Program-made: the position numbers and the translations under genes | The notes under the pieces: generated by a model | Database searches by the model: none | The model's input: the letters and a program-made list of their open reading frames with translations, nothing else | What the model was told of the DNA's origin: nothing | Shown here: one piece after another, positions 1-64,000 of the stretch | Numbering within the stretch: position 1 is the first letter of the stretch | Layout of the letters: the number at the start of each line of letters is the position of its first letter | DNA from: a virus | DNA: 64,000 nucleotides | Virus record (IMG/VR): IMGVR_UViG_3300025684_000010 | Reading direction: 5' to 3' (one strand)

Positions 1-1074
1 AGATGTTGGTACAGGTACGTTTTGAGCGATATGATTCATTTTCTTCAAACCATGTAATAACTCAAAGTTCTCAGGAAAGCCCATCATATGTAAAGCTTCT
101 CGAATTGTTAATGACCTTTCTTCAGTAGGATGCATTGTATCAACCATGTTACGACCAATTACTGCATTCATATATTCGCCAAAGACATGTACTGAACCAT
201 CCCATACACCTTTACCATCAGCAAACTTCATAATGGCATGATCTGAGTATTTGGCGCCTTTTTCGTTTCCTGTTCTGTGGAACCATTCGTTGGCTTCTTT
301 CATCCAACCTTTCTTACAAACATAATTCAGAGTTGTCTTAACGTCCTCTTCAACCATAAGCTCTCGAACATCACGATTTGTTTTTGTCTTAATGAAATTG
401 TAATATGGTTCGTCAGGTACATGCTTATTAATAATCAAATCTTGATGTAATGCGTCAACAGGAATCTCTTGTAAGTATTCAGCAAAGTTCTTTCTTGGTT
501 TATTATACCAATTCATTACAGGAGCAGAGTCAGACTTCCAGCCGATCGCAAAGGTCCTGTCGCGTCCTTGAGGAACTCCGTGGAATCTCGTCGATGTTTT
601 ATATAGGGACAAAGAATAACCCCTCTCAGCGCAAATTTCGTACAGTCTATTTGCTACAGGACGACCTTTATTTGTAAACAATGCAGGAGCATTCTCAACA
701 ATCACTACCTTTGCACCAAGTCTATCAATACCATCTTGAAAGACCATATACATAAATTCGTTCTTAGCACAACCTGCGCCTTTACTCTCTGTAGTTGTTC
801 CTGTATTTAATTGAGATAGAGCAGCACATGGTGGAGTACCAGAGACCACATCAACTTGCGTTAGTCCACTGTTTTCTACTTCATCAAGTTTAATATAAGG
901 AATATCGCGTCCCATTGTATTTTGTTGGTAGTTTACGTAATGACTATCGTTATCCTCAAACCCACCATAAGAGTAGATTGCTGTAGGTGGTTTACCAAAC
1001 GCTCTTTCTGCGCCTAGCATTTGTCCACCGATAAGCGGAATGAGTGGTGCCCATGTTATTTCTTTTTTGTTCAT
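1..1074 (-). CDS. C5-cytosine DNA methyltransferase-like protein (3' end runs off the window; not in the ORF track)
   Basis: Manual translation from ATG at 1074 (MNKKEITWAPLIPLIGGQM...). Motif IV GTPPC, motif VI IVENAP, motif VIII GVPQGRDRTF, motif IX LTIREALHMMGFP, motif X-like IAQNVP. ATGA overlap with the upstream gene. Confidence 0.85.
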   Translation of the reverse strand, partial: MNKKEITWAPLIPLIGGQMLGAERAFGKPPTAIYSYGGFEDNDSHYVNYQQNTMGRDIPYIKLDEVENSGLTQVDVVSGTPPCAALSQLNTGTTTESKGAGCAKNEFMYMVFQDGIDRLGAKVVIVENAPALFTNKGRPVANRLYEICAERGYSLSLYKTSTRFHGVPQGRDRTFAIGWKSDSAPVMNWYNKPRKNFAEYLQEIPVDALHQDLIINKHVPDEPYYNFIKTKTNRDVRELMVEEDVKTTLNYVCKKGWMKEANEWFHRTGNEKGAKYSDHAIMKFADGKGVWDGSVHVFGEYMNAVIGRNMVDTMHPTEERSLTIREALHMMGFPENFELLHGLKKMNHIAQNVPVPTS

Positions 1075-2312
1075 CCGAAAAAATCCTCAAGTGTTGCAGC
1101 TACTTTCTTATCAAATTGCGTTACATCTGGTGCAACATAATCATTATCAATCGCTGTCATAATTTTATTGTTTAAGAATGTACCATCGTAGTATTCAGGT
1201 TTACATATAAGTTTACGTAATCCTGTAATTACCGATTCATACTCCTGTTCATTATTTAATAACCTATTCATCCTTTCTTTAAATTCAGCAGGAGTTTTCG
1301 GTCTTAAAAAATCTGGTATTGGCAAATGCCCCTGTTCATCATAAGATGGATGCAAGAACGGTATCACACCAGCATGTACCATTTCAATATACTTTGAAGT
1401 TACCCAACCTTTTGCGATTGGAATAATAAAAGTAAATTTAACATTATTCATTTTAGCCATTACATCATCAAGATGAATAGATCCTTTGAACCTTGCGTCT
1501 GTTTCGGTATTAGGATGTTCCCATTTACCATAGATCTCAACATCATCATGTTCATCTAATACCCAATCCTTTAATAAATTGTATCTTGAAGGTTTAGCTT
1601 CGTTTAAGATAACCATAAAAGGAACGTTACGATTTAAGTTGAACTGTTCAGTATGTTGATAGTTAATACAGAAACAAGTTTCCATTCCTGCATATGTTGA
1701 AGGCATTGATCTGTCGTAACGATCTTGTTCTTCGTAAGATTTAATACTACTTACTTTATATTCATAATCGTATTGACCTAAAGATATATTTGGTAAATTG
1801 AATATGTCTCTTGATTGATTCATAACATACCGAGGATCGTTTACAATTTCAACATAATCAGGATTCTCTTCGTTAATCCAAATCGCAATTGGTGATGTAT
1901 AATTCTTTGTCATATCAATCACAGAAGCTTTAAGTGTACGATCTTTAACTTGTTCAATTTTGCCTGGGATCGTAACTGTACCAACTTGACCAACCATTAA
2001 AACAGTATAGTCTAATTTCATTGACCTACTCTTAAAGTAATCAATCACGTGATTAAAGAATCTATCTTCATCGTTGTTTTTAATACCTTTCCAAATATCA
2101 ATTACATTATCAAAGGGAAACAACTCCAATGATTCAGACTCATTTAGAGTACTGAAATCAGATCGTCCGATAATGTAAAATGTTTTGTCTGGGTTATTAT
2201 TTGCGAGTGCAATAAGTACTGTAGACGGCTCGTTGTCTCCACCAATAGGAGAGAAGCGATTCCGCTTAAACTTGACCGATTTACCGATCTTTCCAAATCC
2301 AATGTTTTTCAT
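1071..2312 (-). CDS. GT-B fold DNA glycosyltransferase, T4 beta-glucosyltransferase-like
   Basis: C-terminal half (VEIYGKW...FKGSIHLDDVMAKMNN..FTFII...VTSKYIEM..AGVIPFLHPSYD) follows the pattern of the T4 BGT C-terminal domain; lies near a gp42 homolog. Confidence 0.55.
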   Translation of the reverse strand: MKNIGFGKIGKSVKFKRNRFSPIGGDNEPSTVLIALANNNPDKTFYIIGRSDFSTLNESESLELFPFDNVIDIWKGIKNNDEDRFFNHVIDYFKSRSMKLDYTVLMVGQVGTVTIPGKIEQVKDRTLKASVIDMTKNYTSPIAIWINEENPDYVEIVNDPRYVMNQSRDIFNLPNISLGQYDYEYKVSSIKSYEEQDRYDRSMPSTYAGMETCFCINYQHTEQFNLNRNVPFMVILNEAKPSRYNLLKDWVLDEHDDVEIYGKWEHPNTETDARFKGSIHLDDVMAKMNNVKFTFIIPIAKGWVTSKYIEMVHAGVIPFLHPSYDEQGHLPIPDFLRPKTPAEFKERMNRLLNNEQEYESVITGLRKLICKPEYYDGTFLNNKIMTAIDNDYVAPDVTQFDKKVAATLEDFFG

Positions 2313-2339
2313 AATATAAAGTTTGCCGTTCTGTTAAAT

Positions 2340-2774
2340 TTATTTATCCGAATTGACCACACGTTGTCTGAGCTCTGACGAACTGAAAGAATGCCTTCTG
2401 CGATTATAATGAACAGGACATAAACCTTTTCCAGTATGCTCAACATCTTTGTATTCTTCACCAACAATTCTAATATCAGGATTGATAGTCAAAATCATAT
2501 CAACCAATTCTTGTTCAGTTGAGAAAGGTATTACCTCGTCTACATATTTACAAGAAGATAACTGTATGTATCTTTCAAATGGAGTCTGAACTGGTTTGTT
2601 CTTTGCATTAGGACGATCCACGGTTGGGTCAATCAATAATCCAACAATTAAATAATCGCACAACGTCTTTGCTTCTTGTAGCATTACAATATGACCTGCA
2701 TGAAACAGATCAAACGTTGAACATGTAAATCCGACCTTACAATCTGCCGGTAATTTTTTCCTATCTAGAAACAT
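2340..2774 (-). CDS. Cytidylyltransferase, TagD/glycerol-3-phosphate cytidylyltransferase-like
   Basis: TFDLFHAGH (HxGH), CDYLIVGL, CKYVDEVIP and the C-terminal SSSELR signature. Confidence 0.85.
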   Translation of the reverse strand: MFLDRKKLPADCKVGFTCSTFDLFHAGHIVMLQEAKTLCDYLIVGLLIDPTVDRPNAKNKPVQTPFERYIQLSSCKYVDEVIPFSTEQELVDMILTINPDIRIVGEEYKDVEHTGKGLCPVHYNRRRHSFSSSELRQRVVNSDK

Positions 2775-3681
2775 TTTCTTCCCTCAAAATTTCTTTAACT
2801 CGTTTAGCATACACCGTATAGAGTGGTGTTTTATCAGTTGGTAGATAATGTATATATGCAGGGAAGGTTTTAAAATTTAACACTGCGTCGAGTTTTAGAA
2901 CCGTAGTCCAAATACGTACGTCACTACCAAACCTGCTTACCTCAAATCCATTCTCTGATAACCATTTATAATAAATTGCATATATGTTTTGTTCTATACA
3001 CCAAAACTTTCCACCCATAGATCGGTTATTACCTGGAGTTCCATACTTTGGTATAACAGAACCACCATAACCTTTTTTGTTTTTATACTTGTGTACACCT
3101 TCCATAATAAGAACATACATATCTTTACAAGCTGCTCTTTTAAAGAACTCAAGATAATGATCGTTTCTTGTATGTACAACCTGACCAGAATTCATACTAA
3201 AATAAGGTTTGGTTCTCATTGTAGTAATATCAACCTTATCTTTATAAATTGGATCAAGTACTGCTTCTACAAACTTACCCATAACACCTAATGCAGATTC
3301 GTTATAGAATACATAAGGTTCAAAGAAATAGTGGTCAACAGGCTTGAGTAATAACGTATCGTCATCAATCATCATTGCTCTGTTGATGTTTAATATTTCA
3401 TGTGCATAAGGAAAGACCAACCATTTGATTGCCACTCCATATACATCAAGTATTCGTAACAACCACTCTTCATCAAAGAAATGCTTTACTTTATCAATCA
3501 CATCAGTTACATAGTGAATTGTTATCTTATCTGATATACTTTCTACGTTATAGGTAGTATGCCGATCATCTAAGATAACATGCAAATTCATATATGTATC
3601 TTCGTCGTATACATTATACATCTCAAGAAGGTTTTCAATCCTTGAGATTTTATTGCTTACTATGAATATATCATTCTGCAT
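2761..3681 (-). CDS. GT-A fold (GT8-like) nucleotide-diphospho-sugar transferase
   Basis: MMIDDDTLL DxD motif, FSMNSGQVV, IEQ and IHY motifs. Start moved to MQNDIF (3681). Confidence 0.6.
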   Translation of the reverse strand: MQNDIFIVSNKISRIENLLEMYNVYDEDTYMNLHVILDDRHTTYNVESISDKITIHYVTDVIDKVKHFFDEEWLLRILDVYGVAIKWLVFPYAHEILNINRAMMIDDDTLLLKPVDHYFFEPYVFYNESALGVMGKFVEAVLDPIYKDKVDITTMRTKPYFSMNSGQVVHTRNDHYLEFFKRAACKDMYVLIMEGVHKYKNKKGYGGSVIPKYGTPGNNRSMGGKFWCIEQNIYAIYYKWLSENGFEVSRFGSDVRIWTTVLKLDAVLNFKTFPAYIHYLPTDKTPLYTVYAKRVKEILREENVSR

Positions 3682-4717
3682 AGTCGATAATATCCAATAG
3701 ATCGTTAACACACTGAATGATAAAGTCTTTATCTGGGTGGTACTTGTATACTCGAATCACTTCGGCAGCTGTTAGCGTTAACAACTCATACTTATCTATC
3801 CAATGATTATATGCCAACATTGTATTAATCACAAGATCTTGAGTATGACTATCATAACGATTGATTATTAAACTTGCGATAAACTTTGCTATGTCAAGTT
3901 CACGACAACCAAATACATTAGGAATAGGATCAATTAAGTACATTGTGTCACTGTCATTAAACAGCATGTTCTTAATACCAAAATCTCCATGACAATAACC
4001 ATACTCTAATTCAATAGAAGATAGTCTTTCAACAACATCATTAAAAGGTTCAAGGTTAGCATTAGTACAGTGATTTACGATTCTTGCTATATAATCATCA
4101 AAGGTTAGAAACTTTGTTTCGATTGGCATATTACCAAAAGCATCAAGAGCTTCTTGAATTAACGCCAATGCTTTATAAGGACTGTCTTCGAAGAAATTAG
4201 GATCGTTTTCAATATAATCCATTGTAATCGTATCACCAACCACTCGATGAATCTCAGGTGTACATACTGCCCAACCGGTTTTCTCATACCAAAGTGCGGC
4301 TTCATGAGCATTCTTTGCTGTCTTGTGAACAAACTTACCGTCGGTGTAAATGTCAGAGCCTGATAGGCCACCTTCCAATTCACGAATATCAGCCTCTACA
4401 AAATCTTCAGGTGTAATACCTTTGTCGTCAATGTAATATGCTGCGAGTGGTTTATTAAAACTGAGTGCATGGTACTTTACGTTATTCTTTTGTAACCACG
4501 ATTCAATTTGAGGTCCATACTTATCTGCAGCTTCTTCTCTACTCCTACAAGAAATAGATCCACGAGCTGTATATATGTCGATAGTCCAACCTTGATTATA
4601 TAGTTCATTACACTTTTCAATTAGAGCAACGTTGGGTTTTGCGTTATCCCAATCTCTATTTGATGTAAATGCTAGAGTGTCATCAAAGTCAAGGACTATT
4701 CTTTTATGTGACGACAT
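3671..4717 (-). CDS. Fusion of a HAD phosphatase (capsule-biosynthesis type) and an APH/choline-kinase-like phosphotransferase
   Basis: N-terminal LDFDDTL, YTARG, YIDDK; C-terminal HGDFGIKN, LIDP and DIAKF. Confidence 0.8.
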   Translation of the reverse strand: MSSHKRIVLDFDDTLAFTSNRDWDNAKPNVALIEKCNELYNQGWTIDIYTARGSISCRSREEAADKYGPQIESWLQKNNVKYHALSFNKPLAAYYIDDKGITPEDFVEADIRELEGGLSGSDIYTDGKFVHKTAKNAHEAALWYEKTGWAVCTPEIHRVVGDTITMDYIENDPNFFEDSPYKALALIQEALDAFGNMPIETKFLTFDDYIARIVNHCTNANLEPFNDVVERLSSIELEYGYCHGDFGIKNMLFNDSDTMYLIDPIPNVFGCRELDIAKFIASLIINRYDSHTQDLVINTMLAYNHWIDKYELLTLTAAEVIRVYKYHPDKDFIIQCVNDLLDIIDYAE

Positions 4718-4719
4718 AA

Positions 4720-4923
4720 TTAGTCCTTCTTAAAATAAATGCTACGAGTTAGTCCACCAAAGAGGTAGGTGAAGTATAAGAAGAATGGAGCCGCAATTAC
4801 GAGTCGTATTGTATCAGAAGTTGCACCAACCAATTCACCGAGACCGATGAGAGCTGAGATTAATCCAATAATTAACACGACGGTTGCTACGCCAAATCCA
4901 AAGTCTTTCAATTTTTCTTTCAT
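4720..4923 (-). CDS. Small two-TM membrane protein
   Basis: Two hydrophobic segments; first gene after the promoter at 4951-4979. Confidence 0.55.
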   Translation of the reverse strand: MKEKLKDFGFGVATVVLIIGLISALIGLGELVGATSDTIRLVIAAPFFLYFTYLFGGLTRSIYFKKD

Positions 4924-4950
4924 AATATAGTTTCCTTGTTAATATTTACT

Positions 4951-4979
4951 ATTATAACAAATTTTTGTGCAGTTGTCAA
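4951..4979 (-). promoter_or_regulatory. Sigma70-consensus early promoter
   Basis: TTGACA-N17-TATAAT on the minus strand; heads the HAD/GT/CTase/BGT/MTase operon. Confidence 0.8.
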
Positions 4980-4983
4980 TAGT

Positions 4984-5436
4984 TTATTTAGCCAATCTGA
5001 AATCTGTTTCAAATTTACATCCTGACTCAATAAAGAGTTGTTTTGACTTATCATACGATTCTATCCATCTTTGAGGAACATCTTCTGCAGCCATTACAAT
5101 TCTATTTATGCCAACTTGGATAATTCCTTTTGCACATTCATTACAGACAGGTAAACCCCACACGTATATTGTTGTATCTTTTAACGATACTCCATGAAAG
5201 GAGGCATTGAAGATTGCATTCATTTCAGCATGCACAACGAGTTCGTATTTCAGTTCTCTATTGTTATACTTATCTGCTGAATCATCAATACCTTTAGGAA
5301 AGCCATTATAACCAGTTGCTAGGATACGTTTATCTTTTACAATAACCGCTCCTATTTGTTTACTTGGATCTTTTGACCAACTTGAAACTTCTCGGGCAAC
5401 TCGTATAAATCTTTGATCCCATTTATTTTCCTGCAT
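4984..5436 (-). CDS. cd: dCMP deaminase
   Basis: SKDPSKQIGAVIV, GYNGFPKG, HAEMNA and PVCNECAK zinc motifs. Confidence 0.92.
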   Translation of the reverse strand: MQENKWDQRFIRVAREVSSWSKDPSKQIGAVIVKDKRILATGYNGFPKGIDDSADKYNNRELKYELVVHAEMNAIFNASFHGVSLKDTTIYVWGLPVCNECAKGIIQVGINRIVMAAEDVPQRWIESYDKSKQLFIESGCKFETDFRLAK

Positions 5437-6091
5437 TAATTAACGCCTCAATAAATTCAAAATGTCTTTCATATACATGAAGATTAGTTGCAGTCCAAAT
5501 CAAGTCACCGACCTCAACTTCGAGATCATAAGCAAGTTGACCTTGAACAAACTTTGCCCAAGCAACATCATTGTTATAACCAAAGACAGCATCGTTAGAT
5601 CTCATTACATAATGGGATATAAGTTTACCATCTCGAATCATAAACGTATTCGCAAATGTACACATAAAGTCAGACATACCATCACGGTTGAAATCAAGAT
5701 GCATACTTGGACGATTATAGATCATTGCAGCTCTACGGCTGTTTGGATTAGCTTTCAACTCTCGAAGTACATGTTTATATTGATTACCATTCTCTTCAGA
5801 GTAAATACACCAACCATAATTAGAATTGATCTTACCTTCGTTAGAAGATATATCTTTCCAAATCTGTGGTGTCTCTCCAGGAATATCATCAACATATAGT
5901 GATTCAGACATATACCACTCAAGTTCACGCTCGATGTACTTATATGCTGGTGTTCTAATCAACCAATTTTCATCAGCAACAAATGATTCACCAAGAACTT
6001 CAATAGTCTTAGCGCCTGACTTGTCAATGACATAATCTTCTGCAAGATACTTGTCAATTAGGTCTGCTCGGATATCATTTGTTGTTTTCAT
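5423..6091 (-). CDS. 42: dCMP hydroxymethylase (T4 gp42 homolog)
   Basis: Close match to T4 gp42 as I recall it: DKSGAKTIEVLGESFVADE, RELEWY, DIPGETPQIW, INSNYGW, DGMSDFMCT, RSNDAVFGYNND (Asp at the cytosine-specificity position), LHVYERHF. Confidence 0.9.
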   Translation of the reverse strand: MKTTNDIRADLIDKYLAEDYVIDKSGAKTIEVLGESFVADENWLIRTPAYKYIERELEWYMSESLYVDDIPGETPQIWKDISSNEGKINSNYGWCIYSEENGNQYKHVLRELKANPNSRRAAMIYNRPSMHLDFNRDGMSDFMCTFANTFMIRDGKLISHYVMRSNDAVFGYNNDVAWAKFVQGQLAYDLEVEVGDLIWTATNLHVYERHFEFIEALINAGK

Positions 6092-6345
6092 TAGATGGAT
6101 TCCATTAACGCTTCAATATCAGATACTTCTGCAATTAGATCAGAAACATTTTGATTATGGAAAGCTCTTGCGGTTTTCCTTAGGATTGATTTTGGGATCT
6201 GAACTTCATCAGCCAAAGCATTGATTGCTTCTTTCTGAAAATCACGTTCTGATTCCATTCGAGTAAACGAATTACTCATTTCTTCCATACAACCACGGAT
6301 TCGTTTTTTGTCTGCGTCACTTGACGGTATCATTATATTGCTCAT
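6091..6345 (-). CDS. Small helical dsDNA-binding protein (T4 DsbA/GapR-like)
   Basis: Size and pattern (EAINALADEVQIPKSILRKTARAFHNQN) resemble the DsbA family. Confidence 0.45.
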   Translation of the reverse strand: MSNIMIPSSDADKKRIRGCMEEMSNSFTRMESERDFQKEAINALADEVQIPKSILRKTARAFHNQNVSDLIAEVSDIEALMESI

Positions 6346-6689
6346 TATTTAGTACTCCTGTTAAATACATCTTTAGTTGAATCCTGACCTTTAATACCTT
6401 GACGACAGTAAGAGACAAAGAAACTTGAATAGTTAATTAAATCTTTTGCTGAATCTTCAAGGGACTCAAAGTTAGGATCGTAATCATCTGACTGCATTGC
6501 TTCCATTACTGATTTCATACGTAGCATTTTTGCATGCATAATATCATGAATGGTTGTAATTCCGTTAGGATAGTAGTCAGCTTGTTGAACAGTCGAGTTT
6601 GGATTTTGATAATCTCTCGACTTTTTCAATTGAAGGTCAACACACTCTTGTAGTACATCGACCGAAACTGGGTTGGTTGGTTTTGTCAT
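6345..6689 (-). CDS. Nucleotide-modification-associated domain 1 (Nmad1/DUF1599-like) protein
   Basis: LQLKKSRDY...KMLRM...FESLEDSAKDLINYSSF pattern of this all-alpha family; adjacent to gp42. Confidence 0.6.
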   Translation of the reverse strand: MTKPTNPVSVDVLQECVDLQLKKSRDYQNPNSTVQQADYYPNGITTIHDIMHAKMLRMKSVMEAMQSDDYDPNFESLEDSAKDLINYSSFFVSYCRQGIKGQDSTKDVFNRSTK

Positions 6690-6712
6690 ATAGACTCCAT
6701 AATAAAAAATAT

Positions 6713-6741
6713 ATTATATCAAAGATTCTTGATAATGTCAA
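6713..6741 (-). promoter_or_regulatory. Sigma70-consensus early promoter
   Basis: TTGACA-N17-TATAAT upstream of Nmad1-dsbA-42-cd. Confidence 0.8.
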
Positions 6742-6757
6742 TGGAAATTTCGTATAC

Positions 6758-7303
6758 TCATCGGTTTTTTTCCATAGCAACGTCTTTGAAGTTGTTATGT
6801 TCTATTATACCATACTTTTCTACAGATGTAAATAGTTTTTTCTTACTATTGTAACGAATCCATAAAGAACGATTAACTTTTGGTTTGCCTTCCTTTGTTG
6901 TCATCATAGTTTTTACAACAGCTTTTGGTATAAAGAAGTAATGTAATTTTTCTGTGTCAGGGTTAACAACAACCGCTCGGATAGCACCTTTCTTTAAGAC
7001 ACCGTCATGAGATCTTACGCTTGAGAGTTCGGCTGAACTGCTCTTGGCCGATATGTGTAATGTACCCGTTTTGGATTCAGATTCATCTGTGAAGTCTTCG
7101 TGGATACCGTCGTTGAATTCGTATAGACCATTTGAGCAGAGAGCGAACGATTGTTCTATTAAATGTTCTAGGTTAAAATCCGCAGGCCGTTGTAGAACAG
7201 CCTCACGGAAAGGACTTTCTTTATAGACTGGGTGGTTTTCAACAACGCAGTCTGCCATCAGTTTCAATTTAAGGTTTGTGTTGACCTTTTCATAATATGC
7301 CAT
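6758..7303 (-). CDS. Hypothetical protein, possible PD-(D/E)xK nuclease fold
   Basis: EHLIE...DFTDESESKT resembles an E...D...(D/E)xK arrangement; has its own promoter. Confidence 0.4.
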   Translation of the reverse strand: MAYYEKVNTNLKLKLMADCVVENHPVYKESPFREAVLQRPADFNLEHLIEQSFALCSNGLYEFNDGIHEDFTDESESKTGTLHISAKSSSAELSSVRSHDGVLKKGAIRAVVVNPDTEKLHYFFIPKAVVKTMMTTKEGKPKVNRSLWIRYNSKKKLFTSVEKYGIIEHNNFKDVAMEKNR

Positions 7304-7335
7304 AATGTAAGTCCATTAATTTAAATTATAGATAT

Positions 7336-7364
7336 ATTATAATCTATATCATAAAGAATGTCAA
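7336..7364 (-). promoter_or_regulatory. Sigma70-consensus early promoter
   Basis: TTGACA-N17-TATAAT. Confidence 0.8.
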
Positions 7365-7381
7365 TGGTTTATTTCAGTTAT

Positions 7382-7468
7382 TTAGAGAACTTTTCTCCAA
7401 ACGTTCTGAATTCTGTTCCTTTTCATCATATGATGGAACTTTTTGTATTGTTTTGCTATGTATTTCAT
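7382..7468 (-). CDS. 28-aa basic peptide (MKYIAKQYKKFHHMMKRNRIQNVWRKVL)
   Basis: Manual translation; AGGAAGGA Shine-Dalgarno just upstream. Confidence 0.5.
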   Translation of the reverse strand: MKYIAKQYKKFHHMMKRNRIQNVWRKVL

Positions 7469-7549
7469 GTTTCCTTCCTGTTGCCTACATGTTACAGTAA
7501 TGTAACATATAAATTTATATATACAAGAACTACTAACAAAATCAATAAT

Positions 7550-7777
7550 TTATACAACTTTTGGTGGAACTGGTAATAGAAACGTTCTTACTGTTGCCAA
7601 TTTATCTTCGGCTTCGGCAAGTTTTGCGACTTCAGCATCAAGAGTTTCAACTGTACCAGGATGTTCTGCTACTCCAACTCCATTCTCTAAAAATACCGCA
7701 ATGTTTGCTGTATGTTCTGCAATGGCTGCTTCATACCTTGAAACTAACGCATTAACTAATATTTCTCTAATTGCCAT
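7550..7777 (-). CDS. Hypothetical helical protein
   Basis: ORF track, with start moved to MAIREIL after a GGAG RBS. Confidence 0.6.
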   Translation of the reverse strand: MAIREILVNALVSRYEAAIAEHTANIAVFLENGVGVAEHPGTVETLDAEVAKLAEAEDKLATVRTFLLPVPPKVV

Positions 7778-7778
7778 T

Positions 7779-8192
7779 TTACTCTCCTTTAAGTTTTGGT
7801 AGGATACCATGATTGCCTTCATGAGATGGAGCCGTCCATCCTTCAGGTTTCATCAAGTCAGGTAATCCTAGTGGGTTTGGCCGTCCTTCCTTTACTCCAG
7901 GTTCTTTGGCCATGTTTGCTTCGAGAACTGCGTCCCAAGCTTTATAAGGATCGACTCCGAAGGCATCAAGAGTACCGATTGCCACTACACAAAGGTCAAC
8001 TAAACCATCAACGATTTCTTCGGAGTCGATATCTTTTTGAGCTGTTCTTGTTTCTTCGAGTTCTTCTTGTAGGAAGTTAACTCTAAATTCCAAAAACGCT
8101 TTCAACTTTTCCACATCTGCGTTTGCTACCCAGTTGTGTGTTTTATATTTTGATTGCATATCAACAATATCTTTTACCCAATCCTTACTCAT
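7779..8192 (-). CDS. MazG-like/all-alpha NTP pyrophosphohydrolase (candidate dCTPase/dUTPase)
   Basis: FLQEELEE...EIVDGLVDL acidic motifs, VLEANMAK, DLMKPEGW. Confidence 0.75.
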   Translation of the reverse strand: MSKDWVKDIVDMQSKYKTHNWVANADVEKLKAFLEFRVNFLQEELEETRTAQKDIDSEEIVDGLVDLCVVAIGTLDAFGVDPYKAWDAVLEANMAKEPGVKEGRPNPLGLPDLMKPEGWTAPSHEGNHGILPKLKGE

Positions 8193-8404
8193 AATTTATC
8201 CCTTAGTTCCATAAATCCACCAATTGCTTCACCATCCATAGTAATCTGTGGAAAGGTTCTTGCAGTTGGAAACTTTTCAAAAAATTCATCTTGTTTGTAA
8301 TCAACATCCAAGGATTTGTATACGAAGTCCAATCCTTTGGACTCACAAAGTTGCTTTGCCATATTACAGTATCCGCAATTTGGTTTTCCGTATATTTCTA
8401 TCAT
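8189..8404 (-). CDS. nrdC: Glutaredoxin
   Basis: CGYC active site, TFPQI, IGGF. Confidence 0.9.
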   Translation of the reverse strand: MIEIYGKPNCGYCNMAKQLCESKGLDFVYKSLDVDYKQDEFFEKFPTARTFPQITMDGEAIGGFMELRDKL

Positions 8405-8688
8405 ACTAGTTTTAAACCACCAGAACCAGGCATGATTAGTCCAGTTGTGGCTTCAATTACTTGCGCTTTCAACTCGTCCATTGGCTCTGCCAAGAACATA
8501 ACTGAATTTTCGTTTATCACGATTGGTTCACGAGTAGCATAAGGAACGAATGGCACCATTCCAATTTTACCTTCACCAGCTGGGACTAAAAGAATACCAT
8601 CCGTCAAGGTATAGAATCCTTTATCATATTTTACTTTTGCCACAACTTCTTCACCAGTTGTAAGCCTTACGATTTGTACATCACTCAT
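8401..8688 (-). CDS. Conserved T4-like hypothetical protein (beta-rich, Sm-like)
   Basis: VQIVRLTTGEEVVAKV pattern of small proteins found near gp43 in marine T4-likes. Confidence 0.5.
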   Translation of the reverse strand: MSDVQIVRLTTGEEVVAKVKYDKGFYTLTDGILLVPAGEGKIGMVPFVPYATREPIVINENSVMFLAEPMDELKAQVIEATTGLIMPGSGGLKLV

Positions 8689-8719
8689 AATTTTTCCTCA
8701 TTAATTTGTTATTGTGTAT

Positions 8720-8748
8720 ATTATAACACAGTTTGATATAAATGTCAA
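8720..8748 (-). promoter_or_regulatory. Sigma70-consensus early promoter
   Basis: TTGACA-N17-TATAAT. Confidence 0.8.
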
Positions 8749-8753
8749 TAGTC

Positions 8754-11312
8754 TTAACTAAAAAAGTCATCGAGAGTATTAACCTTCTCCGCTGACCATC
8801 CAACCGCATCAAGGATTGACTGTATGGGACTCAAGAATACTTTGTCAAACTGAAGTTCAGTATCAACGTAATCGTGTAGTCCAAGTTGTTTTGGCAATAA
8901 GCCAGGAACCGATATTGCGTTCTCACGAATAGGATTAGGTACCTTTAAATATAATAACTTGACTTTGTCTCCACCTTGGATAGTTTCAAACTTCTTGTCA
9001 AGTCCTTTCTCTTTAAGGAAGTGGTTATACATTAAGGATCCACGAACATGCATTGGAGTACCTTTTCTGTATATAGATCCTTTGTCTTGGTACTTCTTAA
9101 GTTCATTAACACCCGAGGTCTTTGCGATGGCCATAGGATCTAATGTACGAAACAGTTCTTTGAAATCTTTAATGAAACCTTGAGTTGTTTCTTCATCAGT
9201 ATTCATAATGATCTCAAAACATTGCTTGAGTTTATCACGACAGATCTCAGGAGTCGAAGATCTTACTGATTCTAATCCTGTTACCGATACCTTAGGAGTA
9301 TCGTAGTGAACGCCTTCTGAGTTCAATGTATTTAGAATATATCGTTTCTTAGCAACAAAGATTGCTCGGTTAGTAATCTTTTCACGTTTCATTACCATTG
9401 CGTTACGATATGTACCTAGATCAGCAGCAAGCTTTTCATAACCATCTTCGATGACTTGTTCAATTTTAGTTGAACAGATTCTATCAAGGAACTCTTCACC
9501 TTTATCTTTATCAATATCAGTCGTACCAAACACTTCTTTAATCAGAGGACCGAAGTCAACATAGATAGAGTCGGTATCAATATAGATGATATAGTCATGG
9601 TCAGTTGTACCTAGAGTTCTATTTAAATAATCATTAACCGACTTTTCAGCATAACGAATACCTAACTGACCGCTTGTTGTAATTGCCTCGGCCATTTCAT
9701 TAATATAGTATAAGAAATATTTGTTAGCAGTAGCACCATACAAACTGTTCATGGCAATCTTAATTGACATTTGTGAATTGTGTAATTGATTGATCTCACG
9801 CTTTAGGCGTTTGAGTTCTCTTGGATCTGTCTCAACCTCAAACTGTTGTTCAGCAAGGATCATCTGCTTTTTGATAACAGAACGGTTATTATAGTATTCA
9901 TCAATAATTTCAGGAATGATTCCTTGCTTCTTATTTGAAAAACAAACACCGTTAGCAGCCACTGATACATTAGGACGATCATTCTTATATTCACGATTCA
10001 GTACCATGTCTTGAGTCACGTATTCACGATCATTGGGCATATAGGTTTCTGGTGACATGTTATATTGTAACATTAAGTGAGGGTATAGAGAGTTAAGGTC
10101 AAAAGATACAACCCAAGGATGCATTCCAACTTTAGGATCTTTAACATAACCACCAACAAGATCACCAGCAACCATTCCTGGTCCACCTTTAAGTGGAGGA
10201 ACAATTTTATCTTTCATTAGTTTACGATATATGGTTGATTCCCATATACCAACTGTACCAAACGCATCACCGTAGTTAACACCACCGTCATATGCAACTG
10301 TCATAACCAACGCAAGCAATCCTGTCTCTTCTTCGAGACGAGCAATCAGTTGAGTATCTTTTAAATTATAGTCAAGATACAATTGAGGATTCTCTTCCCA
10401 TAATCCAGTTAACGAACCATATTCAGAGTAATCAATTTTCTTTTCACCAAGGACAGCGTAAGCAATATGATCTAACTTATACGATTCTTGAGGACCGTAC
10501 TTATAACCAAACTTTTTAAAGCAATCCATATAATCGAGAACAACAACACCCATAATACGATATGTTGATGCAACCTTACCAAAGATCTCTCGAGAGGTTT
10601 GTTTTAATGATTTGTGTGGAGATAAACGCTTTGTGGTTTCTTCTCCAAGTAACGCGGTGATACGAGTTACGATGTATTGAATATCAAAGTATTCAACGTT
10701 CCAACCAGTTACAACATCAGGATAATCAGTTGTCCATAGTTTCATAAAGTATTGAAGTAAAGCACGTTCACCATCAATACCATCAAACAATACGAACTCA
10801 ATCTTATCTTGAGGAATATCAGTAACAGTTTTAGTCTTGTCATAATCTTTGCGACCAAGTACATAATATACATCATCTCGAGAACTATGATAAGCAATAG
10901 ACGTAATCGGTTTATCGGCAGTGTCCATATTTGGATAACCATCACTGATGTCAACCTCAATATCAAACGATACGATATTGACCTGGCTTACGTCATATGT
11001 AATCTTACCAGGATACTCTTCTTGAATAAACTGAGTTACATAATTTGTTGAACCAAACGTCTTCATACCGTGAACACCTTTGTATTCTTCGATGAAGTTC
11101 TTTGCTTCTCGCATATCACCAAACTTGTGTGGAGATACAGGTAAGTTACCTTCTAACGAATGGAAACCTTCTGCACCAGACTTTGGAGTATGAATGTATA
11201 GAGTAGGCTGAAATGGAACGCGGTACGAGAAACGTTTACCATTTTCGTAACCTCGATGTAAAATATTGTTTCCGTATCTTTCAACGGATGTATAGAATTT
11301 AGTCAATGCCAT
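8754..11312 (-). CDS. 43: Family B DNA polymerase (gp43)
   Basis: Exo I FDIE, GWNVEYFD, SFDLNSLYP, KIAMNSLYG, YIDTDSIY; C-terminal PIP-like TLDDFF. Confidence 0.97.
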   Translation of the reverse strand: MALTKFYTSVERYGNNILHRGYENGKRFSYRVPFQPTLYIHTPKSGAEGFHSLEGNLPVSPHKFGDMREAKNFIEEYKGVHGMKTFGSTNYVTQFIQEEYPGKITYDVSQVNIVSFDIEVDISDGYPNMDTADKPITSIAYHSSRDDVYYVLGRKDYDKTKTVTDIPQDKIEFVLFDGIDGERALLQYFMKLWTTDYPDVVTGWNVEYFDIQYIVTRITALLGEETTKRLSPHKSLKQTSREIFGKVASTYRIMGVVVLDYMDCFKKFGYKYGPQESYKLDHIAYAVLGEKKIDYSEYGSLTGLWEENPQLYLDYNLKDTQLIARLEEETGLLALVMTVAYDGGVNYGDAFGTVGIWESTIYRKLMKDKIVPPLKGGPGMVAGDLVGGYVKDPKVGMHPWVVSFDLNSLYPHLMLQYNMSPETYMPNDREYVTQDMVLNREYKNDRPNVSVAANGVCFSNKKQGIIPEIIDEYYNNRSVIKKQMILAEQQFEVETDPRELKRLKREINQLHNSQMSIKIAMNSLYGATANKYFLYYINEMAEAITTSGQLGIRYAEKSVNDYLNRTLGTTDHDYIIYIDTDSIYVDFGPLIKEVFGTTDIDKDKGEEFLDRICSTKIEQVIEDGYEKLAADLGTYRNAMVMKREKITNRAIFVAKKRYILNTLNSEGVHYDTPKVSVTGLESVRSSTPEICRDKLKQCFEIIMNTDEETTQGFIKDFKELFRTLDPMAIAKTSGVNELKKYQDKGSIYRKGTPMHVRGSLMYNHFLKEKGLDKKFETIQGGDKVKLLYLKVPNPIRENAISVPGLLPKQLGLHDYVDTELQFDKVFLSPIQSILDAVGWSAEKVNTLDDFFS

Positions 11313-11337
11313 AATGCCTTTTTATATTTGAACAACC

Positions 11338-11366
11338 ATTATATACTAGTTGACGGAGAATGTCAA
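11338..11366 (-). promoter_or_regulatory. Sigma70-consensus promoter of gene 43
   Basis: TTGACA-N17-TATAAT. Confidence 0.8.
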
Positions 11367-11369
11367 TGG

Positions 11370-13082
11370 TTATTGTACTAACTCCGAGAAGTTCTTGATT
11401 TTCTCAAACTTGAGGTTGTTCTCAAACTTTTCAGCGAACTGATCACCACGATGCGATATCACAAAGATGTTGTCATCGTTATTCAATCCATGTAGTGTTT
11501 CAATCAAACTTTCAATACCAACTCCATCCAATGCACCATCGAGTGTTTCGTCAAGTATCAATAGGTTAGTTGAAACGGAGGATCTCAGTTTAGCAACTGA
11601 TCTCCAAGCCAACATGATTGATAGTGTGATACGTAGTTTCTCACCTTCGGAAAAACTAGCATAGGTGAACTTGTCTCTGAACCTTGAACGTATTACTTCA
11701 TTAAACTCTTCGTCAAGTTGAAAGTCAACGAACAGATCAAACGCAGCAAGATACTTGTTGATAAGTTTATTAATTACAGGAATGTACTGAGAAATAATCT
11801 TTGCCTTGATACCACCGTCTCTCAATATCAATTGAACAATATTGAGTACCTCATGTTCATCAAGAAGTTCAGTACGACTTGCAGTTAGCTTATCTATTCT
11901 CTTTTGTAGATTCTCAAGTTTAGAAGTATCAATTTCAGCAACTTCCTTTTGAGCATTATCAAGTTCCTTTTTATAACTCATTAGAGCATTCTTGGACATT
12001 TTGATTTCAGCTCGGATCTCAGAGATCTTAAAGTTAACTGATTGAATCTGTTCTTCGATTTTTGAGATAGAACCTAAACGAGTCTGATGTTTTGTAAGTA
12101 CGTCTGCTATTTCAACAAGACCTTTCTCAATCTTAGCCTTCTGTTGATTCTTATCTATAATTTGTTCTTGTTTAAAGTCGTGGGCAATACCCTGCTTACA
12201 TGTTGGGCAATCATCATTGTGTTCGTAGAACGATAGTTCCTTTTCAAACGCAACACGAGATCTTTCAAGTTCAGCTCTCTTTTCGGTTGCATCAGAGAAC
12301 TTTTTCTTTTCTTCAGGTTTATCAGAGATATCGTCGTAGAGTACTTTTATAATCTCATCTTGAGAATCAATAGTACTATTCTTAGTTTCTATATCATCGA
12401 TATGACCACTCATCTTTTCTTTGATCTTATCAACTTCAATAGATTTTAGATTACGTATTGCTTCATCGCTTTCTTCTTGAGATACGATTTTGCTCTCAAC
12501 CATTTCTATTTCGTATTTGTTTTCGTTAATATCAGTCTTGATACTTGACATACGTTCTTTTGCCAATGTACCCATAACAGAGAATACTTGAATATCCAAT
12601 AGGTCTTCGATAATCTCTCGACGTTGATATGCTCTCAATTCCATAAAAGGAATATAAGTAGCAGAACCAAGTACTACGATTTGATTGAATGCTTTAAAGT
12701 TGATACCTAGAATATCGTCTTCGAGGAATCCTTGATAGTCTCGAATAGATGCATCTTTATTAATCATTGCACCATTCTTCCATATCTCAAAGAGATTAGG
12801 TTTGATACCACGAAGGATTTTGTACTTATCACCACCTGCTGTAAAGTATAATTCTATAATGAGTTCTTTATTATTAATAGAGTTAACAAGCTGTGCTTTG
12901 TTGATATTACGAAAAGGTCGGCCGTATAGACCAAATACAATTGCATCAAGCAATGTACTTTTACCTGAACCATTTGATCCTGCGATCAATGTACTAGGAA
13001 CTTGATTTAGTTCAACTGTTGTAAATACGTTTCCTGTCGATAGTATGTTTTTATATTTAACCTTCTCAAAGTTAATTCTCAT
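11370..13082 (-). CDS. 46: Recombination endonuclease ATPase subunit (Rad50-like)
   Basis: Walker A GSNGSGKS, CPTC zinc hook, FSEGEK signature, LILDE, ISH. Confidence 0.95.
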   Translation of the reverse strand: MRINFEKVKYKNILSTGNVFTTVELNQVPSTLIAGSNGSGKSTLLDAIVFGLYGRPFRNINKAQLVNSINNKELIIELYFTAGGDKYKILRGIKPNLFEIWKNGAMINKDASIRDYQGFLEDDILGINFKAFNQIVVLGSATYIPFMELRAYQRREIIEDLLDIQVFSVMGTLAKERMSSIKTDINENKYEIEMVESKIVSQEESDEAIRNLKSIEVDKIKEKMSGHIDDIETKNSTIDSQDEIIKVLYDDISDKPEEKKKFSDATEKRAELERSRVAFEKELSFYEHNDDCPTCKQGIAHDFKQEQIIDKNQQKAKIEKGLVEIADVLTKHQTRLGSISKIEEQIQSVNFKISEIRAEIKMSKNALMSYKKELDNAQKEVAEIDTSKLENLQKRIDKLTASRTELLDEHEVLNIVQLILRDGGIKAKIISQYIPVINKLINKYLAAFDLFVDFQLDEEFNEVIRSRFRDKFTYASFSEGEKLRITLSIMLAWRSVAKLRSSVSTNLLILDETLDGALDGVGIESLIETLHGLNNDDNIFVISHRGDQFAEKFENNLKFEKIKNFSELVQ

Positions 13083-14140
13083 AAACTAAGTGCCTCATGA
13101 TATAAATCATCCAATACAGTTTTTACTTTAACCTTATCAATTGTAGTCTCAAGACCATCAATGTATTGTGATAATATTTCTGTCGTATCTTTTGTTTCGT
13201 CAAGTATCTCATCAACACCTGCTGCGTCTAAATTTAAATGGTCATCAACGGCTCTAACATCTACCGCACCACATTCAGACATACGACCCATAAACATATC
13301 ATAAAGATATGCGTTAGTTCTATTCTGTACGATTACCTTAACGAACTTGTCTCGATATTGTTCTACATCGTAATTCGCAACATCATCAACAGTCCAACCC
13401 TCATCGTCATAGAATACTTTATAGAATACACGATTAGGATTCTCAATCTTAACCATCTCTCTCGTTTCAGTATCAAATACATGAAAGCCTCGACTACCTT
13501 TATAATCAGACCATGTCATTTCATAAGGTGATCCAAGGTATTCAACATTACCATATCTTGAAGGATGGTGGAAATGACCAGAGAACGCAGATTCAAAATT
13601 CTTAAACACGTTCATATCAATACCATGGGTACACAATGCACCTTTCATCATCTCGAAACCTTGCACTTCAAGATGTCCCATCAATATATTAGCATTAGAA
13701 TTCTTTACGATTTCTAGATTCTTTTCGCCGTTCTCTTTATTCAACCAAGGTAGCATAAGGAATTTAGTTGAACCAATTTCCAATTCTACTCCGTCGTCTT
13801 GATATAAAGTAAACTGCGGATACTCTTTGGTCAATAGATTCATACTATTGATTTCGTTAGTACTCGCATAGTAAGTATCATGATTACCAACAAGCGCGTG
13901 GAAATCTATGTTACGTTTTGCTAAATTGTCAAAGAAGAATGATTTACCTGCCGATAGTGACGCATAATTAATATACTTACGACGGTCGAATGTATCCCCA
14001 AGATCAAACACGGTTGTGATACCATGTTCATCAATATATGGAAAGAATAATTCTTCGAAAAACTTTCTTTGAACTTCGTGGAATACTTTGCTATCTCCAC
14101 GGACACCGATGTGAATATCGGTAACGATCGCGATCTTCAT
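13079..14140 (-). CDS. 47: Recombination endonuclease nuclease subunit (Mre11-like)
   Basis: TDIHIG, LGDTFD, GNHD and SGHFH metallophosphoesterase motifs. Confidence 0.95.
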   Translation of the reverse strand: MKIAIVTDIHIGVRGDSKVFHEVQRKFFEELFFPYIDEHGITTVFDLGDTFDRRKYINYASLSAGKSFFFDNLAKRNIDFHALVGNHDTYYASTNEINSMNLLTKEYPQFTLYQDDGVELEIGSTKFLMLPWLNKENGEKNLEIVKNSNANILMGHLEVQGFEMMKGALCTHGIDMNVFKNFESAFSGHFHHPSRYGNVEYLGSPYEMTWSDYKGSRGFHVFDTETREMVKIENPNRVFYKVFYDDEGWTVDDVANYDVEQYRDKFVKVIVQNRTNAYLYDMFMGRMSECGAVDVRAVDDHLNLDAAGVDEILDETKDTTEILSQYIDGLETTIDKVKVKTVLDDLYHEALSL

Positions 14141-14141
14141 A

Positions 14142-14720
14142 TTACTCCTGGGTGGCAGATTTTTCTTGTTCGGCTTTTGCGTTGTCTATTGCTGCTTGGG
14201 CGCGTGCGATATAAGCTGTCATTTGGTTTCTTTGCTTTGTAATTTTTTTCTTCTTCTTTAATGCTCTATCCCATTTGAGTTGAGATACTTTCTGAGAAAA
14301 TACAACTCCATGTAGGTGGTCAAATTCATGTAAGAAACATCTTGCGGTATAACCTTCAAAGTTTCCGGTTTGTGGATTACCATCTTCATCATACCACGAA
14401 GCTTCAACGGATGTTGGTCGATGCATTTTGAGAAACACATCAGGGTAGGTAAGACATCCTTCAAAGTCAAGTTCTGTTTCTTCCGAGACAGATAGGACTT
14501 TAGGATTAACGAACATCATTGTATTCTCTTTGTCTTCACCGATAATAAACACTTTATAATCAATACCAACTTGAGAAGCAGATAACCCTAGACCTCTTTT
14601 GGAGACCATCAGCTCTACCATATCTTCCTTGGTTTGCTTTAAATCAATCTGTGGATTTTTGATGTCAACATCTTGTAATTCTTTAAATAGAATTGGATCC
14701 TTTGTAGATACTAATTTCAT
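14142..14720 (-). CDS. def: Peptide deformylase
   Basis: GLGLSASQVG, EGCLT and HEFDH motifs. Confidence 0.93.
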   Translation of the reverse strand: MKLVSTKDPILFKELQDVDIKNPQIDLKQTKEDMVELMVSKRGLGLSASQVGIDYKVFIIGEDKENTMMFVNPKVLSVSEETELDFEGCLTYPDVFLKMHRPTSVEASWYDEDGNPQTGNFEGYTARCFLHEFDHLHGVVFSQKVSQLKWDRALKKKKKITKQRNQMTAYIARAQAAIDNAKAEQEKSATQE

Positions 14721-15106
14721 AATTTACCTTCTTCTCTCAATGATTGTCTAATTTCACTTGACATAATATAATCTTTAGACGGTTTCATATCATAGTTAGA
14801 TATTCCATTACCAAGTCCGTTGAGGGACCCAACAATATTTGGAGTACATACTATAACATAATGCTGTCCATCATAGAAGCCTTCTCTTTCTAGTGCTATC
14901 GTTATAGAATTGATAACATCTATCTCACCGAATGGAGCGTCTTCTCCTTCCGATTTATATACTTCTTTGACTATTATAACAACTTGTCCTGTGAATGTCA
15001 AGGCCTTTTTAAATAAATTTGTATGACCTGCATGCCAGGGTTGCCATTTACCTACAATTTGAATAGAAGGTTTCTTCCAATCAAATGGGTTATCATAATC
15101 TAACAT
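14717..15106 (-). CDS. HxGH nucleotidyltransferase (cytidylyltransferase-like)
   Basis: GKWQPWHAGH and C-terminal SSEIRQ. Confidence 0.75.
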   Translation of the reverse strand: MLDYDNPFDWKKPSIQIVGKWQPWHAGHTNLFKKALTFTGQVVIIVKEVYKSEGEDAPFGEIDVINSITIALEREGFYDGQHYVIVCTPNIVGSLNGLGNGISNYDMKPSKDYIMSSEIRQSLREEGKL

Positions 15107-15111
15107 AACTT

Positions 15112-15645
15112 TTACTCAGCTGCGTTGTTCTTTTTTTCTTCTGCGTCAGCATCGTTCTTTACTTTTGCCGCTTTAAGCTTGCCTTCAAAATCATCAATGA
15201 ATTCATTAATGTAATCAGGTAATATATTAGCGGACACAGCTTCACCAGTAGAATCAAATACTTCATTCTCAAGCGTTTGTCTTTGTGATGCTTTAAATTT
15301 AATATACATCTGCTTCTTCTCTTTCGAGATTCTGCGTAGGAATGCATACCAAATGATTTGCGTAAAATAAGCAAATGGGTTTTGAGATTTCTCTGGATTA
15401 AAGTTATGTATATATTGTAGACAGTTCTCTATTCCGTCTGAGACCATTTCCTCTTTATACATGTATCCACTGAAATTTGGTCGTGTTGCTAATCGTTGGG
15501 CAATTAACATAATGCACTTGCCGATGTAATCAGGCACTTGTGGATTCTTCTCTCCACTTTCTTCTGCCTCGACGCACTTACTCTTATATTCGATTAATGC
15601 GGCAAGGAGATCTTTATTGTTTACGTAGTTCTTTTTCTTAGCCAT
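15112..15645 (-). CDS. 55: Late-transcription sigma factor gp55
   Basis: NYVNNKDL, RPNFSGYMYKEEMVSDGIENC, NPFAYFTQI. Confidence 0.95.
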   Translation of the reverse strand: MAKKKNYVNNKDLLAALIEYKSKCVEAEESGEKNPQVPDYIGKCIMLIAQRLATRPNFSGYMYKEEMVSDGIENCLQYIHNFNPEKSQNPFAYFTQIIWYAFLRRISKEKKQMYIKFKASQRQTLENEVFDSTGEAVSANILPDYINEFIDDFEGKLKAAKVKNDADAEEKKNNAAE

Positions 15646-15681
15646 TTCAAATACAAACTCCTTTGTTTAAATATTGTAGTT

Positions 15682-15710
15682 ATTATAATCTATTTACTCT
15701 TGCATGTCAA
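15682..15710 (-). promoter_or_regulatory. Sigma70-consensus promoter of gene 55
   Basis: TTGACA-N17-TATAAT. Confidence 0.8.
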
Positions 15711-15747
15711 TGGTTTAAATTTATTTTCACAAATATGAAAAAAACTA

Positions 15748-15776
15748 TTGACATTTACCAAAAGTCCTTGTATAAT
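15748..15776 (+). promoter_or_regulatory. Sigma70-consensus promoter pointing antisense into uvsW
   Basis: TTGACA-N17-TATAAT on the plus strand; only a 6-codon ORF follows before the uvsW stop. Confidence 0.65.
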
Positions 15777-15807
15777 AAGACTATCGGCTTTAAGGTATAT
15801 AGTATGA

Positions 15808-17301
15808 TTAGATATCAATTGTAAAGATCTTAAATGCAAACTCCTCTGAAGAGTAGATTTCGATTCTCGACTTAAAATGTTTTAATGTATAGTTTTCGTA
15901 ACTTCCCACCGACAAATCATCAGCGATATCATAGAGGACCGCTTTCTGCGAGTCCTCAGCTTTACGCAAACTTCTACCAATTGATTGTAATACTTTAATC
16001 TCAGATTTACTCGAAGAAGCAAAGATTACATTATCAAGTCGTTTAATATTAACACCAGTACTAAAGACTCCATAGGATGCGAGTATATCATGTTTCTTAT
16101 CAGGGTCGTTCTCAACCAAATGTCGAATGCGTTCACGTTCTTCTCCTTTCGTAGCACCGTAAATAAAATGTAGTTCACGTCCTTCTTTATGAAGCATAGG
16201 TTCAAGTATCTTGCCGTGTTTCTCAACCAAGTCAAATAGAATTAAGTTATTCTGATCTTTTAAAGAATGTACAAGGTTCTTAATAAAATTGTTTCTACCT
16301 GTATGATTCACTATGAATTCACGTTCAGCAGGCCACTTCTTAACAGATTCTTTTACCTGTCCCATTGCCTTTTTAAACGCAGCCTTCGCTTCGTTACTAT
16401 GATTCAATACAATAGCCTTTACTTCAAAATCAGCAACCGTACCTTCGTCCATTAATTTCTTTGTAGATACGATTCTTTTTACTTCTCCGAAACAACCTTC
16501 GAGTACTAATCTATGAGTTTTACTTTCAGCAGACTTTAGAGTACCAGTAAATCCATGACGGAATTCGCAATGTTCAAGTTTATGCATAATAGTTGTTAAT
16601 GACTTTGCTTGGAAGGTATGAGCTTCATCTCCCATCACACAACCAAATTGACCAAACCAATCCTTATCTTGTTTGACCAAAGATTGCCAAGTAGAGATTA
16701 CTATCGGTGCTTTCGTATTCTTATCAACACCACCTTGTATTTTATAGATAGAGTTCTCATCACAACCGTAATCAACAAAGTCACCAGCCATCTGATGTAC
16801 CAAAGATATCGTAGGAACAATAATCAATGTTCTTAAACCGAGTGCTTGATAGTAATGTTGTTGTATCAGGTAAATAATTAAAGACTTACCAGATGATGTC
16901 GGTGATAGAGATAAAGATCTACGGTTACGCAGAGCGTTATTGATGTACTCAATTTGATAGTCTCTTGGTTTAAACTTACAATTAATTTCTTCAGCCAACT
17001 CTTCAACGTAGCCATCTTCGATATTCTCCCGTTCTGCTATTGACGCTGGTGCCTCTAAAATATAATCTCTTTGTTCACAAAACTTTTTTAGATGCGGATA
17101 TAGACCAACATACAATACAGGACGCATTGCTTGAAACAACCGAATGGTTCCATCCCATACTCTTGCTTTGTATTTTGGACTGAACTGATAACCTTCTGGT
17201 TTAAACGCAAAGAAATCAGACAACTCTGTTTTTAATCCAGCATCCGCTTTAATGCGCATATATACTGAATCAATTAATTCTACTTCTATTCTTTCACTCA
17301 T
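15808..17301 (-). CDS. uvsW: UvsW SF2 helicase
   Basis: PTSSGKS, DEAH, TGT, GRSLRK, LYDIADD. Confidence 0.95.
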   Translation of the reverse strand: MSERIEVELIDSVYMRIKADAGLKTELSDFFAFKPEGYQFSPKYKARVWDGTIRLFQAMRPVLYVGLYPHLKKFCEQRDYILEAPASIAERENIEDGYVEELAEEINCKFKPRDYQIEYINNALRNRRSLSLSPTSSGKSLIIYLIQQHYYQALGLRTLIIVPTISLVHQMAGDFVDYGCDENSIYKIQGGVDKNTKAPIVISTWQSLVKQDKDWFGQFGCVMGDEAHTFQAKSLTTIMHKLEHCEFRHGFTGTLKSAESKTHRLVLEGCFGEVKRIVSTKKLMDEGTVADFEVKAIVLNHSNEAKAAFKKAMGQVKESVKKWPAEREFIVNHTGRNNFIKNLVHSLKDQNNLILFDLVEKHGKILEPMLHKEGRELHFIYGATKGEERERIRHLVENDPDKKHDILASYGVFSTGVNIKRLDNVIFASSSKSEIKVLQSIGRSLRKAEDSQKAVLYDIADDLSVGSYENYTLKHFKSRIEIYSSEEFAFKIFTIDI

Positions 17302-17765
17302 AATTGCTCTTTAAGCCATCCTGCTTCTTCTTTTCCACATTTAAATGCAAACCCTACAGATTGAAACATACCCTTTGGTACTTGTCTCCATAGGTCTTCG
17401 GGTTGTTTTGAATAATTTTCCTTAGATGTTGCTAATACACAACAATCACGTTCTAAAAAGAAATCCCAAAAATCAGTATATGTCCAATACTTCGAAAATA
17501 GAATCTCTGCTGTTTCTTTTCTTGAATAGATATGTGCACGATTGATTTTCTTTGGTCTTTTATATTCGTTCTCTTGAATACGTAATGCAGCTGCTTCAGT
17601 AATACCAATCACTGCCCAACCATGTTCTTTTAACATACCAGTTAATGCAAGTAACATACCTTGTTGAGTTCTTAATGGTATTCCTTTGATTTCCTGAATA
17701 GAACAAAAGCCATTATAAATGGTTCTTTTTAATTCTTCAGATATATCTGCTGCGTATGGATTCAT
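17298..17765 (-). CDS. Hypothetical protein
   Basis: ORF coupled to both neighbours; faint His-Me-finger-like RAH...ATSKEN. Confidence 0.5.
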   Translation of the reverse strand: MNPYAADISEELKRTIYNGFCSIQEIKGIPLRTQQGMLLALTGMLKEHGWAVIGITEAAALRIQENEYKRPKKINRAHIYSRKETAEILFSKYWTYTDFWDFFLERDCCVLATSKENYSKQPEDLWRQVPKGMFQSVGFAFKCGKEEAGWLKEQL

Positions 17766-17980
17766 AATTTAATTGCCAATAATAAAAGTATTGAGATTAA
17801 TAATATGTTAGTGAAAAAGATACCTATTGCTAATATTGTATGGTACCAAATCCATCTTGTCTTATATGCGTTTTCAATTGTTAGTTCTTCAGGGTCAACA
17901 TCGTCCTTCATCATGTCTATGACAAGAGTTTCTCGCTGTTGAACCTCAGGCTTGCTCCAAAACTTTGTGAACCAGTTCAT
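17762..17980 (-). CDS. Small membrane protein
   Basis: C-terminal hydrophobic helix. Confidence 0.55.
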   Translation of the reverse strand: MNWFTKFWSKPEVQQRETLVIDMMKDDVDPEELTIENAYKTRWIWYHTILAIGIFFTNILLISILLLLAIKL

Positions 17981-18418
17981 TTAGTAATCTCCAGACTGAA
18001 ACTTCAATATATCAATCATATTCTTAACAATGAAGTTTCTACTGTGTATTGTTTTAATAATATCTTCGAGGTAGTTTGCGTTTGCCGTATGGAAATCAAT
18101 CGTAAGACTTAATTTAATAACATCTTTGTCTGCTTGAATATGTTTATCCAAATCGTTTCTTATTACCTTTCTTTGAAACGGCTTCCATCCTTTTTCTCTC
18201 AGATCTTCTTCGGCCATAGAACCATCGTACCAATTACGTTTGTCCATTTCCAATTCTTTATATTCTGCCTTTAACTTTTTAACACGCAAGACTTCCCTAT
18301 AATAAAGATTATAGTACTTACTGTGTAACGATGGGATTCTTTTACTTTCACCTAGGAGGTTGGTTTCATCTATTGGCGAGTCAGCTGCCCATATTGCTGC
18401 TATATCATTCGTATCCAT
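17981..18418 (-). CDS. uvsY: UvsY recombination mediator
   Basis: IPSLHSKY, YLEDIIKTIHSRNFIVKNMID; position next to uvsW. Confidence 0.9.
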   Translation of the reverse strand: MDTNDIAAIWAADSPIDETNLLGESKRIPSLHSKYYNLYYREVLRVKKLKAEYKELEMDKRNWYDGSMAEEDLREKGWKPFQRKVIRNDLDKHIQADKDVIKLSLTIDFHTANANYLEDIIKTIHSRNFIVKNMIDILKFQSGDY

Positions 18419-18449
18419 AATCTATTCCATAAACTTTAAATTCATTACA

Positions 18450-18478
18450 ATTATAACAGGTTTCACTGTGAATGTCAA
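18450..18478 (-). promoter_or_regulatory. Sigma70-consensus promoter of uvsY
   Basis: TTGACA-N17-TATAAT. Confidence 0.8.
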
Positions 18479-18481
18479 TGG

Positions 18482-19093
18482 TTATTTACACAAAGGACTT
18501 TGTAAGATTGAGTTCTCTTCTCCAACTCCACGTCTTGCTACTGTATAACCAAGATCACAGTATTTACGAATCGTATCGTCTACCGTTTCTTTTGGTGTTA
18601 AGATGTTTGTTTCAAATTCAATCCATGAAGGCCAACGTTCTTTTTCATTAGATTCAAGAAAAGGAAGAAACGAATTTAATATAAAACAATCTCCGCCTTC
18701 TGTATCAATTTTTAATATAGTAAGTGTATCAACATTATGCTGTTCAAAGATGTCACCTAAAGGTATCGTATCAACATCAATTGTTTCTACAACTGATTGA
18801 AGATTATTCTTTTTGTGTTGATAGTGATAGTCACCTATTGAATTACAGCCGCGAATCCAAAGAGGCATGTTGTGTTTCTGAATTGTCTCAAGAGGAATAT
18901 AATAAACTTTATCACGACCTACTTTTCCATCAAAAGAAATCGCAGAATTGATTTTCTTAACGTTTGGTTTGTTTGGTAGTCGATCTAAATAGAACTTGAT
19001 TGGTTCAATGCACAGACCAATACATTGATCGGTTGCGTCTTGTATAAGGGTATCAAAATCAGATGTACCCACTTCAATAAAATCATAATTCAT
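18482..19093 (-). CDS. FkbM-family methyltransferase-like protein
   Basis: FIEVGTSD, GLCIEP, LKIDTEGGD. Confidence 0.75.
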   Translation of the reverse strand: MNYDFIEVGTSDFDTLIQDATDQCIGLCIEPIKFYLDRLPNKPNVKKINSAISFDGKVGRDKVYYIPLETIQKHNMPLWIRGCNSIGDYHYQHKKNNLQSVVETIDVDTIPLGDIFEQHNVDTLTILKIDTEGGDCFILNSFLPFLESNEKERWPSWIEFETNILTPKETVDDTIRKYCDLGYTVARRGVGEENSILQSPLCK

Positions 19094-19108
19094 AATAAAA
19101 GGTTTATC

Positions 19109-19597
19109 TTATAGTTGTTCCATCGTAAAGGTATCGTATCTCCAGGTAACTGTCGTTGTTGCATATGCTACATCAGTAACATTAACATCAAGAGAAACAC
19201 CACCCAAAGAGGTTGGGAAGCAATTCTTAAATACGAATCTTATGTTTGGATTTTTGTGAGAGTTGGTAATGGTCGCAATGATATCGGACTCATGACCAGT
19301 TGCGGTGTATATTTTGTTTTGTTTCGAGGATTCTGGGGAAGCATAGCCTTCTATCCAATTGAGAATTTCTTTATAGTTATTCATATTCTCATCGAGGATC
19401 ATGGTAGTCGTCAACTCAGCGTACTCAATACGATCCCCGTATTCGTATATGTTTGCTAAAGGAGTACCTAACGTTGTAGGAGTTACAGTGACATCTGGAA
19501 TTTGCAGCTTCTGTGTAAAGAATTCTACATTAGGGAGTTTCTCTATACTAATCGTAAAATTAGTTGGAGATAAGTAATTGTTAATAATTTCTGGCAT
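19109..19597 (-). CDS. 3: Tail completion/sheath stabilizer gp3
   Basis: NYLSPTNF, PNVEFFTQ, YKEILNWI, VFKNCFPTSLG; AATAAATA late-like box upstream. Confidence 0.85.
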   Translation of the reverse strand: MPEIINNYLSPTNFTISIEKLPNVEFFTQKLQIPDVTVTPTTLGTPLANIYEYGDRIEYAELTTTMILDENMNNYKEILNWIEGYASPESSKQNKIYTATGHESDIIATITNSHKNPNIRFVFKNCFPTSLGGVSLDVNVTDVAYATTTVTWRYDTFTMEQL

Positions 19598-19649
19598 CGG
19601 CTCAATCCTATTTGTATATTTCTATTTATTAGAATTGAGTCGGCAAGAA

Positions 19650-20378
19650 TTATTCGTTGGTGATGTATACCATGAATGCACAACACTGATCCCAATTACC
19701 TTCGTTTAACCATCGGTCATTGTAGGCTAAGGCTTCGTGTTTCTTATCCATCCATCGTACTTTTTTGAATTGCGGCAATAACGTATCTCTGACCTTCATC
19801 CATTGTTTTGCAGCTCCACCATAACAGCTTAAGTGAAACTCTACTGCCATGTGTTTAACATTTGTAGTTAGATATTCCATATTGATTTCAGTGAATACAC
19901 CGTACTCTCCACCTTCACAATCTATTTTGAGGTAATCAATTTTTGGTATATTATAATCAACCACAAGATCGAGAAAAGACATTCTTTTAAACTCTCGATA
20001 TTCTGAAAAGACATTATTAAAATGGTTTGACGTTGATCCTATGCCTGCTTCGATAGGAATGACAGGAGTAGTACTATTGTCAATATAATGATCCGAAATA
20101 TTTTGGATAAGAGTTTTGAGATGAGGCCTAGAAGGTTCGATAGCAAATATACGAGAAGCTTTACGGTCAAGAGCATGACAGACAAAGAAACCAACACAGG
20201 CACCAATATCAACAACCACATCACCTTCTTCAACATCTCTCCACCACTTGTAATCCATTCTGTGAAAGAATTCAATAAATTGCGCGTTAACATCTGGTAG
20301 AGGTAACCCGTCCGTTTTTAAATTCAAATTAAGATACTTGTTAGTATCCATTCTTTCGTAATCTTCTTTTCTACTCAT
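19650..20378 (-). CDS. FkbM-family methyltransferase
   Basis: VVDIGACVG, FAIEP, YLKIDCEGGE, AVEFH. Start moved to MSRKED. Confidence 0.82.
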   Translation of the reverse strand: MSRKEDYERMDTNKYLNLNLKTDGLPLPDVNAQFIEFFHRMDYKWWRDVEEGDVVVDIGACVGFFVCHALDRKASRIFAIEPSRPHLKTLIQNISDHYIDNSTTPVIPIEAGIGSTSNHFNNVFSEYREFKRMSFLDLVVDYNIPKIDYLKIDCEGGEYGVFTEINMEYLTTNVKHMAVEFHLSCYGGAAKQWMKVRDTLLPQFKKVRWMDKKHEALAYNDRWLNEGNWDQCCAFMVYITNE

Positions 20379-20539
20379 CACCAATGCCTTATTGTATTTG
20401 CCATAATAAAGAAACACGTTAAAAAGTTTACACCAACAATAATCGTTCGTAGCAACATAACATAATCGTCATAGGGCTCTGTCTTATCGTCAGAGAAACC
20501 ACCTAATGCGTATTTCCATATCAATTTAAGTTTATTCAT
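20378..20539 (-). CDS. 53-aa membrane peptide (MNKLKLIWKYALGGFSDDKTEPYDD...)
   Basis: Manual translation; TGATG coupling to the FkbM gene. Confidence 0.6.
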   Translation of the reverse strand: MNKLKLIWKYALGGFSDDKTEPYDDYVMLLRTIIVGVNFLTCFFIMANTIRHW

Positions 20540-20697
20540 TATTATTTATTCCTGCGCGAAATATTTTGAATTAGGCTTAGGATCCGCTCCATTATCAGAT
20601 CGTCAAGCATATTGTAATCGGCAACCCTGAGAGCCTCGCATAGAAGGAAGCTCGAAAGGACAGTCGAGATTTAGATAGACCGTGGTGTGATTGTACC

Positions 20698-20757
20698 ACG
20701 GGTAGTTTAAGAGTGTAACAAGCAGCAACGGGTAGTTTAAGAGTGTAACAAGCAGCA
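20698..20757. repeat. Exact 30-bp tandem duplication (2 copies)
   Basis: ACGGGTAGTTTAAGAGTGTAACAAGCAGCA at 20698-20727 and 20728-20757. Confidence 0.95.
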
Positions 20758-20767
20758 TTAGCATTAC

Positions 20768-21052
20768 TTATTCCTTATGTTCGGATGCGTAATCTTCAAG
20801 CATGTTCCGTGCATACTTTGCCATCTGCTCGAGTTTAATAACTAAAAGTTCTGCATCAGGAATATCTATAGGTCGAATCATATCACCTATTGTATAACCT
20901 TCAAAATAGTTCTCAATCAATGTTTCAAAATCGAAGATTGTTTCAATAGAAGGTTCACATGCGTTTGCACCAATATAGATAGAAACTTCAACGCCTCTCT
21001 CATCTATGTGTGCTGATGTATCAATTTCTAATTGAGTAGTATTACTTGCCAT
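20768..21052 (-). CDS. Hypothetical protein
   Basis: ORF coupled to gene 52. Confidence 0.55.
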   Translation of the reverse strand: MASNTTQLEIDTSAHIDERGVEVSIYIGANACEPSIETIFDFETLIENYFEGYTIGDMIRPIDIPDAELLVIKLEQMAKYARNMLEDYASEHKE

Positions 21053-22395
21053 TATATGTTCTCCAAGTCTGCTATGAATTGTTCTTGTGGTGAGGTTGTA
21101 TGCCAGAAGCTTAATGTCTCAGTAGCGTCAGCAATCTGTTTCTTAAGGTTTACAATTTCCTCTTTTGTACAATTTAAGAAACTTAATGCGAGCAATCGGT
21201 TTGTGTCACCTCCTAGTGCCGATGTCTCTTGCATTATTTGTTTAACGACCTGTGCTTTATTATTATTCTTAAACACAATACGATCGTCAACATTTGCTTG
21301 AACGAACTCCATTTTGACATTAAGCCATCGAACTTGTTCTGTGAATTCATTTACTCTAGCGTCAATTCTCTGCTGTAGGATACCATTGCGGTAGTCACAA
21401 AAGTCCTTTACAAGTTGTTTAGCGGACGAGTATTCGCGGAGTTTACCATCAAAATCAATAACTGTTAGGTTTTGAGAGAATGGCTTACTTAGCTTGAATT
21501 TGGCAATGAGTTTAGAATCGTTCCATTTAACCGAAGATTGTTTGAGTTTAACATCAAAGTGAAACCCATCTTTATTACATTTGTCTTCGTAAGATACGAT
21601 ATCACCTTCTTCTTCTAACTTATCGAGAACCTTTACATATCCTTCTCGGTCAAAGCCGTATGGTACTTCCGTAATAGATACCGCAGTTTTACCAGAACGT
21701 TTAAAGGTACCATACGAAATATATTTAGTCGGGTCTTCTTCACTCTGTTCAACCTTACCAGTATAATCAGGAAACTTAATTCCTAATGGTGTTTGTATTT
21801 TACCATTCTTAATGTATTGTAAACAAGCCTTCTTGAGATCATTAGGGTTATGTGGAAGGATGTTTGTCGCGAATCCTGTAGCAATACCTTTGGTTCCATT
21901 TACAAGTACCATAGGGATGATTGGCAAATAGAACGCAGGCGGTTCGTGTTCAGGATCTTCGTGAATAGGACTCAGATCAATATCTTTAACGTACTTACTG
22001 AAATTATCGTGAACTCTTGAGTAGACATAACGAGCAGCACCAGCTTCTTGAACAAGTCGAGTACCAAATGATCCTCTACCTTCAATAAGACATATGTTGT
22101 TATTCCAAGTGGCTGCCATTAATTGACCTGCACCAGCAGCAGAAGATTCTCCGTGGTTATAACCGTAGTCAGAAATAATACCAGAAACTGCAGATACCTT
22201 TTTAAAATCCTTCTTGCTATTAATTAATGAGGAATAGAGATAGAACCTTTGAACTGGTTTTAGACCATCAATCATATTAGGAATTGCTCGACTCTCAACG
22301 GTATACATTGCGAATGATTTCCATTCGTTAGCAGCTACCTTTGAGATTGGATAGTTATTGCCTTTCAGCTCTTCAGTAAACATTTCTAAATTCAT
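21052..22395 (-). CDS. 52: DNA topoisomerase II medium subunit (GyrA/ParC-like)
   Basis: RAIPNMIDGLKPVQR, YNHGE, GAARY catalytic Tyr, GIATGFAT. Confidence 0.93.
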   Translation of the reverse strand: MNLEMFTEELKGNNYPISKVAANEWKSFAMYTVESRAIPNMIDGLKPVQRFYLYSSLINSKKDFKKVSAVSGIISDYGYNHGESSAAGAGQLMAATWNNNICLIEGRGSFGTRLVQEAGAARYVYSRVHDNFSKYVKDIDLSPIHEDPEHEPPAFYLPIIPMVLVNGTKGIATGFATNILPHNPNDLKKACLQYIKNGKIQTPLGIKFPDYTGKVEQSEEDPTKYISYGTFKRSGKTAVSITEVPYGFDREGYVKVLDKLEEEGDIVSYEDKCNKDGFHFDVKLKQSSVKWNDSKLIAKFKLSKPFSQNLTVIDFDGKLREYSSAKQLVKDFCDYRNGILQQRIDARVNEFTEQVRWLNVKMEFVQANVDDRIVFKNNNKAQVVKQIMQETSALGGDTNRLLALSFLNCTKEEIVNLKKQIADATETLSFWHTTSPQEQFIADLENI

Positions 22396-24233
22396 GCGAA
22401 CATATACTCCTTTCTTAAACTTGAATCTTTTCCGAACATCATCTGAAATACAGAAGCATCATCAACTGTAACAGTGTCATACATTGGTTTATTAATAATG
22501 ACATGATATTCATCTTCGGTTAAAGAACCTAGACCTTTAATGTATCTATGTTTATAACCATCTTTCTTTTTGAACTCTGCTGCATCTTCATAAGTATAGA
22601 TCCATTTGACTTCAGAACCTTTCGTACTAATCATAATTGGTGTTCTTGTAATTTGAACACGATTCTCTAATAACAGTCGAGGCCAAAATTTGTAAAAGAA
22701 TGCAATTAGCAATGGTGATATATGTCCTATACCGTCATGGTCAGCATCAGTTAATGTGGCAATATATTTGTATGTCATATTGTCTACACTGTCCTGATCG
22801 TTAATATCCAATCCTAGAACCGCTACTAATTCTGATAGTTCCTTGTTCTTTAATACTTCCGCAGGTTTCATATCCCAGGTATTCATAATCACACCTCGAA
22901 GTGGAAACGCTCCAACTGTATCAGGATCACGTACCTTTAATAAGAATCCCATTGCAGAATCTCCTTCCACAATTTTCAGAGTAGCATTGTCTTTATTAGC
23001 AGAGATATGTTTCGCAACTTTTACCTTACGAAGTTTCTTTTGTGCTAATGTTGCAGCTCTTCGATCCGCGGCTAGCTTCTTTGCTAGTTGAGCTTCAATA
23101 ATGGGATCAATTATATCAGGAGTATTTAATATCTTGTTCGCAAGCCACTCAGCATCACGTACCTGACAGATATCTAGGTGTTCCTTAATATTACCAATTG
23201 GATTAGTTAGACGTTCTTTTGTTTGAGAATCAAATTTAGGATTCACAAAGTTCCTGGCAAACATAACGAATGTAATACCACTCTTGATCGTTGTCTTTAA
23301 TACTTCGACCTTATGACGTCTTTTAATTTTGACAGTTAACGAATCAATAATAGTATTCATAAAGTGGTCAACATAAGTACCACCCTGTCTTGTATTCACA
23401 CCGTTAACATAACTGTTAGTTCTGAACCCATCTTCCGAAGAAGCAATGAAGTAGGAAAGATTATTTGTCTTTTCCATAATTACCGTATCAGAGAACAGAG
23501 CAGCGTACTTTTTAAAATCGTTAACCATGATCTTCTTTTTATTAAAGGAAAACTGAATCTCAGGAAATGCCATCTGCAAACTGACGAGTCGATCTTCTAT
23601 TAATATAATTGTATCAAGTTGGTCCAATGAGTTAACTTCAAACAACTCAAAGTCAGGAACAAATGATACCTCAGTACCGTTTCCTACTTTACTGCCTGCC
23701 TTTACTTTCACGGTATCAGCACCATCTGTACAGTCAAGTTGAATTGACTTTCCGTTAGACCATGTTTTACCAGTGAATGATTTAGATAGGAAGTTGGTTG
23801 CAGCTGAACCGACACCGTTAGTACCGATCGTTACTCGTTCGTCATCAAACGAAGTACCTGCATTAACCTTAGTCCATGCCGCGACAGGTCTCAGAATATT
23901 TTCATTTGTTGTTTCGTCAAAGATCTTGTCTTGAGGAATACCTCGACCATTATCAGTGACGGTAACTTCGTTGTTATTAATAGATACATTAATCTTGTTA
24001 GCAAACTTGAAGTTAGTACGGATTGCTTCATCAATTGAGTTGTCGAGTATTTCGTCAACCATTTTTGATAGTGCAGGTACGTATGTGGCCTTCTTCCATT
24101 CTCCAAGGATAAATCTTTCGATCTCCTCTTTTGAACTTGAACCCATGTACATACCGATCCTCTCTCGAACGTGCTGTCGAGCTGTGAGGATTCTGAACTG
24201 TTCGTTTTGTTTAGTCAAATCATTATTCTCCAT
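22392..24233 (-). CDS. 39: DNA topoisomerase II large subunit (gp39+60, GyrB-like)
   Basis: EILDNSIDE, DNGRGIP, GTNGVG, EGDSA, FPLRG, DADHDG, KGLGS. Start uncertain (24233 or TTG at 24218) because the track start overlaps the promoter. Confidence 0.93.
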   Translation of the reverse strand: MENNDLTKQNEQFRILTARQHVRERIGMYMGSSSKEEIERFILGEWKKATYVPALSKMVDEILDNSIDEAIRTNFKFANKINVSINNNEVTVTDNGRGIPQDKIFDETTNENILRPVAAWTKVNAGTSFDDERVTIGTNGVGSAATNFLSKSFTGKTWSNGKSIQLDCTDGADTVKVKAGSKVGNGTEVSFVPDFELFEVNSLDQLDTIILIEDRLVSLQMAFPEIQFSFNKKKIMVNDFKKYAALFSDTVIMEKTNNLSYFIASSEDGFRTNSYVNGVNTRQGGTYVDHFMNTIIDSLTVKIKRRHKVEVLKTTIKSGITFVMFARNFVNPKFDSQTKERLTNPIGNIKEHLDICQVRDAEWLANKILNTPDIIDPIIEAQLAKKLAADRRAATLAQKKLRKVKVAKHISANKDNATLKIVEGDSAMGFLLKVRDPDTVGAFPLRGVIMNTWDMKPAEVLKNKELSELVAVLGLDINDQDSVDNMTYKYIATLTDADHDGIGHISPLLIAFFYKFWPRLLLENRVQITRTPIMISTKGSEVKWIYTYEDAAEFKKKDGYKHRYIKGLGSLTEDEYHVIINKPMYDTVTVDDASVFQMMFGKDSSLRKEYMFA

Positions 24234-24243
24234 ATCAACCACC

Positions 24244-24380
24244 ATTATAACACAGTTTGCTATCGATGTCAATAGTTATTTAAATTAACTTCAAGGCTAC
24301 ATCCTTCCGAATCATGCTTTACAACCTTCTCAGTCAATTCGTTATGATACCATTATACAATAGTTCTTTATGAATGTCAA
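24244..24380 (-). promoter_or_regulatory. Two tandem leftward sigma70 promoters (24244-24272, 24352-24380)
   Basis: Both are TTGACA-N17-TATAAT. Confidence 0.8.
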
Positions 24381-24538
24381 CCATTATTTTCGTGGTACCT
24401 CAACTATCTATATATTGTATAAGGAGTCGTTTCCTGAAAATAATTTCAGAAAACCATTGACATATGCAGTCGAGCTGTTTATAATAGATATATCATCTCT
24501 AATACCACAATAGAGTTTAACATAAAAAGGAGTACATT

Positions 24539-24730
24539 ATGGGATTAACACATGAACAGATAACATTGCTTGCGAAGCAATCCACCGTAGGTGGCAAACA
24601 AAGGTATACTGAATCACAAATCAGGGATATGGTCGGAGCACCATCAATTGAGGAAGATCAGATCTGCGGTTGCGGAGACAACATCAATAATTGTCCTGAA
24701 GCCTACGAACACATGACTCACGGAGTCTAA
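24539..24730 (+). CDS. Small early hypothetical protein (CGCG...C...H motif)
   Basis: AGGAG RBS; directly after a promoter. Confidence 0.65.
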   Translation: MGLTHEQITLLAKQSTVGGKQRYTESQIRDMVGAPSIEEDQICGCGDNINNCPEAYEHMTHGV

Positions 24731-24839
24731 TATTCAGTTTGGTTATAACCATATAACTAAATGATCTAAATAAACCATTGACATTTGTTATGAAACCGTT
24801 TATAATAACTATATTAAATAATTGAAAAGGAATAGGAAC

Positions 24840-24938
24840 ATGGTTGAAGTATTGGTTAGAATTACAGTCGCAATCGCATCCTTTATTATTATTGCTGCAA
24901 TTGCAGTGACGGTTTCAACATTTATCATAACTTTATGA
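24840..24938 (+). CDS. 32-aa hydrophobic membrane peptide
   Basis: Manual translation MVEVLVRITVAIASFIIIAAIAVTVSTFIITL; AGGA RBS after a promoter. Confidence 0.5.
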   Translation: MVEVLVRITVAIASFIIIAAIAVTVSTFIITL

Positions 24939-25005
24939 AAATAAATGAAAATAACTATTGACATCGTAAGGAAACTGTGTTATAATTGTTGTATAAATTA
25001 AATCA

Positions 25006-25368
25006 ATGGGAGTTGTTATGAATTTAGAAAACTATAAAATCAAACCACGGTCGGAGTTCGTTTCGACTAGTCTTCAAGGCTATATCACGTGTTCTTACGC
25101 AGAACTGGTTAAAGTCTTCGGCGAACCAACATGTACAGAAACCTCAGGTGACGGCAAAGTCGACATCGAGTGGGAAATGCAAGTTGAGGATTTCGATCAC
25201 AATGCAATCCGTCCTTTTACCATTTATAATTGGAAAGACTATGACGGAGGATTTGATGCAAGATCCAATCCTATTTACAGATGGCATATTGGTGGTACCT
25301 CTGGTATCGTCTCTGCTTATGTAACTGAATACTTTAATAATACATTAAATTACTCGGAGGCGGTGTAA
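25006..25368 (+). CDS. Early hypothetical protein
   Basis: ORF after a promoter (FGEP...DGKVDIEW...TIYNWK...WHIGG). Confidence 0.65.
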   Translation: MGVVMNLENYKIKPRSEFVSTSLQGYITCSYAELVKVFGEPTCTETSGDGKVDIEWEMQVEDFDHNAIRPFTIYNWKDYDGGFDARSNPIYRWHIGGTSGIVSAYVTEYFNNTLNYSEAV

Positions 25369-25607
25369 TGAAAAAGTTAAGTTCTTACGAAGTGATCATG
25401 CGTGAATTGACCAAAATGAAAAAGAAGTACGAAAAGGAAGAAGCTAACAAAGAACGCAGAGAAGCAGCAAAGAATGAACGTGCTGCCAACAAGTTAGCCA
25501 AGATGAAAGATTTTGCGTTGTATTCAGATGATAAGTTTGATGCAACCACGGAGTTAAATTTGACTCCTAGTTATGATGAGGGTAGTTTTGATTCCACATG
25601 GAATTAG
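25368..25607 (+). CDS. Hypothetical protein
   Basis: Coupled ORF. Confidence 0.55.
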   Translation: MKKLSSYEVIMRELTKMKKKYEKEEANKERREAAKNERAANKLAKMKDFALYSDDKFDATTELNLTPSYDEGSFDSTWN

Positions 25608-25747
25608 CAATCCTCTTCTACTTATTTTTAATGGTTGTGATATTTTTCGCGGCTATTAAAATTTTGTTAGGAACATTGGAATTTGTTTGGAACAACGTTT
25701 GGTTGTTATTGATTCTAATGTGTATCGTTTTTGTCGCAGTAATATAG
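25598..25747 (+). CDS. 49-aa two-TM membrane peptide
   Basis: Manual translation MELAILFYLFLMVVIFF... Confidence 0.5.
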   Translation: MELAILFYLFLMVVIFFAAIKILLGTLEFVWNNVWLLLILMCIVFVAVI

Positions 25748-25757
25748 GTATATTAAT

Positions 25758-26183
25758 ATGACAACGTTTTTCTCGGGTCCACGTGACGGACAATTAGACA
25801 AGAATCTACAGGCCGCGGCACTGATGGCAGTTAACTTCTTTAGTAAGAAACTGAATATCCATCGACTCCGTACCAACATTCATGTCAAGTTCCATCATAA
25901 TCTATACGTAGACAACTCCCACAGTGAAGGACTTTGCGAGTCCGTGGATCCGAGATCTTTTATTATAGACATCGCGTTGTATGGGAATTGGATGTCGACC
26001 TTGGCTCATGAGTTAGTTCATGTGAAACAGTTTGCTCGAGGTGAACTTAGTGATAACTTACAATATTGGAAAGGTAAAGATTGTTCCGATACAGATTATT
26101 GGAAACAGCCATGGGAGAAAGAAGCTCGAAGGTTACAGAAGAAACTCATGAATGATTATATGAATCAATTTGAGCAAGGTTAA
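25758..26183 (+). CDS. HExxH zinc metallopeptidase-like protein
   Basis: LAHELVHVKQ...PWEKEA. Confidence 0.7.
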   Translation: MTTFFSGPRDGQLDKNLQAAALMAVNFFSKKLNIHRLRTNIHVKFHHNLYVDNSHSEGLCESVDPRSFIIDIALYGNWMSTLAHELVHVKQFARGELSDNLQYWKGKDCSDTDYWKQPWEKEARRLQKKLMNDYMNQFEQG

Positions 26184-26197
26184 GTATATCTGATAAT

Positions 26198-26274
26198 GCG
26201 CTTGTAGCTCAGCTGGATAGAGCATCGGTCTTCTAAACCGAGGGTCGCAGGTTCGAATCCTGCCAGGCGCGCCA
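26198..26274 (+). tRNA. tRNA-Arg(UCU)
   Basis: Acceptor GCGCTTG/CAGGCGC, D-loop AGCTGGATAG, anticodon stem TCGGT-CT TCT AA-ACCGA, GTTCGAATC, encoded CCA. Confidence 0.95.
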
Positions 26275-26306
26275 GATATAAATAGCTTTACGGATGGAGA
26301 ACTGAT

Positions 26307-26483
26307 ATGAAGAAAGAAAGAATACCGTTAAAAGGTGGAGATGAATTTGATGCCTTTACCATGCGAAAATGGTACATATATCTAACTCGTTCAGGTGTTG
26401 CGAAGTCAATTAAGAAAAAGTATAACAAAAGGTTTAGGAGAAATGGAAAAGATAAAGTCAAATCCAGTTGCGAAGAACTGTAA
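26307..26483 (+). CDS. 58-aa basic protein (MKKERIPLKGGDEFDAFT...)
   Basis: Manual translation; GGAG RBS. Confidence 0.6.
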   Translation: MKKERIPLKGGDEFDAFTMRKWYIYLTRSGVAKSIKKKYNKRFRRNGKDKVKSSCEEL

Positions 26484-26571
26484 CAAGTTCAATAAACCAG
26501 CCACGCATGTGGACCGTAAGAAAGCGGCAGCACGTGGATACGACAAATATAAACGTTGCATTGAGGAATGA
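26443..26571 (+). CDS. 42-aa basic protein (MEKIKSNPVAKNCNKFNKPATHVDRKK...)
   Basis: Manual translation; AGGAG RBS. Confidence 0.55.
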   Translation: MEKIKSNPVAKNCNKFNKPATHVDRKKAAARGYDKYKRCIEE

Positions 26572-26807
26572 TAATGGATATTCAAGAATTTTTTAAATTG
26601 TTAGAAAACCATGATTGGTACTATCAATATTCAGATGATCATCGAGCCTGGACCAAAGGTCGTAACGAAGGTCAGAGACTTCAGTCAATCATTCAAGAAG
26701 TTCCTTTATATACTACAATGTATTTGGCAATGAGTGATTATATGTTTAAGCCTTTGGAAGAAAGAAAAGATTTAGTGAAACCAAAATTGGAAGACTATCT
26801 CAATTAA
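26568..26807 (+). CDS. Hypothetical protein (HDWYYQYSDDH motif)
   Basis: ORF track. Confidence 0.6.
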   Translation: MIMDIQEFFKLLENHDWYYQYSDDHRAWTKGRNEGQRLQSIIQEVPLYTTMYLAMSDYMFKPLEERKDLVKPKLEDYLN

Positions 26808-26812
26808 TAAGT

Positions 26813-27208
26813 ATGAGTGATTTGGCAAAAGAAATAAAGCAGGAGATCAAGGAACAGTACAAAGATAGTGCTATGTCTAAAACTGGTCGTCTTGCGATGG
26901 AGCTGTCTGCAGAGAAGGCTCGATTAAGACAAGAGATGGCAGAGCTTCAAGTACAGGTAGAAGACTTAACACCGGTTACTCCTGAAGGTACACTTGATAG
27001 TTACGTTAAATGGGGAGCAACGATACTTGCGGTGTTTGGAGTATTTACTCAAAGCGCAGGTTTTATTTTTATGGGTAAAATTGCATATGCTTTAAGTTCT
27101 ATTGCATGGACTTATGTAGGACATTGTTGGAATGACAAAGCAATTATGATCGGTAGTGCAATTACAGGAACTGCCGTTCTATTAAATTTAACGGAATATA
27201 TTAGATGA
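26813..27208 (+). CDS. Coiled-coil plus membrane protein
   Basis: N-terminal coiled coil and C-terminal hydrophobic helices. Confidence 0.6.
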   Translation: MSDLAKEIKQEIKEQYKDSAMSKTGRLAMELSAEKARLRQEMAELQVQVEDLTPVTPEGTLDSYVKWGATILAVFGVFTQSAGFIFMGKIAYALSSIAWTYVGHCWNDKAIMIGSAITGTAVLLNLTEYIR

Positions 27209-27912
27209 AAGAAGTATTTGTATTTGACGTAGACGGAACATTAACAGATTCTCGCCAGCCAATGAATCCAGAGTTCAAAGAGTTTATGTTGAAATTCATG
27301 GAGAACAAAGATGTATTCCTCGTTACAGGATCCGATCGTCTCAAGACCTATGAACAATTAGGATTTGAATTTTACGAGGCCTGTAAAGGTGTATGGCAAT
27401 GCAACGGTAACGAATTTTGGGAAGGATCGCAACGTGGTCCAAAGAATGACTTTGTAGTTGACTACGAGTTCAAAAAGTTTCTTACGAATCACGTTAACTC
27501 AAGTAGATATCCAATTAAGACAGGATCTCATATTGAGGAAAGAACTGGCATGTTAAACTTTTCTACAATAGGACGCGGTGCAACTTTACAGCAGAGAGAA
27601 GAGTATTACAAGTGGGATCTAAAATACCACGAACGTATATTACTTTGCGAACAGATCAACCACGAATACCCAAAGCTATTAGCTTCAGTAGGTGGGCAGA
27701 TTAGTATTGATATCGCACCGAGATCAAATAATAAGTCTCAAATCGCAGATATCCTAAATAAACAATACGACCATATTCATTTCTACGGAGATAAGATGGA
27801 GTATGGTGGCAACGATTACCCTCTTGCTACAACAATAACAATTGGTAATATGGGAACAGCATACCCAGTTGAAAATTACAAACAAACCTGGGAGGTTTTA
27901 AAACAACTATGA
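27205..27912 (+). CDS. HAD-IIB phosphomannomutase-like enzyme
   Basis: FDVDGTLT, VTGSD, GMLNFS, GGQISIDI, GDKMEYGGNDY (PMM2-type motifs). Confidence 0.8.
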   Translation: MKEVFVFDVDGTLTDSRQPMNPEFKEFMLKFMENKDVFLVTGSDRLKTYEQLGFEFYEACKGVWQCNGNEFWEGSQRGPKNDFVVDYEFKKFLTNHVNSSRYPIKTGSHIEERTGMLNFSTIGRGATLQQREEYYKWDLKYHERILLCEQINHEYPKLLASVGGQISIDIAPRSNNKSQIADILNKQYDHIHFYGDKMEYGGNDYPLATTITIGNMGTAYPVENYKQTWEVLKQL

Positions 27913-28097
27913 AAAAGAGATATACATATACACACGAAACAGACGCCGATAGAACATTAGAAGTAGTCGGCCGACCACTAGTAGCAGCAGCCGGCGAATT
28001 TGACGACCCTGATAGAACATACGTTATGAGAATTGACGACTATGTTATTGATTTTCCAACTGCTAATATTTTAACGGAAACGGTAATCCCTGAATAA
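27909..28097 (+). CDS. Hypothetical protein
   Basis: Coupled ORF. Confidence 0.5.
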   Translation: MKKRYTYTHETDADRTLEVVGRPLVAAAGEFDDPDRTYVMRIDDYVIDFPTANILTETVIPE

Positions 28098-28098
28098 T

Positions 28099-28395
28099 AT
28101 GATACGAAGTGAAAGGGGTGAAAAGAAATTAGATTGGTATGTTAAGTGGGCAGCATCTGTCCTTGTACTATCAGCAATCATATTCCGTTCTGCGGGTGGA
28201 GAGTACCATTTACTTGATTTATATTTTAGTGCAATCGGCCTTGCATTGTGGTTATGGGTATCTTTGTTGTGGGAAGACCGTGCATTGATACTATTAAATG
28301 GAGTGGGATTTACAACGCTGTGTATTGGTATTGTTAAATTACATGGAAGTTATTGGATGGCTTATTGGTCATCTATATTTTCATCTATATTTTAA
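28099..28395 (+). CDS. Three-TM membrane protein
   Basis: Hydrophobic; shares the YVKW.A motif with the 26813 ORF. Confidence 0.6.
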   Translation: MIRSERGEKKLDWYVKWAASVLVLSAIIFRSAGGEYHLLDLYFSAIGLALWLWVSLLWEDRALILLNGVGFTTLCIGIVKLHGSYWMAYWSSIFSSIF

Positions 28396-28400
28396 GGCAA

Positions 28401-28477
28401 GCGGCTGTAGTTCAGCTGGATAGAATATCGGTCTACGAAACCGAAGGTCATAGGTTCGACTCCTATCAGCCGCGCCA
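28401..28477 (+). tRNA. tRNA-Arg(ACG)
   Basis: Acceptor GCGGCTG/CAGCCGC, anticodon TCGGT-CT ACG AA-ACCGA, GTTCGACTC, encoded CCA. Confidence 0.95.
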
Positions 28478-28493
28478 CTGTGAAAGAAAACTA

Positions 28494-28522
28494 TTGACAA
28501 GTGATAAGAAGTTTGTTATAAT
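28494..28522 (+). promoter_or_regulatory. Sigma70-consensus early promoter
   Basis: TTGACA-N17-TATAAT. Confidence 0.8.
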
Positions 28523-28555
28523 AGACAATTGAAACCCAAATTAGGAATATATATT

Positions 28556-28822
28556 ATGGAAGTATCTGAAAAAGCAACATTACTTAACGCACTTAAAGAA
28601 GGTGTAGTTACAGTAACATTTAAAAAGATTGGTACGGATGAGATTCGTATTATGCCTTGTACTATCAATGAGCAAACGTTGGCTGATGCAGGTGTTAAAC
28701 CAATGGTGAAAGATATTGATTTAGACACAGAACACTTCGCGGCTTGGGCAATTGATAAAGAAGCTTGGAGAAGTTTTCGTTTAGACACTGTAGTTAGCTG
28801 GGCAGTAGGCAATGTAGCATGA
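28556..28822 (+). CDS. WYL_2/DUF2693-like small beta-barrel protein
   Basis: LKEGVVTVTFKK...R.M.CT...WRSFRLD. Confidence 0.65.
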   Translation: MEVSEKATLLNALKEGVVTVTFKKIGTDEIRIMPCTINEQTLADAGVKPMVKDIDLDTEHFAAWAIDKEAWRSFRLDTVVSWAVGNVA

Positions 28823-28888
28823 AGCTTAGAATAAAGTTAAGAAAGTATCTATGTCCTGAATCACTCAAAGGAACGAAGGTAAATTTAT

Positions 28889-29774
28889 ATGCCTAAATGG
28901 CCAGAAAGCAAACCTCACCACGACGGTGAGAGAAAAGAATTTAACTTTGATAACGGATATACAATTTCGTTAGTCAAGTTTACAGGTTCTTACGGATACA
29001 AAAAAGGTCTGTGGGAATTGGCGATCATAAATCAGGATGGTGATTTTACAGACACCACTGATTATGGTTTATTAACAATCTTGGAAGATTATTCACCTAA
29101 GAAGGGAGACCCAGGAGTCTATGGATTTCTTAGAGATCCTGACGCCGATAGAATCATCCAATACGTGGGGAAAATGAAATATGCCGGTTAAATTTAAAGA
29201 AAATCAAGTAGTCATAGATAAGGCTACTGGTAAGAAACATGTTCAAAGGTTTCATATGAACGCAACTGCGTTAAAGGAATTACTTGATACATTTACGAGG
29301 GGTAGTACAACTCCTAAACTTAGAGCAAAGATACGTAACGAATTGGTTCGAAGAAACGTTGAAATTCCTACATTGGAATCCTAATGAATCGACTTGATAA
29401 GTTCTTAGACGATCTTGCCTATTATTCAATACAGAGTATACTTTGGGTTGGAATAGCGTTCTGGGTTGTTGTATTAGGCATTGTATTTTATAATGCTTTA
29501 AACGAGGATCCGGTGATTGGAACAACTGATCATGGAATCATTATTCGCGAAAGCGATTTGGAGAAAGAAGATGAATAGAGCAGCAAGTGTTAGAAAGGTA
29601 CCTTGTTCAGGAGTTACAAATGAAAGTAGCGGTCCTGATACAATGTACATAGTTGACCTAATTGAAAATGGGCAGGTTGTAGAATCAAGAAAACTTCCTG
29701 GTAAAAGTATGTCGTATGTAAATGACGTCTGTGAAAATTGGAATAACGGTATCATTCAGCTCCTAGTTGATTAA
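28889..29774 (+). other. Run of four small hypothetical ORFs (28889-29191, 29181-29384, 29384-29578, 29571-29774)
   Basis: Tightly coupled ORFs; no recognisable catalytic motifs. Confidence 0.55.
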
Positions 29775-29807
29775 TAAATAGTTAATTATACTAAGGCGAG
29801 AATATAA

Positions 29808-30368
29808 ATGGGTAGAATAAAATCATCAGGCTCAATTTCGATTAATGATATTCGTAATGAATTTGGTGCAACGGGTGAGCCTGATTTGGCTGAATACCGT
29901 AGAGGTGGAGTAAACGCAACGAGAGTTCATAGTTATGGTTCTGGCCATAACACTAACATTGGTACTAGTCAGGTTAGTCTTTCTCAATTTTATAACGCGC
30001 ATAGAGGTTGGCATCTAACATGCGGGGCTAGTAGTAATGGCAGCTTTGAATGGCGAGGATACTCGAACGGCCAAAATATAGCCGCGATTGGAAGTATTAA
30101 CCCAACAAATTATCGTGGCGCTACTCTTAGAGCAATGTACAGAACCCAATTCACCTTTAAAGGTAATACCACCCGTCAACAGATTATCATATTATCTGGC
30201 TACCGCGCAAGAAATTGGTTTAATCGCTATGTAGACCCAAATGGTACTTATTATACAGCCTCCGCTACTTGGTCGCCTAACAGTACAAATACAATTTGGT
30301 CTTGGGATGTTCCCAATTGGGGCTCATATGCTAATGGTGCAGTACTTTCACCAGAAACTCCACAATAG
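29808..30368 (+). CDS. Putative tail-fibre/adhesin-associated virion protein
   Basis: N-terminal SSGSISINDIRNEFG...LAEYRRGG...SLSQFY module typical of phage fibre-tip proteins; Gly/Trp/Asn-rich C-terminus; AATAAATA upstream. Confidence 0.5.
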   Translation: MGRIKSSGSISINDIRNEFGATGEPDLAEYRRGGVNATRVHSYGSGHNTNIGTSQVSLSQFYNAHRGWHLTCGASSNGSFEWRGYSNGQNIAAIGSINPTNYRGATLRAMYRTQFTFKGNTTRQQIIILSGYRARNWFNRYVDPNGTYYTASATWSPNSTNTIWSWDVPNWGSYANGAVLSPETPQ

Positions 30369-30377
30369 GTTTATATA

Positions 30378-31124
30378 ATGGCAATAAGATTTGATTTAAT
30401 AACTGAAATTGACGATACAGAATTCTCACGAATGTTTGATGATTGTGTTGACGCATTAAATGGTGGTTCCTATCCTTGGGAAATGACACCAGTAGCATCA
30501 GGAACAAACGAAGAGAAAAAGGCATACCAAAAAACATGTTTCCAAGAGTTTATTAATGCAGACGATGGAGTTGTATTTGTATGTTCTGAAGATGGGTATG
30601 CTCTAACAATAAGTGCAGGTAATGTCGTCAACGAAACTCACTTCCTTGGTACAATGGTATTAATTGGTCGTAATCAAGCAGGTAGCAAATCATATATGCA
30701 TGCTGAAGAATATCACCAAGCAAGAGAAGCGTTTTGGGATGAAGTAAATTTTGTTACCTGGGACTTTCAAACAATGGGACCAGGCACATCATTCTTTGAT
30801 CATATATCAAAAGTATATACCGAAACCGTAACAAACAATCCAGAATGGATTCAAAATGCTCGAAGTAACCGCCTAGTAGAAGGTGATATGGCAGGAGAAC
30901 TTGTCGCCACCTCGGTTGGGTTGTCAGGCGTTCCAAATGCAAATACGGAAATTAAGCAACTTCAAGAAATCTTCGAAAACGAACTCGGTAACTCTGGTCT
31001 TAAAATGACAGCAGGAGTAGTTTTCCCAGTCGTGACTGAAGGAGAGTTTGAAGATGAAGAAGACGAAGAAAGATTACAATGGGCAGCAGGTACGCACCCA
31101 GACCAACAACAAACAGAAGAATAG
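30378..31124 (+). CDS. Hypothetical acidic protein
   Basis: ORF track. Confidence 0.6.
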   Translation: MAIRFDLITEIDDTEFSRMFDDCVDALNGGSYPWEMTPVASGTNEEKKAYQKTCFQEFINADDGVVFVCSEDGYALTISAGNVVNETHFLGTMVLIGRNQAGSKSYMHAEEYHQAREAFWDEVNFVTWDFQTMGPGTSFFDHISKVYTETVTNNPEWIQNARSNRLVEGDMAGELVATSVGLSGVPNANTEIKQLQEIFENELGNSGLKMTAGVVFPVVTEGEFEDEEDEERLQWAAGTHPDQQQTEE

Positions 31125-31133
31125 GAATATATT

Positions 31134-31397
31134 ATGGTAGACTACAAAGGAAGTAACGTTGAGACACTAACTCATTCAAAAAAGTTTATGTTAGACAGAG
31201 CAAACAAACCCTACACTGCATTGAACGACGGACCATTCAGAACGTCACTAGATAAAATGGATGGAGTATTTCGCAAGGAAGTTATTTCCTATCGAGTACA
31301 CAATGGATTCCTATATAAAGAAACAGCCGTTCGGCATTTCAGTGATGGTGATTATAACGATACCGTCACAACTGAAACTCTACACTCCGTAGAGTAA
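31134..31397 (+). CDS. Hypothetical protein
   Basis: ORF with AGGA RBS. Confidence 0.6.
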   Translation: MVDYKGSNVETLTHSKKFMLDRANKPYTALNDGPFRTSLDKMDGVFRKEVISYRVHNGFLYKETAVRHFSDGDYNDTVTTETLHSVE

Positions 31398-31483
31398 TAA
31401 AGAATTTGGTCGGAAACGACCAATATGCGATTGCCAATGATGGTGATCTAATTTACTATGTTAATAATAAGGAGAATTATATT

Positions 31484-32107
31484 ATGAAAAACATATTCGC
31501 AGCATTTCTATTAATGCTATCAACAACTGCATTCGCAGACCTCAGTGGTTCAGCCACTATCACAAACGATTACGTATGGAGAGGAATGACTCAAGGCGCA
31601 GAGAATGCACTTCAAGTCGGAATCGACTACAACGACGACAAAGGATTTTATATTGGTGCATGGACATCAGATGTAGATTTCGGTGGAGAAGTTGACCGTG
31701 AAGTGGATCTATATGCAGGGTGGAGTGGAGCTCTTGTAGACGGAGTACTTGATGTAACTGTTGGTTATATTAAATACGACTATCAAGGTGATGCTTTTGA
31801 TTTCGAAGAGTATTTGGTTGGATTTAGTAGTAATGGTTTCACAGTAAACTATTATGATACACTTGATTCAGATGTATACACAATCGAAGCAATCTACGCA
31901 GTACCATTTATTACTGTTGTAGACGTTGAACTAATTGGCTATGAGATTGGTGGAGAAGGTACGGAAGTATTCGGAAAATTCCAAGACTCAGTTGGTCTTA
32001 GATTAACAAAGGAACTAAATGATAAGTTCTCTGTAGGTTTTTATGTTGGCCAAGATTTAGTGGCTGACAGTAATTACTATGCCTTTAGCGTAAGCGCAAG
32101 TCTGTAA
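31484..32107 (+). CDS. Outer-membrane beta-barrel, TorF/Gcw_chp-like putative porin
   Basis: Signal peptide ending TAFA; NDYVWRGMTQ, ALQVGIDY, GFYIGAWTSDVDF, EVDLYAGW. Start moved to the GGAG-preceded ATG. Confidence 0.8.
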   Translation: MKNIFAAFLLMLSTTAFADLSGSATITNDYVWRGMTQGAENALQVGIDYNDDKGFYIGAWTSDVDFGGEVDREVDLYAGWSGALVDGVLDVTVGYIKYDYQGDAFDFEEYLVGFSSNGFTVNYYDTLDSDVYTIEAIYAVPFITVVDVELIGYEIGGEGTEVFGKFQDSVGLRLTKELNDKFSVGFYVGQDLVADSNYYAFSVSASL

Positions 32108-32124
32108 TTATAACCAAACAAATC

Positions 32125-32148
32125 GGGGACCGAAAGGTCCCCTTTTTT
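32125..32148. terminator. Rho-independent terminator between convergent genes
   Basis: GGGGACC-GAAA-GGTCCCC followed by T6. Confidence 0.9.
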
Positions 32149-32155
32149 GTCTCTT

Positions 32156-32476
32156 TTATTTCTTGGAGTAAGCCTGTGCACCAAAGAAGGCAGCAACAAT
32201 ACCAGCAACAGCAACAAAGTAAGTAGGAGCCATTGAACCCAAAGTCTTTTGAGCTTCATCAAGTCCAACCAACGACGCAAGTACTACTGCAAACGGATAT
32301 AACAATAATCCACCTAAAGCAAACCATGTCATTTTACGTTGTGCATCTCGCATAGCATCTGCATCATCGAGTTCTTTTCGTTTAAACTCTAAGTACATTG
32401 CTTGTTCTTCTTTAGATACCTTACCGTCTCCGTTAGTATCAGCAGGATGATGGATCTTTTCTAATTCGTCACTCAT
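32156..32476 (-). CDS. Membrane protein with an EF-hand-like loop (holin-like topology possible)
   Basis: DTNGDGKVSKEE followed by two hydrophobic helices. Start moved to MSDELEK. Confidence 0.6.
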   Translation of the reverse strand: MSDELEKIHHPADTNGDGKVSKEEQAMYLEFKRKELDDADAMRDAQRKMTWFALGGLLLYPFAVVLASLVGLDEAQKTLGSMAPTYFVAVAGIVAAFFGAQAYSKK

Positions 32477-32631
32477 TAGTCTTCCTTCTTCCATATAGTC
32501 CATGCACCGTATGCAATAAGACCCCAACCAATTAAACTCGTTGGTATTAATATCATAACAATACCACCGCCAATAGCTACCACTCCATCTAATGAAGTTC
32601 TTTCCTTCAATCTATCTTTAATAAAATCCAC
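32476..32631 (-). CDS. 51-aa membrane peptide (RLKERTSLDG motif)
   Basis: Manual translation from GTG after GGAGG RBS. Confidence 0.6.
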   Translation of the reverse strand: MDFIKDRLKERTSLDGVVAIGGGIVMILIPTSLIGWGLIAYGAWTIWKKED

Positions 32632-32655
32632 TTGATCACCTCCTTTTCTTTTTGT

Positions 32656-32982
32656 TTATAATTCTTTTTTGAAACCGACAGAAACACCACAACCGCATTG
32701 AGTTTCCTCTAATGGATTAATAATTTTAAACTGTTCGGTTAAACCAACCTTTATAAAATCTAATGTGGCATTTTTAAAGTAAGGTTGACTTTCCTTATCT
32801 ATTACAATACTGAAATTAGAAAATTCTTTTATATAATCTTCGACAGTAACTGTATCGTCCCAATCAAAAGTATACTCATAACCGTTACAGCCACTAGGCT
32901 TAACACCAATTCGTATAAGTGTTTCGCCATCTGCCTCTGCTTTCTTAGTCGCTTGAGATATTGCTGCATCAGTTAAGTTCAC
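32656..32982 (-). CDS. HesB/IscA-type Fe-S cluster carrier
   Basis: GCNGYEY and CGCGVS motifs. Confidence 0.88.
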   Translation of the reverse strand: MNLTDAAISQATKKAEADGETLIRIGVKPSGCNGYEYTFDWDDTVTVEDYIKEFSNFSIVIDKESQPYFKNATLDFIKVGLTEQFKIINPLEETQCGCGVSVGFKKEL

Positions 32983-33350
32983 TTCCGTTTCTTTTCAATT
33001 TTATCAAGTCTTTCATTGATACCATTGATTAATTCCTTAAGTTCAGTAGCACCACCTTCCGCAACTGGAGCATGAGCAATTGATTCTAGAAATGTGATTC
33101 TTGTTTCTAAACTATCAATCTTAGCAACAACCTTAGGGTATTTCTTTCTCCATAGATCTGGGTCAGTTTGTAACCATGTCCATCCCCAGCGAATTGCTAA
33201 CATCTCTAAAAAAGAATCAAACTTGGCAACTCCCCATTGAGCAGCTCTTGTATCTTTGAACCAGAATAGAAACGCAGCACCAGTTATTGACCCAAGGATT
33301 GCTGTATAGATCCATAGCGTATCGTCCGTTAGTCTCTCTAATATGTCCAT
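32979..33350 (-). CDS. Hypothetical membrane-anchored protein
   Basis: N-terminal TM helix plus coiled coil. Confidence 0.55.
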   Translation of the reverse strand: MDILERLTDDTLWIYTAILGSITGAAFLFWFKDTRAAQWGVAKFDSFLEMLAIRWGWTWLQTDPDLWRKKYPKVVAKIDSLETRITFLESIAHAPVAEGGATELKELINGINERLDKIEKKRK

Positions 33351-34099
33351 TAGTTTTCCTTAGTATATTTTGTATAGTTATCCATTGAGTGGTCAGTAAG
33401 GCCGTCAAAAGGCTTTAGTTTAATCCACGAAGTAACGATACCTCTTAATTTGTCTTTCAGTTTTCTCCACCAAGCAAGGTTCTTAATAATACCATTATAA
33501 TTAAAATACATAACTTGCCCATGATGGCGGTATCCCATAAACCAAGGTGGTATAACAGTTACGAGGTCATTGTTATTTACAAAACGATAATGTTCAAGAT
33601 CAGCGCATTCTTTTACAAATTTTCCGTTACCGACTCTTGGTGATCCAAAAGTATATAGAACGGGTTTGTATTCCATTAATCGAGACCCAGCAATTGTTGC
33701 CATGGCTCCACCTAATGAATGTCCACATATACTTAATCTTTTGGTTTTGAGTTGTTTACCGATTACCTTTAATACGTCTTCCCAGATATCATCGATTTCT
33801 GTTTGGAATCCATTATGTACCCAACCACCAACCTGCGCTTTATCAGGCCAGATGTTAAGGTCTGCTTTGAGATCGTTGATTTCTGTTGGTTCGGTTCCTC
33901 TACAGCATAAAACAAATTCTTCTTTGTTCCATACACAATGAGCTTGTGCACCGTCGTGGTCAATAAAGATATGACCAGTATATCCAAGAGCTTTAAAATC
34001 TCTTTTTGCTATAGGTCCGTCTTCGTAGGCAATCTTTGCCATTTCTGCTTTAAGAATGGCTTCACTTTTTACATCACAAAATTGTACTTCTTTTTTCAT
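33350..34099 (-). CDS. Class 3 lipase (alpha/beta hydrolase)
   Basis: CRGTE, VHNGF, GHSLGG nucleophile elbow, FGSPRVG, NDLV, HSM. Confidence 0.9.
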   Translation of the reverse strand: MKKEVQFCDVKSEAILKAEMAKIAYEDGPIAKRDFKALGYTGHIFIDHDGAQAHCVWNKEEFVLCCRGTEPTEINDLKADLNIWPDKAQVGGWVHNGFQTEIDDIWEDVLKVIGKQLKTKRLSICGHSLGGAMATIAGSRLMEYKPVLYTFGSPRVGNGKFVKECADLEHYRFVNNNDLVTVIPPWFMGYRHHGQVMYFNYNGIIKNLAWWRKLKDKLRGIVTSWIKLKPFDGLTDHSMDNYTKYTKEN

Positions 34100-34138
34100 A
34101 TGAGCTCCATGTGGATATATACAATTGAGTTATGCAAT

Positions 34139-34150
34139 TATTTATAAATA
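34139..34150. promoter_or_regulatory. Palindromic double gp55 late promoter TATTTATAAATA
   Basis: Perfect palindrome giving TATAAATA on both strands between divergent genes. Confidence 0.65.
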
Positions 34151-34197
34151 GTTTCGTATACTACTAACAGATTTATTATTTAAACAAAGGTGAAAGA

Positions 34198-34815
34198 ATG
34201 TCAAACAACTTAAAAGAACTAACCCGCGCTCATCATGATAACGCAGAAAGAACAGAATTTGCAGATTTGTTATTAAGCGGTGAGATTAGTCCTAAACTAT
34301 ACCAAGAATACCTGCATGCTCAACTGCAGAACTATAGAGCTTTAGAAGGTGCGGTTTCTGTACCTATGGAACTAGAGCCTATCTTTAGATCAACCGCAAT
34401 AGAAGAAGATCTCCAAGAAATCGAATCTCTATATGATTTAGAAGAAATCGAAGATGATCTTCAGTCAACCAGAGAATACGTTAAACACATTCATACTTTA
34501 TCAGAAGACGGAAATAACGATGGCCTGATTGCCCATTTATATGTTCGTCATTTCGGTGATGCACATGGTGGTCAAATTATTAAACGTAATGTTCCTGGGT
34601 CAGGTCTTATGTATGAATTTGAAGATCGTAGAGAACTCATTGCATTAACGAGAGAACTGTTACACGACGGTATGGAAGCAGAAGCAAAGAACTGCTTTGA
34701 ATACGCAGAGAGATTGTTCCACGAATTAATTGAAAGGTTCCATAACAATCCAGAAGAATACGAATCAGAGAATTACGCTTTGGCTCGAAAGATGGGTACC
34801 TTCGAGGAAGAGTAA
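34198..34815 (+). CDS. hemO: Heme oxygenase (HemO/Ho1-like)
   Basis: LKELTRAHHDNAE (proximal His), HLYVRHFGDAHGGQII. Confidence 0.88.
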   Translation: MSNNLKELTRAHHDNAERTEFADLLLSGEISPKLYQEYLHAQLQNYRALEGAVSVPMELEPIFRSTAIEEDLQEIESLYDLEEIEDDLQSTREYVKHIHTLSEDGNNDGLIAHLYVRHFGDAHGGQIIKRNVPGSGLMYEFEDRRELIALTRELLHDGMEAEAKNCFEYAERLFHELIERFHNNPEEYESENYALARKMGTFEEE

Positions 34816-35513
34816 TGATTGTTGATTCGGAACTATTCGACCAGTTAAGAAACCTTGCCGCAACGTTAATTAACGACTTTGACTCCTCAATGGATCGAGT
34901 TGAGAACAAAAACCATACGGCTGACCTTGAAGGCTGGAAAGATTACTTTTGGGAAAGCGATACGATTCGTAAAGCCCATCTTAAAACAATTGAACCTGTT
35001 GGAAAGAATAAGTTATGGTTAATGCATATCAATATCTTTCCAAGGGAACATGTTGATCTGCCTATCTTCGGATTAGATATTGTTGCGAATCCTAAAAAGA
35101 TTAGCGGTTGCTTTTGTGACTACTCTCCAATAGATGTTCTTCACAATGATAAACATCCGTATATGATTAAGTTTAGAACTGCGACCGAAGGCCTTGAATG
35201 GAAGAAAGAAAGAGTAATGCCAGATTGGGCGTTAGAGATCTTTTCGGAAAACATTGTAGGTGCTGGTGCAATTCGTTCTGGTGAAGAAACGGAACAACTT
35301 GTTAACATGGCTTTGGAACTATCAAGATTCTATACAATGGAGATGGACAATCCTCAATACACTAAGAGATGGATTAATACTCTTGAACGACAGAATAAGT
35401 ATTGTGAAAAACAAAAACTTAATAGAATGCTTCATAGTTCAATTTTGGCAATGGGAATAACCGAGGAACGTAAGAATCAATACGTAGAAAACGTACTCTT
35501 TCAGGAAGTCTAA
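34815..35513 (+). CDS. Ferredoxin-dependent bilin reductase (PcyA/PcyX-like)
   Basis: RKAHL...LWLMHINIFP...LPIFGLDIVA...DYSP, MPDWA.EIFS, QNKYC; coupled to heme oxygenase. Confidence 0.85.
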   Translation: MIVDSELFDQLRNLAATLINDFDSSMDRVENKNHTADLEGWKDYFWESDTIRKAHLKTIEPVGKNKLWLMHINIFPREHVDLPIFGLDIVANPKKISGCFCDYSPIDVLHNDKHPYMIKFRTATEGLEWKKERVMPDWALEIFSENIVGAGAIRSGEETEQLVNMALELSRFYTMEMDNPQYTKRWINTLERQNKYCEKQKLNRMLHSSILAMGITEERKNQYVENVLFQEV

Positions 35514-35651
35514 CCTATAACGAAATGTAATATAATCTATTACTAAATATAATATAAATTTATAGTGGTTTTTTCTTCAACTCTGTATATATATTTTCTG
35601 TTACAGACGGTAACATAAATTTGTTTAATATATACCTCAAGAAGGAGAGAA

Positions 35652-35801
35652 ATGACCACTTATGCATTGATTGCTGGTTACGAAAGATTAAAAGAAAATG
35701 AAAAAGTATGTAAATTTTGTGAGATCACAAAAGCCTTGTCGCTGATTACATTCCCCATCGTCCTACCGTTCTTCATCATTATAATGTCGACATATTCTTA
35801 A
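35652..35801 (+). CDS. 49-aa membrane peptide
   Basis: Manual translation MTTYALIAGYERLKENEKVCKFCEITK...; AAGGAG RBS. Confidence 0.55.
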   Translation: MTTYALIAGYERLKENEKVCKFCEITKALSLITFPIVLPFFIIIMSTYS

Positions 35802-35809
35802 TAAATAGA

Positions 35810-36013
35810 TTGACATCTGACTAAAAACTTGTTATAATAGATCTGTTCAACAATAAAAGGGAAACCTTTGTGTTGAGCGGATTTATTTACACAAAACAAA
35901 AATAACCATTGACATACACAGCAAACTGTTGTATAATAGTCTAACAAATCAAATACAACATTTTAAAAATTAACAAAAAAACTATTGACATATCCTGGCA
36001 ACTAGTATATAAT
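35810..36013 (+). promoter_or_regulatory. Three tandem sigma70 promoters (35810-35838, 35909-35937, 35985-36013)
   Basis: Each is TTGACA-N17-TATAAT; upstream of genes 33-59-32. Confidence 0.8.
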
Positions 36014-36024
36014 ATAAGGTATAC

Positions 36025-36300
36025 ATGACTAAAAAAGAAACTAAGGAAAAACTTGATATGTCCGTTGTTGCTTTAACACCAGATAAAATCCACCACGAAA
36101 TAAGTATACACATCTCGAATGGCGTACCATATATTGATGCGCTTGTTGATTACTCTGAGAAGAATGGTATTGAAATTGAGACTATCGCACAAATCGTAAA
36201 GAAGAGTTCGGTGTTGAAAGAAAAGATACGGACTGAGGCAGTTAGTTTAAGAATGGTGAAGAAAGAAGATGAACAAGATATCACAGACTTTAGTAAGTGA
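36025..36300 (+). CDS. 33: Late-promoter coactivator gp33
   Basis: YIDALVDYSEKNGIEIETIAQI...LKEKIRTEA; synteny with 59 and 32. Confidence 0.85.
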   Translation: MTKKETKEKLDMSVVALTPDKIHHEISIHISNGVPYIDALVDYSEKNGIEIETIAQIVKKSSVLKEKIRTEAVSLRMVKKEDEQDITDFSK

Positions 36301-36874
36301 TGATTCGTTTAACGCGTACGTTAAATTTCTGGCACTAAAGAAACATTTTACGACGGAGAGTTACGATTACTTTAAATATAATGGCAAAGTACGAGCAAAC
36401 CGCGAAACCTTTATGGCTCGCAACGATGCTTATTCTTTTGCTAAATTGGCAAAGAAAGATGATTACATTAATTTAATTATGAGTAATCTTTTAATAAATA
36501 AAAATATCTGGGTTCGAGATCTACTCGACAGTGAAGGAGAAGCCAGATACACGAATTGGAGGAAGAGGGTAGAATCGTTAGGTTATATCTTCAAATCCGA
36601 GCTTGCTCATCTTGATGATGAATACAAGCGAAACTTTATATCAAGAGATGGACAACATCCTTTGTTAATGACATTGTTGTTACAAAAGAAGATTAGTTTG
36701 GAAACATTTACTATTCTTGCTCACAGTGCGAATATATTTTCATACTGGCAAGAAAAAGTAGTTGACAAACACGTATCTTTTGATATAATAAACAAATCTA
36801 AAAAGTATAAACCCTTTTTGGATTTTAACGCAGATCGGTTTAAGAAAATAATCAAAGACCGTTTTGTATTGTAA
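36269..36874 (+). CDS. 59: Helicase loader gp59
   Basis: YVKFLALKKHFTTESYDYFKYNGK, ISLETF. Confidence 0.88.
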   Translation: MNKISQTLVSDDSFNAYVKFLALKKHFTTESYDYFKYNGKVRANRETFMARNDAYSFAKLAKKDDYINLIMSNLLINKNIWVRDLLDSEGEARYTNWRKRVESLGYIFKSELAHLDDEYKRNFISRDGQHPLLMTLLLQKKISLETFTILAHSANIFSYWQEKVVDKHVSFDIINKSKKYKPFLDFNADRFKKIIKDRFVL

Positions 36875-36914
36875 TATTACGCAAATAAATCGCTATATAA
36901 CAGGAGAACTAATT

Positions 36915-37841
36915 ATGGCACTAACAGACTTTTCTTCACTCAAGAAGAACCGCTCGAAGACTCTCGACAAGTTGAATTCACAACTCGAAAAGATTTCTTC
37001 AAAATCATACTCAGATCCGAACGCAGGAAAATTTTGGAAACCAACAAGAGATAAGGCAGGTAATGGCTTCGCAGTCATTAGATTCCTACCAGCCTCTAAA
37101 GGTGAAGAAATGCCTTTCGTACGAATTTGGGATCACGGTTTCCAAGGACCAACAGGCCTTTGGTATATCGAGAACTCGTTAACCACCTTAAATCAGGATG
37201 ACCCAGTATCAGAGTTTAACTCTAAGCTATGGAACTCTGGTGTTGAAGCTGATAAAGAACAAGCACGTAAACAGAAGCGCAGGCTGAAGTATACTGCTAA
37301 CGTCTATATCGTTAAAGACCCAGGCAATCCTGAGAACGAAGGTAAAGTATTCATGTATCAGTTCGGTAAGAAGATCTTTGATAAATTGAATGATCTAATG
37401 AATCCGACGTTTGAAGACGAAGAACCAACCAACCCGTTTGATTTATGGGAAGGTGCAAACTTTCGTCTAAAGATTCGTCAATTCGAAGGTTACCCGAACT
37501 ACGATAAATCTGAATTTGATCCATCCACTCCATTGTCAGACGATGATGAAGTATTGGAAAGAGTTTGGGGAGAACAACATTCTCTACAGGAATTAGTATC
37601 AGAAAGTAATTTCAAATCTTACACTGATCTAAGAACTAAATTGTATCGAGTACTTGATTTACAAAATGATGCACCGACTGCTTCGGCACCGGTTACTGAA
37701 ACGGCAGATGAATTGGATTTATCCAGTATGTCTAACGATACGTCTGAGCCAACAATGGCAACGGCAGAACCTTCAGTAGGCTCAACCGCTAGTGATGATG
37801 ATGATGACCTTAGTATTTTTAAGGAATTGGCACGTAGTTAA
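36915..37841 (+). CDS. 32: ssDNA-binding protein gp32
   Basis: FWKP..DKAGNGFAVIRFLP, YIENSLTT, GKKIFDK, YDKSEF; acidic tail. Start at MALTDF. Confidence 0.95.
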   Translation: MALTDFSSLKKNRSKTLDKLNSQLEKISSKSYSDPNAGKFWKPTRDKAGNGFAVIRFLPASKGEEMPFVRIWDHGFQGPTGLWYIENSLTTLNQDDPVSEFNSKLWNSGVEADKEQARKQKRRLKYTANVYIVKDPGNPENEGKVFMYQFGKKIFDKLNDLMNPTFEDEEPTNPFDLWEGANFRLKIRQFEGYPNYDKSEFDPSTPLSDDDEVLERVWGEQHSLQELVSESNFKSYTDLRTKLYRVLDLQNDAPTASAPVTETADELDLSSMSNDTSEPTMATAEPSVGSTASDDDDDLSIFKELARS

Positions 37842-37850
37842 ACAACTGCC

Positions 37851-37875
37851 GGGGATCGCAAGGTCCCCTTTTTTT
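37851..37875 (+). terminator. Rho-independent terminator after gene 32
   Basis: GGGGATC-GCAA-GGTCCCC-T7; nearly identical to the 32125 terminator. Confidence 0.9.
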
Positions 37876-37886
37876 AAGGAGGTCTT

Positions 37887-38171
37887 ATGACTATTGAAAA
37901 AGAAACTACAATCCTTGATTTCGATTTTGGTTTTACAGCTGTTGACGCCGATGAATTAGAAGTTGTTCAACAAGCAAAGGAAGCAGTTACTACAACCGCT
38001 GCGTCTGCTAATGCGAGCGCTGCTAAGGCCCAATTATTATATGATGCGGTAGTACCGCTATTGAATAACTTAAAAGCAAACCCCGAAAAGGATTACATCT
38101 ATTGGCCAAACCGATATGAGAAACTCGATGCGTTCGCCGATAAGTTATATACAATTCTAAGTGGAGAATAA
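37887..38171 (+). CDS. Conserved hypothetical protein
   Basis: DFDFGFTAVD...LLNNLKANPEKDYIYWPNR; GGAGG RBS. Confidence 0.65.
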   Translation: MTIEKETTILDFDFGFTAVDADELEVVQQAKEAVTTTAASANASAAKAQLLYDAVVPLLNNLKANPEKDYIYWPNRYEKLDAFADKLYTILSGE

Positions 38172-38174
38172 AAT

Positions 38175-39245
38175 ATGAGTTTACTCGATAAAATGTTGAA
38201 GGCAGGTTCGGTCAAAGGATCTTCGGTTCTTTCCAAATCTAACTTCTTCCAAGCAAAGGATCCTATTAAAACAGATCTTCCTATCATTAATATTGCCTTT
38301 AGTGGTAGCCTTAACGGTGGTTTGATTCCTGGGTTAACAGTCCTAGCTGGTGTATCTAAAAGTTTCAAAACGCTTTTGGGTTTATATTGTATGAAGGCAT
38401 ACCTTGATAAGTATAAGGATGGCGTTGCTATTCTATATGATTCAGAATATGGTATTACGCCTGATTATTTAGAAAGTTTTGACATTGACATTGACCGTGT
38501 TATTCACGTGCCATTAGAAGATGTTGAGCAGTTAAAGTTTGATTTAACAAAACGTCTTGATGAAGTTAGTAAAGGCGATCATGTTATGATTCTGATTGAC
38601 TCAATTGGTAACCTTGCTTCGAAGAAAGAAGTCGAAGATGCCATGTCTGAGAAATCAGTTGCTGATATGTCGCGTGCAAAACAGATCAAGTCATTGTTCC
38701 GTATTGTTACACCTAAGCTGACTACACGTGATATTCCTTGTATCGCTATTAACCATGTATATCAGGAGATGGGATTATTTCCAAAAGCTGTTGTATCTGG
38801 TGGTACAGGTATTATGTATAGTGCAAACCAAGTATTCATTATTGGTAAAGCTCAGCAAAAGGATGGCAAAGATCTAGAAGGTTTCAAGTTTACTATTAAT
38901 ATTGAAAAGTCAAGATACGTTAAGGAAAAATCAAAACTTCCTTTCACTGTATTATTTGATAAAGGTATTCAGAAATGGTCATCGTTAATGGAATTGGCTT
39001 TGGAGTCAGGACATCTTGATTCTAAAACTCAAGGCTGGTATAACGAAATCAATATGGATACTGGTGAAGTACTTGAACCTAAACGCAGAGCTAAGGATAT
39101 TGAAAAGGACGATGCATTCTTTGAACGTCTAATTGCATGTCCAAAGTTTAATGAATACGTAGAACGCAAGTTTAAATTAAATGCAGCAGTAATGGGAGAT
39201 AATAATGTTAGAGAAGACGATCTTATCGAATCTGATACTGAATGA
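38175..39245 (+). CDS. uvsX: UvsX RecA-like recombinase
   Basis: LAGVSKSFKT, YDSEYG, IDSIGNLAS, GGTGIMYSA. Confidence 0.95.
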   Translation: MSLLDKMLKAGSVKGSSVLSKSNFFQAKDPIKTDLPIINIAFSGSLNGGLIPGLTVLAGVSKSFKTLLGLYCMKAYLDKYKDGVAILYDSEYGITPDYLESFDIDIDRVIHVPLEDVEQLKFDLTKRLDEVSKGDHVMILIDSIGNLASKKEVEDAMSEKSVADMSRAKQIKSLFRIVTPKLTTRDIPCIAINHVYQEMGLFPKAVVSGGTGIMYSANQVFIIGKAQQKDGKDLEGFKFTINIEKSRYVKEKSKLPFTVLFDKGIQKWSSLMELALESGHLDSKTQGWYNEINMDTGEVLEPKRRAKDIEKDDAFFERLIACPKFNEYVERKFKLNAAVMGDNNVREDDLIESDTE

Positions 39246-40650
39246 GGATTTTTGCCGTAAGGTATTTCCATATTTAAAAGATGATTATTTCGATGATTTA
39301 GTTCTTCGTAGCGTATTTGAAACGGCTTCGGACTACTTGGAAAAGTACAAGGAGCCACCTTCATTAGAAGCTCTCAAGATTGCTGTTGATAAAAGAAAGG
39401 ATCTATCGGAAGATACGTATCAGGGTGTACACCAATTAGTTGACAGTATGTCAATTGATACGGACACTCAATTAGATTTCTTACTTGATGAAACTGAAAA
39501 GTTCTGTCAGGACAAAGATCTATATAATAGTATACGTAAATCCATTATGATCCTTGATGGCCAAGACTCTGAACTTGGCAAAGGAGAAATTCCAAAACTG
39601 TTATCCGATTCGTTGGGTATCAGTTTTGACTCTTCTGTCGGTCATGACTTCCTTGAAGATGTTGACGATCGTTATGAGCATTATCATCGCAAAGAAGAAC
39701 GCATTCCGTTCGATATAGAAATCTTAAACAAAATTACAAAAGGTGGCATACCTCGTAAATCTATGACTGTCTTGTTGGCAACAACAGGTGGTGGTAAGTC
39801 TTTACTTAAATGTCACATGGCAGCAAATCATTTGATGTTTGGTAAGAACGTATTATACATTACAATGGAAATGGCTGCAGAAGAAATCGGTCGTCGTATT
39901 GACGCAAACATTATGGATATTACACTCGACGAAGTTGCTGAAATACCTCGTGATGTATTTGAAAAACGAATGGCTCGATTAAAAGGCAAGACAACAGGCA
40001 AACTCATTGTGAAGGAGTTTCCAACAGGTTCTGCTCATAGCGGTCACTTCCGCCATCTGCTTAACGAATTGAAACTCAAAAAGAACTTTTCTCCTGATAT
40101 TATCTTTCTTGATTACTTGAACATCTGTTCATCTGCTCGAGTTAAAGGTGCAGCTGCAGCAAATAGTTATACTTTAGTAAAATCAATTGCAGAAGAAGTA
40201 CGTGGATTGGCAATGGAATACAATTGTGCAATCGTTACCTCTTCTCAGTATAATCGTGATGCGTATGGTAACTCTGACGTTGATCTAACAAATACATCTG
40301 AGTCAATGGGTATTACTCATACTGCTGACTGTATATTAGGTTTGGTCAGTTCTGAATATCTTGACGAAATGAATCAACTTATGATTAAACAGTTGAAGAA
40401 TCGTTGGGGAGACATCAGTTACTACCGTCGATTCCTTGTAGGTATTGAACGAGCAAAGATGAAGATCTATGAACTCGAAGAATCTGCCCAAGAGAATATT
40501 AATCTCGAGTCTCCATCTGGGGGTGGTGGGCAACATGCAAAAAAGAACTGGGATGATAGTTCGCCAGTCTTTGATAAGACCGACATTGGTATGAGACTGA
40601 ACAAACGCAAACCAGGCCAGAAAGTTTTTGGAGATGTTGCTTTAACTTAA
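39205..40650 (+). CDS. 41: Replicative DNA helicase gp41
   Basis: ATTGGGKS, TMEM, DYLNIC, SESMG, KQLKNR. Confidence 0.95.
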   Translation: MLEKTILSNLILNEDFCRKVFPYLKDDYFDDLVLRSVFETASDYLEKYKEPPSLEALKIAVDKRKDLSEDTYQGVHQLVDSMSIDTDTQLDFLLDETEKFCQDKDLYNSIRKSIMILDGQDSELGKGEIPKLLSDSLGISFDSSVGHDFLEDVDDRYEHYHRKEERIPFDIEILNKITKGGIPRKSMTVLLATTGGGKSLLKCHMAANHLMFGKNVLYITMEMAAEEIGRRIDANIMDITLDEVAEIPRDVFEKRMARLKGKTTGKLIVKEFPTGSAHSGHFRHLLNELKLKKNFSPDIIFLDYLNICSSARVKGAAAANSYTLVKSIAEEVRGLAMEYNCAIVTSSQYNRDAYGNSDVDLTNTSESMGITHTADCILGLVSSEYLDEMNQLMIKQLKNRWGDISYYRRFLVGIERAKMKIYELEESAQENINLESPSGGGGQHAKKNWDDSSPVFDKTDIGMRLNKRKPGQKVFGDVALT

Positions 40651-40657
40651 GTATCTG

Positions 40658-40665
40658 TATAAATA
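40658..40665 (+). promoter_or_regulatory. gp55 late promoter TATAAATA (also at 46816, 48643, 53385, 56843)
   Basis: Exact T4 late consensus, each shortly upstream of a gene start. Confidence 0.75.
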
Positions 40666-40695
40666 ACTCTATAGATTAATTTTAATAGGTAACAG

Positions 40696-42123
40696 ATGAA
40701 GAGTTTCAATTCATATATAAAAGAAGCTAGTTTCTTAAAGCCTGACTACGTTATAGGACACAAAGTCGCTTTTAACGGAAAAGGCTTTAGGGAATTAGAT
40801 GCTTTAGGTTATAAACCCGGTGATCACTTTGAGATTATAGCACCAACCAAAGCTGACTATACTTATGGTGATGGTCCTGCAGAAAAGTATCTAAAAGCAC
40901 CAAACGGTAAAGTGATACATATGAAAGGAGCAACCGGTTTTAAATCGAGTTCCTTTACTCATGTTAAAGCTTCAGGTTCTCCACCAACAGGCGCGGAATG
41001 GGAAGATGTTATTGTTTACGCTTACAATAAACTCAACGGTAAATCAACAGACCCAGCAACAGTTGAAGTAGCAGAAAAGTTTAGTGACTATGCAGATGTT
41101 GCTAATAAAATCGCAACCAACTTCAATAACCAATTAAAAGCAAACCAGTTAGTGCAAACTGGTCGCGGCATGGGAGCTATTAGTTTAGGACCTATATGGA
41201 AAGAATCAGGTGCTAAGAACAAAACACCAAAGACTGATATTGCCTCCGCTGATTTCAAAGAAAAGATATCATTAAAGAAAGCAGGCGGATCTCAGCTTGC
41301 CTCACCAACCAAAGCAGAAGCTATCGCAATCGTTAAAGCAGCAATGTCGGAAATGGGCGAAGACAGAGCAATGGCAGCTAAACTTGTTAGTACAATGGAA
41401 ACTAATATGTCATCTCTAATATCGAGAGAGGCTGCTGGTGATTTGCGTAAACAATCAAAAGCTGGTGTAAAGACTGACGCAGTGATTGATTTTCAAGCAA
41501 AGGATAAAGGTAATAAAGAATTAACTAAAATGCTCGAAGGCCTTATTAATCAAGATACAGCAGTCAATGCTTTATTTAGTAAACATATTGTACTTGAGGC
41601 AGCAACCGGTAATCATAAGTTTGGTGGTGCAGGTTCTCCTGCCGCAGCTAACCTATTAGGTAAGTTCAGTCTAACAGGTGCTATTGAAGTTCAGCCTATC
41701 AATAGTATTAATGATCCTGTTATTGTTAAATATGCACAAACAGTCAAACCTGTCGTTTCATTTAAATCAGGTGGCGGGGGTGCTCCTGCCTATTCAGCAT
41801 TGCGTTTAGGTATTAAAGAATCAGAAACACTAAGAGGTATTGTGTTATCTGAAATGGAACAACTCGACGGTTTAATGTTAACCGAAGACTTTATTTCAGA
41901 AGGACCACTTGATATGTTAAAGAAAGCAGGTGATTGGGCAAAGGAAAAAGGTCAGGCGTTTGTAAATAAAGTTAAAGCCGCAGTTGCCAACGTTCTTGCT
42001 AAGATGAAAGCAATACTAACAAAGATCGCAAAGATGGGAAAGAAAATGTTTGCGAGTTTAATGAAGTTCTTCGGAGTAGAAGTAAGTTCAGCAACAGGCA
42101 TACCAGGAAATATTTCTTTATGA
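40696..42123 (+). CDS. Late protein with CTS-like leader and PD-(D/E)xK-like core
   Basis: MKSFNSYIKE leader; AEWE...TPKTDI...ISLKK.GGSQL motif. Confidence 0.55.
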   Translation: MKSFNSYIKEASFLKPDYVIGHKVAFNGKGFRELDALGYKPGDHFEIIAPTKADYTYGDGPAEKYLKAPNGKVIHMKGATGFKSSSFTHVKASGSPPTGAEWEDVIVYAYNKLNGKSTDPATVEVAEKFSDYADVANKIATNFNNQLKANQLVQTGRGMGAISLGPIWKESGAKNKTPKTDIASADFKEKISLKKAGGSQLASPTKAEAIAIVKAAMSEMGEDRAMAAKLVSTMETNMSSLISREAAGDLRKQSKAGVKTDAVIDFQAKDKGNKELTKMLEGLINQDTAVNALFSKHIVLEAATGNHKFGGAGSPAAANLLGKFSLTGAIEVQPINSINDPVIVKYAQTVKPVVSFKSGGGGAPAYSALRLGIKESETLRGIVLSEMEQLDGLMLTEDFISEGPLDMLKKAGDWAKEKGQAFVNKVKAAVANVLAKMKAILTKIAKMGKKMFASLMKFFGVEVSSATGIPGNISL

Positions 42124-42977
42124 AGGATTTTAAAACATTTGTTGACGAAGGTGCAAACGATCCTGCGATATTCAAAGCAATCTTTTTGGCAGGTGGCCCT
42201 GGCTCAGGTAAATCATATGTCGTTGGAAAAACTGCATTACCTATTCTTGGGTTCAAAGTTGTGAATTCAGATGATGCATTTGAAGCAGCAATGAATAAAG
42301 CTGGTTTAACAATGGATGCTGATACTATCTTTTCAACTCAAGGACAAGAGATTCGAGATAAAGCAAAGAAAGTAACAGACATGAGGATGACTGGTTATTT
42401 ACGTGGTCGTTTAGGATTAGTTATTGATGGAACAGGTAAGAACGCTGCTAAGATTCAAAAACAAGCAAAAGAGTTAAGAAGCTTGGGATATGATGTAGGG
42501 ATGATATATGTTAATACGGATTTAGATACTGCGATTGCTCGTAACGATGCAAGGCCAAGATCACTACCTATTCAACAAGTTACCGCATTATGGAAAGATG
42601 TTCAAAAGAACATTGGCGGATATCAGAAAATGTTTGGTCGTGACTTTATTATTATTGATAATTCAGAAGGCGCAAGTATCGAATCTAATATTACAGATGG
42701 TTATAAGTGGGCAACTAAATTTTCTAAGTCTGCTATTGAAAATCCTAAAGCAAAGAAATGGATTCAGTCTTACACAGAAGAATACCTGCCTGAAGCTGAT
42801 CTTGCTATGGCCTATGATGGCGTTATTGATTTAATACTTAAAGATCTTAAGAATAGGTTATCGCAAGATGTACGACGCAAAGACGTTAAGCTAGTTAACA
42901 ATATAGCAGGAATTGTAAAAAAGAAAGTAGAATTAGATTTTAAACATAAAGGTTACCTGAGGTTGAAAGACAAATGA
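42120..42977 (+). CDS. P-loop kinase (zeta-toxin/Pnk-kinase/AAA_33-like) with CTS-like leader
   Basis: GGPGSGKS, NSDD, VIDGT and lid motif ARNDAR. Confidence 0.75.
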   Translation: MKDFKTFVDEGANDPAIFKAIFLAGGPGSGKSYVVGKTALPILGFKVVNSDDAFEAAMNKAGLTMDADTIFSTQGQEIRDKAKKVTDMRMTGYLRGRLGLVIDGTGKNAAKIQKQAKELRSLGYDVGMIYVNTDLDTAIARNDARPRSLPIQQVTALWKDVQKNIGGYQKMFGRDFIIIDNSEGASIESNITDGYKWATKFSKSAIENPKAKKWIQSYTEEYLPEADLAMAYDGVIDLILKDLKNRLSQDVRRKDVKLVNNIAGIVKKKVELDFKHKGYLRLKDK

Positions 42978-44209
42978 AATCGTATAACCAATACCTTGCG
43001 GAAGCGGACGCAAACCTGCACATGACGCATCTTGAGGACGCTGTTCTCGATGGCGGTGTAAAAGGAACAAGAAACGTAATTAATTATATTCGTAATATTC
43101 GCGATATGCTATCAGGTAATACTAAGGCTCCTGTTAATATTACAACAAAGTGGGACGGAGCTCCTGCGATTTTTGCTGGTGTTGATCCTGCCGATGGTAA
43201 GTTCTTCGTAGCAAAGAAAGGAGTATTCAATAAAACTCCAAAGCTATATAAAACAGAAGCAGAAATAGATAATGATCTGAGCGGTGAACTCAATAGCAAA
43301 TTTAAAGTTGCTTTGAAAGAATTCGCTAAACTCGGAATAAGTGGAGTAGTACAAGGTGATTTCTTATATACGGATGACGATCTTAAAACGGAAGATATTG
43401 ATGGAGAATCGTGTGTTACTTTCCATCCTAATACCATTGTTTACGCGGTACCTAAAGCATCAGGACTCGGTAAGACAATTTCAGGATCAAAGATTGGTGT
43501 GGTCTGGCACACAACATACGCAGGATCAACTCTTGAAACAATGTCTGCAAGTTTTGGTATTGCGATCTCAACAAAACTTAACAAGGTTAAATCGGTCTGG
43601 CACGTAGACGCAACGTTTGAAGATAAGTCAGGTACAGCAACATTTACCGACGCAGAGAACAAAGCCCTAACTGCTCAGTTAAGTCAAGCAGGAGCATTGT
43701 TTAGAACAATAGATGCTAAGGTTCTAGGCGAACTCGGAACAAACGCAGATTTAAATCAAAAGGTAAATACTTTTATTAATACAAAGGTACGCGATGGTCA
43801 ACGTATTGGCGCGGTCAAACCTTTCGTTAAAGATTTACAAAAATACATACAAGAATATTATAAGAAAGAAGCAGATAAGCGTAAGACTCCTGCTGGCAAG
43901 AAAACTCAAATGGATAAAGCAACGTTAGCATTACAAATCTTTGCGGCTCCAGGTAATACGAAAAAACTCGAAGCTATATTTACTCTATATGATTTGATGG
44001 TCGATATGAAATATGTTATCATAGACAAATTAAATAAAGTTGGTGGTATTAAAACACTACTCAAAACAGCAAAAGGATTCGAAGTAACGGGTCAAGAAGG
44101 ATTTGTTGCGATTGACCATTATGGAAAGAATGCATTGAAGATTGTGGATCGTATGGGATTCAGTCTTGCTAACTTCTCAGATCAATATATCAAAGGTTGG
44201 CAGAAATAA
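42974..44209 (+). CDS. Ligase-like covalent nucleotidyltransferase (KxDG) with CTS-like leader
   Basis: TKWDGAPA (motif I), QGDFLY (III), EGFVA (IV), LKIV (V). Confidence 0.6.
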   Translation: MKSYNQYLAEADANLHMTHLEDAVLDGGVKGTRNVINYIRNIRDMLSGNTKAPVNITTKWDGAPAIFAGVDPADGKFFVAKKGVFNKTPKLYKTEAEIDNDLSGELNSKFKVALKEFAKLGISGVVQGDFLYTDDDLKTEDIDGESCVTFHPNTIVYAVPKASGLGKTISGSKIGVVWHTTYAGSTLETMSASFGIAISTKLNKVKSVWHVDATFEDKSGTATFTDAENKALTAQLSQAGALFRTIDAKVLGELGTNADLNQKVNTFINTKVRDGQRIGAVKPFVKDLQKYIQEYYKKEADKRKTPAGKKTQMDKATLALQIFAAPGNTKKLEAIFTLYDLMVDMKYVIIDKLNKVGGIKTLLKTAKGFEVTGQEGFVAIDHYGKNALKIVDRMGFSLANFSDQYIKGWQK

Positions 44210-44212
44210 GTA

Positions 44213-44241
44213 TTGACATTGCGTCTTAATTTTGTTATAAT
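44213..44241 (+). promoter_or_regulatory. Sigma70-consensus promoter heading the glycan cassette
   Basis: TTGACA-N17-TATAAT. Confidence 0.8.
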
Positions 44242-44274
44242 ATAACTTCTATAATATGAATAAGGTGATCCTTA

Positions 44275-44814
44275 ATGAAAGACGTGACAGTCATAAACTT
44301 CTACGGCGGACCAGGCTCAGGTAAATCTACCGCTGCGGCCGGTTTATTCTATCAAATGAAAATCGCAGGCTATAATGTCGAACTGACAGATGAGTTTGCT
44401 AAAGAGTGCGTATGGGAAGGTAACATACCAATGTTGGCAGATCAACTTTGGGTACTCGGTCATCAACACAGAAAAATATTACGATTATCCGATAAGGTAG
44501 ATTATATCATTACCGATAGTCCTGTACTCTTAAGTCCAATATATCGTGAACGTTACGGCAAGGCAATCTATTCAGATCTAATTGACCAAATGGCATTTGA
44601 ATGTTATAAGCTATATAATCACAATATCAATTTTATGTTAACAAGACCTGAAGGTTTTGACCAACAAGGTAGAGCACAGGATATAGATGAGTGTATTTTA
44701 ATTGATGAAGCAATCATGGAACAATTTGACCGACTTGATATTGGATATATAAATTTAGATTCTAACGACAACGCATCGGCTGCAATGAGATATATTAAGA
44801 GACTATGGACATAA
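44275..44814 (+). CDS. AAA_28/NadR-like P-loop kinase
   Basis: GGPGSGKST, EFAKE, ITDSPVL. Confidence 0.75.
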   Translation: MKDVTVINFYGGPGSGKSTAAAGLFYQMKIAGYNVELTDEFAKECVWEGNIPMLADQLWVLGHQHRKILRLSDKVDYIITDSPVLLSPIYRERYGKAIYSDLIDQMAFECYKLYNHNINFMLTRPEGFDQQGRAQDIDECILIDEAIMEQFDRLDIGYINLDSNDNASAAMRYIKRLWT

Positions 44815-45479
44815 GTATTGAAAAGAAGATGACCCACATTTGGATAGGACCTAATCCTGCTCCATTGAAGTGGATGAATACTTGGCCAGAGAAAATGCCT
44901 GACTGGGAGTATTCAGTATTCACAGACGATATGTTACATAAACGCAAATGGTATAACCAACATTTAATTGAAGAGTATTATAGACAAAAGTGTTGGGCAG
45001 GAGTTGCTGATTTAATTCGTTATGAGTTAATATACGAGAGAGGTGGCTTTTGGCCTGAAGCAGATTCAGAATGTTATCACGACGTTAGTGAACTATTCGT
45101 TGAAGATCCAAACTTAGCATATACTGTATTTGAAAAGGAAGATGTAATACCGAGATCTATATCTCCAATCATGGCAGCAAACCCAGGCAATAAATTCCTT
45201 GATGTTATATTGAGAAAACTCCATACATTAAGACCTGGTGATTTAGATCCAAAGCCACACGAATCAACAGGAAACTTCTTCTTAGCAAGATTACTTGATG
45301 GCACTCGTCACTTACTACATATCTTTCCTTCTTACACATTTATACCTCAATGGTTTCGTCCTGGGTATCCAAGGTATGATGGGCCAGGTAAAATATACGC
45401 AGAACAACATTGGGGTTCAACTGCAACTGATTTAGGTCTCCCAGACACAACAAAACAATATAATGAAGGCATAGAGTGA
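44805..45479 (+). CDS. GT32 (OCH1-like) glycosyltransferase
   Basis: HIWIG, ADLIRYELIYERGGFWPEADSEC, HWGST. Confidence 0.78.
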   Translation: MDISIEKKMTHIWIGPNPAPLKWMNTWPEKMPDWEYSVFTDDMLHKRKWYNQHLIEEYYRQKCWAGVADLIRYELIYERGGFWPEADSECYHDVSELFVEDPNLAYTVFEKEDVIPRSISPIMAANPGNKFLDVILRKLHTLRPGDLDPKPHESTGNFFLARLLDGTRHLLHIFPSYTFIPQWFRPGYPRYDGPGKIYAEQHWGSTATDLGLPDTTKQYNEGIE

Positions 45480-46144
45480 TTCACGTAGAAATATTAGGCT
45501 TAGGACATCCAAGGACAGGAACTGGTTATACAAGTAAAGTATTATCAGATTGGGGTTTCGATGTTGGCCATGAAGTAATGGGTAAGCAAGGTATTGTATC
45601 TTGGTTATTAGTTAAACCAAAAGGACCCTATTTGTGGCAGAAGGGATTTGATAGAAGACCAACATATGACCATTTAGTATATAATACACGAGACCCAAAA
45701 ACCTCTCTTGCTTCAATTGTATATACTGAAACACCACCCTGTGATAAAGATGGAACTAGTTGGTGTGGTACAAAGTATTACCAAAACTTCAACTATTCAA
45801 ATTTTGATTACGACTCGACATACTTTCGTAAACAATTTATTGGATTAAATAGTGACAACCCAATAGAAAACGCAATTGATAGTATATGTCAGTTCCATGA
45901 AATGATTCTACGCTGTCGCCCAAATGTACAATATAGAATTGAGAACGAAGAACAGAAATTATTTAATTACTTTAAATCTTTCTATCCAAGCATTGAATAT
46001 ATAGAACACCCAAATAAAGAAAACACTCGAAAGCATAAATCGTTTGAACAGATGGCAGAGGAATTTCCAACACCATCTAAACAACACATAGACAGAATTA
46101 ACCATTACGCAATGGCGTGTGGGTATGATAAGGTAGAATTTTGA
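45476..46144 (+). CDS. Sulfotransferase-like protein
   Basis: GHPRTGT (5'-PSB-like) and RDPKTSLAS (3'-PB-like). Confidence 0.65.
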   Translation: MIHVEILGLGHPRTGTGYTSKVLSDWGFDVGHEVMGKQGIVSWLLVKPKGPYLWQKGFDRRPTYDHLVYNTRDPKTSLASIVYTETPPCDKDGTSWCGTKYYQNFNYSNFDYDSTYFRKQFIGLNSDNPIENAIDSICQFHEMILRCRPNVQYRIENEEQKLFNYFKSFYPSIEYIEHPNKENTRKHKSFEQMAEEFPTPSKQHIDRINHYAMACGYDKVEF

Positions 46145-46824
46145 AAGCTTATATATTAACACATGACCATCCAACATCTCGAGAATACGCAAAGACTTGT
46201 TCTGATTCTTGCGATCTTGTTGGTTTAGATTGGGAGTACTTTGAAGGTTGGTCTCATTGTACTGGTCGTATGGCGTGGTGTGAAACCGGAATCAAAATGA
46301 AATTCCACGAACCTATGCTTTACGTTCCTGAACCAAACATGCATCACAAAGCAAACACATGTTCTGCAGGTCACGCTGCTATTTGGAAAAAGATCGCCGA
46401 AGGTGAAGATAACGTTGGTATTGTATTAGAACACGATGCTATTATGTATTATAAACCAGACATCAAAATACCGGATAACTATTTAATTACGTTAGGATAT
46501 AAATTATCAGAATTACGTTATGATTATAAAGAAGGTAATAAACAACCACGGAAATTGATTAATATAGATGGTCATGAAGGTGCCCATGCTTATATGATGA
46601 CAAAAAGAACAGCCCAAAACTTAATTCACGAAATAGAAGAGCAAGGTATATTAGGAGCAGTTGATAACGCATACTTTATTCGTGGACAGAGAAGAACCAA
46701 GATACCACTTGTGATTATGTCTCCAACCCCTGCTGTAGGATATTTAAGAGATTCTACGATATGGGATGAGTCAGCGCACGTTAACTACGAATTTATAGAC
46801 AGCTTCGCTAATTATTATAAATAA
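46141..46824 (+). CDS. GT25 (Lex1/LgtB-like) glycosyltransferase
   Basis: CSAGHAAIWKKI, VLEHDA, GAHAYMMTKRTA. Confidence 0.75.
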   Translation: MKAYILTHDHPTSREYAKTCSDSCDLVGLDWEYFEGWSHCTGRMAWCETGIKMKFHEPMLYVPEPNMHHKANTCSAGHAAIWKKIAEGEDNVGIVLEHDAIMYYKPDIKIPDNYLITLGYKLSELRYDYKEGNKQPRKLINIDGHEGAHAYMMTKRTAQNLIHEIEEQGILGAVDNAYFIRGQRRTKIPLVIMSPTPAVGYLRDSTIWDESAHVNYEFIDSFANYYK

Positions 46825-46859
46825 AAACATTAGCAAACTAAAAATTAGGAAATACTTAC

Positions 46860-48635
46860 ATGGATCGCTTAAACGAAGCAGATGATACATCGATTGCGGC
46901 TGGATCTGTAAAGGATTACACAGATACCGACAAAATAAAAGATTCTTCTAATAAAGATATCAAGAAGCGTAAAGATAAGAAAAAAGATCAAGACGAAAAC
47001 GATATCATTCAGAAAGATACCAAACGTACTTTTGATGCAACAAAGTATATTGATACTGAACCGCGCATTAACGAAGCTGTTACAGCAACAGCAGTTGCCA
47101 CATTTGGTCGTATGAATCCGCCAACAGTCGGTCATGAAAAATTAGTTAATGCGATTATCAAAAAAGCAATCTCGGTTAAAGGTACTCCATTAGTATACCT
47201 ATCAAAAACGCAAGATGCCAAAAAGAATCCATTATCGTATGATGATAAGATTAAGTTTGGTCAAGCTCTATTCGGTAAAAGGATGATTGTTAAATCAAAC
47301 GCAAAAACAATTATACAAGTTGCACAAGAATTACAAAAGAAAGGCTATAAGGATTTAGTTTTAGTTGTTGGTTCAGATAGAGTTAAAGAATTTGATACAT
47401 TGCTAAACAAATATAACGGTAAAGATTATACGTTTGATAGTATTGAAGTTGTTTCTGCTGGTGAACGTGATCCTGACTCTGATGGTGTTGATGGAATGTC
47501 AGCAAGCAAGATGAGAGCATTGGCAGCAGATGGTAATTTTGACGAATTCGTTAAAGGAATTCCAACAAGAAACGATAAAATAAGGTTAGACTTATATACA
47601 GCGGTTCGTGATGGATTGGGTATTAACGAACAAACCAATTTTGCGGTAAGTCAGTTTCTTGCAGAAAGAGTTAAGGCAGGTAAGGTTGATCCTTTATCAG
47701 CAATGGGTAAACAAAAACTAACAGGCGCTGAAGTTGCCAGTTATTATAAATCAAACCCAACTGCAAAATCTGCGGCTAATCGAGACAAGAATGTTAAATT
47801 AGCAATTGAACTTGCGTTGGATTTATCAGGTAATATGAATTACGCAGTTAAAGAAATTGATAAACTCAAACGCAATCTATCAAAACATCCTGAAGTTCAA
47901 AAGGCTTTAAGATCTGCAAATGAATCCTCCAACATTGACTTATATCGAGCAGCTTCTATTCAAGAAAGAATGCAGAAAGAAGCCGATAAAGAATCCAAAC
48001 AACAAAAACAACAACCTGGGTATTATAAAGATCTAGGTGGTTCTACTAAAGATAAACGTCAAGCACATTTCAATAAAAAGTCAAAGATGGACGACGACAA
48101 TCCTGATGCTTATGATAAGGCACCTGGTGATGCAGAAGCTAAAACAAAACCATCTAAGCATTCAAACAAGTTTAAGAAAATGTTTGGCGAAGCAGTAGAT
48201 CGTAATATGGAACGTGCAGGTTTAAAAAGACCACATCAACTATTAAGACAAGACAACACTGTTAACTTCGATTATAGATTCAAGATGTATCGTTCTGCCA
48301 AAGAAGCAGAAGCATTAGAGAAACAACGAGCAGTGATTGAATCAGAGATTACAGACCAAAGAATAGACGAGTTAGAACAGTTGATTGAACAAGTAGAATT
48401 CGTATCAGAAAAATCAAACCCTGAAAAATCATTAAAGGATAAAGCTGAGAAATCAGGAATGCCTTATGGTATATTAAAGAAAGTATTTGATAGAGGTGTT
48501 GCTGCTTGGAGAACAGGCCATCGTCCTGGTACAACTCCAGTACAATGGGGATTGGCAAGAGTAAATAGTTTTGCTACAAAATCACCAGGTACATGGGGTA
48601 AAGCTGATAAAGATTTGGCCGACAAAGTTAAATAA
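46860..48635 (+). CDS. T4-like cytidylyltransferase-domain virion protein with C-terminal DUF5824-like module
   Basis: FGRMNPPTVGHEKL, VVGSDRV, MSASKMR; tail KAEKSGMPYGILKKVFDRGVAAWRTGHRPG. Confidence 0.75.
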   Translation: MDRLNEADDTSIAAGSVKDYTDTDKIKDSSNKDIKKRKDKKKDQDENDIIQKDTKRTFDATKYIDTEPRINEAVTATAVATFGRMNPPTVGHEKLVNAIIKKAISVKGTPLVYLSKTQDAKKNPLSYDDKIKFGQALFGKRMIVKSNAKTIIQVAQELQKKGYKDLVLVVGSDRVKEFDTLLNKYNGKDYTFDSIEVVSAGERDPDSDGVDGMSASKMRALAADGNFDEFVKGIPTRNDKIRLDLYTAVRDGLGINEQTNFAVSQFLAERVKAGKVDPLSAMGKQKLTGAEVASYYKSNPTAKSAANRDKNVKLAIELALDLSGNMNYAVKEIDKLKRNLSKHPEVQKALRSANESSNIDLYRAASIQERMQKEADKESKQQKQQPGYYKDLGGSTKDKRQAHFNKKSKMDDDNPDAYDKAPGDAEAKTKPSKHSNKFKKMFGEAVDRNMERAGLKRPHQLLRQDNTVNFDYRFKMYRSAKEAEALEKQRAVIESEITDQRIDELEQLIEQVEFVSEKSNPEKSLKDKAEKSGMPYGILKKVFDRGVAAWRTGHRPGTTPVQWGLARVNSFATKSPGTWGKADKDLADKVK

Positions 48636-48793
48636 TGGATCGTATAAATAATATTAAAGAAGCCGGCGGAGCTGGTGATTGGGGAACCGATAAAGCTCGA
48701 GCAAGACTTCAAAAAGATACGCCTGGTCAAGAGATCGCGCGCAAAAAGAAATTAAAAACTTTTAAAGAATTTAAGGACCAGGAAACCAAATGA
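48635..48793 (+). CDS. 52-aa protein with GAGDWGT...KDTPGQ motif
   Basis: Manual translation; coupled at both ends (TAATG, ATGA). Confidence 0.6.
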   Translation: MDRINNIKEAGGAGDWGTDKARARLQKDTPGQEIARKKKLKTFKEFKDQETK

Positions 48794-51284
48794 AAAATTT
48801 TAGACAAGTATTGGAAGGCGTTGATGTAATCAGCGAGAACCTTTCTAAATCATCAAAGGAGTTGGCAAAAGAAATTGATACTGCTGCCAAGAAAGAATCA
48901 GGTGCAGATAAGGCAGATTATCAAACTGTTGCTAAACTTATATCCCAAAACAAACTTGACGACGCTAAAAAGATTATTGCTAAATTAGACACCGTCGTAC
49001 TTGAAGATTTGATTACCTTTATAATGGGCCATGAGGATGTATTCAAAGCAATGTATCCTAGAGCTCGTCCTGGTCAATACGCCGCTTCATTCGCAAGAAA
49101 GGAAAGTGTTGAGGAAGGTAAATTACCACCTGCTCTTCAAGCCTATCAAGATAAGAAGAATGGCAAGAAGCCTCAGGATGATGTTGAAGAAGCAATGTCA
49201 CCAGCTGATAAGGCAAAACGTCTTAAGATGATTAGGCAAGCTGTTGAAAAGATGAATAAGTCTAATATGGAAAGAGCAAAGAAAGATGCTCTCAAGATGA
49301 TGAAAGATTCTGGTATGTTTGACGAAGAACTTGAAGAAGCCGCACCTAAAATGAAGAAGCTTGGTTTCTACGGATCTGAGATCGGTGGTCTTAGACAAGG
49401 CAACAAATATTATTCAGCAAAACCTGTAGAAGTTCAAGGTAAAGTTGGATTCAGAGTAACCGATGAGTTTGGTGGTTTTGAAACAATTGATCTCAAAACA
49501 TTTGCGAAGAGATTCGGATAATGTCAAAATTATTTGAAGCAATGGCCGAGATCAAGTTAACTACTGAAAACATTCAGAAAGTTATTAAAATGTTTCCAAG
49601 AGATAACGATTGGAAGAACCTGATAACCAAACATCGTAGAGATATTGATGCTCTTCGAAGAGGTAAAGATTTACCAAAGAAAGTCGAAGACGAACTAATG
49701 CAATGGGCATTGGACAACGGCGAAATCAAAACTGACGACGTCGAAGAATTAGAAGATTTCATTGATAGTATTATGAATGAAGGTACCGATAAACAGATTG
49801 CTGAAGGTTTACCAAATCAAAAACAATTAGAAAAAGATATCATGGACTTTATGAAAGATGGTCGTTCTGATGGTATTACTGGTTTGATGGGTGTCTCTAA
49901 AAGTTTAGAACAGAAATATAAAGTTGGTCCTGCAGTCGCAAGAACAGCAGTTAAAAAATTATTAAGTGATATCGTCAACGGAACATACAAAGGTTAATTA
50001 TGTTATCTTATAACCAATTCGTCACTGAAAAGTGCTGGGACGGATACAAACAAGTTGGAATGAAAAAGAAGAACGGCAAAGACGTTCCAAATTGTGTACC
50101 CGAATCCAAGGAGTTGGAAGAATTGACTACTTCACAGTTAATTAAGAAGTTAGCAGCTGATACGATATTCAAAAAGAAATACGGCCAAGCGGTCGCCAAA
50201 GTAAAAGAAATCATGTTTAAACATGGTGACAAACCTCGACATGGTAAAGAATATTACGCAGGCAAGATTGCGAATCAGTTTGGTCTTGATCCTCACGTCC
50301 TTGCTATAATGATTGATGAACAGTTATCAGAAGGTTCAGAATCATGGGATGACGGATATAAACGCCGAGTTGTTAAAACAACAAAACCAGAACACAAAGA
50401 ACAAGGTTATAATTGGCGCATCAAAGGCAAAGATAAAGATAACCTATCAATCAAACTATATAAAACTAAACCAGATCAAGCAGAATTTGAAAAACAAATG
50501 AAGCGGGTCGCTGGACATGAATTCGGAGGATAAAATGTCAAAGGAATTAACAAGGCAAGAAAGATTAGATGCAGAGATCAAAAAAAGTCTTGATGCAAGA
50601 ACAAAAGAATTTAAAGAAAAAATCCAAAAGCTAACTTATGAAAAAATTAAGCAAGCTTTAGTGCCTTCAAAGGAACCATTAAAAGGTTATCCGCATAACG
50701 AAAGTATGCTCGAGGCTTCCGATCCTTGGCAGGATGATATAGATTACCTTAGCAAATTAGATAAGACTGATCCTAAAAAGGCAGCAGCGTTTAGAAAAAG
50801 AACTAAAGCACTTAAGAAGGGCGGTGGCTGGAATTTAGCAGGAAAGCCAACTCCTGAACAAAAGAAGATTATGCAACAAATGGATAGGGATGCCAAGAAA
50901 AAGCACCCCAATTTATATAGAGAAGAAGTTACTATTTCAATAGACGAATCCGTTAACGAAGCTCTTAAAGCTGGTAAAGGAAAAGGACTTGCTGATATTG
51001 ATTACGTAGGTGATAGAAAGTTAACTCAGAAAATCGAAAAGATGTTCAACATTAAGATCAAGCAGACAGGTAATACTACTGCTGATGTTACTGGAGAAAA
51101 GAAAGATATTTTAAACTTTTTACAGAAACATTACTATTACGATAATTTAGACGTTATGGAGCTACATCCTGAGATCGTTGAAGATATTGAAGAAGTAAAA
51201 GTTCCTGCTAACTATGCTGCTATGATGGCCAAGAAAAAGGCTGCTGCTGCAAAGGCTGCTGCTGCAGATAAGCGTAAAAAATAG
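48790..51284 (+). other. Four K/E-rich late proteins (48790-49521, 49521-49997, 50000-50533, 50517-51284), probable internal head proteins
   Basis: CTS-like starts, repeated (L/V)xE|A/G segments, and a CWDGY...VPNCVP module in the 50000 ORF. Confidence 0.6.
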
Positions 51285-51313
51285 TTGACATTTAGTCACA
51301 GAGTTGATATAAT
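51285..51313 (+). promoter_or_regulatory. Sigma70-consensus promoter
   Basis: TTGACA-N17-TATAAT just before the RimK-like gene. Confidence 0.75.
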
Positions 51314-51319
51314 AATATA

Positions 51320-52768
51320 ATGAAAACCATATCTGAATACAGAATATCCCCGCTCGAAGAGGAAGCAGAAATTGTTCCTTATAACGAGCTGCATATTGTT
51401 GTATTAGGTACAGGAGATGGTGACGGTACTTTTGCTGATATTGTTGAAGAAGTTTCTGTTAAGAGAGATATTAAATACGATTTCGTTGATATAACAAAAT
51501 CGTGGATTGCTGACTCTGATATTGACATCGGAACTGTAAAGCTTCGTAATGTTGATGGCAAAGATAAAGATATTGAGATTGAAACACATAACTCAATTGT
51601 ATTTGTAAGAGCAGGAGCAATCGGTACGCTTTCCTCTCAAGCGTTTGTATCCTCTTTACAAGATATTGGCTTTTTGCTTGTTAACGATTTAGAATCTATG
51701 TTAGTCTGTGATAACAAAATGTCCAACGCATTATTGTTAGGTCGTAACAATATACCGATTCCAAGAACATCATCTATACCCAACGAACAATCTATCGAAG
51801 ACGCTCATAAACGAGTAGGTGGAAAGTTCCCTGTTATTATTAAAACACTTAAAGGAACTCAAGGTGTTGGTGTAATGAAGATTGATAGTATGTCATCTTT
51901 AACAGGTGTATGTCAATCGTTATGGAAATACGATGCTGATTTGTTAATACAAGAATTCTTTGAAATGAAATCAGATGTACGTACTCTACTTGTAGGTGGT
52001 AAGATCATTGCTGCGGCAGAAAGAATACGAGCACCAGATAACAAAGACTTTAGAAACAATGTTCACCAAGGTGCAACAACAGAACCATACGATTTATCAA
52101 AGAAAGAGATCGCAGTAATTAAAGCAGCCGCAAGAGCAACAGGCGCAGTTTATTGTGGTGTAGATCATTTCGTTGACGATAAAGGCAATCCTTATATTAT
52201 CGAAGTAAACGGTTCTCCAGGAATTCGTTCTCACTTTGAAGGATACGATCCTTGGACAGAAGAAAAGACAGGTAAGATTTCTGATAAAGAAGTAGTTGAG
52301 CTCGTTATACAATTCTTTTCTAAAGATGTTAATAGGCGACCAATCTTTAGACAAGAAGCGGGATATCTTGAGACGATTATATTTACGGGAATGGAAAAGA
52401 ATCCTGTTCGTGCAAAGTTTGACACAGGTAACAGTGCAAAGGCAAGTATGTTACATGTTGATTCCATGGATGTTAAAAATGGAAAAGTTACTTGGACAAA
52501 GAACGGATATAAGTTCGAAGATAAATTATTGTATATCTCAAAACCAATGAGAGGTCAAAAACCATTTGATGAAAGACCTGTAATAGAACATGAGATACAC
52601 TTTAACAACAAAACTTATATTGCTGAAATTGCGTTATCAGTGAAAGATACTGCATCAGAAATGTTAGTGAATAGAAAGTTAATGACTAAGTTTAAAATTG
52701 CGGTGAATCCTAACAGACGATTCATACTGTCAAACAAAACAGAAAGAAACGACAAATCGGATCACTAA
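51320..52768 (+). CDS. RimK-like ATP-grasp ligase fused to a DTG aspartic-type (RimB/Zn_protease-family) protease
   Basis: NKMSN...IPIPRT, FPVIIKTLKGTQGVGV, IQEF, DVR, FRNNVHQG, GVD, EVNGSPG; C-terminal AKFDTGN. Confidence 0.82.
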   Translation: MKTISEYRISPLEEEAEIVPYNELHIVVLGTGDGDGTFADIVEEVSVKRDIKYDFVDITKSWIADSDIDIGTVKLRNVDGKDKDIEIETHNSIVFVRAGAIGTLSSQAFVSSLQDIGFLLVNDLESMLVCDNKMSNALLLGRNNIPIPRTSSIPNEQSIEDAHKRVGGKFPVIIKTLKGTQGVGVMKIDSMSSLTGVCQSLWKYDADLLIQEFFEMKSDVRTLLVGGKIIAAAERIRAPDNKDFRNNVHQGATTEPYDLSKKEIAVIKAAARATGAVYCGVDHFVDDKGNPYIIEVNGSPGIRSHFEGYDPWTEEKTGKISDKEVVELVIQFFSKDVNRRPIFRQEAGYLETIIFTGMEKNPVRAKFDTGNSAKASMLHVDSMDVKNGKVTWTKNGYKFEDKLLYISKPMRGQKPFDERPVIEHEIHFNNKTYIAEIALSVKDTASEMLVNRKLMTKFKIAVNPNRRFILSNKTERNDKSDH

Positions 52769-53139
52769 TGAAAAAATTTACAGAGTGGAAACATGAAGGT
52801 TTCGGATTATATGAAGGAGTTACTGTTCCTTTAGAAAGTCCTATGATTGAATTAGAAGAAGAACCAGAATTGAATTCACCTAAACGGTCAAGTGGAGATA
52901 AGAAGTATGTTGTCTATGTTAGAAACCCTGACACAGGTAATATCAAAAAGATTGAGTTCGGTGATGAGAAAGGCGGACTTACAGCTAAGATTAATGACAG
53001 AGAAGCCGCTAAGAATTTCGCAAGTCGACACAATTGCGATACTAAAACAGATAAAATGTCTGCAGGATACTGGGCCTGTAGATTACCTAAATATGCAAAA
53101 GGTCTTGGCCTCAAGGGAGGTGGTAGTTATTTCTGGTAA
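52768..53139 (+). CDS. Conserved T4-like late protein (VYV.NP...KIEFGD...FASRHNC...AGYWAC)
   Basis: CTS-like leader MKKFTEWKHE. Confidence 0.65.
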   Translation: MKKFTEWKHEGFGLYEGVTVPLESPMIELEEEPELNSPKRSSGDKKYVVYVRNPDTGNIKKIEFGDEKGGLTAKINDREAAKNFASRHNCDTKTDKMSAGYWACRLPKYAKGLGLKGGGSYFW

Positions 53140-53389
53140 ACCATATACGGATCTTGATGATATTCGTACATTTGATATTAATGAAGATCAGTCGGAGTTT
53201 GTTTGGCACAGAGATAAAGAAGACCGTTTAGTTGAAGTAATATCAGGAAATGGTTGGCAATTTCAACCAGAAAATTGTTTACCATTGTTATTACAACCAG
53301 GGATAAAGTTTAAGATCAAAGAAGGTGAATACCATCGTTTGATTAAAGGTATTGATAATTTACAGATTCGGATAACGAAACTGTTATAA
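53120..53389 (+). CDS. Small cupin-fold protein
   Basis: WHRDKEDR...YHRLIKG; start uncertain. Confidence 0.55.
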   Translation: MVVISGKPYTDLDDIRTFDINEDQSEFVWHRDKEDRLVEVISGNGWQFQPENCLPLLLQPGIKFKIKEGEYHRLIKGIDNLQIRITKLL

Positions 53390-53439
53390 ATAAACATAGA
53401 ACATATAAATTAGCTTAAAAAGTTTTAAGGGAGAAAGAA

Positions 53440-54343
53440 ATGAGTTGGAAAGAAATTATCGAGAGTAAAATTGACACTAAGATGTCAGCTGCTATTCAAA
53501 AGAAAATTGGAGTGGTTAGTGAAAGAACTGTTGAAGAAGAAAACGAATATCAGAAATTCTTTCAAAAGGCGCTTAAAAAGTTTGGAATCGAATCACCAGC
53601 AGAGCTAGAAGACGACGCAGCGAAGAAGAAATTCTTTGATTACGTTGATGCAAACTGGAAAGGAGATGACGAAAAGGCAGAGGGTACTGAAGCTCAGGAT
53701 TCTATCAAGCCTTCAAAGAAAAAGGATTTGGCTGCTAGCAATTGCGGCGGTTAATCCATTATATTATAGGAGTAAATTATGTTTTTGATTGAATGGATTA
53801 AAGGCTTATTTTCTAAAGACGAAGTCACTCCTGCTAAAGTAGACCCAGTGAAGGAGCCAAAGAAGGCTGCTACTGCAAAAGGTCCTCAAGTTACTAAAGC
53901 TGCGTTAGGTAAACTAACAAAAGCTGGACTTGAAGAAGCTGGTCGTAAAGCAGGTATTGAACTCGATAAAAGAAAAAAGAAAGCCGATTTAGTTAATGAA
54001 CTTTATAAAGTTTTAAAATAATAAAAATAAAATTAGGAGAATAACAATGGCACTATGGGGAAAAACAGACGCGGCAGCAAGCGTACCAAAGTGGCTCGAA
54101 ACCGCAGCAGGAAATACTAATAAGTCTAATGATGAAGACAACGCAGTCTTTGTTGACTTAACAGAAGCAGGTGTCGCAGCAAACAGAGCCAAAGGTCTTA
54201 CCGGTCCAGGTTGGTGGTTGTATCATACAGCAGGTGGAAGACACCACGCTGAGTGTTTAGTACCAATGAAAGTTACAGCAGTTGCTGCTGGTGACTTAGG
54301 TGTTGATGGTACAGGTGACGATGCAGTTGTAGCTGACGCTTAA
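53440..54343 (+). other. Three small late ORFs (53440-53754, 53779-54021 with HeH-like C-terminus, 54047-54343 MALWG-type virion protein)
   Basis: Downstream of the late promoter at 53385; good RBSs. Confidence 0.6.
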
Positions 54344-54367
54344 TCTAAAAACATTGCCTTTATTGTT

Positions 54368-54742
54368 ATGAATTTGACTGAATCAACCTTTCTGCTATAC
54401 GCGATGAAACACTATGACAACCCTCAGTGTACTGAGATGTCAGAGTTCGAAGAGGATATTAAGAGATTTCAATATCTCCGTAAACTCTTTAGTCGATATA
54501 GACAAGATGGAGATCTGAAGGAAAGGTTAATTCTAAACCATCTCATTGTTATATTCAATGTGTTTGGTCCGCAGGCAACAAATATGTTATTCATGAGATT
54601 ACATGAGTATCACGAATATTTAAAACCATTCGTACTATATTTGAATTATATGCCAGAACTGTTAGTATACGATGATATGGCGGTAAACGCAGACTCCATT
54701 AATGGTGATCTGTTTATCGAAACAAGGCTTAGGGAAATTTAA
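54368..54742 (+). CDS. Conserved T4-like hypothetical protein
   Basis: YAMKHYDNPQC...ERLILNHLI..FNVFG. Confidence 0.7.
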   Translation: MNLTESTFLLYAMKHYDNPQCTEMSEFEEDIKRFQYLRKLFSRYRQDGDLKERLILNHLIVIFNVFGPQATNMLFMRLHEYHEYLKPFVLYLNYMPELLVYDDMAVNADSINGDLFIETRLREI

Positions 54743-55501
54743 ATGGTAGTAGATTTATTCTTAGTGTACTCATTTATCAAAAGGCTAGTTATGCCCTTTG
54801 AAAAGTGGGAGGCATATAAGGAAGGAATTATTGATGAGAAGGGAAATCTCCTAATCAAACGTAAAGACTTCGTAAAGAATAGTCAGAAATCTGCGTTTGG
54901 TATTTTTGACCAAATGATATTGAATCTGAAGAAACTATTAGGTAAACTTCCTGGTGGGCAAACTAAACTTGCGTCTTACGCTTCAGCCTTATGGTTGATA
55001 CGTGAACAGCAAAGAATCGAAGCTACTAACTATTTAACAGAGGAATCTGTTGAAGAAGATTTAGAAATTGCGCTAGAAAGGTTTCTATCTGAAAACGAAA
55101 CGTTAATTGCTGAAGCAGCAAAACGCGAGATTGACGAAGAACCTGCTAATGCAGTCGGTGGTGGTAACATTGCCGGTTTAGGAATAGGACCTGATGGCGA
55201 ACCAGGTGTTTCTAAAAAGAATCAAAAGAAACATAAGAAACGTATTCGAGATATTATGGGTACGGTCAAAATGGAAGATGCGGTTGCTGCAGCTAATCTT
55301 AAAGCAAGACAGGCAGGCGAACTTGATACTATGAAAGATCGTCAAGATAAAGATAAAGAAAGAATTAAATTAAAACATGCTGCTGAAGTCGAAAGACAGA
55401 AGACTCAAGACGAAGTCGAAAAGGAGCGTGAGAAACGTAAACAAGAACGTGATAAAGAACGTGCAGCCGCTAAACAATCAATGGGATCTTCTGCAGGTTA
55501 A
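54743..55501 (+). CDS. Conserved T4-like late protein with charged tail
   Basis: DLFLVYSFIKRL..PFEKWEAYKEGIIDEKG. Confidence 0.7.
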   Translation: MVVDLFLVYSFIKRLVMPFEKWEAYKEGIIDEKGNLLIKRKDFVKNSQKSAFGIFDQMILNLKKLLGKLPGGQTKLASYASALWLIREQQRIEATNYLTEESVEEDLEIALERFLSENETLIAEAAKREIDEEPANAVGGGNIAGLGIGPDGEPGVSKKNQKKHKKRIRDIMGTVKMEDAVAAANLKARQAGELDTMKDRQDKDKERIKLKHAAEVERQKTQDEVEKEREKRKQERDKERAAAKQSMGSSAG

Positions 55502-55516
55502 CAAAGGAAAACAAAA

Positions 55517-56367
55517 ATGAAATCGTTTAACCAATACTCATCTGAACAAGAACAACTAGAAGAAGGCAAAGTTTCAATTGCCAAACTAAAAGTTGGCCTA
55601 GCTATGACTCCTATGTGGACAGGTCGTAGTGCAAAAAACTACGGTATCGCAGGACAGGCTGTTTATGACGGAAAAGTAAAGGTTCTAGGAATGGGAATTG
55701 TACCTTTTGGTAAAAAAGCAGAAAAGAGACATATAATCGCAAAAGATTACAAAGACGCTCAAACCAAGTATAATGATGTTTGGAATACAGAAGAAATTAA
55801 ATATGGTCGTTTTTGGAATGCTCAACACCGTATGAAAACTTTCTTTGGCAAAATTGCAGATTCTGATAAGAAAATTGAAAACGGTTTCGTATGTTGGATT
55901 TGGGAAGTAGTAGACGGACCATCTAAAGGTACAGTACATTATTGCTTTATTGACTCTGATGAGAAATGGGCAATTAGTTATTTAAATAAATCTGCTGAAT
56001 TTGAAATGATTACCTAATGCCTACATACGATAAGCAATTAGAATTAGTTGAAGTATTAAAAATTGATACGGATAACACCGTTAAGAAAGTTACCATAAGC
56101 GTTAAAACTTATGATGAAGCCGTTGGAACTTCTGTATTTTCTAAACAGCCTATGATTGCTGTATTGAGTGCAGAAGATTATGCTAATAGCTCAGTAACAA
56201 AAGTTACAACAGCAAACACCGCGGTTGATATTACATTATGGGGATATGCATATGCAGGTGGTGATAATTACTATGCAAATAATATTCAGGGTTACGCAGA
56301 GAGTCAAGTTGAGTCCTTATTACAGTTTCAAGGAACAACTTCAGTAGATATATCTACGTTATCATAG
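55517..56367 (+). other. Two hypothetical late ORFs (55517-56017 with CTS-like leader; 56017-56367)
   Basis: ORF track; MKSFNQYSSE leader. Confidence 0.55.
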
Positions 56368-56379
56368 AGAGGAAAAGAA

Positions 56380-56847
56380 ATGTTTTTTAAAGATACGAAA
56401 TTAGACCGTGAAGCGGTATTTGAACAATTGAAGATTGATGAGGGTGTCGTATATGAAGTTTATAAAGACCATCTTGGGTATCCAACCTTCGGAGTGGGAC
56501 ACCTCGTTTTGGACTCAGATCCAGAATACGGCGCTGAAGTTGGAACTCCAGTTACGGAAGAACGAGTTAAAGAATGCTTCGATAGAGATATCGAGATTGC
56601 AGTCTCCGAGTGTGATCGCCTATACGAAGACGGGGTGTTTGGAGACTTACCCGACGAAGTCCAGCAGATACTGGTCAACATGATGTTTAACATGGGTCGT
56701 ACTCGTTTAAGCAAATTCAAGAAAATGCACGCAGCCATTCTCGAAGGAGATTGGAAAGAAGCCGCTGTTGAGGGTAGAGATTCTCAATGGCACAAACAAG
56801 TTACTAACCGAGCCGAGAGATTAATGGTTCGTTTAGAAAATGTATAA
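56380..56847 (+). CDS. Endolysin, T4-lysozyme (GH24) family
   Basis: DEG...YKDHLGYPTFGVGH, NMMFNMG, DSQWHKQVTNRAERL. Confidence 0.9.
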   Translation: MFFKDTKLDREAVFEQLKIDEGVVYEVYKDHLGYPTFGVGHLVLDSDPEYGAEVGTPVTEERVKECFDRDIEIAVSECDRLYEDGVFGDLPDEVQQILVNMMFNMGRTRLSKFKKMHAAILEGDWKEAAVEGRDSQWHKQVTNRAERLMVRLENV

Positions 56848-56883
56848 ATAAATTTACTAACAATATAATATGGAGAATACAAC

Positions 56884-57105
56884 ATGCCAGTAAATGACAT
56901 CATCCAACAAGCGTTTGACAATAACCCGCTTAACCTTAAGAAAGCTTTTGACGACGAAATGACAAGTCGTGTAAGAGCAGCTTTAAATCAGAAATATCAA
57001 GATATGACTGATGAGCATCCTGAAGTTGCCGAAGTCGAAGCAATGGGTTCTGAAGATACTTTTGACGAAGTCGAAGAGTCAGTAGAAACACCAGAAGAAG
57101 ACTGA
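56884..57105 (+). CDS. Small acidic-tailed protein, possibly gp67-like prohead core
   Basis: Helical N-terminus and D/E tail; after the late promoter at 56843. Confidence 0.4.
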   Translation: MPVNDIIQQAFDNNPLNLKKAFDDEMTSRVRAALNQKYQDMTDEHPEVAEVEAMGSEDTFDEVEESVETPEED

Positions 57106-57106
57106 T

Positions 57107-57490
57107 ATGTTTAACCAATTGTTCATAGGAATCATATTGGTACTCAGTCTTGGTGGCTATTGGTTATATTCAGAAAACCAAACTCTTAAAGCAAACAACG
57201 TTAAATTAGAAGGCGCAGTGGCAGAACAGAAAGCTGCCATTGAAGCCATCACTGAAAACTTTGAGAGACAAACAAAATCTTTAGTCAACCTTCAACGTAA
57301 TTATAATCAAATAGAACAAGAGAAAGATCAGTACCTTGCTATATTTGCTAAACATAACTTTGATAAACTTGCCATTGCTAAACCTGGTCTAATGGAAAAA
57401 AGATTCAACGACGGTACAGCAGCAGTATTTGGAGACATAGAGAATGACAGCAAAGCTATTAGCCAGCTTGACGCTCCTGACGTTCCTTAG
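57107..57490 (+). CDS. Inner-membrane spanin (Rz-like)
   Basis: N-terminal TM plus coiled coil; overlaps a lipoprotein gene. Confidence 0.7.
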   Translation: MFNQLFIGIILVLSLGGYWLYSENQTLKANNVKLEGAVAEQKAAIEAITENFERQTKSLVNLQRNYNQIEQEKDQYLAIFAKHNFDKLAIAKPGLMEKRFNDGTAAVFGDIENDSKAISQLDAPDVP

Positions 57491-57971
57491 CGGTTGTAGT
57501 ACCCTTCAGAACGTCTTTGGCTCTAAAGAAATTGAGATCGTAACAAAACCAGTTAAGATTGAGATAATCCAACCTTCCTTACCACGTCCTATAGATCTAC
57601 AAGATCCAAAGTGGTATGTTGTCTCAGAAGCAATCATCACCAATCCATGTAAAGGACTACCTACGGGTGAGATAGATGACGATGGAAAACCTAAAACCAA
57701 AAGGCCGAAGGATTGTACCTTAGAAGAAAGAGACCATCCAGATTGGCCTGTGGGATACACCTACCTCGACAAGTTCTTAGATGAAATGAAAAAGAAAAAC
57801 AACGGAGACATAGTCTTTGTGGCAATGACCGTTGGTGACTATCAAATGATGGCTAAGAACACTCAAGAACTCCGTAGATACATTCGTGAATTGGGCGAAG
57901 TCATTGTATATTATAGAAATGTAACGATTGACGACGAACCTGCTGCTGGTCTTGCAGTAGAGAAAAAATAA
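57444..57971 (+). CDS. Outer-membrane lipoprotein spanin (Rz1-like)
   Basis: Lipobox LSGC, Pro-rich periplasmic part; 47-bp overlap with the i-spanin. Confidence 0.7.
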   Translation: MTAKLLASLTLLTFLSGCSTLQNVFGSKEIEIVTKPVKIEIIQPSLPRPIDLQDPKWYVVSEAIITNPCKGLPTGEIDDDGKPKTKRPKDCTLEERDHPDWPVGYTYLDKFLDEMKKKNNGDIVFVAMTVGDYQMMAKNTQELRRYIRELGEVIVYYRNVTIDDEPAAGLAVEKK

Positions 57972-58037
57972 ACTCTATTTAACTCTGAATAGTAGTGAAT
58001 AGTAGGATATCGACCCTAACCTATTGATAAATAACTA

Positions 58038-58066
58038 TTGACATAACATGCTTAATGTGTTATAAT
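58038..58066 (+). promoter_or_regulatory. Sigma70-consensus promoter (second copy at 58578-58606 before primase)
   Basis: TTGACA-N17-TATAAT. Confidence 0.8.
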
Positions 58067-58086
58067 AACAATTAAGGAATAGACTG

Positions 58087-58581
58087 ATGGCCGATGAATT
58101 AAACGCTGTAAAGACTGACGTCGCGTTAATTAAAAAAGATATAAATCAGATCGGTCGATTTTTCGACAGGGTCGATAATGCAGTAGACGCAATGGCAGGC
58201 ATACAAAAGACATTGGCAGTTCAAAATCAGATCATTATGAACTTTAATGATAAGCTTGAAGATCAAGCAGAGTTGATTGAAGAGAATAAAAGACTAGACA
58301 AAGAACGTTCTGCTGTATTAGGCGATAGAATGGAAGTATATCGTAAGTCGTCAAAAGAAGATCATCAACGTATACATGATCAGAATCAACTTCATCGTAA
58401 AGAACGTAACGAAGAAATCATAAAAGAGTTAAAATCTATTGATAACAGGTTTAGTGAACGTCTTACGATAATTGAAACGAAGTTAGCTAGTGTTGAGAGG
58501 TGGAAGTATTACATGATGGGTATATCTGCTGCCATTATCTTCATCATATCAAAATTGGATATTACCTCATTTATTAGTTGA
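58087..58581 (+). CDS. Coiled-coil protein with C-terminal TM helix
   Basis: Heptad pattern; C-terminal hydrophobic segment; directly upstream of primase. Confidence 0.6.
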   Translation: MADELNAVKTDVALIKKDINQIGRFFDRVDNAVDAMAGIQKTLAVQNQIIMNFNDKLEDQAELIEENKRLDKERSAVLGDRMEVYRKSSKEDHQRIHDQNQLHRKERNEEIIKELKSIDNRFSERLTIIETKLASVERWKYYMMGISAAIIFIISKLDITSFIS

Positions 58582-58642
58582 CAGCGTGCTAAAAATTTGT
58601 TATAATAGATTTTAATAACAGATATTTCGGATTTTATATATT

Positions 58643-59668
58643 ATGCTTGACTTTGTTGATATCCAGTACGCCCAACATTTGGCGGGGCGACTCGACCGAT
58701 ATCGTATCAAAAACACAAACCCTTACAAGATCAACTTTCGTTGTCCTTTATGCGGCGACTCGAAAAAGAACAAATCAAAAGCCCGTGGTTGGCTACTTGA
58801 ACGCGAGAACAAGTTGTTCTATTTCTGTCATAACTGTGGTGCAAGCCATATCTTCGGCAATTTCCTTAAGGTTGTCGACCCATTAGCTTATAATGATTAC
58901 GTTGCCGAAAAATTCATTGGCAAGGCAAATAATACTCCGGAAACAGCAACATCAACTCTAGAGTCAACCAAATTTACCCAACCAAATTTCTCTCATGGAG
59001 AACCATTAAAAAAGTTAAAAAAAATCAGCCAGCTTGAACATTCCCACCCAGTAAAGAAATATATAGATAAAAGGTCTATTCCTTCTAAGCACCATTACCG
59101 ACTCTACTTTGCACCTAAGTTTAAGGAATGGATAAATGGAATAGTACCAGGTAAGTTTGAGAACGTCAAGTATGATGAATCTCGACTCGTAATACCGTTC
59201 TTAGATAAAGACGGCAAATGTTTCGGTGTATCGGCAAGGTCAATGGATCCTAATGCGTTTCTTCGTTATATTACTATTATGTTTGATGAAGTACCTAAAC
59301 TGTATGGACTCGACAAAGTAAACTTTAACGAAAGGTATTATGTCGTTGAAGGCGCTCTTGATAGTATGTTTCTATCAAACGCAATCGCAATGAACGGAGC
59401 AGATGGAAATACTAATTCGCTCGAAAGGGTGGATAATGCAGTCTTCGTCTTTGATGCTGAACCTCGTAATTTAGAGATTCACAAAAGAATGGAGAAGATT
59501 ATCGATGCAGGGCACAGTGTGGTTATATGGCCACATAATATACCTGGCAAAGATATTAATGAAATGGTTCTCGATGGAAGTATATCCTGCGTTGAGAGTT
59601 TGATGAGAACAATTACATATAAAGGTTTAGAGGCTAAATTAAAATTTCAACAATGGAAAAGGACATAA
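58643..59668 (+). CDS. 61: DNA primase gp61
   Basis: RCPLCGDS...CHNCG zinc finger, VEGALDSMF, DAEPRN, KDINEM. Confidence 0.95.
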   Translation: MLDFVDIQYAQHLAGRLDRYRIKNTNPYKINFRCPLCGDSKKNKSKARGWLLERENKLFYFCHNCGASHIFGNFLKVVDPLAYNDYVAEKFIGKANNTPETATSTLESTKFTQPNFSHGEPLKKLKKISQLEHSHPVKKYIDKRSIPSKHHYRLYFAPKFKEWINGIVPGKFENVKYDESRLVIPFLDKDGKCFGVSARSMDPNAFLRYITIMFDEVPKLYGLDKVNFNERYYVVEGALDSMFLSNAIAMNGADGNTNSLERVDNAVFVFDAEPRNLEIHKRMEKIIDAGHSVVIWPHNIPGKDINEMVLDGSISCVESLMRTITYKGLEAKLKFQQWKRT

Positions 59669-59675
59669 GTATATA

Positions 59676-60374
59676 ATGAAAGTTAAATTGATTTCCCACA
59701 GTCAAGTACAAGATCTTGTTGGATCCCCAAAAGAAGATCTTAAAAATGATTCGTCACTGTTAGGTTTAGTGGCTTATTGCGCAAGAGTAAGTAATCCTAG
59801 TAATCAAAACAATACAGCAACAAACAGCAAGCTTGTCAATTATTTGGTAAAGCATAAACATTGGTCACCTTTAGAAATGGTTAGTGTTTGTTTAGAAATA
59901 GAAACGACAAGAGATATCGCTCGTCAATTGCTAAGGCACCGTAGTTTCTCCTTTCAAGAATTTAGTCAACGATACGCAAACCCTCTCGAAGATTTAGAGA
60001 TGGTAACTCGTGAGGCAAGATTCCAAGATCTAAAGAATCGTCAGAATAGTGTCGCAATTGATCCTACAGATGAAAAGCAAAGAAGAATAGCAGAAGATTG
60101 GAATATGAAACAAATGGCGTTCATTAAACAATCAAAAGATTTATACCAATGGGCAATTAACTCGGGTATAGCAAAAGAACAGGCAAGGGCTGTTTTACCA
60201 GAAGGTAATACAGTTTCAAGATTATATGTTAACGGTACATTGAGATCATGGATTCATTATATTGAATTACGATCTGGAAATGGAACTCAGCTTGAACACA
60301 TGGAAGTTGCACGCCGTGTTGGTGAAGTAATTACTAACGTCTTTCCCTTAGCAGAAAATTACATACAAGAATAA
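59676..60374 (+). CDS. thyX: Flavin-dependent thymidylate synthase
   Basis: HWSPLE, RQLLRHRSFSFQEFSQRY, QARAVLP. Confidence 0.95.
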   Translation: MKVKLISHSQVQDLVGSPKEDLKNDSSLLGLVAYCARVSNPSNQNNTATNSKLVNYLVKHKHWSPLEMVSVCLEIETTRDIARQLLRHRSFSFQEFSQRYANPLEDLEMVTREARFQDLKNRQNSVAIDPTDEKQRRIAEDWNMKQMAFIKQSKDLYQWAINSGIAKEQARAVLPEGNTVSRLYVNGTLRSWIHYIELRSGNGTQLEHMEVARRVGEVITNVFPLAENYIQE

Positions 60375-60388
60375 TAACGGAGTAGAGA

Positions 60389-62179
60389 ATGCAACATTTA
60401 GGAATTGAAATCCAAACAAAGAGGGATAAGACATTATCAGAACAATCATTTAAATTGTTAAAAGATTATTATTGTCGTGATGAAGAGAAGTCTCCGCAGA
60501 TGGCTTTTGCCAGAGCTGCAGTTGCATTTTGTGGTGGTAACATGAAACTTGCCCAACGTATATATGATTATGTATCTCAAGGTTGGTTTATGTATTCATC
60601 TCCTGTACTGTCTAATGCAGTCTTAAAAGGAGAAAAAGTAAAATCGTTGCCAATTAGTTGTTTCTTAACTTATGTACCTGATACTTTAGACGGATTGATT
60701 GACCATACTGCAGAGTTGCGATGGTTGTCTGTTAAAGGTGGCGGAGTAGGTGGTCATTGGTCAGACGTACGAGCCGTATCAAAGAAAGCTCCAGGACCGA
60801 TGCCGTTTCTACATACAGTTGATGCTGATATGGTTGCGTACCGTCAAGGCAGAACAAGAAAAGGTTCTTATGCAGCTTATATGGATATTGACCATCCGGA
60901 TATTGTAGAATTTATTAATATGCGTATTCCAACAGGAGACGTAAATCGAAAGAATTTAAACCTTCATCATGCAGTGAATTGTACTGATGCGTTTATGGAA
61001 GCAGTAAAAGAAGGAAAGCAATGGGGTTTATTAGATCCTAATGACCAAACAGTTCGTGAAATGGTTGATGCTCGTAAGCTATGGGAATTAGTATTAGAAA
61101 CAAGATATCGTACAGGTGAACCGTATATTAACTTTATTGATACTGCCAATGCAGCATTACCTCAATCTCAAAAGGACTTAGGTTTATCAATCAAAGGATC
61201 TAACTTATGTAATGAGATACACCTTGTGACCAACGAAGAAAGAACAGCGGTATGTTGTTTGTCTTCAGTTAATTTAGAAACATATAATGAATGGAAAGAT
61301 ACCAATATGGTTAAAGACCTTATTGTGTTCTTGGACAATGTATTACAGTTCTTTATTGATAATGCAGGTGATGAAATTAGCAAAGCAAGATATAGTGCAA
61401 CACAGGAAAGATCTTTAGGTCTGGGTGCAATGGGATTACATTCCTATTTACAGAAAATGAATATTGCATTTAATAGTCAAGAAGCTGTTGATGCTAACGA
61501 AGAGATCTTTAGTACCATTAAACGAAAGGCAGATGAAGCAACATTAGAAATGGGCAAGAGACGTGGCGAGGCTCCTGATATGAAAGGAACTGGTCGTCGT
61601 AATGCTCATATGTTAGCAATTGCTCCTAATGCAAATAGTTCTATGATAGTTAATACATCGCCTTCTATTGAACCTTGGAAAGCAAATGCGTTTACTTCAA
61701 GAACAAGAGTGGGTAGTCACTTAAATAAAAATCCATACCTAGAAAAAGTATTGGCAGATTTAGGCAAGAATACAGATGCGGTATGGTCAACTATTATTAC
61801 AAGTGGTGGCTCAGTTCAACATCTAGACTTTCTAGATGATCATGTAAAGAACGTTTTTAGAACGGCAATAGAATTGGATCAACACTATTTAATTAAGCTA
61901 GCAGGAGATCGACAAAAGTATTTATGTCAAGGACAAAGCTTGAATATCTTTTTCCCAGCTGGCGCAGAAAAGAAATATTTGCATTCAGTCCATTTTCAAG
62001 CGTGGGCACAAGGATGTAAAGGATTATATTATTTAAGAACAGAGTCATCAAGCAAGGCAGAAAACGTTTCTCAGAAAGTAGAACGCGAAAAGTTAGATGA
62101 TATTATTAACCCAAACTCAATTAAGTTCAGTAATGGCTCGGAGGAACAACAAGATGAGTGTATCGCCTGTGAAGGATGA
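60389..62179 (+). CDS. nrdA: Class Ia ribonucleotide reductase alpha subunit
   Basis: ISCFL, GSNLCNEI, AIAPNANS, KGLYYLRT, C-terminal CIAC. Confidence 0.95.
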   Translation: MQHLGIEIQTKRDKTLSEQSFKLLKDYYCRDEEKSPQMAFARAAVAFCGGNMKLAQRIYDYVSQGWFMYSSPVLSNAVLKGEKVKSLPISCFLTYVPDTLDGLIDHTAELRWLSVKGGGVGGHWSDVRAVSKKAPGPMPFLHTVDADMVAYRQGRTRKGSYAAYMDIDHPDIVEFINMRIPTGDVNRKNLNLHHAVNCTDAFMEAVKEGKQWGLLDPNDQTVREMVDARKLWELVLETRYRTGEPYINFIDTANAALPQSQKDLGLSIKGSNLCNEIHLVTNEERTAVCCLSSVNLETYNEWKDTNMVKDLIVFLDNVLQFFIDNAGDEISKARYSATQERSLGLGAMGLHSYLQKMNIAFNSQEAVDANEEIFSTIKRKADEATLEMGKRRGEAPDMKGTGRRNAHMLAIAPNANSSMIVNTSPSIEPWKANAFTSRTRVGSHLNKNPYLEKVLADLGKNTDAVWSTIITSGGSVQHLDFLDDHVKNVFRTAIELDQHYLIKLAGDRQKYLCQGQSLNIFFPAGAEKKYLHSVHFQAWAQGCKGLYYLRTESSSKAENVSQKVEREKLDDIINPNSIKFSNGSEEQQDECIACEG

Positions 62180-62198
62180 TAGAAAAGTAGGAAGAAAA

Positions 62199-63407
62199 AT
62201 GGAAGTATTAATTTATACTAAATCAAATTGCCCATTTTGCGAAAAGGCAAAAGCATGGTTTACACAACATGGATTTGGATATACACAGGTTGTGTTAGAT
62301 GATGAAGAACAGAGACTCGCGTTTTATCAAAGAATCTCTAATGGTAAGGAAGTAAGATCCGTACCGCAAATCTTCATTGACGACAAACATATAGGTACGT
62401 ATAACGACCTTATGGCAATCTCTGATACGTTAATTAAAAAACAAGGTGGTCTAATGGAATTCAGTGAGACGTATAAACCGTTTCATTATCCTTGGGCTGT
62501 TGAAATTACAACAAGACATGAGAAAGCGCATTGGATCGAAGACGAATTGGATTTGTCTGAAGATGTTGCTGATTGGAAAGGCGGTAAGATTACGCAAATT
62601 GAGAAAGACTATATTACAAACATTCTAAGATTGTTTACACAGTCTGATGTTGCTGTTGGTCAGAACTATTTTGACCAGTTTATTCCTAAGTTTAAGAATA
62701 ACGAAATTCGTAATATGTTAGGATCGTTTGCAGCAAGAGAAGGCATTCATCAGCGTGCTTATGCGTTATTGAATGAAACGTTAGGTTTACCTGATAGTGA
62801 ATATCATGCATTCTTAGATTATTCTGAAATGGCTAATAAGATTGACTATATGCGTAAAGCAGATACCAATACTCTACGCGGCCTAGGGTTGTCAATTGCT
62901 AAATCTGTATTTAACGAAGGTGTTGCTTTATTTGCTTCTTTCGTTATGTTACTTAACTTTCAACGTTTCGGTAAAATGAAAGGTATGGGTAAAGTAGTAG
63001 AATGGTCAATTCGTGATGAATCAATTCACGTTGAAGGTAACTCTAAATTGTTCAAGGCGTTTATTAAAGAACATAGTCGTGTTGTAGATGATGAGTTCAA
63101 AAAAGAGATCTACGAAATGTCAAAAGATATTGTAGATCTCGAAGATAAGTTCATTGATCTTGCCTACGCAATGGGAAACATTGAAGGTCTGGAAAAATCA
63201 GAAGTAAAAGAATATATAAAATATATAACAGACAGAAGATTATTACAGCTAGGCATGAAACCGAACTTTAAGGTAAAAGACAATCCATTACCTTGGTTAG
63301 AATGGGTACTCAACGGAGCAGACCATACAAACTTCTTCGAAAATCGTGTAACCGAATATGAGGTTGCTGGTTTAGAAGGAACTTGGGACGATGCCTACGC
63401 AAGCTAA
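62199..63407 (+). CDS. nrdB: Glutaredoxin-NrdB fusion (RNR beta subunit)
   Basis: N-terminal Grx (CPFC, SVPQIF, IGTY) in frame with NrdB (FTQSD, EGIHQRAY, NEG, DESIH). Start at MEVLIY. Confidence 0.92.
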   Translation: MEVLIYTKSNCPFCEKAKAWFTQHGFGYTQVVLDDEEQRLAFYQRISNGKEVRSVPQIFIDDKHIGTYNDLMAISDTLIKKQGGLMEFSETYKPFHYPWAVEITTRHEKAHWIEDELDLSEDVADWKGGKITQIEKDYITNILRLFTQSDVAVGQNYFDQFIPKFKNNEIRNMLGSFAAREGIHQRAYALLNETLGLPDSEYHAFLDYSEMANKIDYMRKADTNTLRGLGLSIAKSVFNEGVALFASFVMLLNFQRFGKMKGMGKVVEWSIRDESIHVEGNSKLFKAFIKEHSRVVDDEFKKEIYEMSKDIVDLEDKFIDLAYAMGNIEGLEKSEVKEYIKYITDRRLLQLGMKPNFKVKDNPLPWLEWVLNGADHTNFFENRVTEYEVAGLEGTWDDAYAS

Positions 63408-63420
63408 CTAGGCGTAGAAT

Positions 63421-64000
63421 ATGATTAATAAACAACCTTTCCAAAATGTGGTTGACAAATTAAAGGAAGAAGGTAAGTACAGGGTATTTAACGATATCGT
63501 TCGTGATAAAGGAAACTTTCCTAAAGCGACTTGGTACTCACCTTATTCTCCAAAGACAATTGTCAATTGGTGCTCAAATGATTATTTGGGAATGGGACAA
63601 AACAAGTATGTAATTGACGCAATGCAAACCGCATTGTTAAAGACAGGAAGTGGTAGTGGTGGTACTCGCAATATTGGCGGTACCTCTCATTATCATGTTA
63701 CACTTGAAAATGTAATTGCGAAATTGCATCAAAAAGAAAGTGGTTTATTATTTACTTCTGCTTATGTAGCAAACGAATGGGCGTTAATTGCGCTATCTCG
63801 TATCATTCCTGATATATGTTTTGTTTCGGACAACAAGAATCATGCCTCAATGATTATGGGTATGAAACATAGTCGTGCTCCTAAACATGTATTTGAACAT
63901 AATGATATGGAATCGTTAGAAGAATGTTTACAAGTTACAGTTGAAGCTGGTTATGTACCATGTATTGTATTTGAATCAGTATATAGTATGGATGGAGATG
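63421..64000 (+). CDS. hemA: 5-aminolevulinate synthase (Shemin pathway, PLP-dependent), truncated by the window edge
   Basis: Manual translation: EGKYRVF, WCSNDYLGMGQ, GSGGTRNIGGT, LLFTSAYVANE, NHASMIMG, FEHND, FESVYSMDG. Confidence 0.9.
   Translation, partial: MINKQPFQNVVDKLKEEGKYRVFNDIVRDKGNFPKATWYSPYSPKTIVNWCSNDYLGMGQNKYVIDAMQTALLKTGSGSGGTRNIGGTSHYHVTLENVIAKLHQKESGLLFTSAYVANEWALIALSRIIPDICFVSDNKNHASMIMGMKHSRAPKHVFEHNDMESLEECLQVTVEAGYVPCIVFESVYSMDGD

Follow-up and report, generated by a model that had tools for sequence, protein, structure and literature searches.

On balance, the uncultured marine T4-like phage represented by the 64-kb stretch of DNA analysed here (hereafter, the window) appears to replace its cytosine with hydroxymethylcytosine (hmC) and to coat this base with a self-activated sugar, most likely a heptose. 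Among the interchangeable sugar kits that occur in a constant frame consisting of gp42, dCMP deaminase and a C5-methyltransferase (C5-MTase)-like gene, the cassette in question represents one allele. The purpose of the sugar coat would be nuclease evasion and, since a kit composed of the same three kinds of enzyme works in E. coli, the system may be considered a variant of an anti-restriction strategy that is already known.

All of the ORFs named in the first-pass annotation were found where it had placed them, and all of the genes and promoters described below lie on the minus strand. The promoter claimed at 4951–4979 was borne out as a perfect sigma-70-type site with an extended −10 element (TTGACA-17-TATAAT, 12/12, plus the TG extension). 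Three further perfect promoters (6741, 7364 and 8748) are all intergenic, the first of them (6713–6741; 12/12 with TG) preceding the genes for an Nmad1-like protein, an 84-aa ORF, gp42 and dCMP deaminase, while loose promoter sites show no excess in the window (41 vs. 37.9 in shuffles). Downstream of the promoter at 4979–4951, the genes are spaced by +2, −11, −14, +27 and −4 nt, in agreement with their description as nearly all translationally coupled. The genes assigned to this operon are indeed present, but its first gene, a 67-aa hydrophobic ORF (4720–4923; taken from the ORF list and found in most close relatives), had been left out.

The Nmad1-like gene (6345–6689; PHROG 18404, E-value 2e-13; PF07659, E-value 0.024, a weak match below the cut-off) is kept next to gp42 across the loci of relatives, and the conserved 84-aa ORF (6091–6345; ORF list and relatives' loci) is coupled to both. 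The 181-aa ORF at 6758–7303 occupies a variable slot, its position being taken by different ORFs in close relatives according to the locus comparison. It has no family match among Pfam, PHROG and NCBIfam profiles, and the Atlas tentatively links it to Bsp6I-like clusters (score, 0.92), which points to a possible restriction-type nuclease. A scan of 20 other large ORFs of the window revealed no isomerase, dNMP kinase or oxygenase.

The nature of the base is indicated by the thymidylate synthase (TS) homologue encoded at 5423–6091, a gp42 orthologue about 52% identical to T4 gp42. It matches T4 gp42 (structure) with an E-value of 7e-71, and the enzyme of PDB 9iqu, which agrees with RB69 gp48 in its active-site stretch, with an E-value of 3e-14. 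The equivalents of L143D, C146, D169 and N177D correspond to the residue set of T4-type dCMP hydroxymethylases, and the D169N mark of 5-hydroxy-dCMP synthases (RB69 gp48 type) is lacking, the residue being Asp in the window and Asn in RB69 and DLP2. Since the TS homologue bears gp42 hydroxymethylase residues, and not D169N, the base is taken to be hmC. Two other bases were considered and rejected: the hmU pathway was ruled out by N177D, and 5-hydroxycytosine by D169. The gp42 signature was also found in all of the 54 synthases neighbouring the MTase-like family (54/54), which, together with the signature in the window, supports the earlier claim of hmC-DNA. The dCMP deaminase (4984–5436; PF00383, E-value 5e-22) is of a kind that clusters with dCMP-type synthases in modified-C contigs. 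The MazG-like (all-alpha) nucleotide pyrophosphatase (7779–8192; PF01503, E-value 1.6e-9; PHROG 671) probably removes dCTP/dUTP, by analogy with T4 gp56. We strongly infer from the sequence that the phage replicates hmC-DNA; the gp42 orthologue would make hm-dCMP, while the MazG-like enzyme and the deaminase would lower dCTP.

Synthesis of the sugar donor is attributed to two genes of the cassette. The first of them (3671–4717; PDB 9iqw, E-value 1e-13; 1xpj, E-value 2e-10) encodes an AfhF/EcbF-like HAD phosphatase (aa 1–110) fused to an APH-like kinase. The HAD domain matches the DLP2 AfhF homologue at 34%, the kinase part weakly matches the kinase loop of AfhE, and DxD, HGD and a later Asp are invariant in 64 homologues. 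The second one (2340–2774; PF01467, E-value 3e-15; PHROG 7878, E-value 1e-31) encodes an HldE/TagD-type sugar-1-phosphate nucleotidyltransferase, which belongs to the superfamily and stays below the curated cut-offs of both HldE domain II (TIGR02199, 76.8 vs. 181.5 bits) and TagD (TIGR01518, 52.2 vs. 165.4 bits). As the best of these profiles is that of heptose-1-phosphate adenylyltransferase, the label of CDP-transferase given to this protein earlier was not retained. By analogy with AfhE/AfhF and contig 53, we infer that the three activities form a route from sugar phosphate to NDP-sugar. It would begin with a kinase step at C1 of a host sugar phosphate and continue with removal of the distal phosphate by the HAD domain; the HldE-like enzyme would then join the sugar-1-phosphate to a nucleotide. 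The kinase–phosphatase–nucleotidyltransferase logic is that of AfhE/AfhF. The suggestion that the phage activates the group itself finds support.

Contig 53, a subclass III cluster described by Pyle, Lund, O'Toole and Saleh (bioRxiv 10.1101/2023.12.21.572611; Cell Rep 43:114631), yields 5-HepmC and 5-di-HepmC in E. coli, all three of its enzymes being needed for the 449 u and 641 u products. In our phage, the sugar is likewise most likely a heptose and, because no isomerase is apparent, it would be drawn from the host heptose-7-phosphate pool. The similarity of the nucleotidyltransferase to heptose adenylyltransferase profiles was counted in favor of this reading, whereas the homology of the HAD and kinase parts to arabinose enzymes was counted against it. 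It is unlikely, though still worth weighing, that the same pathway delivers some other sugar, such as a pentose (ribose, or arabinose drawn from arabinose-5-phosphate of the host), in which case the product would be a glycosyl-hmC not described before. Such an outcome would suit the AfhF-homologous HAD domain and the AfhE-like nature of the alternative donor module, and any host sugar phosphate could be used, since related records, one of them 99% complete, yielded no SIS or SIS_2 isomerase. Arabinose-5-phosphate isomerase in particular is absent from the window locus and the related records (the genome of the window itself is incomplete). Moreover, the GT-B family extends to Gram-positive hosts, with homologues at 31% in Enterococcus phages, for whose hosts heptose synthesis is not known. 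On the other hand, heptose was what the sole tested cluster with precisely this architecture gave in E. coli, a host that makes arabinose-5-phosphate as well, and in arabinose phages the base is 5-hydroxycytosine (D169N), an isomerase is employed and the transferases are unrelated. One GT-A/SIS fusion (P0130) was dismissed as an assembly chimera, as it is known from a single 1.3-kb contig with ~1x coverage.

The matches of the nucleotidyltransferase in the PDB include ethanolamine-phosphate and glycerol-3-phosphate cytidylyltransferases, and choline kinases are found among APH-like kinases, which would fit a CDP-alcohol donor of TagD or LicC type (glycerol, ribitol or choline phosphate) and the transfer of a phospho-alcohol to hmC. 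This is very unlikely, however, since a phosphatase, superfluous there, is indispensable when NDP-sugars are made via a bisphosphate; in addition, the heptose profile outscores TagD, the module interchanges with an NDP-sugar pyrophosphorylase module, and the acceptor enzyme is BGT-like.

The latter enzyme, a candidate GT-B DNA glycosyltransferase (1071–2312), had been described as BGT-like, and its predicted structure (pLDDT, 93) agrees well with that: T4 BGT (GT63) is the top fold match (Z, 22.1; rmsd, 3.5; 307 residues aligned), ahead of the next one (Z, 19.1), AGT (18.1) and the HY126 glycosyltransferase (16.4). At the sequence level, identity to BGT is 13%; no Pfam match was obtained, PF09198 (the T4 BGT family) included, and a GT-B profile used as the query matched no PDB sequence. 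The protein ends in a clamp-binding-like tail, L-[DE]-x-F-F, which is shared with gp43 DNA polymerase (8754–11312; ORF list), the context gene used for this comparison, and, in relatives, with the MTase-like protein; it is carried by 2 out of 176 ORFs of the window and by 99 out of 120 GT-B homologues. Complex prediction for the clamp and the GT-B tail gave 0.47 (best control, 0.15), with runs agreeing in at least 45% of contacts and partner pLDDT of at least 41. Of the solved pairs, 58 of 80 attained the mark applied, compared with 2 of 110 among the mismatched ones, and values of up to 0.60 comprise 7 solved pairs and both mismatches; the modelling therefore weakly suggests clamp binding by the tail. 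The structure of the RB69 clamp with the polymerase peptide has been solved, and because of this the prediction may reflect likeness. It has been shown that T4 alpha-GT binds gp45 (PMC13216743). In the proposed mechanism, the clamp tail would hold the BGT-like enzyme at the fork, where it would attach the sugar to the hydroxymethyl moiety. The fold itself leaves the sugar unfixed, since GT94, a GT-B of similar size, adds Kdo (Pyle et al.).

The other transferase of the cassette (2761–3681) has no Pfam, PHROG or NCBIfam match, and its earlier assignment as a GT-A enzyme stands on the predicted fold (pLDDT, 87), which matches WbbM (Z, 15.7), glycogenin (14.3) and LgtC (13.5); it is a DxD-bearing GT-A fold nearest to GT8 structures at the fold level only, with an invariant DDD. 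Found in 24 out of 42 close loci spanning the slot and devoid of the clamp tail, it is an optional, dispensable part of the cassette. In contigs 14 and 43, the second sugars on DNA are the work of GT8-like enzymes, and the GT-A protein probably acts in the same way, which is in line with the two transferase steps considered previously. The structures nearest to it in fold have LPS, glycogen and proteins as their substrates, and it is possible, if doubtful, that this enzyme alone glycosylates a virion protein or host surface polymers. That the transferases as a set do so instead of modifying DNA is extremely unlikely given the BGT-like fold and polymerase tail of the GT-B enzyme, the second-sugar precedents and the DNA transferases that hold the same slot elsewhere.

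Comparison of the neighbourhoods in relatives revealed that the named genes do co-occur with gp42, as had been expected. The HAD-kinase and HldE-like pair is swapped in relatives for an AfhE-like protein and HAD beside the same GT-B, and the swap is seen even at 82% GT-B identity (loci L237 and L071); because the two donor modules interchange beside the same GT-B, both are considered to make a donor for it. The cultured Pseudoalteromonas phage vB_Psh_XG4 combines gp42, an AfhE-like protein and HAD with a GT-B at 44% and an MTase-like protein at 52%. Elsewhere, phages carry AGT-like, TAGT or BGT-like DNA transferases in this slot. Searches revealed no TET-linked copy of the HAD-kinase, nucleotidyltransferase and GT-B triad.

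The C5-MTase-like gene (1–1074; PF00145, E-value 3.5e-24), cut by the window edge to 358 of ~408 aa, is the least explained part of the locus. It had been listed with the sugar genes and is indeed present; however, it belongs with gp42 rather than with the sugar kit, following gp42 through no fewer than seven sugar cassettes in 32 out of 34 informative loci, and would thus be part of the constant hmC frame. The classical catalytic motifs IV, VI and VIII are present, and the catalytic Cys, Glu and two Arg are 100% conserved in 138 distant homologues. The SAM motifs, in turn, are remodelled: motif I reads P-L-x-G-G in these homologues, F-x-G-x-G-G is kept in 0 out of 150, and the conserved acid of motif II is absent (conservation of P13, L14 and Q351 is 96%, 97% and 99%, respectively). 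In one relative, a group I intron lies within the catalytic Cys codon, which is what one would expect if the gene is expressed and needed. No 5mYOX/TET was found among the neighbours of the loci, and no PF12851 (Tet_JBP) in five related records.

All these features would agree with a SAM-free reaction via the Cys–C6 adduct, which may add formaldehyde to leftover cytosine, remove hydroxymethyl at chosen sites or exchange the hmC hydroxyl. Such SAM-free reactions of C5-MTases are known in vitro, and this reading is a possible but lesser one, as motif X Asn is retained in 97% of the family (M.HhaI N304 position) together with the GG pair. Furthermore, the homologue in cyanophage S-TIM5 has the same motifs and is the only PF00145 gene of that phage, in which cytosines after purines are reportedly methylated. 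A SNP-context test revealed no trace of site-specific methylation, with synonymous transitions lacking a strand-symmetric purine-C excess, and dinucleotide ratios are flat (0.92–1.09). Our best guess is that the MTase-like protein travels on the clamp and acts at C5 of those cytosines that have escaped replacement, modifying them there. It is rather doubtful that the family in marine T4-like phages is at once SAM-independent (adding, removing or exchanging hydroxymethyl at C5), clamp-riding and a core, unrecognised step of the hmC pathway, with the cassette also adding an undescribed hetero-disaccharide of heptose and a GT8 sugar.

If the heptose reading is true, heptosyl-hmC, which has so far been seen only when reconstituted in E. 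coli, would occur throughout the genome in a group of marine phages that is abundant (283 clusters of GT-B and 303 of HAD-kinase at 90% identity). Between the deaminase and MTase-like genes, there would be a natural swap library of DNA sugars, pointing to an arms race with modification-dependent nucleases, while the MTase-like family (432 clusters; E-value < 1e-30) makes it possible to test directly whether the SAM-free reactions of C5-methyltransferases occur in nature.

A search for further literature on phage 9183 modification, HY126 and the MTase–gp42 link, which mostly did not extend to subscription papers, gave nothing new. With the glucosyl-hmC system of T4 (gp42, gp56, cd, alpha-GT, beta-GT), the locus shares the deaminase, the pyrophosphatase, the BGT fold and a clamp-linked transferase, whereas T4 uses host UDP-glucose, has neither donor enzymes nor an MTase-like gene, and its BGT does not bind gp45. 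The 'DNA methylase' gp080 of S-TIM5 is 30% identical to the MTase-like protein, has the same altered motifs I and X and lies 2.4 kb from a D169/N177D TS homologue, but comes from an unrelated phage lineage, lacks the clamp tail and has no adjoining sugar kit. The carboxymethyltransferase CmoX (PMC12783734) is likewise a phage C5-MTase fold put to non-standard chemistry; in contrast to the Asn of the window family, it has Arg at motif X, and its SAM pocket is intact; neither CmoA nor CmoY was noticed at the loci examined here. The Afh pathway to arabinosyl-5-hydroxycytosine in RB69, DLP3, HY126 and LC53 (PMC13326640) also proceeds through a kinase, a HAD phosphatase (to which the window HAD is homologous as an AfhF protein) and a nucleotidyltransferase to an NDP-sugar, and its locus adjoins the polymerase and a TS homologue. 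It differs in the base, which is hmC in the window (D169 kept), in the transferase (HldE-type instead of PF00483-type), and in the kinase, fused to HAD in the window and not to an NTP-transferase as in AfhE, AfhE-like proteins being found in relatives only. Arabinose-5-phosphate isomerase is missing at the window locus, and the window GT-B is nearer to BGT than to the HY126 enzyme.

The closest counterpart is contig 53, matched by architecture, length and fold only. Contig 53 was chosen for its C5-MT and 5mYOX/TET pair (post-replicative hmC), whereas hmC in the window would be gp42-derived, with no TET found; the window has an extra GT8-like enzyme, and GT53 was classed as GT4-like with BshA as the top match (Pyle et al.), while the window model ranks BGT first. 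GT53, GT66 and GT94 (429, 419 and 419 aa) can be aligned to BGT as far as residues 404, 395 and 390, beyond which a tail of 25 aa remains, and the window GT-B (413 aa) aligns up to 390. No isomerase is named among the enzymes required in contig 53. The view of the first-pass annotation that the gene set is undescribed finds no support: a HAD/APH bifunctional enzyme, a CTP-transferase-like enzyme and a BGT-like GT-B, with hmC as the acceptor, make up contig 53 as well.

The window is a fragment of a T4-like phage genome, as judged by gp43, gp46/47, a late sigma factor and topoisomerase; the nearest relatives come from IMG/VR contigs, and a marine origin is taken from cultured and MAG relatives. 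The locus is real and coherent. ORF calls and family matches recovered every gene named in the first-pass annotation, all on the minus strand, and the promoter it placed at 4979–4951 was borne out as a perfect consensus with TG, while three further perfect promoters mark the upstream units. The operon starts with a 67-aa hydrophobic ORF (4720–4923), its gene spacings are +2, −11, −14, +27 and −4 nt, and its methyltransferase (MTase)-like gene (1–1074) is cut off by the window edge.

The thymidylate synthase homologue (5423–6091) matches T4 gp42 with an E-value of 7 × 10−71, but the RB69-like enzyme (PDB 9iqu) with only 3 × 10−14, and carries Asp at E. coli positions 143, 169 and 177. According to Lee et al. 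(PMC13326640), N177D is linked to dCMP use, an acidic residue 143 to hydroxymethylation, and D169N to synthesis of 5-hydroxy-dCMP. Since the gp42-type match is accompanied by these three Asp residues, and D169N, present in the RB69 and DLP2 synthases, is absent here, the base made by this phage is predicted to be hydroxymethylcytosine (hmC). The deaminase (4984–5436) and MazG-like (7779–8192) genes are consistent with depletion of their presumed substrates, dCMP and dCTP. In cyanophage S-TIM5, the "thymidylate synthase" (L069:4757–5593), the sole PF00303 match in that record, combines N177D with a non-acidic residue 143, a dCMP methylase signature. Between the MazG-like and synthase genes lies ORF181 (6758–7303), with an Atlas lead (0.92) to Bsp6I-like endonucleases; relatives have other ORFs in this slot, one of which shows a PD-(D/E)xK-like motif. 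T4 endonuclease II cuts C-containing host DNA, and by analogy the ORF181 product might do likewise.

The HAD-kinase (3671–4717) has an N-terminal HAD domain matching PDB 9iqw (E-value, 1 × 10−13) and 1xpj, the latter a fold match reported for AfhF orthologues (PMC13326640), and sharing 34% identity with the AfhF homologue of DLP2. In its C-terminal domain, the HGD motif and downstream Asp of APH-like kinases are kept in all 64 aligned homologues. The 144-aa nucleotidyltransferase (2340–2774) belongs to PF01467 and is nearest to profiles of heptose-1-phosphate adenylyltransferases; CDP, as suggested in the first-pass annotation, is a possible nucleotide. In HY126, a kinase, HAD and pyrophosphorylase convert sugar-5-phosphate to NDP-sugar (PMC13326640). 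In relatives, the window's donor pair is replaced by an AfhE-like protein and a free HAD beside the same GT-B, even between loci with 82% identical GT-Bs, which argues that both modules make a nucleotide sugar for this GT-B. Related records yielded no SIS or SIS_2 isomerase, so the sugar phosphate probably comes from the host.

The predicted GT-B (1071–2312) model (pLDDT 93) is closest to T4 BGT (Z 22.1), followed by PglH (19.1), AGT (18.1) and the HY126 transferase (16.4). Its C-terminal L-[DE]-x-F-F tail, shared within the 176 window ORFs only with the polymerase, is kept in 99 of 120 GT-B homologues. A structure prediction of the clamp with this tail scored 0.47 (best control, 0.15), lending weak support to clamp binding. 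In calibration, 58 of 80 solved pairs and 2 of 110 mismatched pairs reached the mark, but seven of the former and both of the latter did so with scores no higher than 0.60; contacts agreed between runs to at least 45%, and partner pLDDT was at least 41. As the RB69 clamp–polymerase peptide complex is solved, the score may reflect likeness. The GT-A (2761–3681) model is nearest to GT8-type structures, and the tail is absent from this protein. Of 42 close loci, 24 have GT-A, which makes it an optional second transferase; several of those lacking it show a clean indel, with the final residues of GT-A forming the end of the HAD-kinase. Elsewhere, a conserved 289-aa GT-A-like ORF with weak Pfam matches lies between exonuclease and clamp genes (L008:5885–6754), a position corresponding in relatives to just past the window's left edge. 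A peptide deformylase and a methyltransferase-like ORF (PHROG 8156) occur amid the window's replication genes (14142–14720, 19650–20417).

In 138 MTase-like homologues from separate 50% clusters, Cys83, Glu127, Arg171 and Arg173 do not vary. Motif I reads P-L-x-G-G in place of F-x-G-x-G-G, which none of them has; motif II does not conserve its acid, and Gln precedes Asn in motif X. A plain methylase would have little substrate where hmC replaces C in the genome. SAM-dependent methylation of leftover C, favored by the membership in this family of S-TIM5's sole C5-MTase gene, has slightly less than an even chance of being the activity; SAM-free C5 chemistry is less probable, and a role on host DNA or in base flipping without catalysis slightly less so. 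The motif comparison rejected a CmoX identity, and no Tet_JBP was found in five related records. A clamp tail is C-terminal in near-identical relatives, but found in only 28 of 150 distant homologues. In one relative, a group I intron (L073:12237–12446; RF00028, 111 bits) interrupts the catalytic Cys codon, and gene callers report two ORFs; the gene is split likewise in L074 (~11515–11780), the Rfam match itself being that of L073.

Loci gathered by the MTase-like gene alone (~30–35% identity to the window) share one fixed arrangement: gp42 and the deaminase, then a variable cassette, then the MTase-like gene. Where 7 kb of upstream sequence was available (34 loci), the synthase was seen in 32, these being related loci and not independent events, and D169 with N177D in all 54 neighboring synthases. 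Cassettes include a GT-B or AGT-like gene accompanied by one of the two donor modules; an AGT-like gene by itself, or together with epimerase and UDP-glucose dehydrogenase; TAGT by itself; UDP-galactopyranose mutase plus a transferase; and inositol-phosphate synthase alongside HMUDK-helical and BGT-like proteins; the slot may also be empty. In L210 (1043–4859), the alternative cassette in this slot encodes myo-inositol-1-phosphate synthase and a small putative HAD, together with HMUDK-helical (aGPT-Pplase-like) and BGT-like proteins, and it recurs in L130, L134, L138, L169, L190, L200, L204, L206 and L213; its product may be inositol on hmC, and we know of no such base. UDP-galactopyranose mutase, epimerase and transferase adjoin an hmC-type synthase in L173 (957–1970), L179 and L182, with furanosyl-hmC as the candidate product. 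In L238, a HAD-kinase, PF01467, an epimerase-like ORF and two GTs adjoin structural-looking genes, with neither synthase nor MTase-like gene within 6 kb.

Cultured Pseudoalteromonas phage vB_Psh_XG4 (L001:100–6580), encoding gp42, HAD, AfhE-like, GT-B, second GT and MTase-like proteins, is suited to bench study of this system. In Enterococcus phages 9183 and Planchet and in Agathobaculum phage AB434P2 (L002:8782–14794, L004:1314–5582), a D169/N177D synthase occurs with donor enzymes and a GT-B of the window family, AB434P2 having the window's HAD-kinase and PF01467 architecture. The MTase-like gene is absent from the stretches compared in Enterococcus and gut phages that have GT-B and donor genes, and therefore seems dispensable for sugar transfer.

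E. coli itself makes ADP-heptose. Nevertheless, heptosyl-hmC (449 u) and di-heptosyl-hmC (641 u) formed only with all three enzymes of contig 53 of Pyle et al. (10.1101/2023.12.21.572611), which are a bifunctional HAD/APH protein, a CTP transferase and a GT-B resembling BGT; therefore, the phage donor probably differs from ADP-heptose in nucleotide or anomer. The three GT-Bs of that study (419–429 aa) align with BGT up to residue 390–404, an extent resembling that of the window GT-B, and its authors note that ThyS often adjoins GT-B matches. GT94 adds Kdo, so the GT-B family transfers more than a single kind of sugar, and in contigs 14 and 43 second sugars are added by GT8-like enzymes (10.1101/2023.12.21.572611). 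The window kit is tentatively placed with contig 53 by architecture. This analysis adds counts for the constant frame, an inventory of the cassettes and the motif change seen throughout the MTase-like family; the locus itself is the T4 route to hmC joined to a published heptose-type sugar kit and an optional second transferase.

Follow-up and report, generated by a model that had tools for sequence, protein, structure and literature searches.

DNA-cytosine C5-methyltransferases need a free C5 on the base that they act on, yet the family to which the protein studied here (MT) belongs travels with machinery that fills this position before replication. What such an enzyme does in such company is the question raised by the first gene of a 64,000-nucleotide stretch of viral DNA (IMG/VR record IMGVR_UViG_3300025684_000010), referred to below as the window. 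The source is an uncultured marine phage of T4-like type, with a gp43-type polymerase, gp46/47, a gp55-type sigma factor, topoisomerase II, a gp45-type clamp and a clamp loader. The region gave no match to phages by megablast. The MT reading frame is open at the window edge, and its missing 3' end was recovered from a 99% identical IMG/VR sister contig (G001, L002:1501-2727), which gave a full protein of 408 aa. The gene and its motifs lie in the window as follows.

1..1074, minus strand: MT gene, C5-methyltransferase fold, residues 1-358 of 408, cut off at the 3' end by the window start
1024..1044, minus strand: variant motif I, LIPLIGG, with Ile for the canonical Phe and Leu for the first Gly; register taken from the 3g7u alignment and DSSP
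946..972, minus strand: motif II region, SYGGFEDND, with Ser35 at the canonical ribose-binding Glu; Tyr36, Phe39, Asn42 and Asp43 are conserved
826..834, minus strand: motif IV, PPC; Cys83 is catalytic and is followed by Ala, where Gln is canonical
685..696, minus strand: motif VI, ENAP, read from the translation
556..573, minus strand: motif VIII, PQGRDR, read from the translation
73..108, minus strand: motif IX, TIREALHMMGFP, intact
7..27, minus strand: variant motif X, AQNVPVP, with QN for the canonical GN

In a Pfam profile search, MT matched PF00145 well above the cut-off (E 3.5e-24; 86.3 bits, cut-off 22), and it scored 66.1 bits against NCBIfam TIGR00675 (dcm), under the cut-off of 100.65. 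An AlphaFold2 model, built from an alignment of 47 relatives, reached a pLDDT of 93.5. Foldseek placed this model closest to M.HaeIII and M.HhaI, and also found DNMT1-type enzymes and CmoX. With the PF00145 enzymes M.HhaI, M.HaeIII and Dcm, MT has in common the fold (Foldseek E ~1e-14, TM ~0.66 on the target) and an intact set of residues for covalent catalysis, namely the Pro-Cys of PPC, the Glu of ENAP (ENx), the Arg-x-Arg of QxRxR, and motif IX. It differs from them, as does its whole family, in having [IV]PL[IV]GG for FxGxGG in motif I, Ser or Thr for the motif II Glu, PC[ASG] for PCQ, and QN for GN. PPC, ENAP, PQxRxR and the motif I sequence LIPLIGG translate exactly where an earlier note on this DNA had put them. 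Our best explanation of these data is that MT transfers a group to the C5 of cytosine in DNA, as a member of a large C5-methyltransferase subfamily carried essentially by viruses, a reading that as a whole we hold tentatively. The PF00145 match and the fold close to M.HaeIII and M.HhaI would also suit an ordinary orphan methylase, sequence-specific and SAM-dependent, that protects against restriction and has no functional tie to hmC; phages commonly carry orphan C5-methyltransferases. We regard this as improbable, and the score below the TIGR00675 cut-off is the first argument against it.

A second argument comes from conservation. A full-library search at E < 1e-30 gave 284 family clusters (50% identity), and 136 full-length representatives, 32-64% identical to MT, were used to score each position. 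The catalytic Cys was kept in 136 of 136, E-N-A-P in 133-136, and H-G-x-P-Q-x-R-x-R in 130-136, with R171 and R173 in all 136; the Q-N-V-P of motif X was found in 131-134, and Gln351 in 99%. Motif I, which the earlier note had described as degenerate, showed no sign of decay. It is a strongly conserved signature of the form [IVQ]-P-L-[IV]-G-G (P in 123/136, L in 131/136, GG in 131-132/136), in which P-L-[IV]-G-G is near-invariant, and MT does not fit the canonical FxGxG. We further scanned IMG/VR with a degenerate DNA pattern of motif VIII which, together with family searches of whole records, also gave the gene contexts of distant members. More than 100 loci were obtained; PL[IV]GG was present in all true members, and the only canonical FAGGGG enzyme among these loci had a far lower score. 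Cofactor-motif changes that are fixed throughout a family are not what an ordinary orphan methylase would lead one to expect.

In order to map these changes onto the cofactor pocket, we combined HMM alignments to ZMET2, M.HaeIII, M.HhaI, 3g7u and a canonical phage C5-methyltransferase with the secondary structure of the model; alignments of MT to solved enzymes mostly omit the first 40-60 residues. In motif I, the canonical Phe corresponds to Ile12 and the first Gly to Leu14. The motif II Glu, which holds the ribose hydroxyls and lies at the end of beta-2 by DSSP, falls on Ser35 in the alignment to the canonical phage enzyme (Ser or Thr in 125/136) and on Tyr34/Ser35 in that to 3g7u. The aromatic residue that follows it is kept as Tyr36 (aromatic in 117/136), and in motif III the Asp, here Asp64, is retained in most members (D, N or E in 115/136). 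Leu100 of M.HhaI corresponds to Trp or Phe at position 107 throughout the MT family, and the Gln of PCQ to Ala84, with A, S or G over the family. Canonical G-N-A-V-P aligns with A-Q-N-V-P, so that the Gly-Asn of motif X is replaced by Ala-Gln351, followed by Asn352. In the CmoX/HhaI fold, the cofactor is contacted by the Phe of motif I, the Glu and Phe of motif II, the Asp of motif III and Asn304, and it is the Asn304 position that decides the transferred group (PMC12783734). Retention of the aromatic residue at position 36 and of Asp, Asn or Glu at position 64 suggests that an adenosine is still part of the ligand. As far as the alignments can tell, the adenine side of the pocket appears to be partly kept, and the side facing the transferred group appears to have been rebuilt and then frozen by selection. 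Of the earlier interpretation, the view of MT as an unusual protein of C5-methyltransferase fold within an hmC module holds, and "degenerate" has to be given up, the remodelling extending to motifs II, IV, V and X. Since residues of the SAM pocket are replaced family-wide and the score lies below the TIGR00675 cut-off, the use of SAM is itself putative.

No paper was found on the MT family or on the pairing of a TS-type hydroxymethylase with a C5-methyltransferase, and the closest published systems are CmoX and the TET-coupled C5-methyltransferases. CmoX (PDB 8yf3), a DNA cytosine C5-carboxymethyltransferase of marine phages (PMC12783734), was detected as a relative of MT both by sequence and by fold. 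In MT, as in CmoX, the residue next to the catalytic Cys and one in motif X are altered, and in CmoX these alterations are tied to a non-methyl group. CmoX keeps Phe25, Glu47, Phe48 and Asp69 for adenosine and is defined by SPPC, Arg350 and a neighbouring CmoA (PMC12783734). An identity of MT with CmoX, and with it the use of Cx-SAM, was rejected: MT has [VT]PPC and Gln351 at the Asn304 position, and CmoA (TIGR00740) was found in 0 of 13 carrier records in a search where the control genomes gave their signal. The TET/5mYOX-coupled phage enzymes, which lie together with glycosyltransferases in clusters for cytosine hypermodification, provide 5mC to an adjacent TET (Burke et al., 2021, PMC8256090). 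MT is likewise a phage C5 enzyme in a cytosine hypermodification cluster with glycosyltransferases, but hmC is here supplied pre-replicatively by a gp42-type enzyme. Tet_JBP (PF12851) matched 0 of 33 carrier records, in a search where the positive controls gave no signal either.

The genes upstream of MT all lie on the same strand and mostly overlap. Those that bear on its role are the following.

1071..2312, minus strand: GT-B glycosyltransferase of 413 aa, with a stop codon that overlaps the start of MT (ATGA) and the C-terminus TLEDFFG
2340..2774, minus strand: cytidylyl/adenylyl-transferase-like protein for activation of a sugar or alcohol phosphate; PF01467 E 2.8e-15, TIGR02199 and TIGR01518 under their cut-offs
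2761..3711, minus strand: 316-aa protein of the module, with no match in family searches
3671..4717, minus strand: HAD phosphatase fused to a kinase-like part; phrog_1238, TIGR01689 and a CotS-like C-terminus, all weak
4984..5436, minus strand: dCMP deaminase; PF00383 E 5e-22, 14 nt overlap with the hydroxymethylase gene
5423..6091, minus strand: gp42-type dCMP hydroxymethylase; PDB 1b49 E 7e-71, Asp/Asp/Asp signature
6345..6689, minus strand: MazG-like NTP pyrophosphatase, candidate dCTPase; phrog_18404, which recurs beside gp42-type genes
7779..8192, minus strand: second MazG-like NTP pyrophosphatase; phrog_671 E 5e-21
8754..11312, minus strand: T4-type DNA polymerase, phrog_262 E 5e-291, with the C-terminus TLDDFFS, the reference for the common tail

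The earlier note had placed MT inside an hmC pathway. This premise proved sound, given a gp42 orthologue and a glycosyltransferase resembling T4 beta-glucosyltransferase (BGT). The TS homologue at 5423-6091, whose match 1b49 is the dCMP hydroxymethylase of T4, carries Asp at the positions of ThyA L143, D169 and N177, and contains the motifs MSDFMCT and MRSNDAVFGYNND. According to published rules for TS homologues, such residues denote a dCMP substrate and a hydroxymethyl product, unlike the 5-hydroxy-dCMP synthase type (PMC13326640), and the protein is therefore assigned as a dCMP hydroxymethylase. The glycosyltransferase model (AlphaFold2, pLDDT 88.7) found T4 beta-glucosyltransferase (1nzd/1qkj/1c3j) as its top Foldseek matches. 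The module thus resembles the hmC pathway of T4 (gp42, gp56, alpha- and beta-glucosyltransferases) in its gp42 orthologue, its MazG-type NTPases and its BGT-like GT-B enzyme, and differs from it in the presence of an enzyme of C5-methyltransferase fold, which is absent from T4.

The same genes might leave the C5 of cytosine free if the hydroxymethylase and the deaminase channelled hm-dCMP to hm-dUMP, glycosylated hmU replaced T, and MT methylated ordinary C. The 14-nt overlap of the two genes fits this route, as does a deaminase homologue in the MT locus of 26 of 72 clusters. Some phage deaminases linked to TS homologues favour dC nucleotides with a substituent at position 5, but hmdU was obtained with only 7 of the 90 in the study, all seven linked to 5mdCMP-type synthases (bioRxiv 10.1101/2024.12.05.627091). 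Several complete MT-bearing genomes carry a canonical ThyA and hence make dTMP, and known BGT-like enzymes serve hmC. With these facts against it, we give the hmU route very little credence.

We then found that the association with gp42-type genes extends to the whole family. A PF00303 search detected a dCMP-specific TS homologue in 26 of 33 family-holding records, including all six that are at least 90% complete; with phages XG4 and S-TIM54, this makes 8 of 8 complete or near-complete genomes. The divergent PF00303 copy usually lies 1-6 kb from MT and always has the dCMP-hydroxymethylase signature, and some MT-bearing genomes have a canonical ThyA in addition. A gp42-type gene was present in the same locus for 36 of 72 family clusters, many of these loci being short. 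In the unrelated S-TIM5 cyanophage lineage, the MT homologue lies 2 kb from a "ThyA" with Asp at N177. Four T4-like relatives that lack MT and keep the phrog_1574-clamp synteny (Cr30, phiM19, Ochrobactrum phage OC and ACG-2014f) have a canonical ThyA only, or none. All 10 matches in bacterial or archaeal genome bins had phage surroundings, with the clamp, phrog_1574 or a gp42 homologue next to them. No family member adjoins a restriction enzyme in these data; the members sit in hmC modules. The MT family is found almost only in hmC-building phages. Homologues unlinked to gp42, which the earlier note had named as an outcome that would speak against its reading, were looked for, and the homologues proved to be linked to gp42-type genes. 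Part of this co-distribution is inheritance of one gene block among related phages. Its persistence across subclades only 30-35% identical and in the S-TIM5 lineage, and the absence of gp42-type genes from the MT-less relatives, nevertheless count against an ordinary orphan methylase.

The GT-A-like phrog_1574 is a conserved neighbour of MT, situated just outside the window. As a family-specific partner it was rejected: it also adjoins the clamp in the MT-less phages Cr30, phiM19 and OC, so that its adjacency reflects synteny and not function.

The C-terminus of MT gave an indication of where the enzyme works. MT ends in NLDEFFA, a tail of the type found on the polymerase (TLDDFFS) and on the glycosyltransferase (TLEDFFG), and absent from the other window ORFs of at least 60 aa. 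The C-terminus of the T4/RB69 polymerase is a clamp-binding peptide, so that the likeness is to the gp43 clamp peptide, here placed on DNA-modifying enzymes. T4 AGT binds gp45, but T4 glucosyltransferases are, to our knowledge, not known to bear the polymerase's own C-terminal peptide. A strict form of the tail pattern occurs in 19 of 136 family representatives (about 1 in 7); by eye, a bare hydrophobic C-terminal pair such as -LF is seen in many more. When the clamp was modelled in complex with MT residues 356-408, the score was 0.58, and the highest of 3 controls reached 0.01; at least 50% of contacts agreed between runs, and the partner pLDDT was at least 43. The mark used for these predictions is reached by 58 of 80 solved complexes and by 2 of 110 mismatched pairs; scores at the mark but no higher than 0.60 comprise only 7 of the 80 solved complexes, but both mismatches. 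A similar complex, which we take to be that of the RB69 clamp with the polymerase peptide, has already been solved, and the pass may thus reflect memory. The prediction lends slight support to clamp binding by the MT tail, and the C-terminal peptide is probably a sliding-clamp tether. A polymerase-type tail points to freshly replicated phage DNA. It argues against host DNA as the target, one of the options of the earlier note, which the translational coupling of MT to the BGT-like glycosyltransferase likewise disfavours, and it is a further feature that an ordinary orphan methylase does not account for.

Taking pocket, module and tail together, we lean, short of an even chance, towards MT as a fork-tethered, post-replicative C5 transferase that acts on cytosines escaping hmC substitution and binds SAM in an unconventional way. 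MT would then be a fixed part of a pre-replicative hmC module, which in order comprises the MazG-like NTPases, the gp42-type hydroxymethylase, the dCMP deaminase, a sugar-activation cassette, the BGT-like glycosyltransferase and MT itself. By its tail it would ride the gp45-type sliding clamp on newly replicated phage DNA and add a one-carbon group to the C5 of those cytosines not replaced by hmC. As a consequence, neither host restriction enzymes nor the C-specific nucleases of the phage itself would find any unsubstituted cytosine. The group would most simply be methyl, from a SAM molecule held by two apparently kept adenine contacts (the motif III Asp and an aromatic side chain that follows beta-2) in a pocket that seems changed around the transferred group (Leu for the motif I Gly, Ala for the PCQ Gln, Gln for the motif X Asn). 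This transferase on leftover cytosine is favoured by the partly kept adenine contacts, by the presence of all the residues required for activating an unsubstituted C5, and by a eukaryote-like clade of the family in which no gp42 pathway is expected. Members of that clade have zinc fingers of CXXC/C2H2 type and lie on mRNA-like contigs, which suggests that DNA with ordinary cytosine can serve as a substrate for family members. The long family members showed no extra domain other than one CXXC finger, and an Atlas search gave nothing. An apparent fusion of the glycosyltransferase with MT (L267) was an artefact of a masked stretch.

Two points weigh against a transferase acting on leftover cytosine. 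T4 itself manages without such an enzyme, and the gp42-type enzyme, together with the two MazG-like candidate dCTPases, may make substitution as complete as in T4, leaving no free C5. The fold could then have been repurposed for hmC in DNA, or for glycosylated or otherwise activated hmC, to give a hypermodified cytosine. In chemical terms, the Cys would add to C6, the 5-CH2-O group would leave, and either a nucleophile held in the pocket would be coupled or the group exchanged. The family's strict association with dCMP hydroxymethylases of gp42 type and with candidate dCTPases, a setting in which a free C5 is unexpected, speaks for an enzyme of this kind, and so does the translational coupling of MT to an hmC-type glycosyltransferase. 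It is also supported by the family-wide changes at positions turned towards the transferred group (Leu for Gly; Ala, Ser or Gly for Gln; Gln for Asn); Q82A/N304A are substitutions that enlarge the M.HhaI pocket for bulkier groups. Liutkeviciute and colleagues (2009, 2011) reportedly found that, in vitro and in the absence of SAM, C5-methyltransferases can take the hydroxymethyl off hmC or swap it for another group. Against action on hmC, the adenine-contacting positions are largely kept, and no gene that could supply a nucleophile is conserved, the neighbours varying except for the gp42 homologue, the deaminase and replication genes. The eukaryote-like CXXC/C2H2 clade, presumably without a gp42 pathway, is a further objection, and we know of no natural precedent. 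We consider a fold repurposed for hmC rather unlikely, although it is the strongest of the competing readings. The sequence by itself fits both this and partial hmC substitution, the two options already raised in the earlier note, and cannot separate them.

MT might also hydroxymethylate cytosine directly in DNA, with methylene-tetrahydrofolate or formaldehyde as donor, converting residual C to hmC that the same glycosyltransferases would then cap. The evidence for a transferase on leftover cytosine applies here too, with the remodelled pocket, including Trp or Phe at M.HhaI Leu100, in addition, and such an activity would account for MT travelling only with hmC modules; C5-methyltransferases add formaldehyde to C in vitro. 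The idea as a whole, however, is purely inferential, folate binding being hypothetical, and the retained contacts of adenine type favour an adenosyl cofactor, so that a DNA-level hydroxymethylase appears improbable to us. Counting both departures from methylation, we judge it somewhat doubtful that MT is a natural DNA enzyme, clamp-tethered at the fork, that uses the covalent mechanism of the C5-methyltransferases without methyl transfer, whether it couples or exchanges at the hydroxymethyl of hmC or hydroxymethylates C from a non-SAM donor.

If MT does act on hmC or use another donor, it would add a new natural kind of DNA modification to those of a well-known fold, with direct use in tools for hmC labelling and sequencing. 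If it is a clamp-tethered methylase of leftover cytosines, hmC phages would have a post-replicative fail-safe and, in it, a prokaryotic parallel to PCNA-guided DNMT1. The question is testable because the family has two cultured carriers. The nearest cultured carrier, Pseudoalteromonas phage vB_Psh_XG4 (~50% identity), has, in order, a gp42 homologue, a HAD protein, a 559-aa protein, a homologue of the glycosyltransferase (44% identity), a 368-aa protein and the MT homologue.

The DNA polymerase, the glycosyltransferase resembling T4 beta-glucosyltransferase (BGT) and the full-length methylase homologue from a sister IMG/VR contig (L002) have a common C-terminus, [TN]L[DE][DE]FF[SGA]:

Window 8754-11312, minus strand: DNA polymerase with the C-terminal peptide
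Window 1071-2312, minus strand: BGT-like glycosyltransferase with the peptide
L002:1501-2727: methylase homologue with the peptide

This ending was absent from all other window ORFs of at least 60 aa. We consider that the peptide is probably a sliding-clamp tether for DNA-modifying enzymes. The sliding-clamp gene itself is adjoined, in the source phage and many relatives, by the following gene, found on a contig that reaches past the window start:

L003:16039-16908, just past the window start: 289-aa phrog_1574 protein with weak GT-A-like matches

The same adjacency was also observed in the cultured alphaproteobacterial T4-like phages Cr30, phiM19 and OC, where the methylase and gp42 are missing.

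The window also carries a donor-activation cassette:

Window 2340-4717, minus strand: HAD-phosphatase/kinase-like fusion, 316-aa protein and TagD/HldE-like nucleotidyltransferase

In relatives, other genes occupy its place: 559-aa and 368-aa proteins in Pseudoalteromonas phage vB_Psh_XG4, the nearest cultured carrier of the family, and an epimerase/dehydratase, an NTP transferase and two small SAM methyltransferases in the relative L272. The donor attached to hydroxymethylcytosine probably varies from phage to phage.

The hydroxymethylase gene has 14 nt in common with the dCMP deaminase gene (window 5423-5436), and a deaminase homologue shares a locus with the methylase-like gene in 26 of 72 clusters of this gene. 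Since some phage deaminases linked to thymidylate synthase favour 5-substituted dC nucleotides (bioRxiv 10.1101/2024.12.05.627091), the window enzyme may be other than a plain dCMP deaminase. Between the hydroxymethylase gene and a MazG-like gene lies a small ORF:

Window 6091-6345, minus strand: small T4 DsbA-like protein (phrog_639; weak Pfam Phage_DsbA match)

T4 DsbA is a regulator of late transcription.

On a 143 kb IMG/VR contig the methylase-like gene is present in two tandem copies (L168:1693-4127). In another carrier (L141), the gp42-type gene contains four in-frame TGA codons (G012:C1:24563-25270), which could mean either that the phage is recoded and translates TGA as an amino acid or that the gene is broken.

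Finally, the family sequences P0151, P0177, P0191 and P0207 and L269:138-2855 formed one well-supported clade with 57-59% mutual identity. Their extensions are long, charged and of low complexity, with a CXXC finger (Pfam) and, as judged by eye, C2H2-like Cys/His patterns. Their contigs, roughly as long as the ORF and with an AT-rich, 3' UTR-like end, look like transcripts of eukaryotic plankton that have captured the phage-type enzyme.

Follow-up and report, generated by a model that had tools for sequence, protein, structure and literature searches.

Three overlapping genes on the minus strand of an uncultured marine T4-like phage raise the question of which activated compound they supply and to what it is attached. 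In the window, by which the whole analyzed stretch of 64,000 nucleotides is meant (IMG/VR record IMGVR_UViG_3300025684_000010), the genes extend over 3671-4717, 2761-3681 and 2340-2774, with overlaps of 11 nt (3671-3681) and 14 nt (2761-2774). The initial annotation described them as a HAD/APH kinase fusion, a TagD-like cytidylyltransferase and a DxD transferase, and proposed that these enzymes turn a polyol- or amine-phosphate into a CDP compound, with glycosyl-hmC or a surface glycan as the acceptor. From the analyses presented here another product appeared likely: the operon makes its own NDP-sugar, probably a heptose, and glycosylates the hmC DNA of the phage with this donor. What the sequences show are the domain identities, the conserved catalytic residues, the gene linkage and the presence of a gp42-type source of hmC.

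The three genes are not chance open reading frames, because conserved homologs of each are numerous and share the gene order. The middle one was listed as 2761-3711 with a GTG start codon, but since all homologs begin at MQNDIF, the ATG at 3681 was taken as the start, yielding a protein of 306 aa. A megablast search with positions 1-9000 of the window against 50,697 phage records gave no match. The nearest genome record, G001, is a fragment of 36 kb.

A promoter of the sigma-70 type with an early-like sequence (TTGACA-17-TATAAT plus an upstream TG, 12/12 match) is located at 4951-4979 on the minus strand, the strand that also carries all genes described in the following. It is one of four perfect sigma-70 matches on this strand in the 8.8 kb scanned. 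The first gene past the promoter is orf67 (4720-4923), specifying a small hydrophobic protein with two predicted membrane helices, as judged by eye; family searches with orf67 produced no match, and homologs are present in the loci L010 and L011. A single early transcription unit probably starts at 4979 and proceeds through orf67, the HAD-kinase fusion, the GT-A gene, the nucleotidyltransferase gene (designated CT), a GT-B gene and a gene for a methylase look-alike. The genes linked to hmC synthesis are found close by. A dCMP hydroxymethylase of the T4 gp42 type is encoded at 5423-6091 (PDB 1b5e family, E 7e-71), with similarity to gp42 at the 55% level. Its MRSND...NND motif is conserved, an Asp occupies the position of ThyA N177, and D169 is retained, which marks the hmC type; the enzyme makes 5-hmdCMP, the acceptor base. 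Near this gp42 ortholog are genes for a dCMP deaminase (4984-5436; PF00383, phrog_174) and for a MazG/PRA-PH-like pyrophosphohydrolase (7779-8192; PF01503, E 1.6e-9), the latter a candidate for a gp56-type dCTPase.

The fusion gene (3671-4717) specifies 348 aa, and in an alignment of 16 homologs the catalytic residues of both domains were invariant. These are D10xD12, T50, K89 and D97-D98 in the HAD domain (residues 1-112, nt 4382-4717), and the APH-type signature K132, H243-G-D245...N250 and D263 in the kinase domain (residues about 113-348). The HAD domain matched PDB entry 9iqw (E 1.7e-16) and also 1xpj. Entry 9iqw comprises 134 aa and is named 'capsule biosynthesis protein'; it is taken to be AfhF of phage HY126, as its code is in series with 9iqz, an entry titled phage HY126 glycosyltransferase. 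With HAD proteins of arabinosylating phages 35-40% identity was observed, and with TIGR01689 a score of 58.4 bits, below the curated cut-off of 162. By these matches the domain should be regarded as a homolog of AfhF and TIGR01689, not as an equivalog. For the kinase domain, no Pfam family, PF01636 included, was detected at E <= 0.01. Its assignment as an APH-type kinase is based on the invariant motifs and on neighbours in the protein atlas that carry PF01636, together with two weak matches, one to methylthioribose kinase (E 0.0056) and one, by hhalign, to the kinase part of an AfhE homolog from phage Stupor (E 0.0017). Methylthioribose kinase is an anomeric furanose kinase.

The invariance of the fused phosphatase points to a bisphosphate route, in which the kinase is followed by the phosphatase and then by the nucleotidyltransferase. 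By analogy to the ADP-heptose and UDP-arabinose (Afh) pathways, such a phosphatase would make sense only in a route of this kind. The APH-fold domain would phosphorylate a sugar-phosphate of the host at its anomeric carbon, and the fused HAD domain would strip the original terminal phosphate from the resulting bisphosphate to leave a sugar-1-phosphate. Jointly, both steps would be an ATP-driven, irreversible stand-in for a phosphomutase. Three points of the pathway are inferred: in what order the steps run, which sugar is used and which transferase takes the donor.

The CT gene (2340-2774, 144 aa) was evaluated with PF01467, the rfaE_dom_II and TagD models, PDB matches, genomic contexts and a tree. 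CT is a small HxGH nucleotidyltransferase, in which the motif is invariantly HAGH, and it reached 57.2 bits with PF01467, above the gathering threshold of 21. The top-scoring model for CT and four relatives was rfaE_dom_II (TIGR02199, HldE domain II), the heptose-1-phosphate adenylyltransferase domain (E 1.4e-21; 76.8 bits, below the equivalog cut-off of 181.5). TagD (TIGR01518) scored lower (E 6e-14; 52.2 bits, cut-off 165.4), which does not support a TagD function. The overlapping arrangement of a HAD/APH fusion, an HxGH nucleotidyltransferase and a GT-A with a DDD motif was borne out. NMN, pantetheine and FMN adenylyltransferases were rejected as candidates for CT, their models scoring far below rfaE and TagD and the contexts being sugar-related.

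The CDP-polyol or CDP-amine reading, modelled on TagD and lic, would have glycerol-, ribitol-, choline- or ethanolamine-phosphate converted to a CDP compound, and either glycosyl-hmC or a surface glycan would receive the phospho-alcohol. CT does align over its full length with TagD (PDB matches, E 3e-14) and, at E 4.5e-22, with the two halves of human ethanolamine-phosphate cytidylyltransferase, sharing the motifs KYVDEVI and RxxxxSS(S/T) with these enzymes, and the APH fold also covers choline and ethanolamine kinases. Yet the invariant fused phosphatase has no role on the way from a kinase to a CDP-alcohol, the TagD cut-off is missed, and relatives of CT occur in NDP-sugar contexts. In locus L117 they are at the position of RmlA, ahead of RmlB-like, RmlC and SDR genes, and in L105 and L119 they adjoin a phosphomannomutase (PMM) gene. 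On account of these contexts, CT is considered a sugar-1-phosphate nucleotidyltransferase, not an enzyme for CDP-polyols or CDP-amines; it would turn the sugar-1-phosphate into an NDP-sugar. A transfer of phospho-alcohols is also at odds with the transferases of the cluster, GT8-like and BGT/AGT-like, all of which are Leloir-type GT-A or GT-B enzymes, and inspection of the cluster revealed no gene resembling TagF, LicD or a CDP-alcohol transferase. Finally, the product described by Pyle et al. (10.1101/2023.12.21.572611) for a cluster built in the same way is a sugar, not a phospho-alcohol. The CDP-alcohol reading is thus very improbable, whereas the succession of kinase, nucleotidyltransferase and transferase on which it was built is retained as part of the pathway.

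Two glycosyltransferases could use the NDP-sugar. The GT-A gene (2761-3681) is situated between the fusion and CT genes. In the alignment of its homologs the DDD motif, D106-D107-D108, is invariant, and so are N164-S-G-Q167, H278 and K284; the DxD site and the C-terminal His/Lys motif presumably correspond to residues of LgtC. No match to Pfam, including Glyco_transf_8, or to NCBIfam was obtained for the protein, nor did tblastn against phage records yield one. An AlphaFold model (pLDDT 86) was most similar to the GT8 domain of WbbM (Z 16.2, rmsd 3.6, 224 aligned), and glycogenin (Z 14-15) and LgtC (Z 13.7) were matched as well. Judged from the model, the product is a GT8-like glycosyltransferase of the retaining type. 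The GT-B gene (1071-2312) lies outside the trio. When a family profile of 48 sequences was compared with the PDB, T4 DNA beta-glucosyltransferase (BGT) was the sole significant match (E 1.8e-6, C-terminal domain), and R243, K307 and E310 were aligned with its NDP-binding residues R191, R269 and E272. An earlier alignment of eight GT-B sequences had given no match to PDB sequences. The AlphaFold model of GT-B was poor (pLDDT 52), and its low-confidence fold matches were GT-Bs, including BGT and the HY126 glycosyltransferase.

To determine gene linkage, IMG/VR loci holding the fusion were inspected, 65 of which had enough flanking DNA; the hydroxymethylase was scored in 41. CT, a BGT-like or AGT-like GT-B and a look-alike of C5-methylases accompany the fusion in all 65 viral loci, in at least five gene orders, and a gp42-type dCMP hydroxymethylase was present in 40 of 41. 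The AGT-like alternatives of relatives match PF11440. The GT-A gene was detected in only 31 of the 65 loci. It is therefore an accessory second transferase found in about half of the relatives, and the conserved partner of the fusion and CT is not the GT-A counted in the original trio but the GT-B. Since GT-B is linked to both the module and gp42, activity on hmC DNA is predicted for it as the cognate DNA transferase for the donor: it would move the sugar of the NDP-sugar onto 5-hmC. The GT-A might add a further, probably alpha-linked, sugar or act on another set of hmC sites.

The same core is present in an independent lineage. In AB434P2 and MT837767, siphophages of gut Firmicutes, genes for the fusion, CT, a GT-B-like protein and a cytosine-type TS homolog are arranged side by side. 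The siphophage CT is 51% identical to the marine CT, and the CTs of both phages cluster with the marine ones in the tree (support 92/79). The siphophage cluster adjoins genes of dNTP metabolism and a DNA polymerase gene.

These arrangements also bear on the idea that the genes are auxiliary metabolic genes altering LPS or capsule of the host, for example for superinfection exclusion, with no role in DNA modification. Such a role was proposed for rfaE-like and GT8 genes that marine myophages (pelagimyophages) carry (PMC7029224), and enzymes of the GT8 family are typical of LPS synthesis. Some CT homologs belong to clusters of a glycan type, in which the other genes include GT11, GT17 and FkbM methyltransferase and a nearby hydroxymethylase is lacking, and in cyanophage Sf-CH8 a CT/HAD/GT cluster has no TS homolog within the 10-kb stretch examined. 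CT is indeed not specific to the sugar-donor pathway, because most phage CT homologs lack the fusion as a partner: it is missing from 68 of 78 phage loci with CT homologs and from the complete genomes G002 and G003. The fusion itself behaves differently. It is strictly linked to the gp42-type gene and to the BGT/AGT-type transferases, lies in the replication module behind an early-type promoter, and in the siphophages is likewise next to dNTP-metabolism and DNA polymerase genes; moreover, the cluster of the same design modifies DNA by experiment (Pyle et al., 10.1101/2023.12.21.572611). A function confined to the cell surface is thus hardly to be expected. The initial annotation had suggested examining co-occurrence, with a location mainly in LPS or capsule islands lacking DNA-modification genes as a result that would count against it. 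Bacterial genomes hardly ever contain the fusion, which is found beside gp42-type genes, and the proposal of a donor-synthesis module tied to hmC DNA modification is upheld.

Which sugar is made may be indicated by contig 53, a subclass III hypermodification cluster that gave rise to heptosyl-5hmC in E. coli (Pyle, Lund, O'Toole, Saleh; bioRxiv 10.1101/2023.12.21.572611). Three proteins were indispensable, namely a bifunctional HAD-APH enzyme, a BGT-like GT-B and a CTP_transf protein, and the heptose was assigned by mass (5-HepmC, 449 u; di-Hep, 641 u). The contig 53 proteins were annotated with TIGR01689 and TIGR02199, the same models as recorded here. In the phage analyzed here all three enzyme types are encoded together beside a source of 5hmC, namely a HAD-APH fusion, a CTP_transf-like nucleotidyltransferase and a BGT-like GT-B of roughly 420 aa, with 5hmC DNA as the acceptor. 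The likeness to the contig 53 proteins would be one of shared architecture and shared model matches only. The source of 5hmC differs: in contig 53 it is formed after replication by a C5-methyltransferase and a TET-like dioxygenase, and in this T4-like genome before replication by the gp42-type dCMP hydroxymethylase. A GT8-like GT-A between fusion and CT and the methylase look-alike are additional in the phage cluster. Because the same three-enzyme design gave heptosyl-5hmC, a heptose derived from a heptose-7-phosphate of the host is the most likely sugar.

In bacteria, the ADP-heptose pathway consists of GmhA, HldE and GmhB. It shares with the phage module a kinase, a HAD phosphatase, which is of the HAD-IIIA type in bacteria, and an HxGH nucleotidyltransferase, and the best curated model for CT is the C-terminal domain of HldE. 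In the phage an APH-fold kinase is fused to the phosphatase, while in bacteria a kinase of the ribokinase fold is joined to the nucleotidyltransferase. Scores are far below the equivalog cut-offs, no GmhA was found in the phage, and the target is DNA instead of LPS. Sugar-phosphate isomerases (SIS/SIS_2) were absent from the window, from the complete 170.7-kb relative G014 and from AB434P2, so that a heptose route would depend on GmhA of the host, the availability of which is uncertain for the Gram-positive host of the siphophages. The sole SIS sequence seen is the tail of a chimeric protein, P0016, on a 1.3-kb contig. Two further observations do not favor heptose: CT stays well below the rfaE_dom_II cut-off, and the pentose enzymes AfhF and AfhE, together with methylthioribose kinase, are the nearest relatives of the HAD and kinase domains, which would fit a furanose substrate.

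A pentose should accordingly be considered. In a pathway resembling Afh, pentose-5-phosphate, either arabinose-5-phosphate from host KdsD or ribose-5-phosphate, would be converted via pentofuranose-1-phosphate and NDP-pentose to pentosyl-hmC in DNA. RB69, HY126 and DLP3 use the Afh UDP-arabinose pathway, in which the kinase/phosphatase/nucleotidyltransferase logic is established (PMC13326640, with He et al. cited there) and which resembles the proposed scheme in its anomeric kinase acting on a sugar-phosphate, the HAD phosphatase acting on the terminal phosphate, the nucleotidyltransferase and the GT-B DNA transferases. The HAD domains are homologous, the presumed HY126 AfhF being the best solved relative, and the kinases probably are, as the alignment with the C-terminal kinase of the Stupor AfhE homolog suggests. 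But in Afh it is the nucleotidyltransferase that is fused to the kinase, and it is of the GlmU/MurU type, so that the fold of CT differs from the N-terminal domain of AfhE. An isomerase gene for arabinose-5-phosphate, always adjacent in Afh clusters (PMC13326640), was not found in the window, in G014 or in AB434P2, and the TS homolog with D169 indicates 5-hmC as the acceptor, in contrast to the D169N type associated with 5-hydroxycytosine in Afh. As the same architecture yielded heptose in E. coli (10.1101/2023.12.21.572611), a pentose is an unlikely product, albeit less so than a phospho-alcohol, and heptose remains the preferred sugar.

With the glucosylation of hmC in T4, the locus has in common the gp42 ortholog, a BGT-related GT-B, replaced by an AGT-related one in some relatives, and its location among the replication genes of a T4-like genome. 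T4 takes UDP-glucose from its host, and to our knowledge encodes no genes for donor synthesis. Glycosylation of phage DNA governs resistance to restriction enzymes, CRISPR nucleases and type IV systems, and it also hampers sequencing and engineering of phages. A donor self-supplied by this design of HAD-kinase fusion, HxGH nucleotidyltransferase and BGT-like transferase has been demonstrated once so far, in a cluster of the methylase/TET type. The design is no rare metagenomic oddity, but a fixed part of the replication module in a large and abundant group of marine T4-like phages with gp42, recurring in siphophages of gut Firmicutes. For the genes that are widespread in marine myophages under the names 'rfaE-like' or 'cytidylyltransferase', this suggests a functional reading as sugar-1-phosphate nucleotidyltransferases able to replace enzymes of the RmlA type.

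A more speculative combination can be envisaged, to which we attach clearly less confidence than to the NDP-sugar pathway as such: the module might make an NDP-sugar absent from the hosts, the GT8-like enzyme might form an alpha-linked disaccharide on hmC, and the methylase-fold protein might join this chemistry. The sugar may then be a heptose on a carrier or with an anomer other than in ADP-beta-heptose, or another sugar. If so, the alpha-linked disaccharide on hmC would be a DNA modification so far lacking a chemical description. The methylase-fold protein may serve as a base-flipping partner or as a reader of modified bases, instead of methylating DNA; a search for Tet_JBP profiles in the relatives, run without a positive control, gave no match. 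Its gene (1-1074, PF00145) is cut by the edge of the window, but in the T4-like relatives, where it always accompanies the module, the protein has 408 aa, and it is contained in full length in locus L014.

A run of minus-strand genes lies at the low-coordinate end of the window and includes three successive genes, those for a HAD-kinase fusion (3671-4717, 348 aa), a GT8-like GT-A glycosyltransferase (2761-3681, 306 aa) and a small HxGH nucleotidyltransferase designated CT (2340-2774, 144 aa). They overlap by 11 and 14 nt, and as reading frames with conserved homologs all three were confirmed as real genes. The GT-A reading frame was first called at 2761-3711 with a GTG start; since every homolog begins with MQNDIF, the ATG at 3681 is the true start. 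Residues 1-112 of the fusion constitute a HAD phosphatase, whose DxD, T, K, and DD motifs do not vary among 16 homologs and which matches PDB 9iqw (E 1.7e-16), 1xpj, TIGR01689, and phrog_1238. A Pfam search with the remainder gave no match, but the ATP-binding Lys, the catalytic loop HGDFGxxN, and the metal-binding Asp of IDP are all invariant in this kinase part, and PF01636 is present in the named protein-atlas clusters nearest to it. The kinase part also aligned, weakly, to methylthioribose kinase (E 0.0056) and to the kinase half of a homolog of AfhE, an enzyme of phage UDP-arabinose synthesis (hhalign E 0.0017, 168 columns).

The surrounding genes are those of a T4-like phage, which encodes gp43 polymerase, gp46/47, a UvsW-type helicase, and topoisomerase II. 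Upstream are a dCMP deaminase gene, a MazG-like gene as candidate for a dCTPase, and a gp42 ortholog (5423-6091; PDB 1b5e family, E 7e-71). The latter has Asp at the cytosine-specifying position and retains D169, the residue by which hydroxymethylcytosine (hmC) synthases are told from 5-hydroxycytosine synthases (PMC13326640), and is therefore an hmC synthase. Downstream, a GT-B glycosyltransferase is encoded (1071-2312, 413 aa). With its 48-member family profile, T4 beta-glucosyltransferase (BGT) was the sole clear PDB match (E 1.8e-6), and the NDP-binding residues of the T4 enzyme are aligned. The functional unit reaches past the trio, to the GT-B and hydroxymethylase genes. Next to the GT-B gene, a C5-methylase-fold protein is truncated by the window edge (1-1074, minus strand); a full-length version is present in a related locus (L014:12608-13834). 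This methylase look-alike accompanies the module although C5 of the genomic cytosine is already substituted. A perfect promoter, TTGACA-17-TATAAT, at 4979-4951 is followed by a gene for a hydrophobic 67-aa protein with two likely membrane helices (4720-4923, minus strand), kept in at least two related loci (L010 and L011), and then by the module, and from this arrangement the module genes look like one early transcription unit. The minus strand has four such promoters with 12/12 matches to the sigma-70 consensus in a stretch of 8.8 kb (8748-8720, 7364-7336, 6741-6713, and 4979-4951). Three also carry the TG of an extended -10 element, and all four probably serve the phage as early promoters. 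Elsewhere in the window, two tRNA-Arg genes are located on the plus strand, with the anticodons TCT (26198-26274) and ACG (28401-28477).

Linkage was determined in 76 IMG/VR loci with fusion homologs of at least 53% identity, which come from related phages and are non-independent samples. CT, GT-B, and the methylase look-alike are each present in all 65 loci that extend 2.5 kb or more downstream, GT-B being BGT-like in 59 and similar to T4 alpha-glucosyltransferase (PF11440) in six, while the GT-A gene was detected in only 31 of the 65. Of the 41 loci that reach 3 kb or more upstream, 40 have a gp42-type gene. As at least five different gene orders occur, this linkage does not merely reflect one frozen block. 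Tet_JBP gave no match in the relatives, in a search run without a positive control. An independent lineage, Agathobaculum phage AB434P2 and a human-gut phage scaffold, shares the core in the order dUTPase_2-like gene, NMP kinase, fusion, CT, GT-B-like gene, cytosine-type TS homolog, and DNA polymerase III alpha. CT of these gut phages is 51% identical to that of the window, and neither of the two siphophages showed a methylase look-alike close to the module. A tree of CT sequences places every CT that is linked to a fusion on the same side of one branch (support 92/79). Fusion homologs number in the hundreds, on contigs of up to 224 kb. Among prokaryote genomes (one per species, 185,579 species) only three full-length homologs were detected, two on MAG contigs bearing the phage genes themselves and the third on a 9-kb MAG contig near a methylase look-alike. 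The genes are therefore not mainly constituents of LPS or capsule islands, a location that would have spoken against the initial annotation. For pelagimyophages, rfaE and GT8 genes have been proposed to act at the host surface (PMC7029224); such a role is at odds with the strict linkage of the present genes to gp42 and to DNA transferases.

CT matches PF01467 with 57 bits (cut-off 21). Among curated models the top match is rfaE domain II (E 1.4e-21), with TagD behind it (E 6e-14), and CT is far under the equivalog cut-offs of both. The family is very common in viral contigs (at least 595 matches), and the fusion is absent beside CT in 68 of the 78 best loci and in two complete genomes. Close homologs (55-60% identical) occur in two other arrangements. 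In L117:1722-8138, and likewise in L086, L108, L114, and L122, CT takes the RmlA position of a sugar cluster and is directly followed by genes for an RmlB/GMD-like 4,6-dehydratase and an RmlC epimerase, together with more SDRs, an FkbM methyltransferase, and GT17/GT11 genes; in L105:6998-8148 and L119:6072-7185 it immediately precedes a eukaryote-type phosphomannomutase. Such contexts would be expected of a sugar-1-phosphate nucleotidyltransferase, and these clusters look like non-orthologous displacement of the usual enzyme. The phosphomannomutase where the fusion is missing suggests that fusion and mutase are alternative sources of sugar-1-phosphate. The initial annotation had read the trio as synthesizing a CDP-polyol or CDP-amine donor for glycosyl-hmC or a surface glycan. 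The link to hmC modification stands, but this donor finds little support: CT fails the TagD equivalog test and occurs in NDP-sugar contexts, no phospho-alcohol transferase was seen in the cluster, and the fused phosphatase would be left without a role.

A cluster of this design is known. In contig 53, a metagenomic phage cluster, a cytidylyltransferase is encoded together with a bifunctional HAD-APH enzyme and a GT-B of 429 aa that resembles T4 BGT. When the cluster was reconstituted in E. coli, formation of 5-HepmC (449 u) and of a species with two heptoses (641 u) on 5hmC DNA required all three enzymes, and the transferase alone was inactive (bioRxiv 10.1101/2023.12.21.572611). TIGR01689 and TIGR02199, listed there under the APH-phosphotransferase and NTP-transferase gene classes (bioRxiv 10.1101/2023.12.21.572611), also match the HAD domain and CT of the window. 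By architecture and shared models, the module is of the contig 53 kind. It has three variant features: hmC is made before replication, a GT8-like gene is inserted, and a methylase look-alike always accompanies it in the T4-like relatives.

We infer that the kinase would phosphorylate the anomeric carbon of a host sugar-phosphate, the HAD domain would strip the terminal phosphate, CT would form the NDP-sugar, and the BGT-like GT-B would attach it to hmC. The GT8-like GT-A, a retaining-type enzyme, might add a further sugar or serve other sites; the methylase look-alike may also have a part. The starting sugar-phosphate must be of host origin, since no sugar-phosphate isomerase gene was found in the window, the complete 170.7-kb relative G014, or AB434P2. 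Our best guess for the sugar is heptose, which is favored by the contig 53 precedent, by the resemblance of CT to rfaE, and by the requirement for a donor that the host does not supply. That the contig 53 transferase alone was inactive although E. coli makes ADP-heptose hints at another carrier or anomer. A pentose is possible, as the closest relatives of both the HAD and the kinase domain are enzymes of the Afh route of RB69, HY126, and DLP3, where the AfhE kinase half phosphorylates arabinose-5-P at C1, the HAD enzyme AfhF dephosphorylates C5, the N-terminal half of AfhE uridylylates, and GT-B enzymes arabinosylate 5-hydroxycytosine (PMC13326640). A pentose is made less likely by the lack of an isomerase gene, by a synthase of the hmC type, and by a nucleotidyltransferase that differs from that of the Afh route. 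Synechococcus phage Sf-CH8 (L124, 2035-8905) combines a distant CT (37% identical) with an AfhF-like HAD protein that stands alone, another nucleotidyltransferase, and three glycosyltransferases; no TS homolog was found within the 10-kb stretch around this cluster.

Family searches with the GT-A protein gave no match. Its AlphaFold model is confident (pLDDT 86) and shows a GT-A fold nearest to GT8 enzymes, with WbbM (Z 16.2), glycogenin (Z 14-15), and LgtC (Z 13.7) as structural matches; DDD, NSGQ, H278, and K284 are invariant among homologs. On a 1282-bp ENA contig, the first approximately 165 residues of a 253-aa product (P0016) are 97% identical to the GT8-like protein, followed by a SIS-domain fragment (PF01380) with weak gmhA/MurQ matches. 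This product could reflect a chimeric assembly, or else a genuine recombination that imports a sugar-phosphate isomerase to the locus. Beyond what corresponds to the low end of the window, relatives encode a protein of 289 aa with a DxD motif and a weak match to Glyco_transf_21 (L014:14529-15398). Its gene lies two genes beyond the methylase look-alike and immediately ahead of gp45 and gp44, and the protein is a possible third transferase of the island.

Follow-up and report, generated by a model that had tools for sequence, protein, structure and literature searches.

A probable T4-type capsid-targeting leader, shared by six unrelated genes in an uncultured T4-like phage from the sea, and its probable role in protein packaging

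An uncultured, marine T4-like phage has six genes that begin with a shared decapeptide, which is probably a capsid targeting sequence (CTS) of the T4 type, marking proteins that would be packaged, cleaved and ejected. The genes lie in the window, by which is meant the whole stretch analyzed, IMG/VR record IMGVR_UViG_3300025684_000010 (64,000 nt). Sequence comparisons show the decapeptide to be equivalent to the T4 tag and to predict virion proteins in cultured relatives, and because the same tag picks out virion 'non-structural' enzymes of those relatives, the six tagged products very probably travel inside the capsid. The mechanism itself is already known from the T4 CTS, and what is new here is the lineage and the cargo. 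The tagged genes and their associated features are as follows:

40658..40665, + strand: TATAAATA late-promoter-like box, 30 nt 5' of tagged gene 1
40696..42123, + strand: tagged gene 1, 475 aa (leader 40696-40725), predicted mature form 49 kDa, pI 9.4
42120..42977, + strand: tagged gene 2, 285 aa (leader 42120-42149), P-loop kinase
42974..44209, + strand: tagged gene 3, 411 aa (leader 42974-43003), DUF6267 (PF19782)
46860..48635, + strand: cytidylyltransferase-like + DUF5824 protein, decapeptide absent
48790..49521, + strand: near-variant, 243 aa, aromatic at 4, V-L-E then G at 7-10
50000..50533, + strand: tagged gene 4, 177 aa (leader 50000-50029)
52768..53139, + strand: tagged gene 5, 123 aa (leader 52768-52797)
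53440..53754, + strand: near-variant, 104 aa, one aromatic, I-I-E then S at 6-9, behind the TATAAATA box at 53385
54047..54343, + strand: untagged homologue of a cyanophage 'head protein' (Syn9 gp188 type, phrog_613)
55517..56017, + strand: tagged gene 6, 166 aa (leader 55517-55546)

The strict leader pattern, M-[KL]-x-[FY]-x-x-[FYW]-x-x-E, was scanned at 2,352 ATGs in six frames and matches six of them (40696, 42120, 42974, 50000, 52768 and 55517), the same + strand N-termini as had been listed in the preliminary description. Each is the first ATG of a long ORF, all lie at 40.7-55.5 kb between gp41 and gp61, and the scan found no match elsewhere in the window or on the - strand. Composition alone would give 0.01-0.025 matches in 102 ORFs or 0.22 in all ATGs (P 1e-15 to 1e-7), for a pattern that was drawn up post hoc, with positions 4, 7, 8 and 10 nonetheless predicted by work on T4. 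The six genes are real, and leader-bearing orthologues occur in related contigs; a 165-codon GTG ORF at 52892 that overlaps tagged gene 5 was rejected as an over-extension, 52768 being the real gene. Since leader codons vary synonymously among the six genes and the DNA upstream of them is dissimilar, what is conserved is the protein sequence. Megablast found no match for the 15-kb region among 50,697 phage records.

In T4, targeting has been mapped to residues 4 and 7 of the tag, and processing requires 8 and 10 (PMC9026906). Aromatics at 4 and 7 are present in all six tagged genes and kept in orthologues, and an [L/I]-x-Glu-type site with I, V or L at position 8 is found in four (40696, 42120, 42974 and 50000). 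The leaders at 52768 (Lys at 8) and 55517 (Ser at 8) have only Glu10 of the two cut-site positions and lack the aliphatic residue used in T4 processing, and their products may be targeted but poorly cut. Two further genes, 48790 and 53440, had been described as near-variants, and both do carry an N-proximal [ILVM]-x-E-[AGS] site but lack the second aromatic. Such N-proximal cut-site motifs occur in 9 of 21 genes of the block and in none of 49 others (P 4.5e-6), and the predicted mature products of the six tagged genes have a pI of 8.5-9.5, compared to a median of 5.6 for 49 other window proteins (P 2e-5).

A score matrix was trained only on leaders of related uncultured contigs, without T4. 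In the window it gives the six tagged starts 16-28 bits, with the next ATG near 0, and among 9,075 candidate starts in T4 the two best-scoring are those of ipIII and ipII (16.9 bits). Out of 11,094 starts in cyanophage S-CREM2, the four highest scores go to ORF154, ORF14, ORF6 and ORF13, all of which belong to the published virion proteome of 52 out of 221 ORFs (chance about 0.003). ORF154 and ORF13 were detected there by 3 and 1 peptides, and the authors allow for contamination as a source of detected proteins (PMC10665884). The sole strong match in S-SM1 is a cytidylyltransferase (T4-GC190), found in virions with 25 counts, so that all five strong matches in these two phages are published virion proteins; the tagged cytidylyltransferase was not detected in the older Syn9 and S-PM2 proteomes. 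The proposal that the N-termini are T4-type capsid-targeting sequences is strengthened by this recovery of T4 ipII and ipIII with a marine-trained matrix and by the five virion proteins.

When proteins were clustered with the leader removed, it fell on separate families (DUF6267, the 475-aa protein, the kinase and small proteins). Within the lineage, leader positions 4, 7 and 10 are maintained against variation at 2, 3, 5, 6 and 9, and among 36 unique leaders position 8 is I, L, V or M in 34 and position 11 is A, G or S in 28, neither of which had been selected for. Where the leader is lengthened, the two aromatics come to lie further from the L-x-E|A triplet without loss of either element, in agreement with the separate targeting and processing residues mapped in T4. 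Orthologues of tagged gene 5 (in relatives G002 and G004) keep aromatic 4 and Glu10, and that of tagged gene 6, in an 88%-identical relative, keeps both aromatics and Glu10 with the rest of the leader changed. Tagged gene 4 has a conserved C-W-x-G-Y-K module after the leader, joined by a linker whose length differs among relatives. HTVC008M and contig G003 show weak or single leaders only, so the expansion of leaders is lineage-specific and not universal.

The phage's own gp21, gp22 and gp23 lie outside the window, and maturation sites were read in relatives; neither of the two nearest records, G001 (36 kb) and G002 (89 kb), has a gp23 either. In Melnitz, Syn9, HTVC008M and G003, the residues aligned with the gp23 maturation site of T4 (Glu65) are [F/L]-L-x-E followed by A, T or I, and leader positions 7-11 resemble this site. 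At their N-termini, the gp21 proteins of Melnitz, HTVC008M and G003 likewise have [Y/L]-I-x-E|A. PF03420 (Peptidase_S77, the gp21-type prohead protease) is present in these three as well as in S-CREM2 and S-SM1, and gp22 adjoins gp21 in Melnitz, HTVC008M, G003 and Syn9.

Tagged genes 1-3 (40696-44209) form a translationally coupled trio headed by the TATAAATA box at 40658. This motif was dropped as a window-wide signal, as its count equals expectation (8 found, 7.9 expected, without enrichment), and only its local placement is informative: five of the eight are on the + strand in 40-57 kb (40658, 46816, 48643, 53385 and 56843; about one expected, P 0.004), and four of these five lie in a gap or at a gene end, just 5' of a gene start. 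The box at 48643 is just within the small ORF 48635. The statement that most tagged genes lie downstream of TATAAATA boxes holds at the operon level only. The block holds homologues of proteins detected by mass spectrometry in cyanophage heads, and the 'head protein' homologue at 54047 indicates that it encodes virion proteins. The stretch 46860-51284 is Lys/Glu-rich, with a cut-site density three times that of other proteins. Within it, the 48790 product is Lys/Glu-rich and has four internal cut-site-like motifs, and the 46860 product has a Lys/Asp-rich, 72-residue N-extension (46860-47075) that ends in a conserved [IL]-x-E|A site and is replaced by a short leader in more distant relatives and cyanophages.

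Behind its leader, the 475-aa protein has an SH3/FeoA-like barrel, followed by a restriction-endonuclease fold like that of MspI/HinP1I and, at the C-terminus, amphipathic helices. It had no PHROGs or Pfam match, and the ESM Atlas returned virus-only unnamed clusters. An AlphaFold model (pLDDT 79) gave a Foldseek match at E 2.4e-3, and in VIA-align its core (residues 87-374) matched MspI/HinP1I (PDB 1sa3, 1ynm) with Z scores of 9.7 (202 residues, rmsd 4.4) and 9.4 (178 residues, rmsd 3.8), the next match being 5.3. To judge from the model, this protein shares an MspI/HinP1I-type PD-(D/E)xK fold over most of the catalytic domain, and its earlier description as nuclease-like is well matched. Residues D181, S192, K195, E301 and K308 are invariant and may include catalytic ones. 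The earlier label of kinase agrees with the Pfam matches of the 42120 product (Zeta_toxin PF06414, 36.3 bits, and AAA_33 PF13671, 36.7 bits; cut-offs 22.3 and 27), which has a Walker A motif (G-P-G-S-G-K-S), a weak polynucleotide-kinase PHROG and a conserved domain that begins immediately after Glu10. The 42974 product matches DUF6267 (PF19782) above the gathering score (E 2e-104, 350 bits, residues 14-402). It had been called ligase-like, for which the sole basis is a K-W-D-G motif, invariant in 20 DUF6267 orthologues; the ligase reading was confirmed neither by a PDB profile search, which gave no match, nor by hhalign against T4 DNA ligase (probability 0.8%). Its AlphaFold model (pLDDT 56) was too poor for a structure search. 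In both models, residues 1-17/18 have low confidence and lie ahead of the folded part. Tagged gene 6 had no PHROGs or Pfam match, and the ESM Atlas gave nothing for its 166-aa protein; NCBIfam returned nothing useful.

In the proposed mechanism, aromatics 4 and 7 of the propeptide would dock the protein onto the scaffolding core during prohead assembly, a gp21-type prohead protease would cut at [I/L/V]-x-Glu (positions 8-10), and cutting would free a mature basic protein within the head, amid the DNA. The tag would be borne by at least six unrelated, late-expressed proteins (the restriction-endonuclease-fold protein, the P-loop kinase, the DUF6267 protein and three small ones), and neighboring proteins would share its cut site in propeptides that are shorter or longer. 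For this phage, we infer that the tagged proteins are packaged and cleaved, leave the head together with the DNA and act early in the host, and they might have an anti-defense role. A point against this explanation is that tail exit of 30-49 kDa proteins would require unfolding. It is conceivable, though we hold this with less than even confidence, that a ten-residue code sets capsid cargo across the Kyanoviridae, the T4-like phages that dominate in the sea, and that the kit here includes a pre-loaded restriction-type nuclease, a kinase and two nucleotidyl-transferase-like enzymes. Such a nuclease could cut unmodified host DNA as soon as it enters. If the code exists, the injected proteome would be readable from sequence alone, and lineages would differ sharply, most cyanophages having one enzyme, S-CREM2 at least four proteins and the present phage at least six.

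The tag could also load the prohead with proteins that mostly act there, as scaffold or core, DNA-condensing counter-ions or enzymes on packaged DNA, and are then degraded or retained, with no injected kit. The Lys/Glu-rich stretch with its dense cut sites resembles core proteins of T4 (gp22, gp67 and gp68), in which the N-terminus likewise ends in L-I-x-E, and all tagged products are basic. However, T4 CTS cargo (internal proteins and CTS fusions) does reach the host (PMC9026906), and the kinase, the restriction-endonuclease-fold enzyme and the S-CREM2 SAM hydrolase have no obvious role in a capsid, so we regard this reading as unlikely.

Far less probable still is that the N-terminus has a part in regulation or the initiation of translation, or is recognized by some other phage enzyme (the neighboring RimK/RimB-like protein, for instance), with a convergent likeness to T4. 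A RimK-ATP-grasp plus protease-domain gene is indeed present in the block, and well-translated genes often have Lys at position 2 and early codons rich in A. Against this stand the synonymous codon variation and unrelated upstream DNA, the conserved positions, which are exactly those mapped in T4, the recovery of ipII and ipIII, and the virion location of every strong match in the two proteome-characterized phages, S-CREM2 and S-SM1, where the leaders are distant from any RimK gene. A related reading, as a radical-SAM-type tag for a modifying enzyme, was set aside given the virion evidence and the absence of such an enzyme nearby. The clustering of tagged genes might suggest a functionless by-product of recent 5'-end exchange among neighbors (mobile promoter/leader cassettes), but there is no DNA-level similarity within or upstream of the leaders, and the pattern is kept in orthologues to about 50% identity and in cyanophages while free positions drift, making this the least credible of the alternatives. 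Packaging by a T4-type tag is the reading we prefer.

No report linking such a tag to marine T4-like phages was found in a literature search that ran outside the Syn9 (Weigele 2007) and KVP40 genome papers, and such tags are unmentioned in Petrov 2010. Four cyanophage papers report enzymes of the NMNAT-like, kinase or SAM-hydrolase kind from purified virions, and two cannot separate cargo from contamination. A T4-type tag on those enzymes would provide both a mechanism and a sequence-based predictor, and the question of cargo versus contaminant is testable with existing mass-spectrometry data, as new N-termini at residue 11. It would also extend CTS-directed packaging, a T4 laboratory tool, to the most abundant marine myoviruses, and indicates new classes of putatively delivered enzymes, including one with a restriction-nuclease fold.

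Compared to MspI/HinP1I, the 475-aa protein has only 11-14% identity and an extra SH3-like N-domain and helical tail, and no methyltransferase partner was seen for it. The T4 Alt ADP-ribosyltransferase is also head-loaded, trimmed by the prohead protease (gp21) and delivered with the DNA (PMC9026906; PMC9503650), and like the cargo proposed here is an enzyme and not a structural protein, but Alt propeptides differ from the decapeptide and no ART domain was found in window proteins. In the giant phages phiKZ and SPN3US, the prohead protease recognizes a small-x-Glu motif and cleaves behind its Glu, and proteins enter the head by means of N-terminal propeptides that they cannot do without (PMC5694885). 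The ejection proteins of these phages share an N-terminal propeptide and a Glu-type cut motif with what is proposed for the present proteins, whereas their propeptides are mostly over 100 residues, have an A/S-x-E motif and are served by another branch of the protease family (PMC5694885). The closest parallel in form is the CTS of T4 IPII and IPIII (Mullaney & Black 1996; reviewed in PMC9026906, PMC3012670), a ten-residue N-terminal tag with aromatics 4 and 7, aliphatic 8 and Glu10, borne by otherwise unrelated basic proteins with genes near the lysozyme gene. The T4 cargo consists of small DNA-binding proteins, whereas that proposed here is mostly large enzymes (30-49 kDa) with unrelated mature parts, encoded between gp41 and gp61 in a marine Kyanoviridae-like lineage and known from sequence. 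Non-structural proteins (NMNAT-like cytidylyltransferase, kinases, SAM hydrolase) were reported as associated with the virions of the T4-like cyanophages S-SM1 (PMC3037559), S-SCSM1 (PMC9602691) and S-CREM2 (PMC10665884), in papers that describe detection only, leave packaging versus contamination open and make no mention of a targeting sequence. The cytidylyltransferase is in the same syntenic block and S-CREM2 and S-SM1 proteins have the same leader, while the phage described here tags more, and different, families.

All six N-termini that the preliminary description likened to the T4 capsid targeting sequence are present in the sequence as claimed. The strict pattern M-[KL]-x-[FY]-x-x-[FYW]-x-x-E, fixed after a first look at the sequence, matches 6 of the 2,352 ATGs in the six frames of the window, against a chance expectation of 0.01–0.22, and every match is the first ATG of a long plus-strand ORF between 40.7 and 55.5 kb.

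Genes carrying the leader (start, strand, predicted product)
40696, plus: 475 aa; disordered leader, SH3/FeoA-like barrel, MspI/HinP1I-matching core and helical tail (AlphaFold pLDDT 79)
42120, plus: 285 aa; P-loop kinase, Zeta-toxin/AAA_33 type
42974, plus: 411 aa; DUF6267 with an invariant K-W-D-G
50000, 52768 and 55517, plus: 177, 123 and 166 aa; no known family found in family and profile searches

The Ser, Phe, Tyr and Asn codons vary among the six leaders and the DNA upstream of them shows no relatedness, so selection on the protein, and not DNA copying, accounts for their likeness. The tag is real and far from random. Orthologues in two relatives retain the 123-codon gene at 52768, which is therefore genuine. 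A 165-codon GTG ORF (52892-53389) that overlaps it (52768-53139) in another frame was rejected as the over-long call of a small gene further downstream: relatives conserve just its last ~85 codons, which in them form a small gene in their own right, beginning right at the stop of the 52768 orthologue.

The cargo had been described as including nuclease-like, kinase and ligase-like proteins. The first term holds for the modeled fold, the core of the 40696 AlphaFold model matching MspI (Z 9.7) and HinP1I (Z 9.4) ahead of the next match (5.3), a match of fold and not of assigned catalytic residues. The kinase is borne out by the family of 42120, and for 42974 no ligase relationship is demonstrable beyond the invariant K-W-D-G.

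The window carries T4-type replication genes (gp43, gp46/47, UvsX, gp41, gp61, NrdA) and has a G+C of 34–40%. No close relative was found in the phage collection searched, and the closest by protein matches are Kyanoviridae and heterotroph-infecting kin (Methylophilales phage Melnitz, Stenotrophomonas DLP_6, pelagiphage HTVC008M, cyanomyoviruses). The tagged genes lie in a block between gp41 and gp61, and the order UvsX, gp41, block, gp61, NrdA is common to the window, Melnitz, HTVC008M, Syn9 and S-PM2, and partly to S-CREM2. Four untagged genes (44275-46824) between the DUF6267 and cytidylyltransferase genes encode an AAA_28 P-loop protein, a DXD sugar-binding glycosyltransferase, an unknown protein and a GT25-like glycosyltransferase; no counterparts were found at the matching position in Melnitz or HTVC008M.

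Across 79 related viral contigs, centred on DUF6267 orthologues, the strict pattern occurs on 68 of 1,094 ORFs. When leader-bearing ORFs were clustered without their first 14 residues, the leader proved to sit on separate families, including DUF6267, the 475-aa family, the kinase and a small-protein family. Within a family, positions 4, 7 and 10 are constant, positions 2, 3, 5, 6 and 9 drift, and the conserved domain starts directly after the leader Glu. Positions 8 and 11 lie outside the pattern used for selection; the former is I, L, V or M in 34 of 36 unique leaders (background 0.23) and the latter A, G or S in 28 of 36 (background 0.20). In lengthened leaders the aromatic pair and the L-x-E↓A triplet (arrow, known or predicted cleavage point) move apart and both are retained. 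This two-part behavior agrees with T4 genetics, where targeting requires residues 4 and 7 and processing requires residues 8 and 10 (PMC9026906).

In T4, maturation cleaves gp23 after Glu65, within F-L-T-E↓A. At the corresponding position of the alignment, Melnitz, Syn9, HTVC008M and the related uncultured contig G003 have [F/L/I]-L-x-E with A, T or I next, which equals leader positions 7-11; the window's own head genes lie outside the window. In Melnitz, HTVC008M and G003 the gp21 homologue starts with a [Y/L]-I-x-E↓A segment, and Peptidase_S77 is encoded by all relatives examined.

A position score matrix trained solely on uncultured-contig leaders gave the six tagged genes 16–28 bits, with the next ATG in the window at ~0. 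Among 9,075 candidate starts in T4, it ranked those of ipIII and ipII first and second; third was a 54-codon ORF near the primase gene 61 (NC_000866, minus strand, start 19130, 14.5 bits) that aligns to gp23 residues 57-93. Of 11,094 candidate starts in the cultured cyanophage S-CREM2, the four that scored highest were those annotated for ORF154 (cytidylyltransferase), ORF14 (APH/ChoK-like kinase), ORF6 (SAM hydrolase) and ORF13, and the next score was 2.9. The published virion proteome, in which 52 of 221 ORFs were detected, includes all four, three of them as 'non-structural' enzymes unexplained by the authors (Table 3, PMC10665884); the chance of all four being virion proteins is ~0.003. 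The single strong match among 12,054 starts in S-SM1 is the cytidylyltransferase T4-GC190, a virion-detected protein with 25 counts (PMC3037559 Table S8), and the leader stands at the start of 119 of the 120 closest cyanophage homologues of this enzyme. By sequence, then, the tag is of the same class as the T4 capsid targeting sequence, as had been proposed, and it marks virion proteins in cultured relatives.

Shifted leader-like segments occur in the S-CREM2 virion proteins ORF12 and ORF15 and are absent from six neighboring genes undetected in virions. In ORF12 (record L134, 4205-6814), a virion-detected 'Cas9-like' protein, F-x-x-F-M-x-E↓A lies at residues 17-26 and not at the annotated start; the alternatives are a wrongly called start and a longer propeptide.

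The predicted mature forms of the six tagged proteins have pI 8.5–9.5, whereas among the 49 proteins from outside the block the median is 5.6 and just 8% are at 8.5 or higher (P 2e-5), and basic proteins are the expectation for those lying among packaged DNA. The motif [ILVM]-x-E-[AGS] falls within the first 13 residues of 9 of 21 block genes and none of the 49 others (P 4.5e-6), N-termini that resemble those of T4 gp22 and gp67. Its density in the Lys/Glu-rich stretch 46860-51284 is 1.08 sites per 100 residues versus 0.37 elsewhere; the proteins of this stretch look like scaffold/core proteins or like chains that the protease cuts. The block has five TATAAATA boxes on its plus strand, and four of them immediately precede gene starts, a placement that would fit late transcription and is weak evidence on its own. 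Two genes without the tag, 54047 and 54368, have Syn9 gp188 ('head protein') and gp189 as homologues, and S-layer-domain and head-protein clusters of the syntenic block were detected in S-SM1 and S-PM2 virions.

In place of the decapeptide, the cytidylyltransferase-like product of 46860 has a 72-residue Lys/Asp-rich N-extension (46860-47075) whose end, in every close relative, is a conserved [IL]-x-E↓A; in more distant relatives and in cyanophages the short leader stands at the equivalent position. The extension may be an alternative, longer propeptide replacing it. A RimK-type ATP-grasp fused to a PF05618 protease-like domain is encoded at 51320-52768. The Melnitz RimK-like protein (record L001, 82-1131) has a TTG start and a leader shifted by one residue, and may also be head-targeted. 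The DUF6267 proteins of Syn9 (gp183, L111 8772-9734) and S-PM2 (p141, L112 6026-6604; gene split across two frames) are leaderless. Most cyanophage DUF6267 matches begin at query residue 14. The cluster of the Syn9 and S-PM2 proteins was not seen among the virion-table rows examined. The neighboring cytidylyltransferase in both phages carries the leader and was detected in S-SM1 virions.

Because a T4-class tag marks virion proteins in cultured relatives, the six tagged proteins are very likely packaged. Four of them are likely to be cleaved after Glu10; for the other two such cleavage is uncertain. A targeting sequence is unmentioned in three cyanophage virion-proteome papers (PMC3037559, PMC9602691, PMC10665884), and no link of 'capsid targeting' to cyanophages was found in the literature searched on Synechococcus. 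By analogy with T4, injection and an early host-directed role of the tagged proteins are plausible. The mechanism is already known; new, as far as the literature found extends, are the lineage, the cargo families and the link to the puzzle of enzymes in cyanophage virions.
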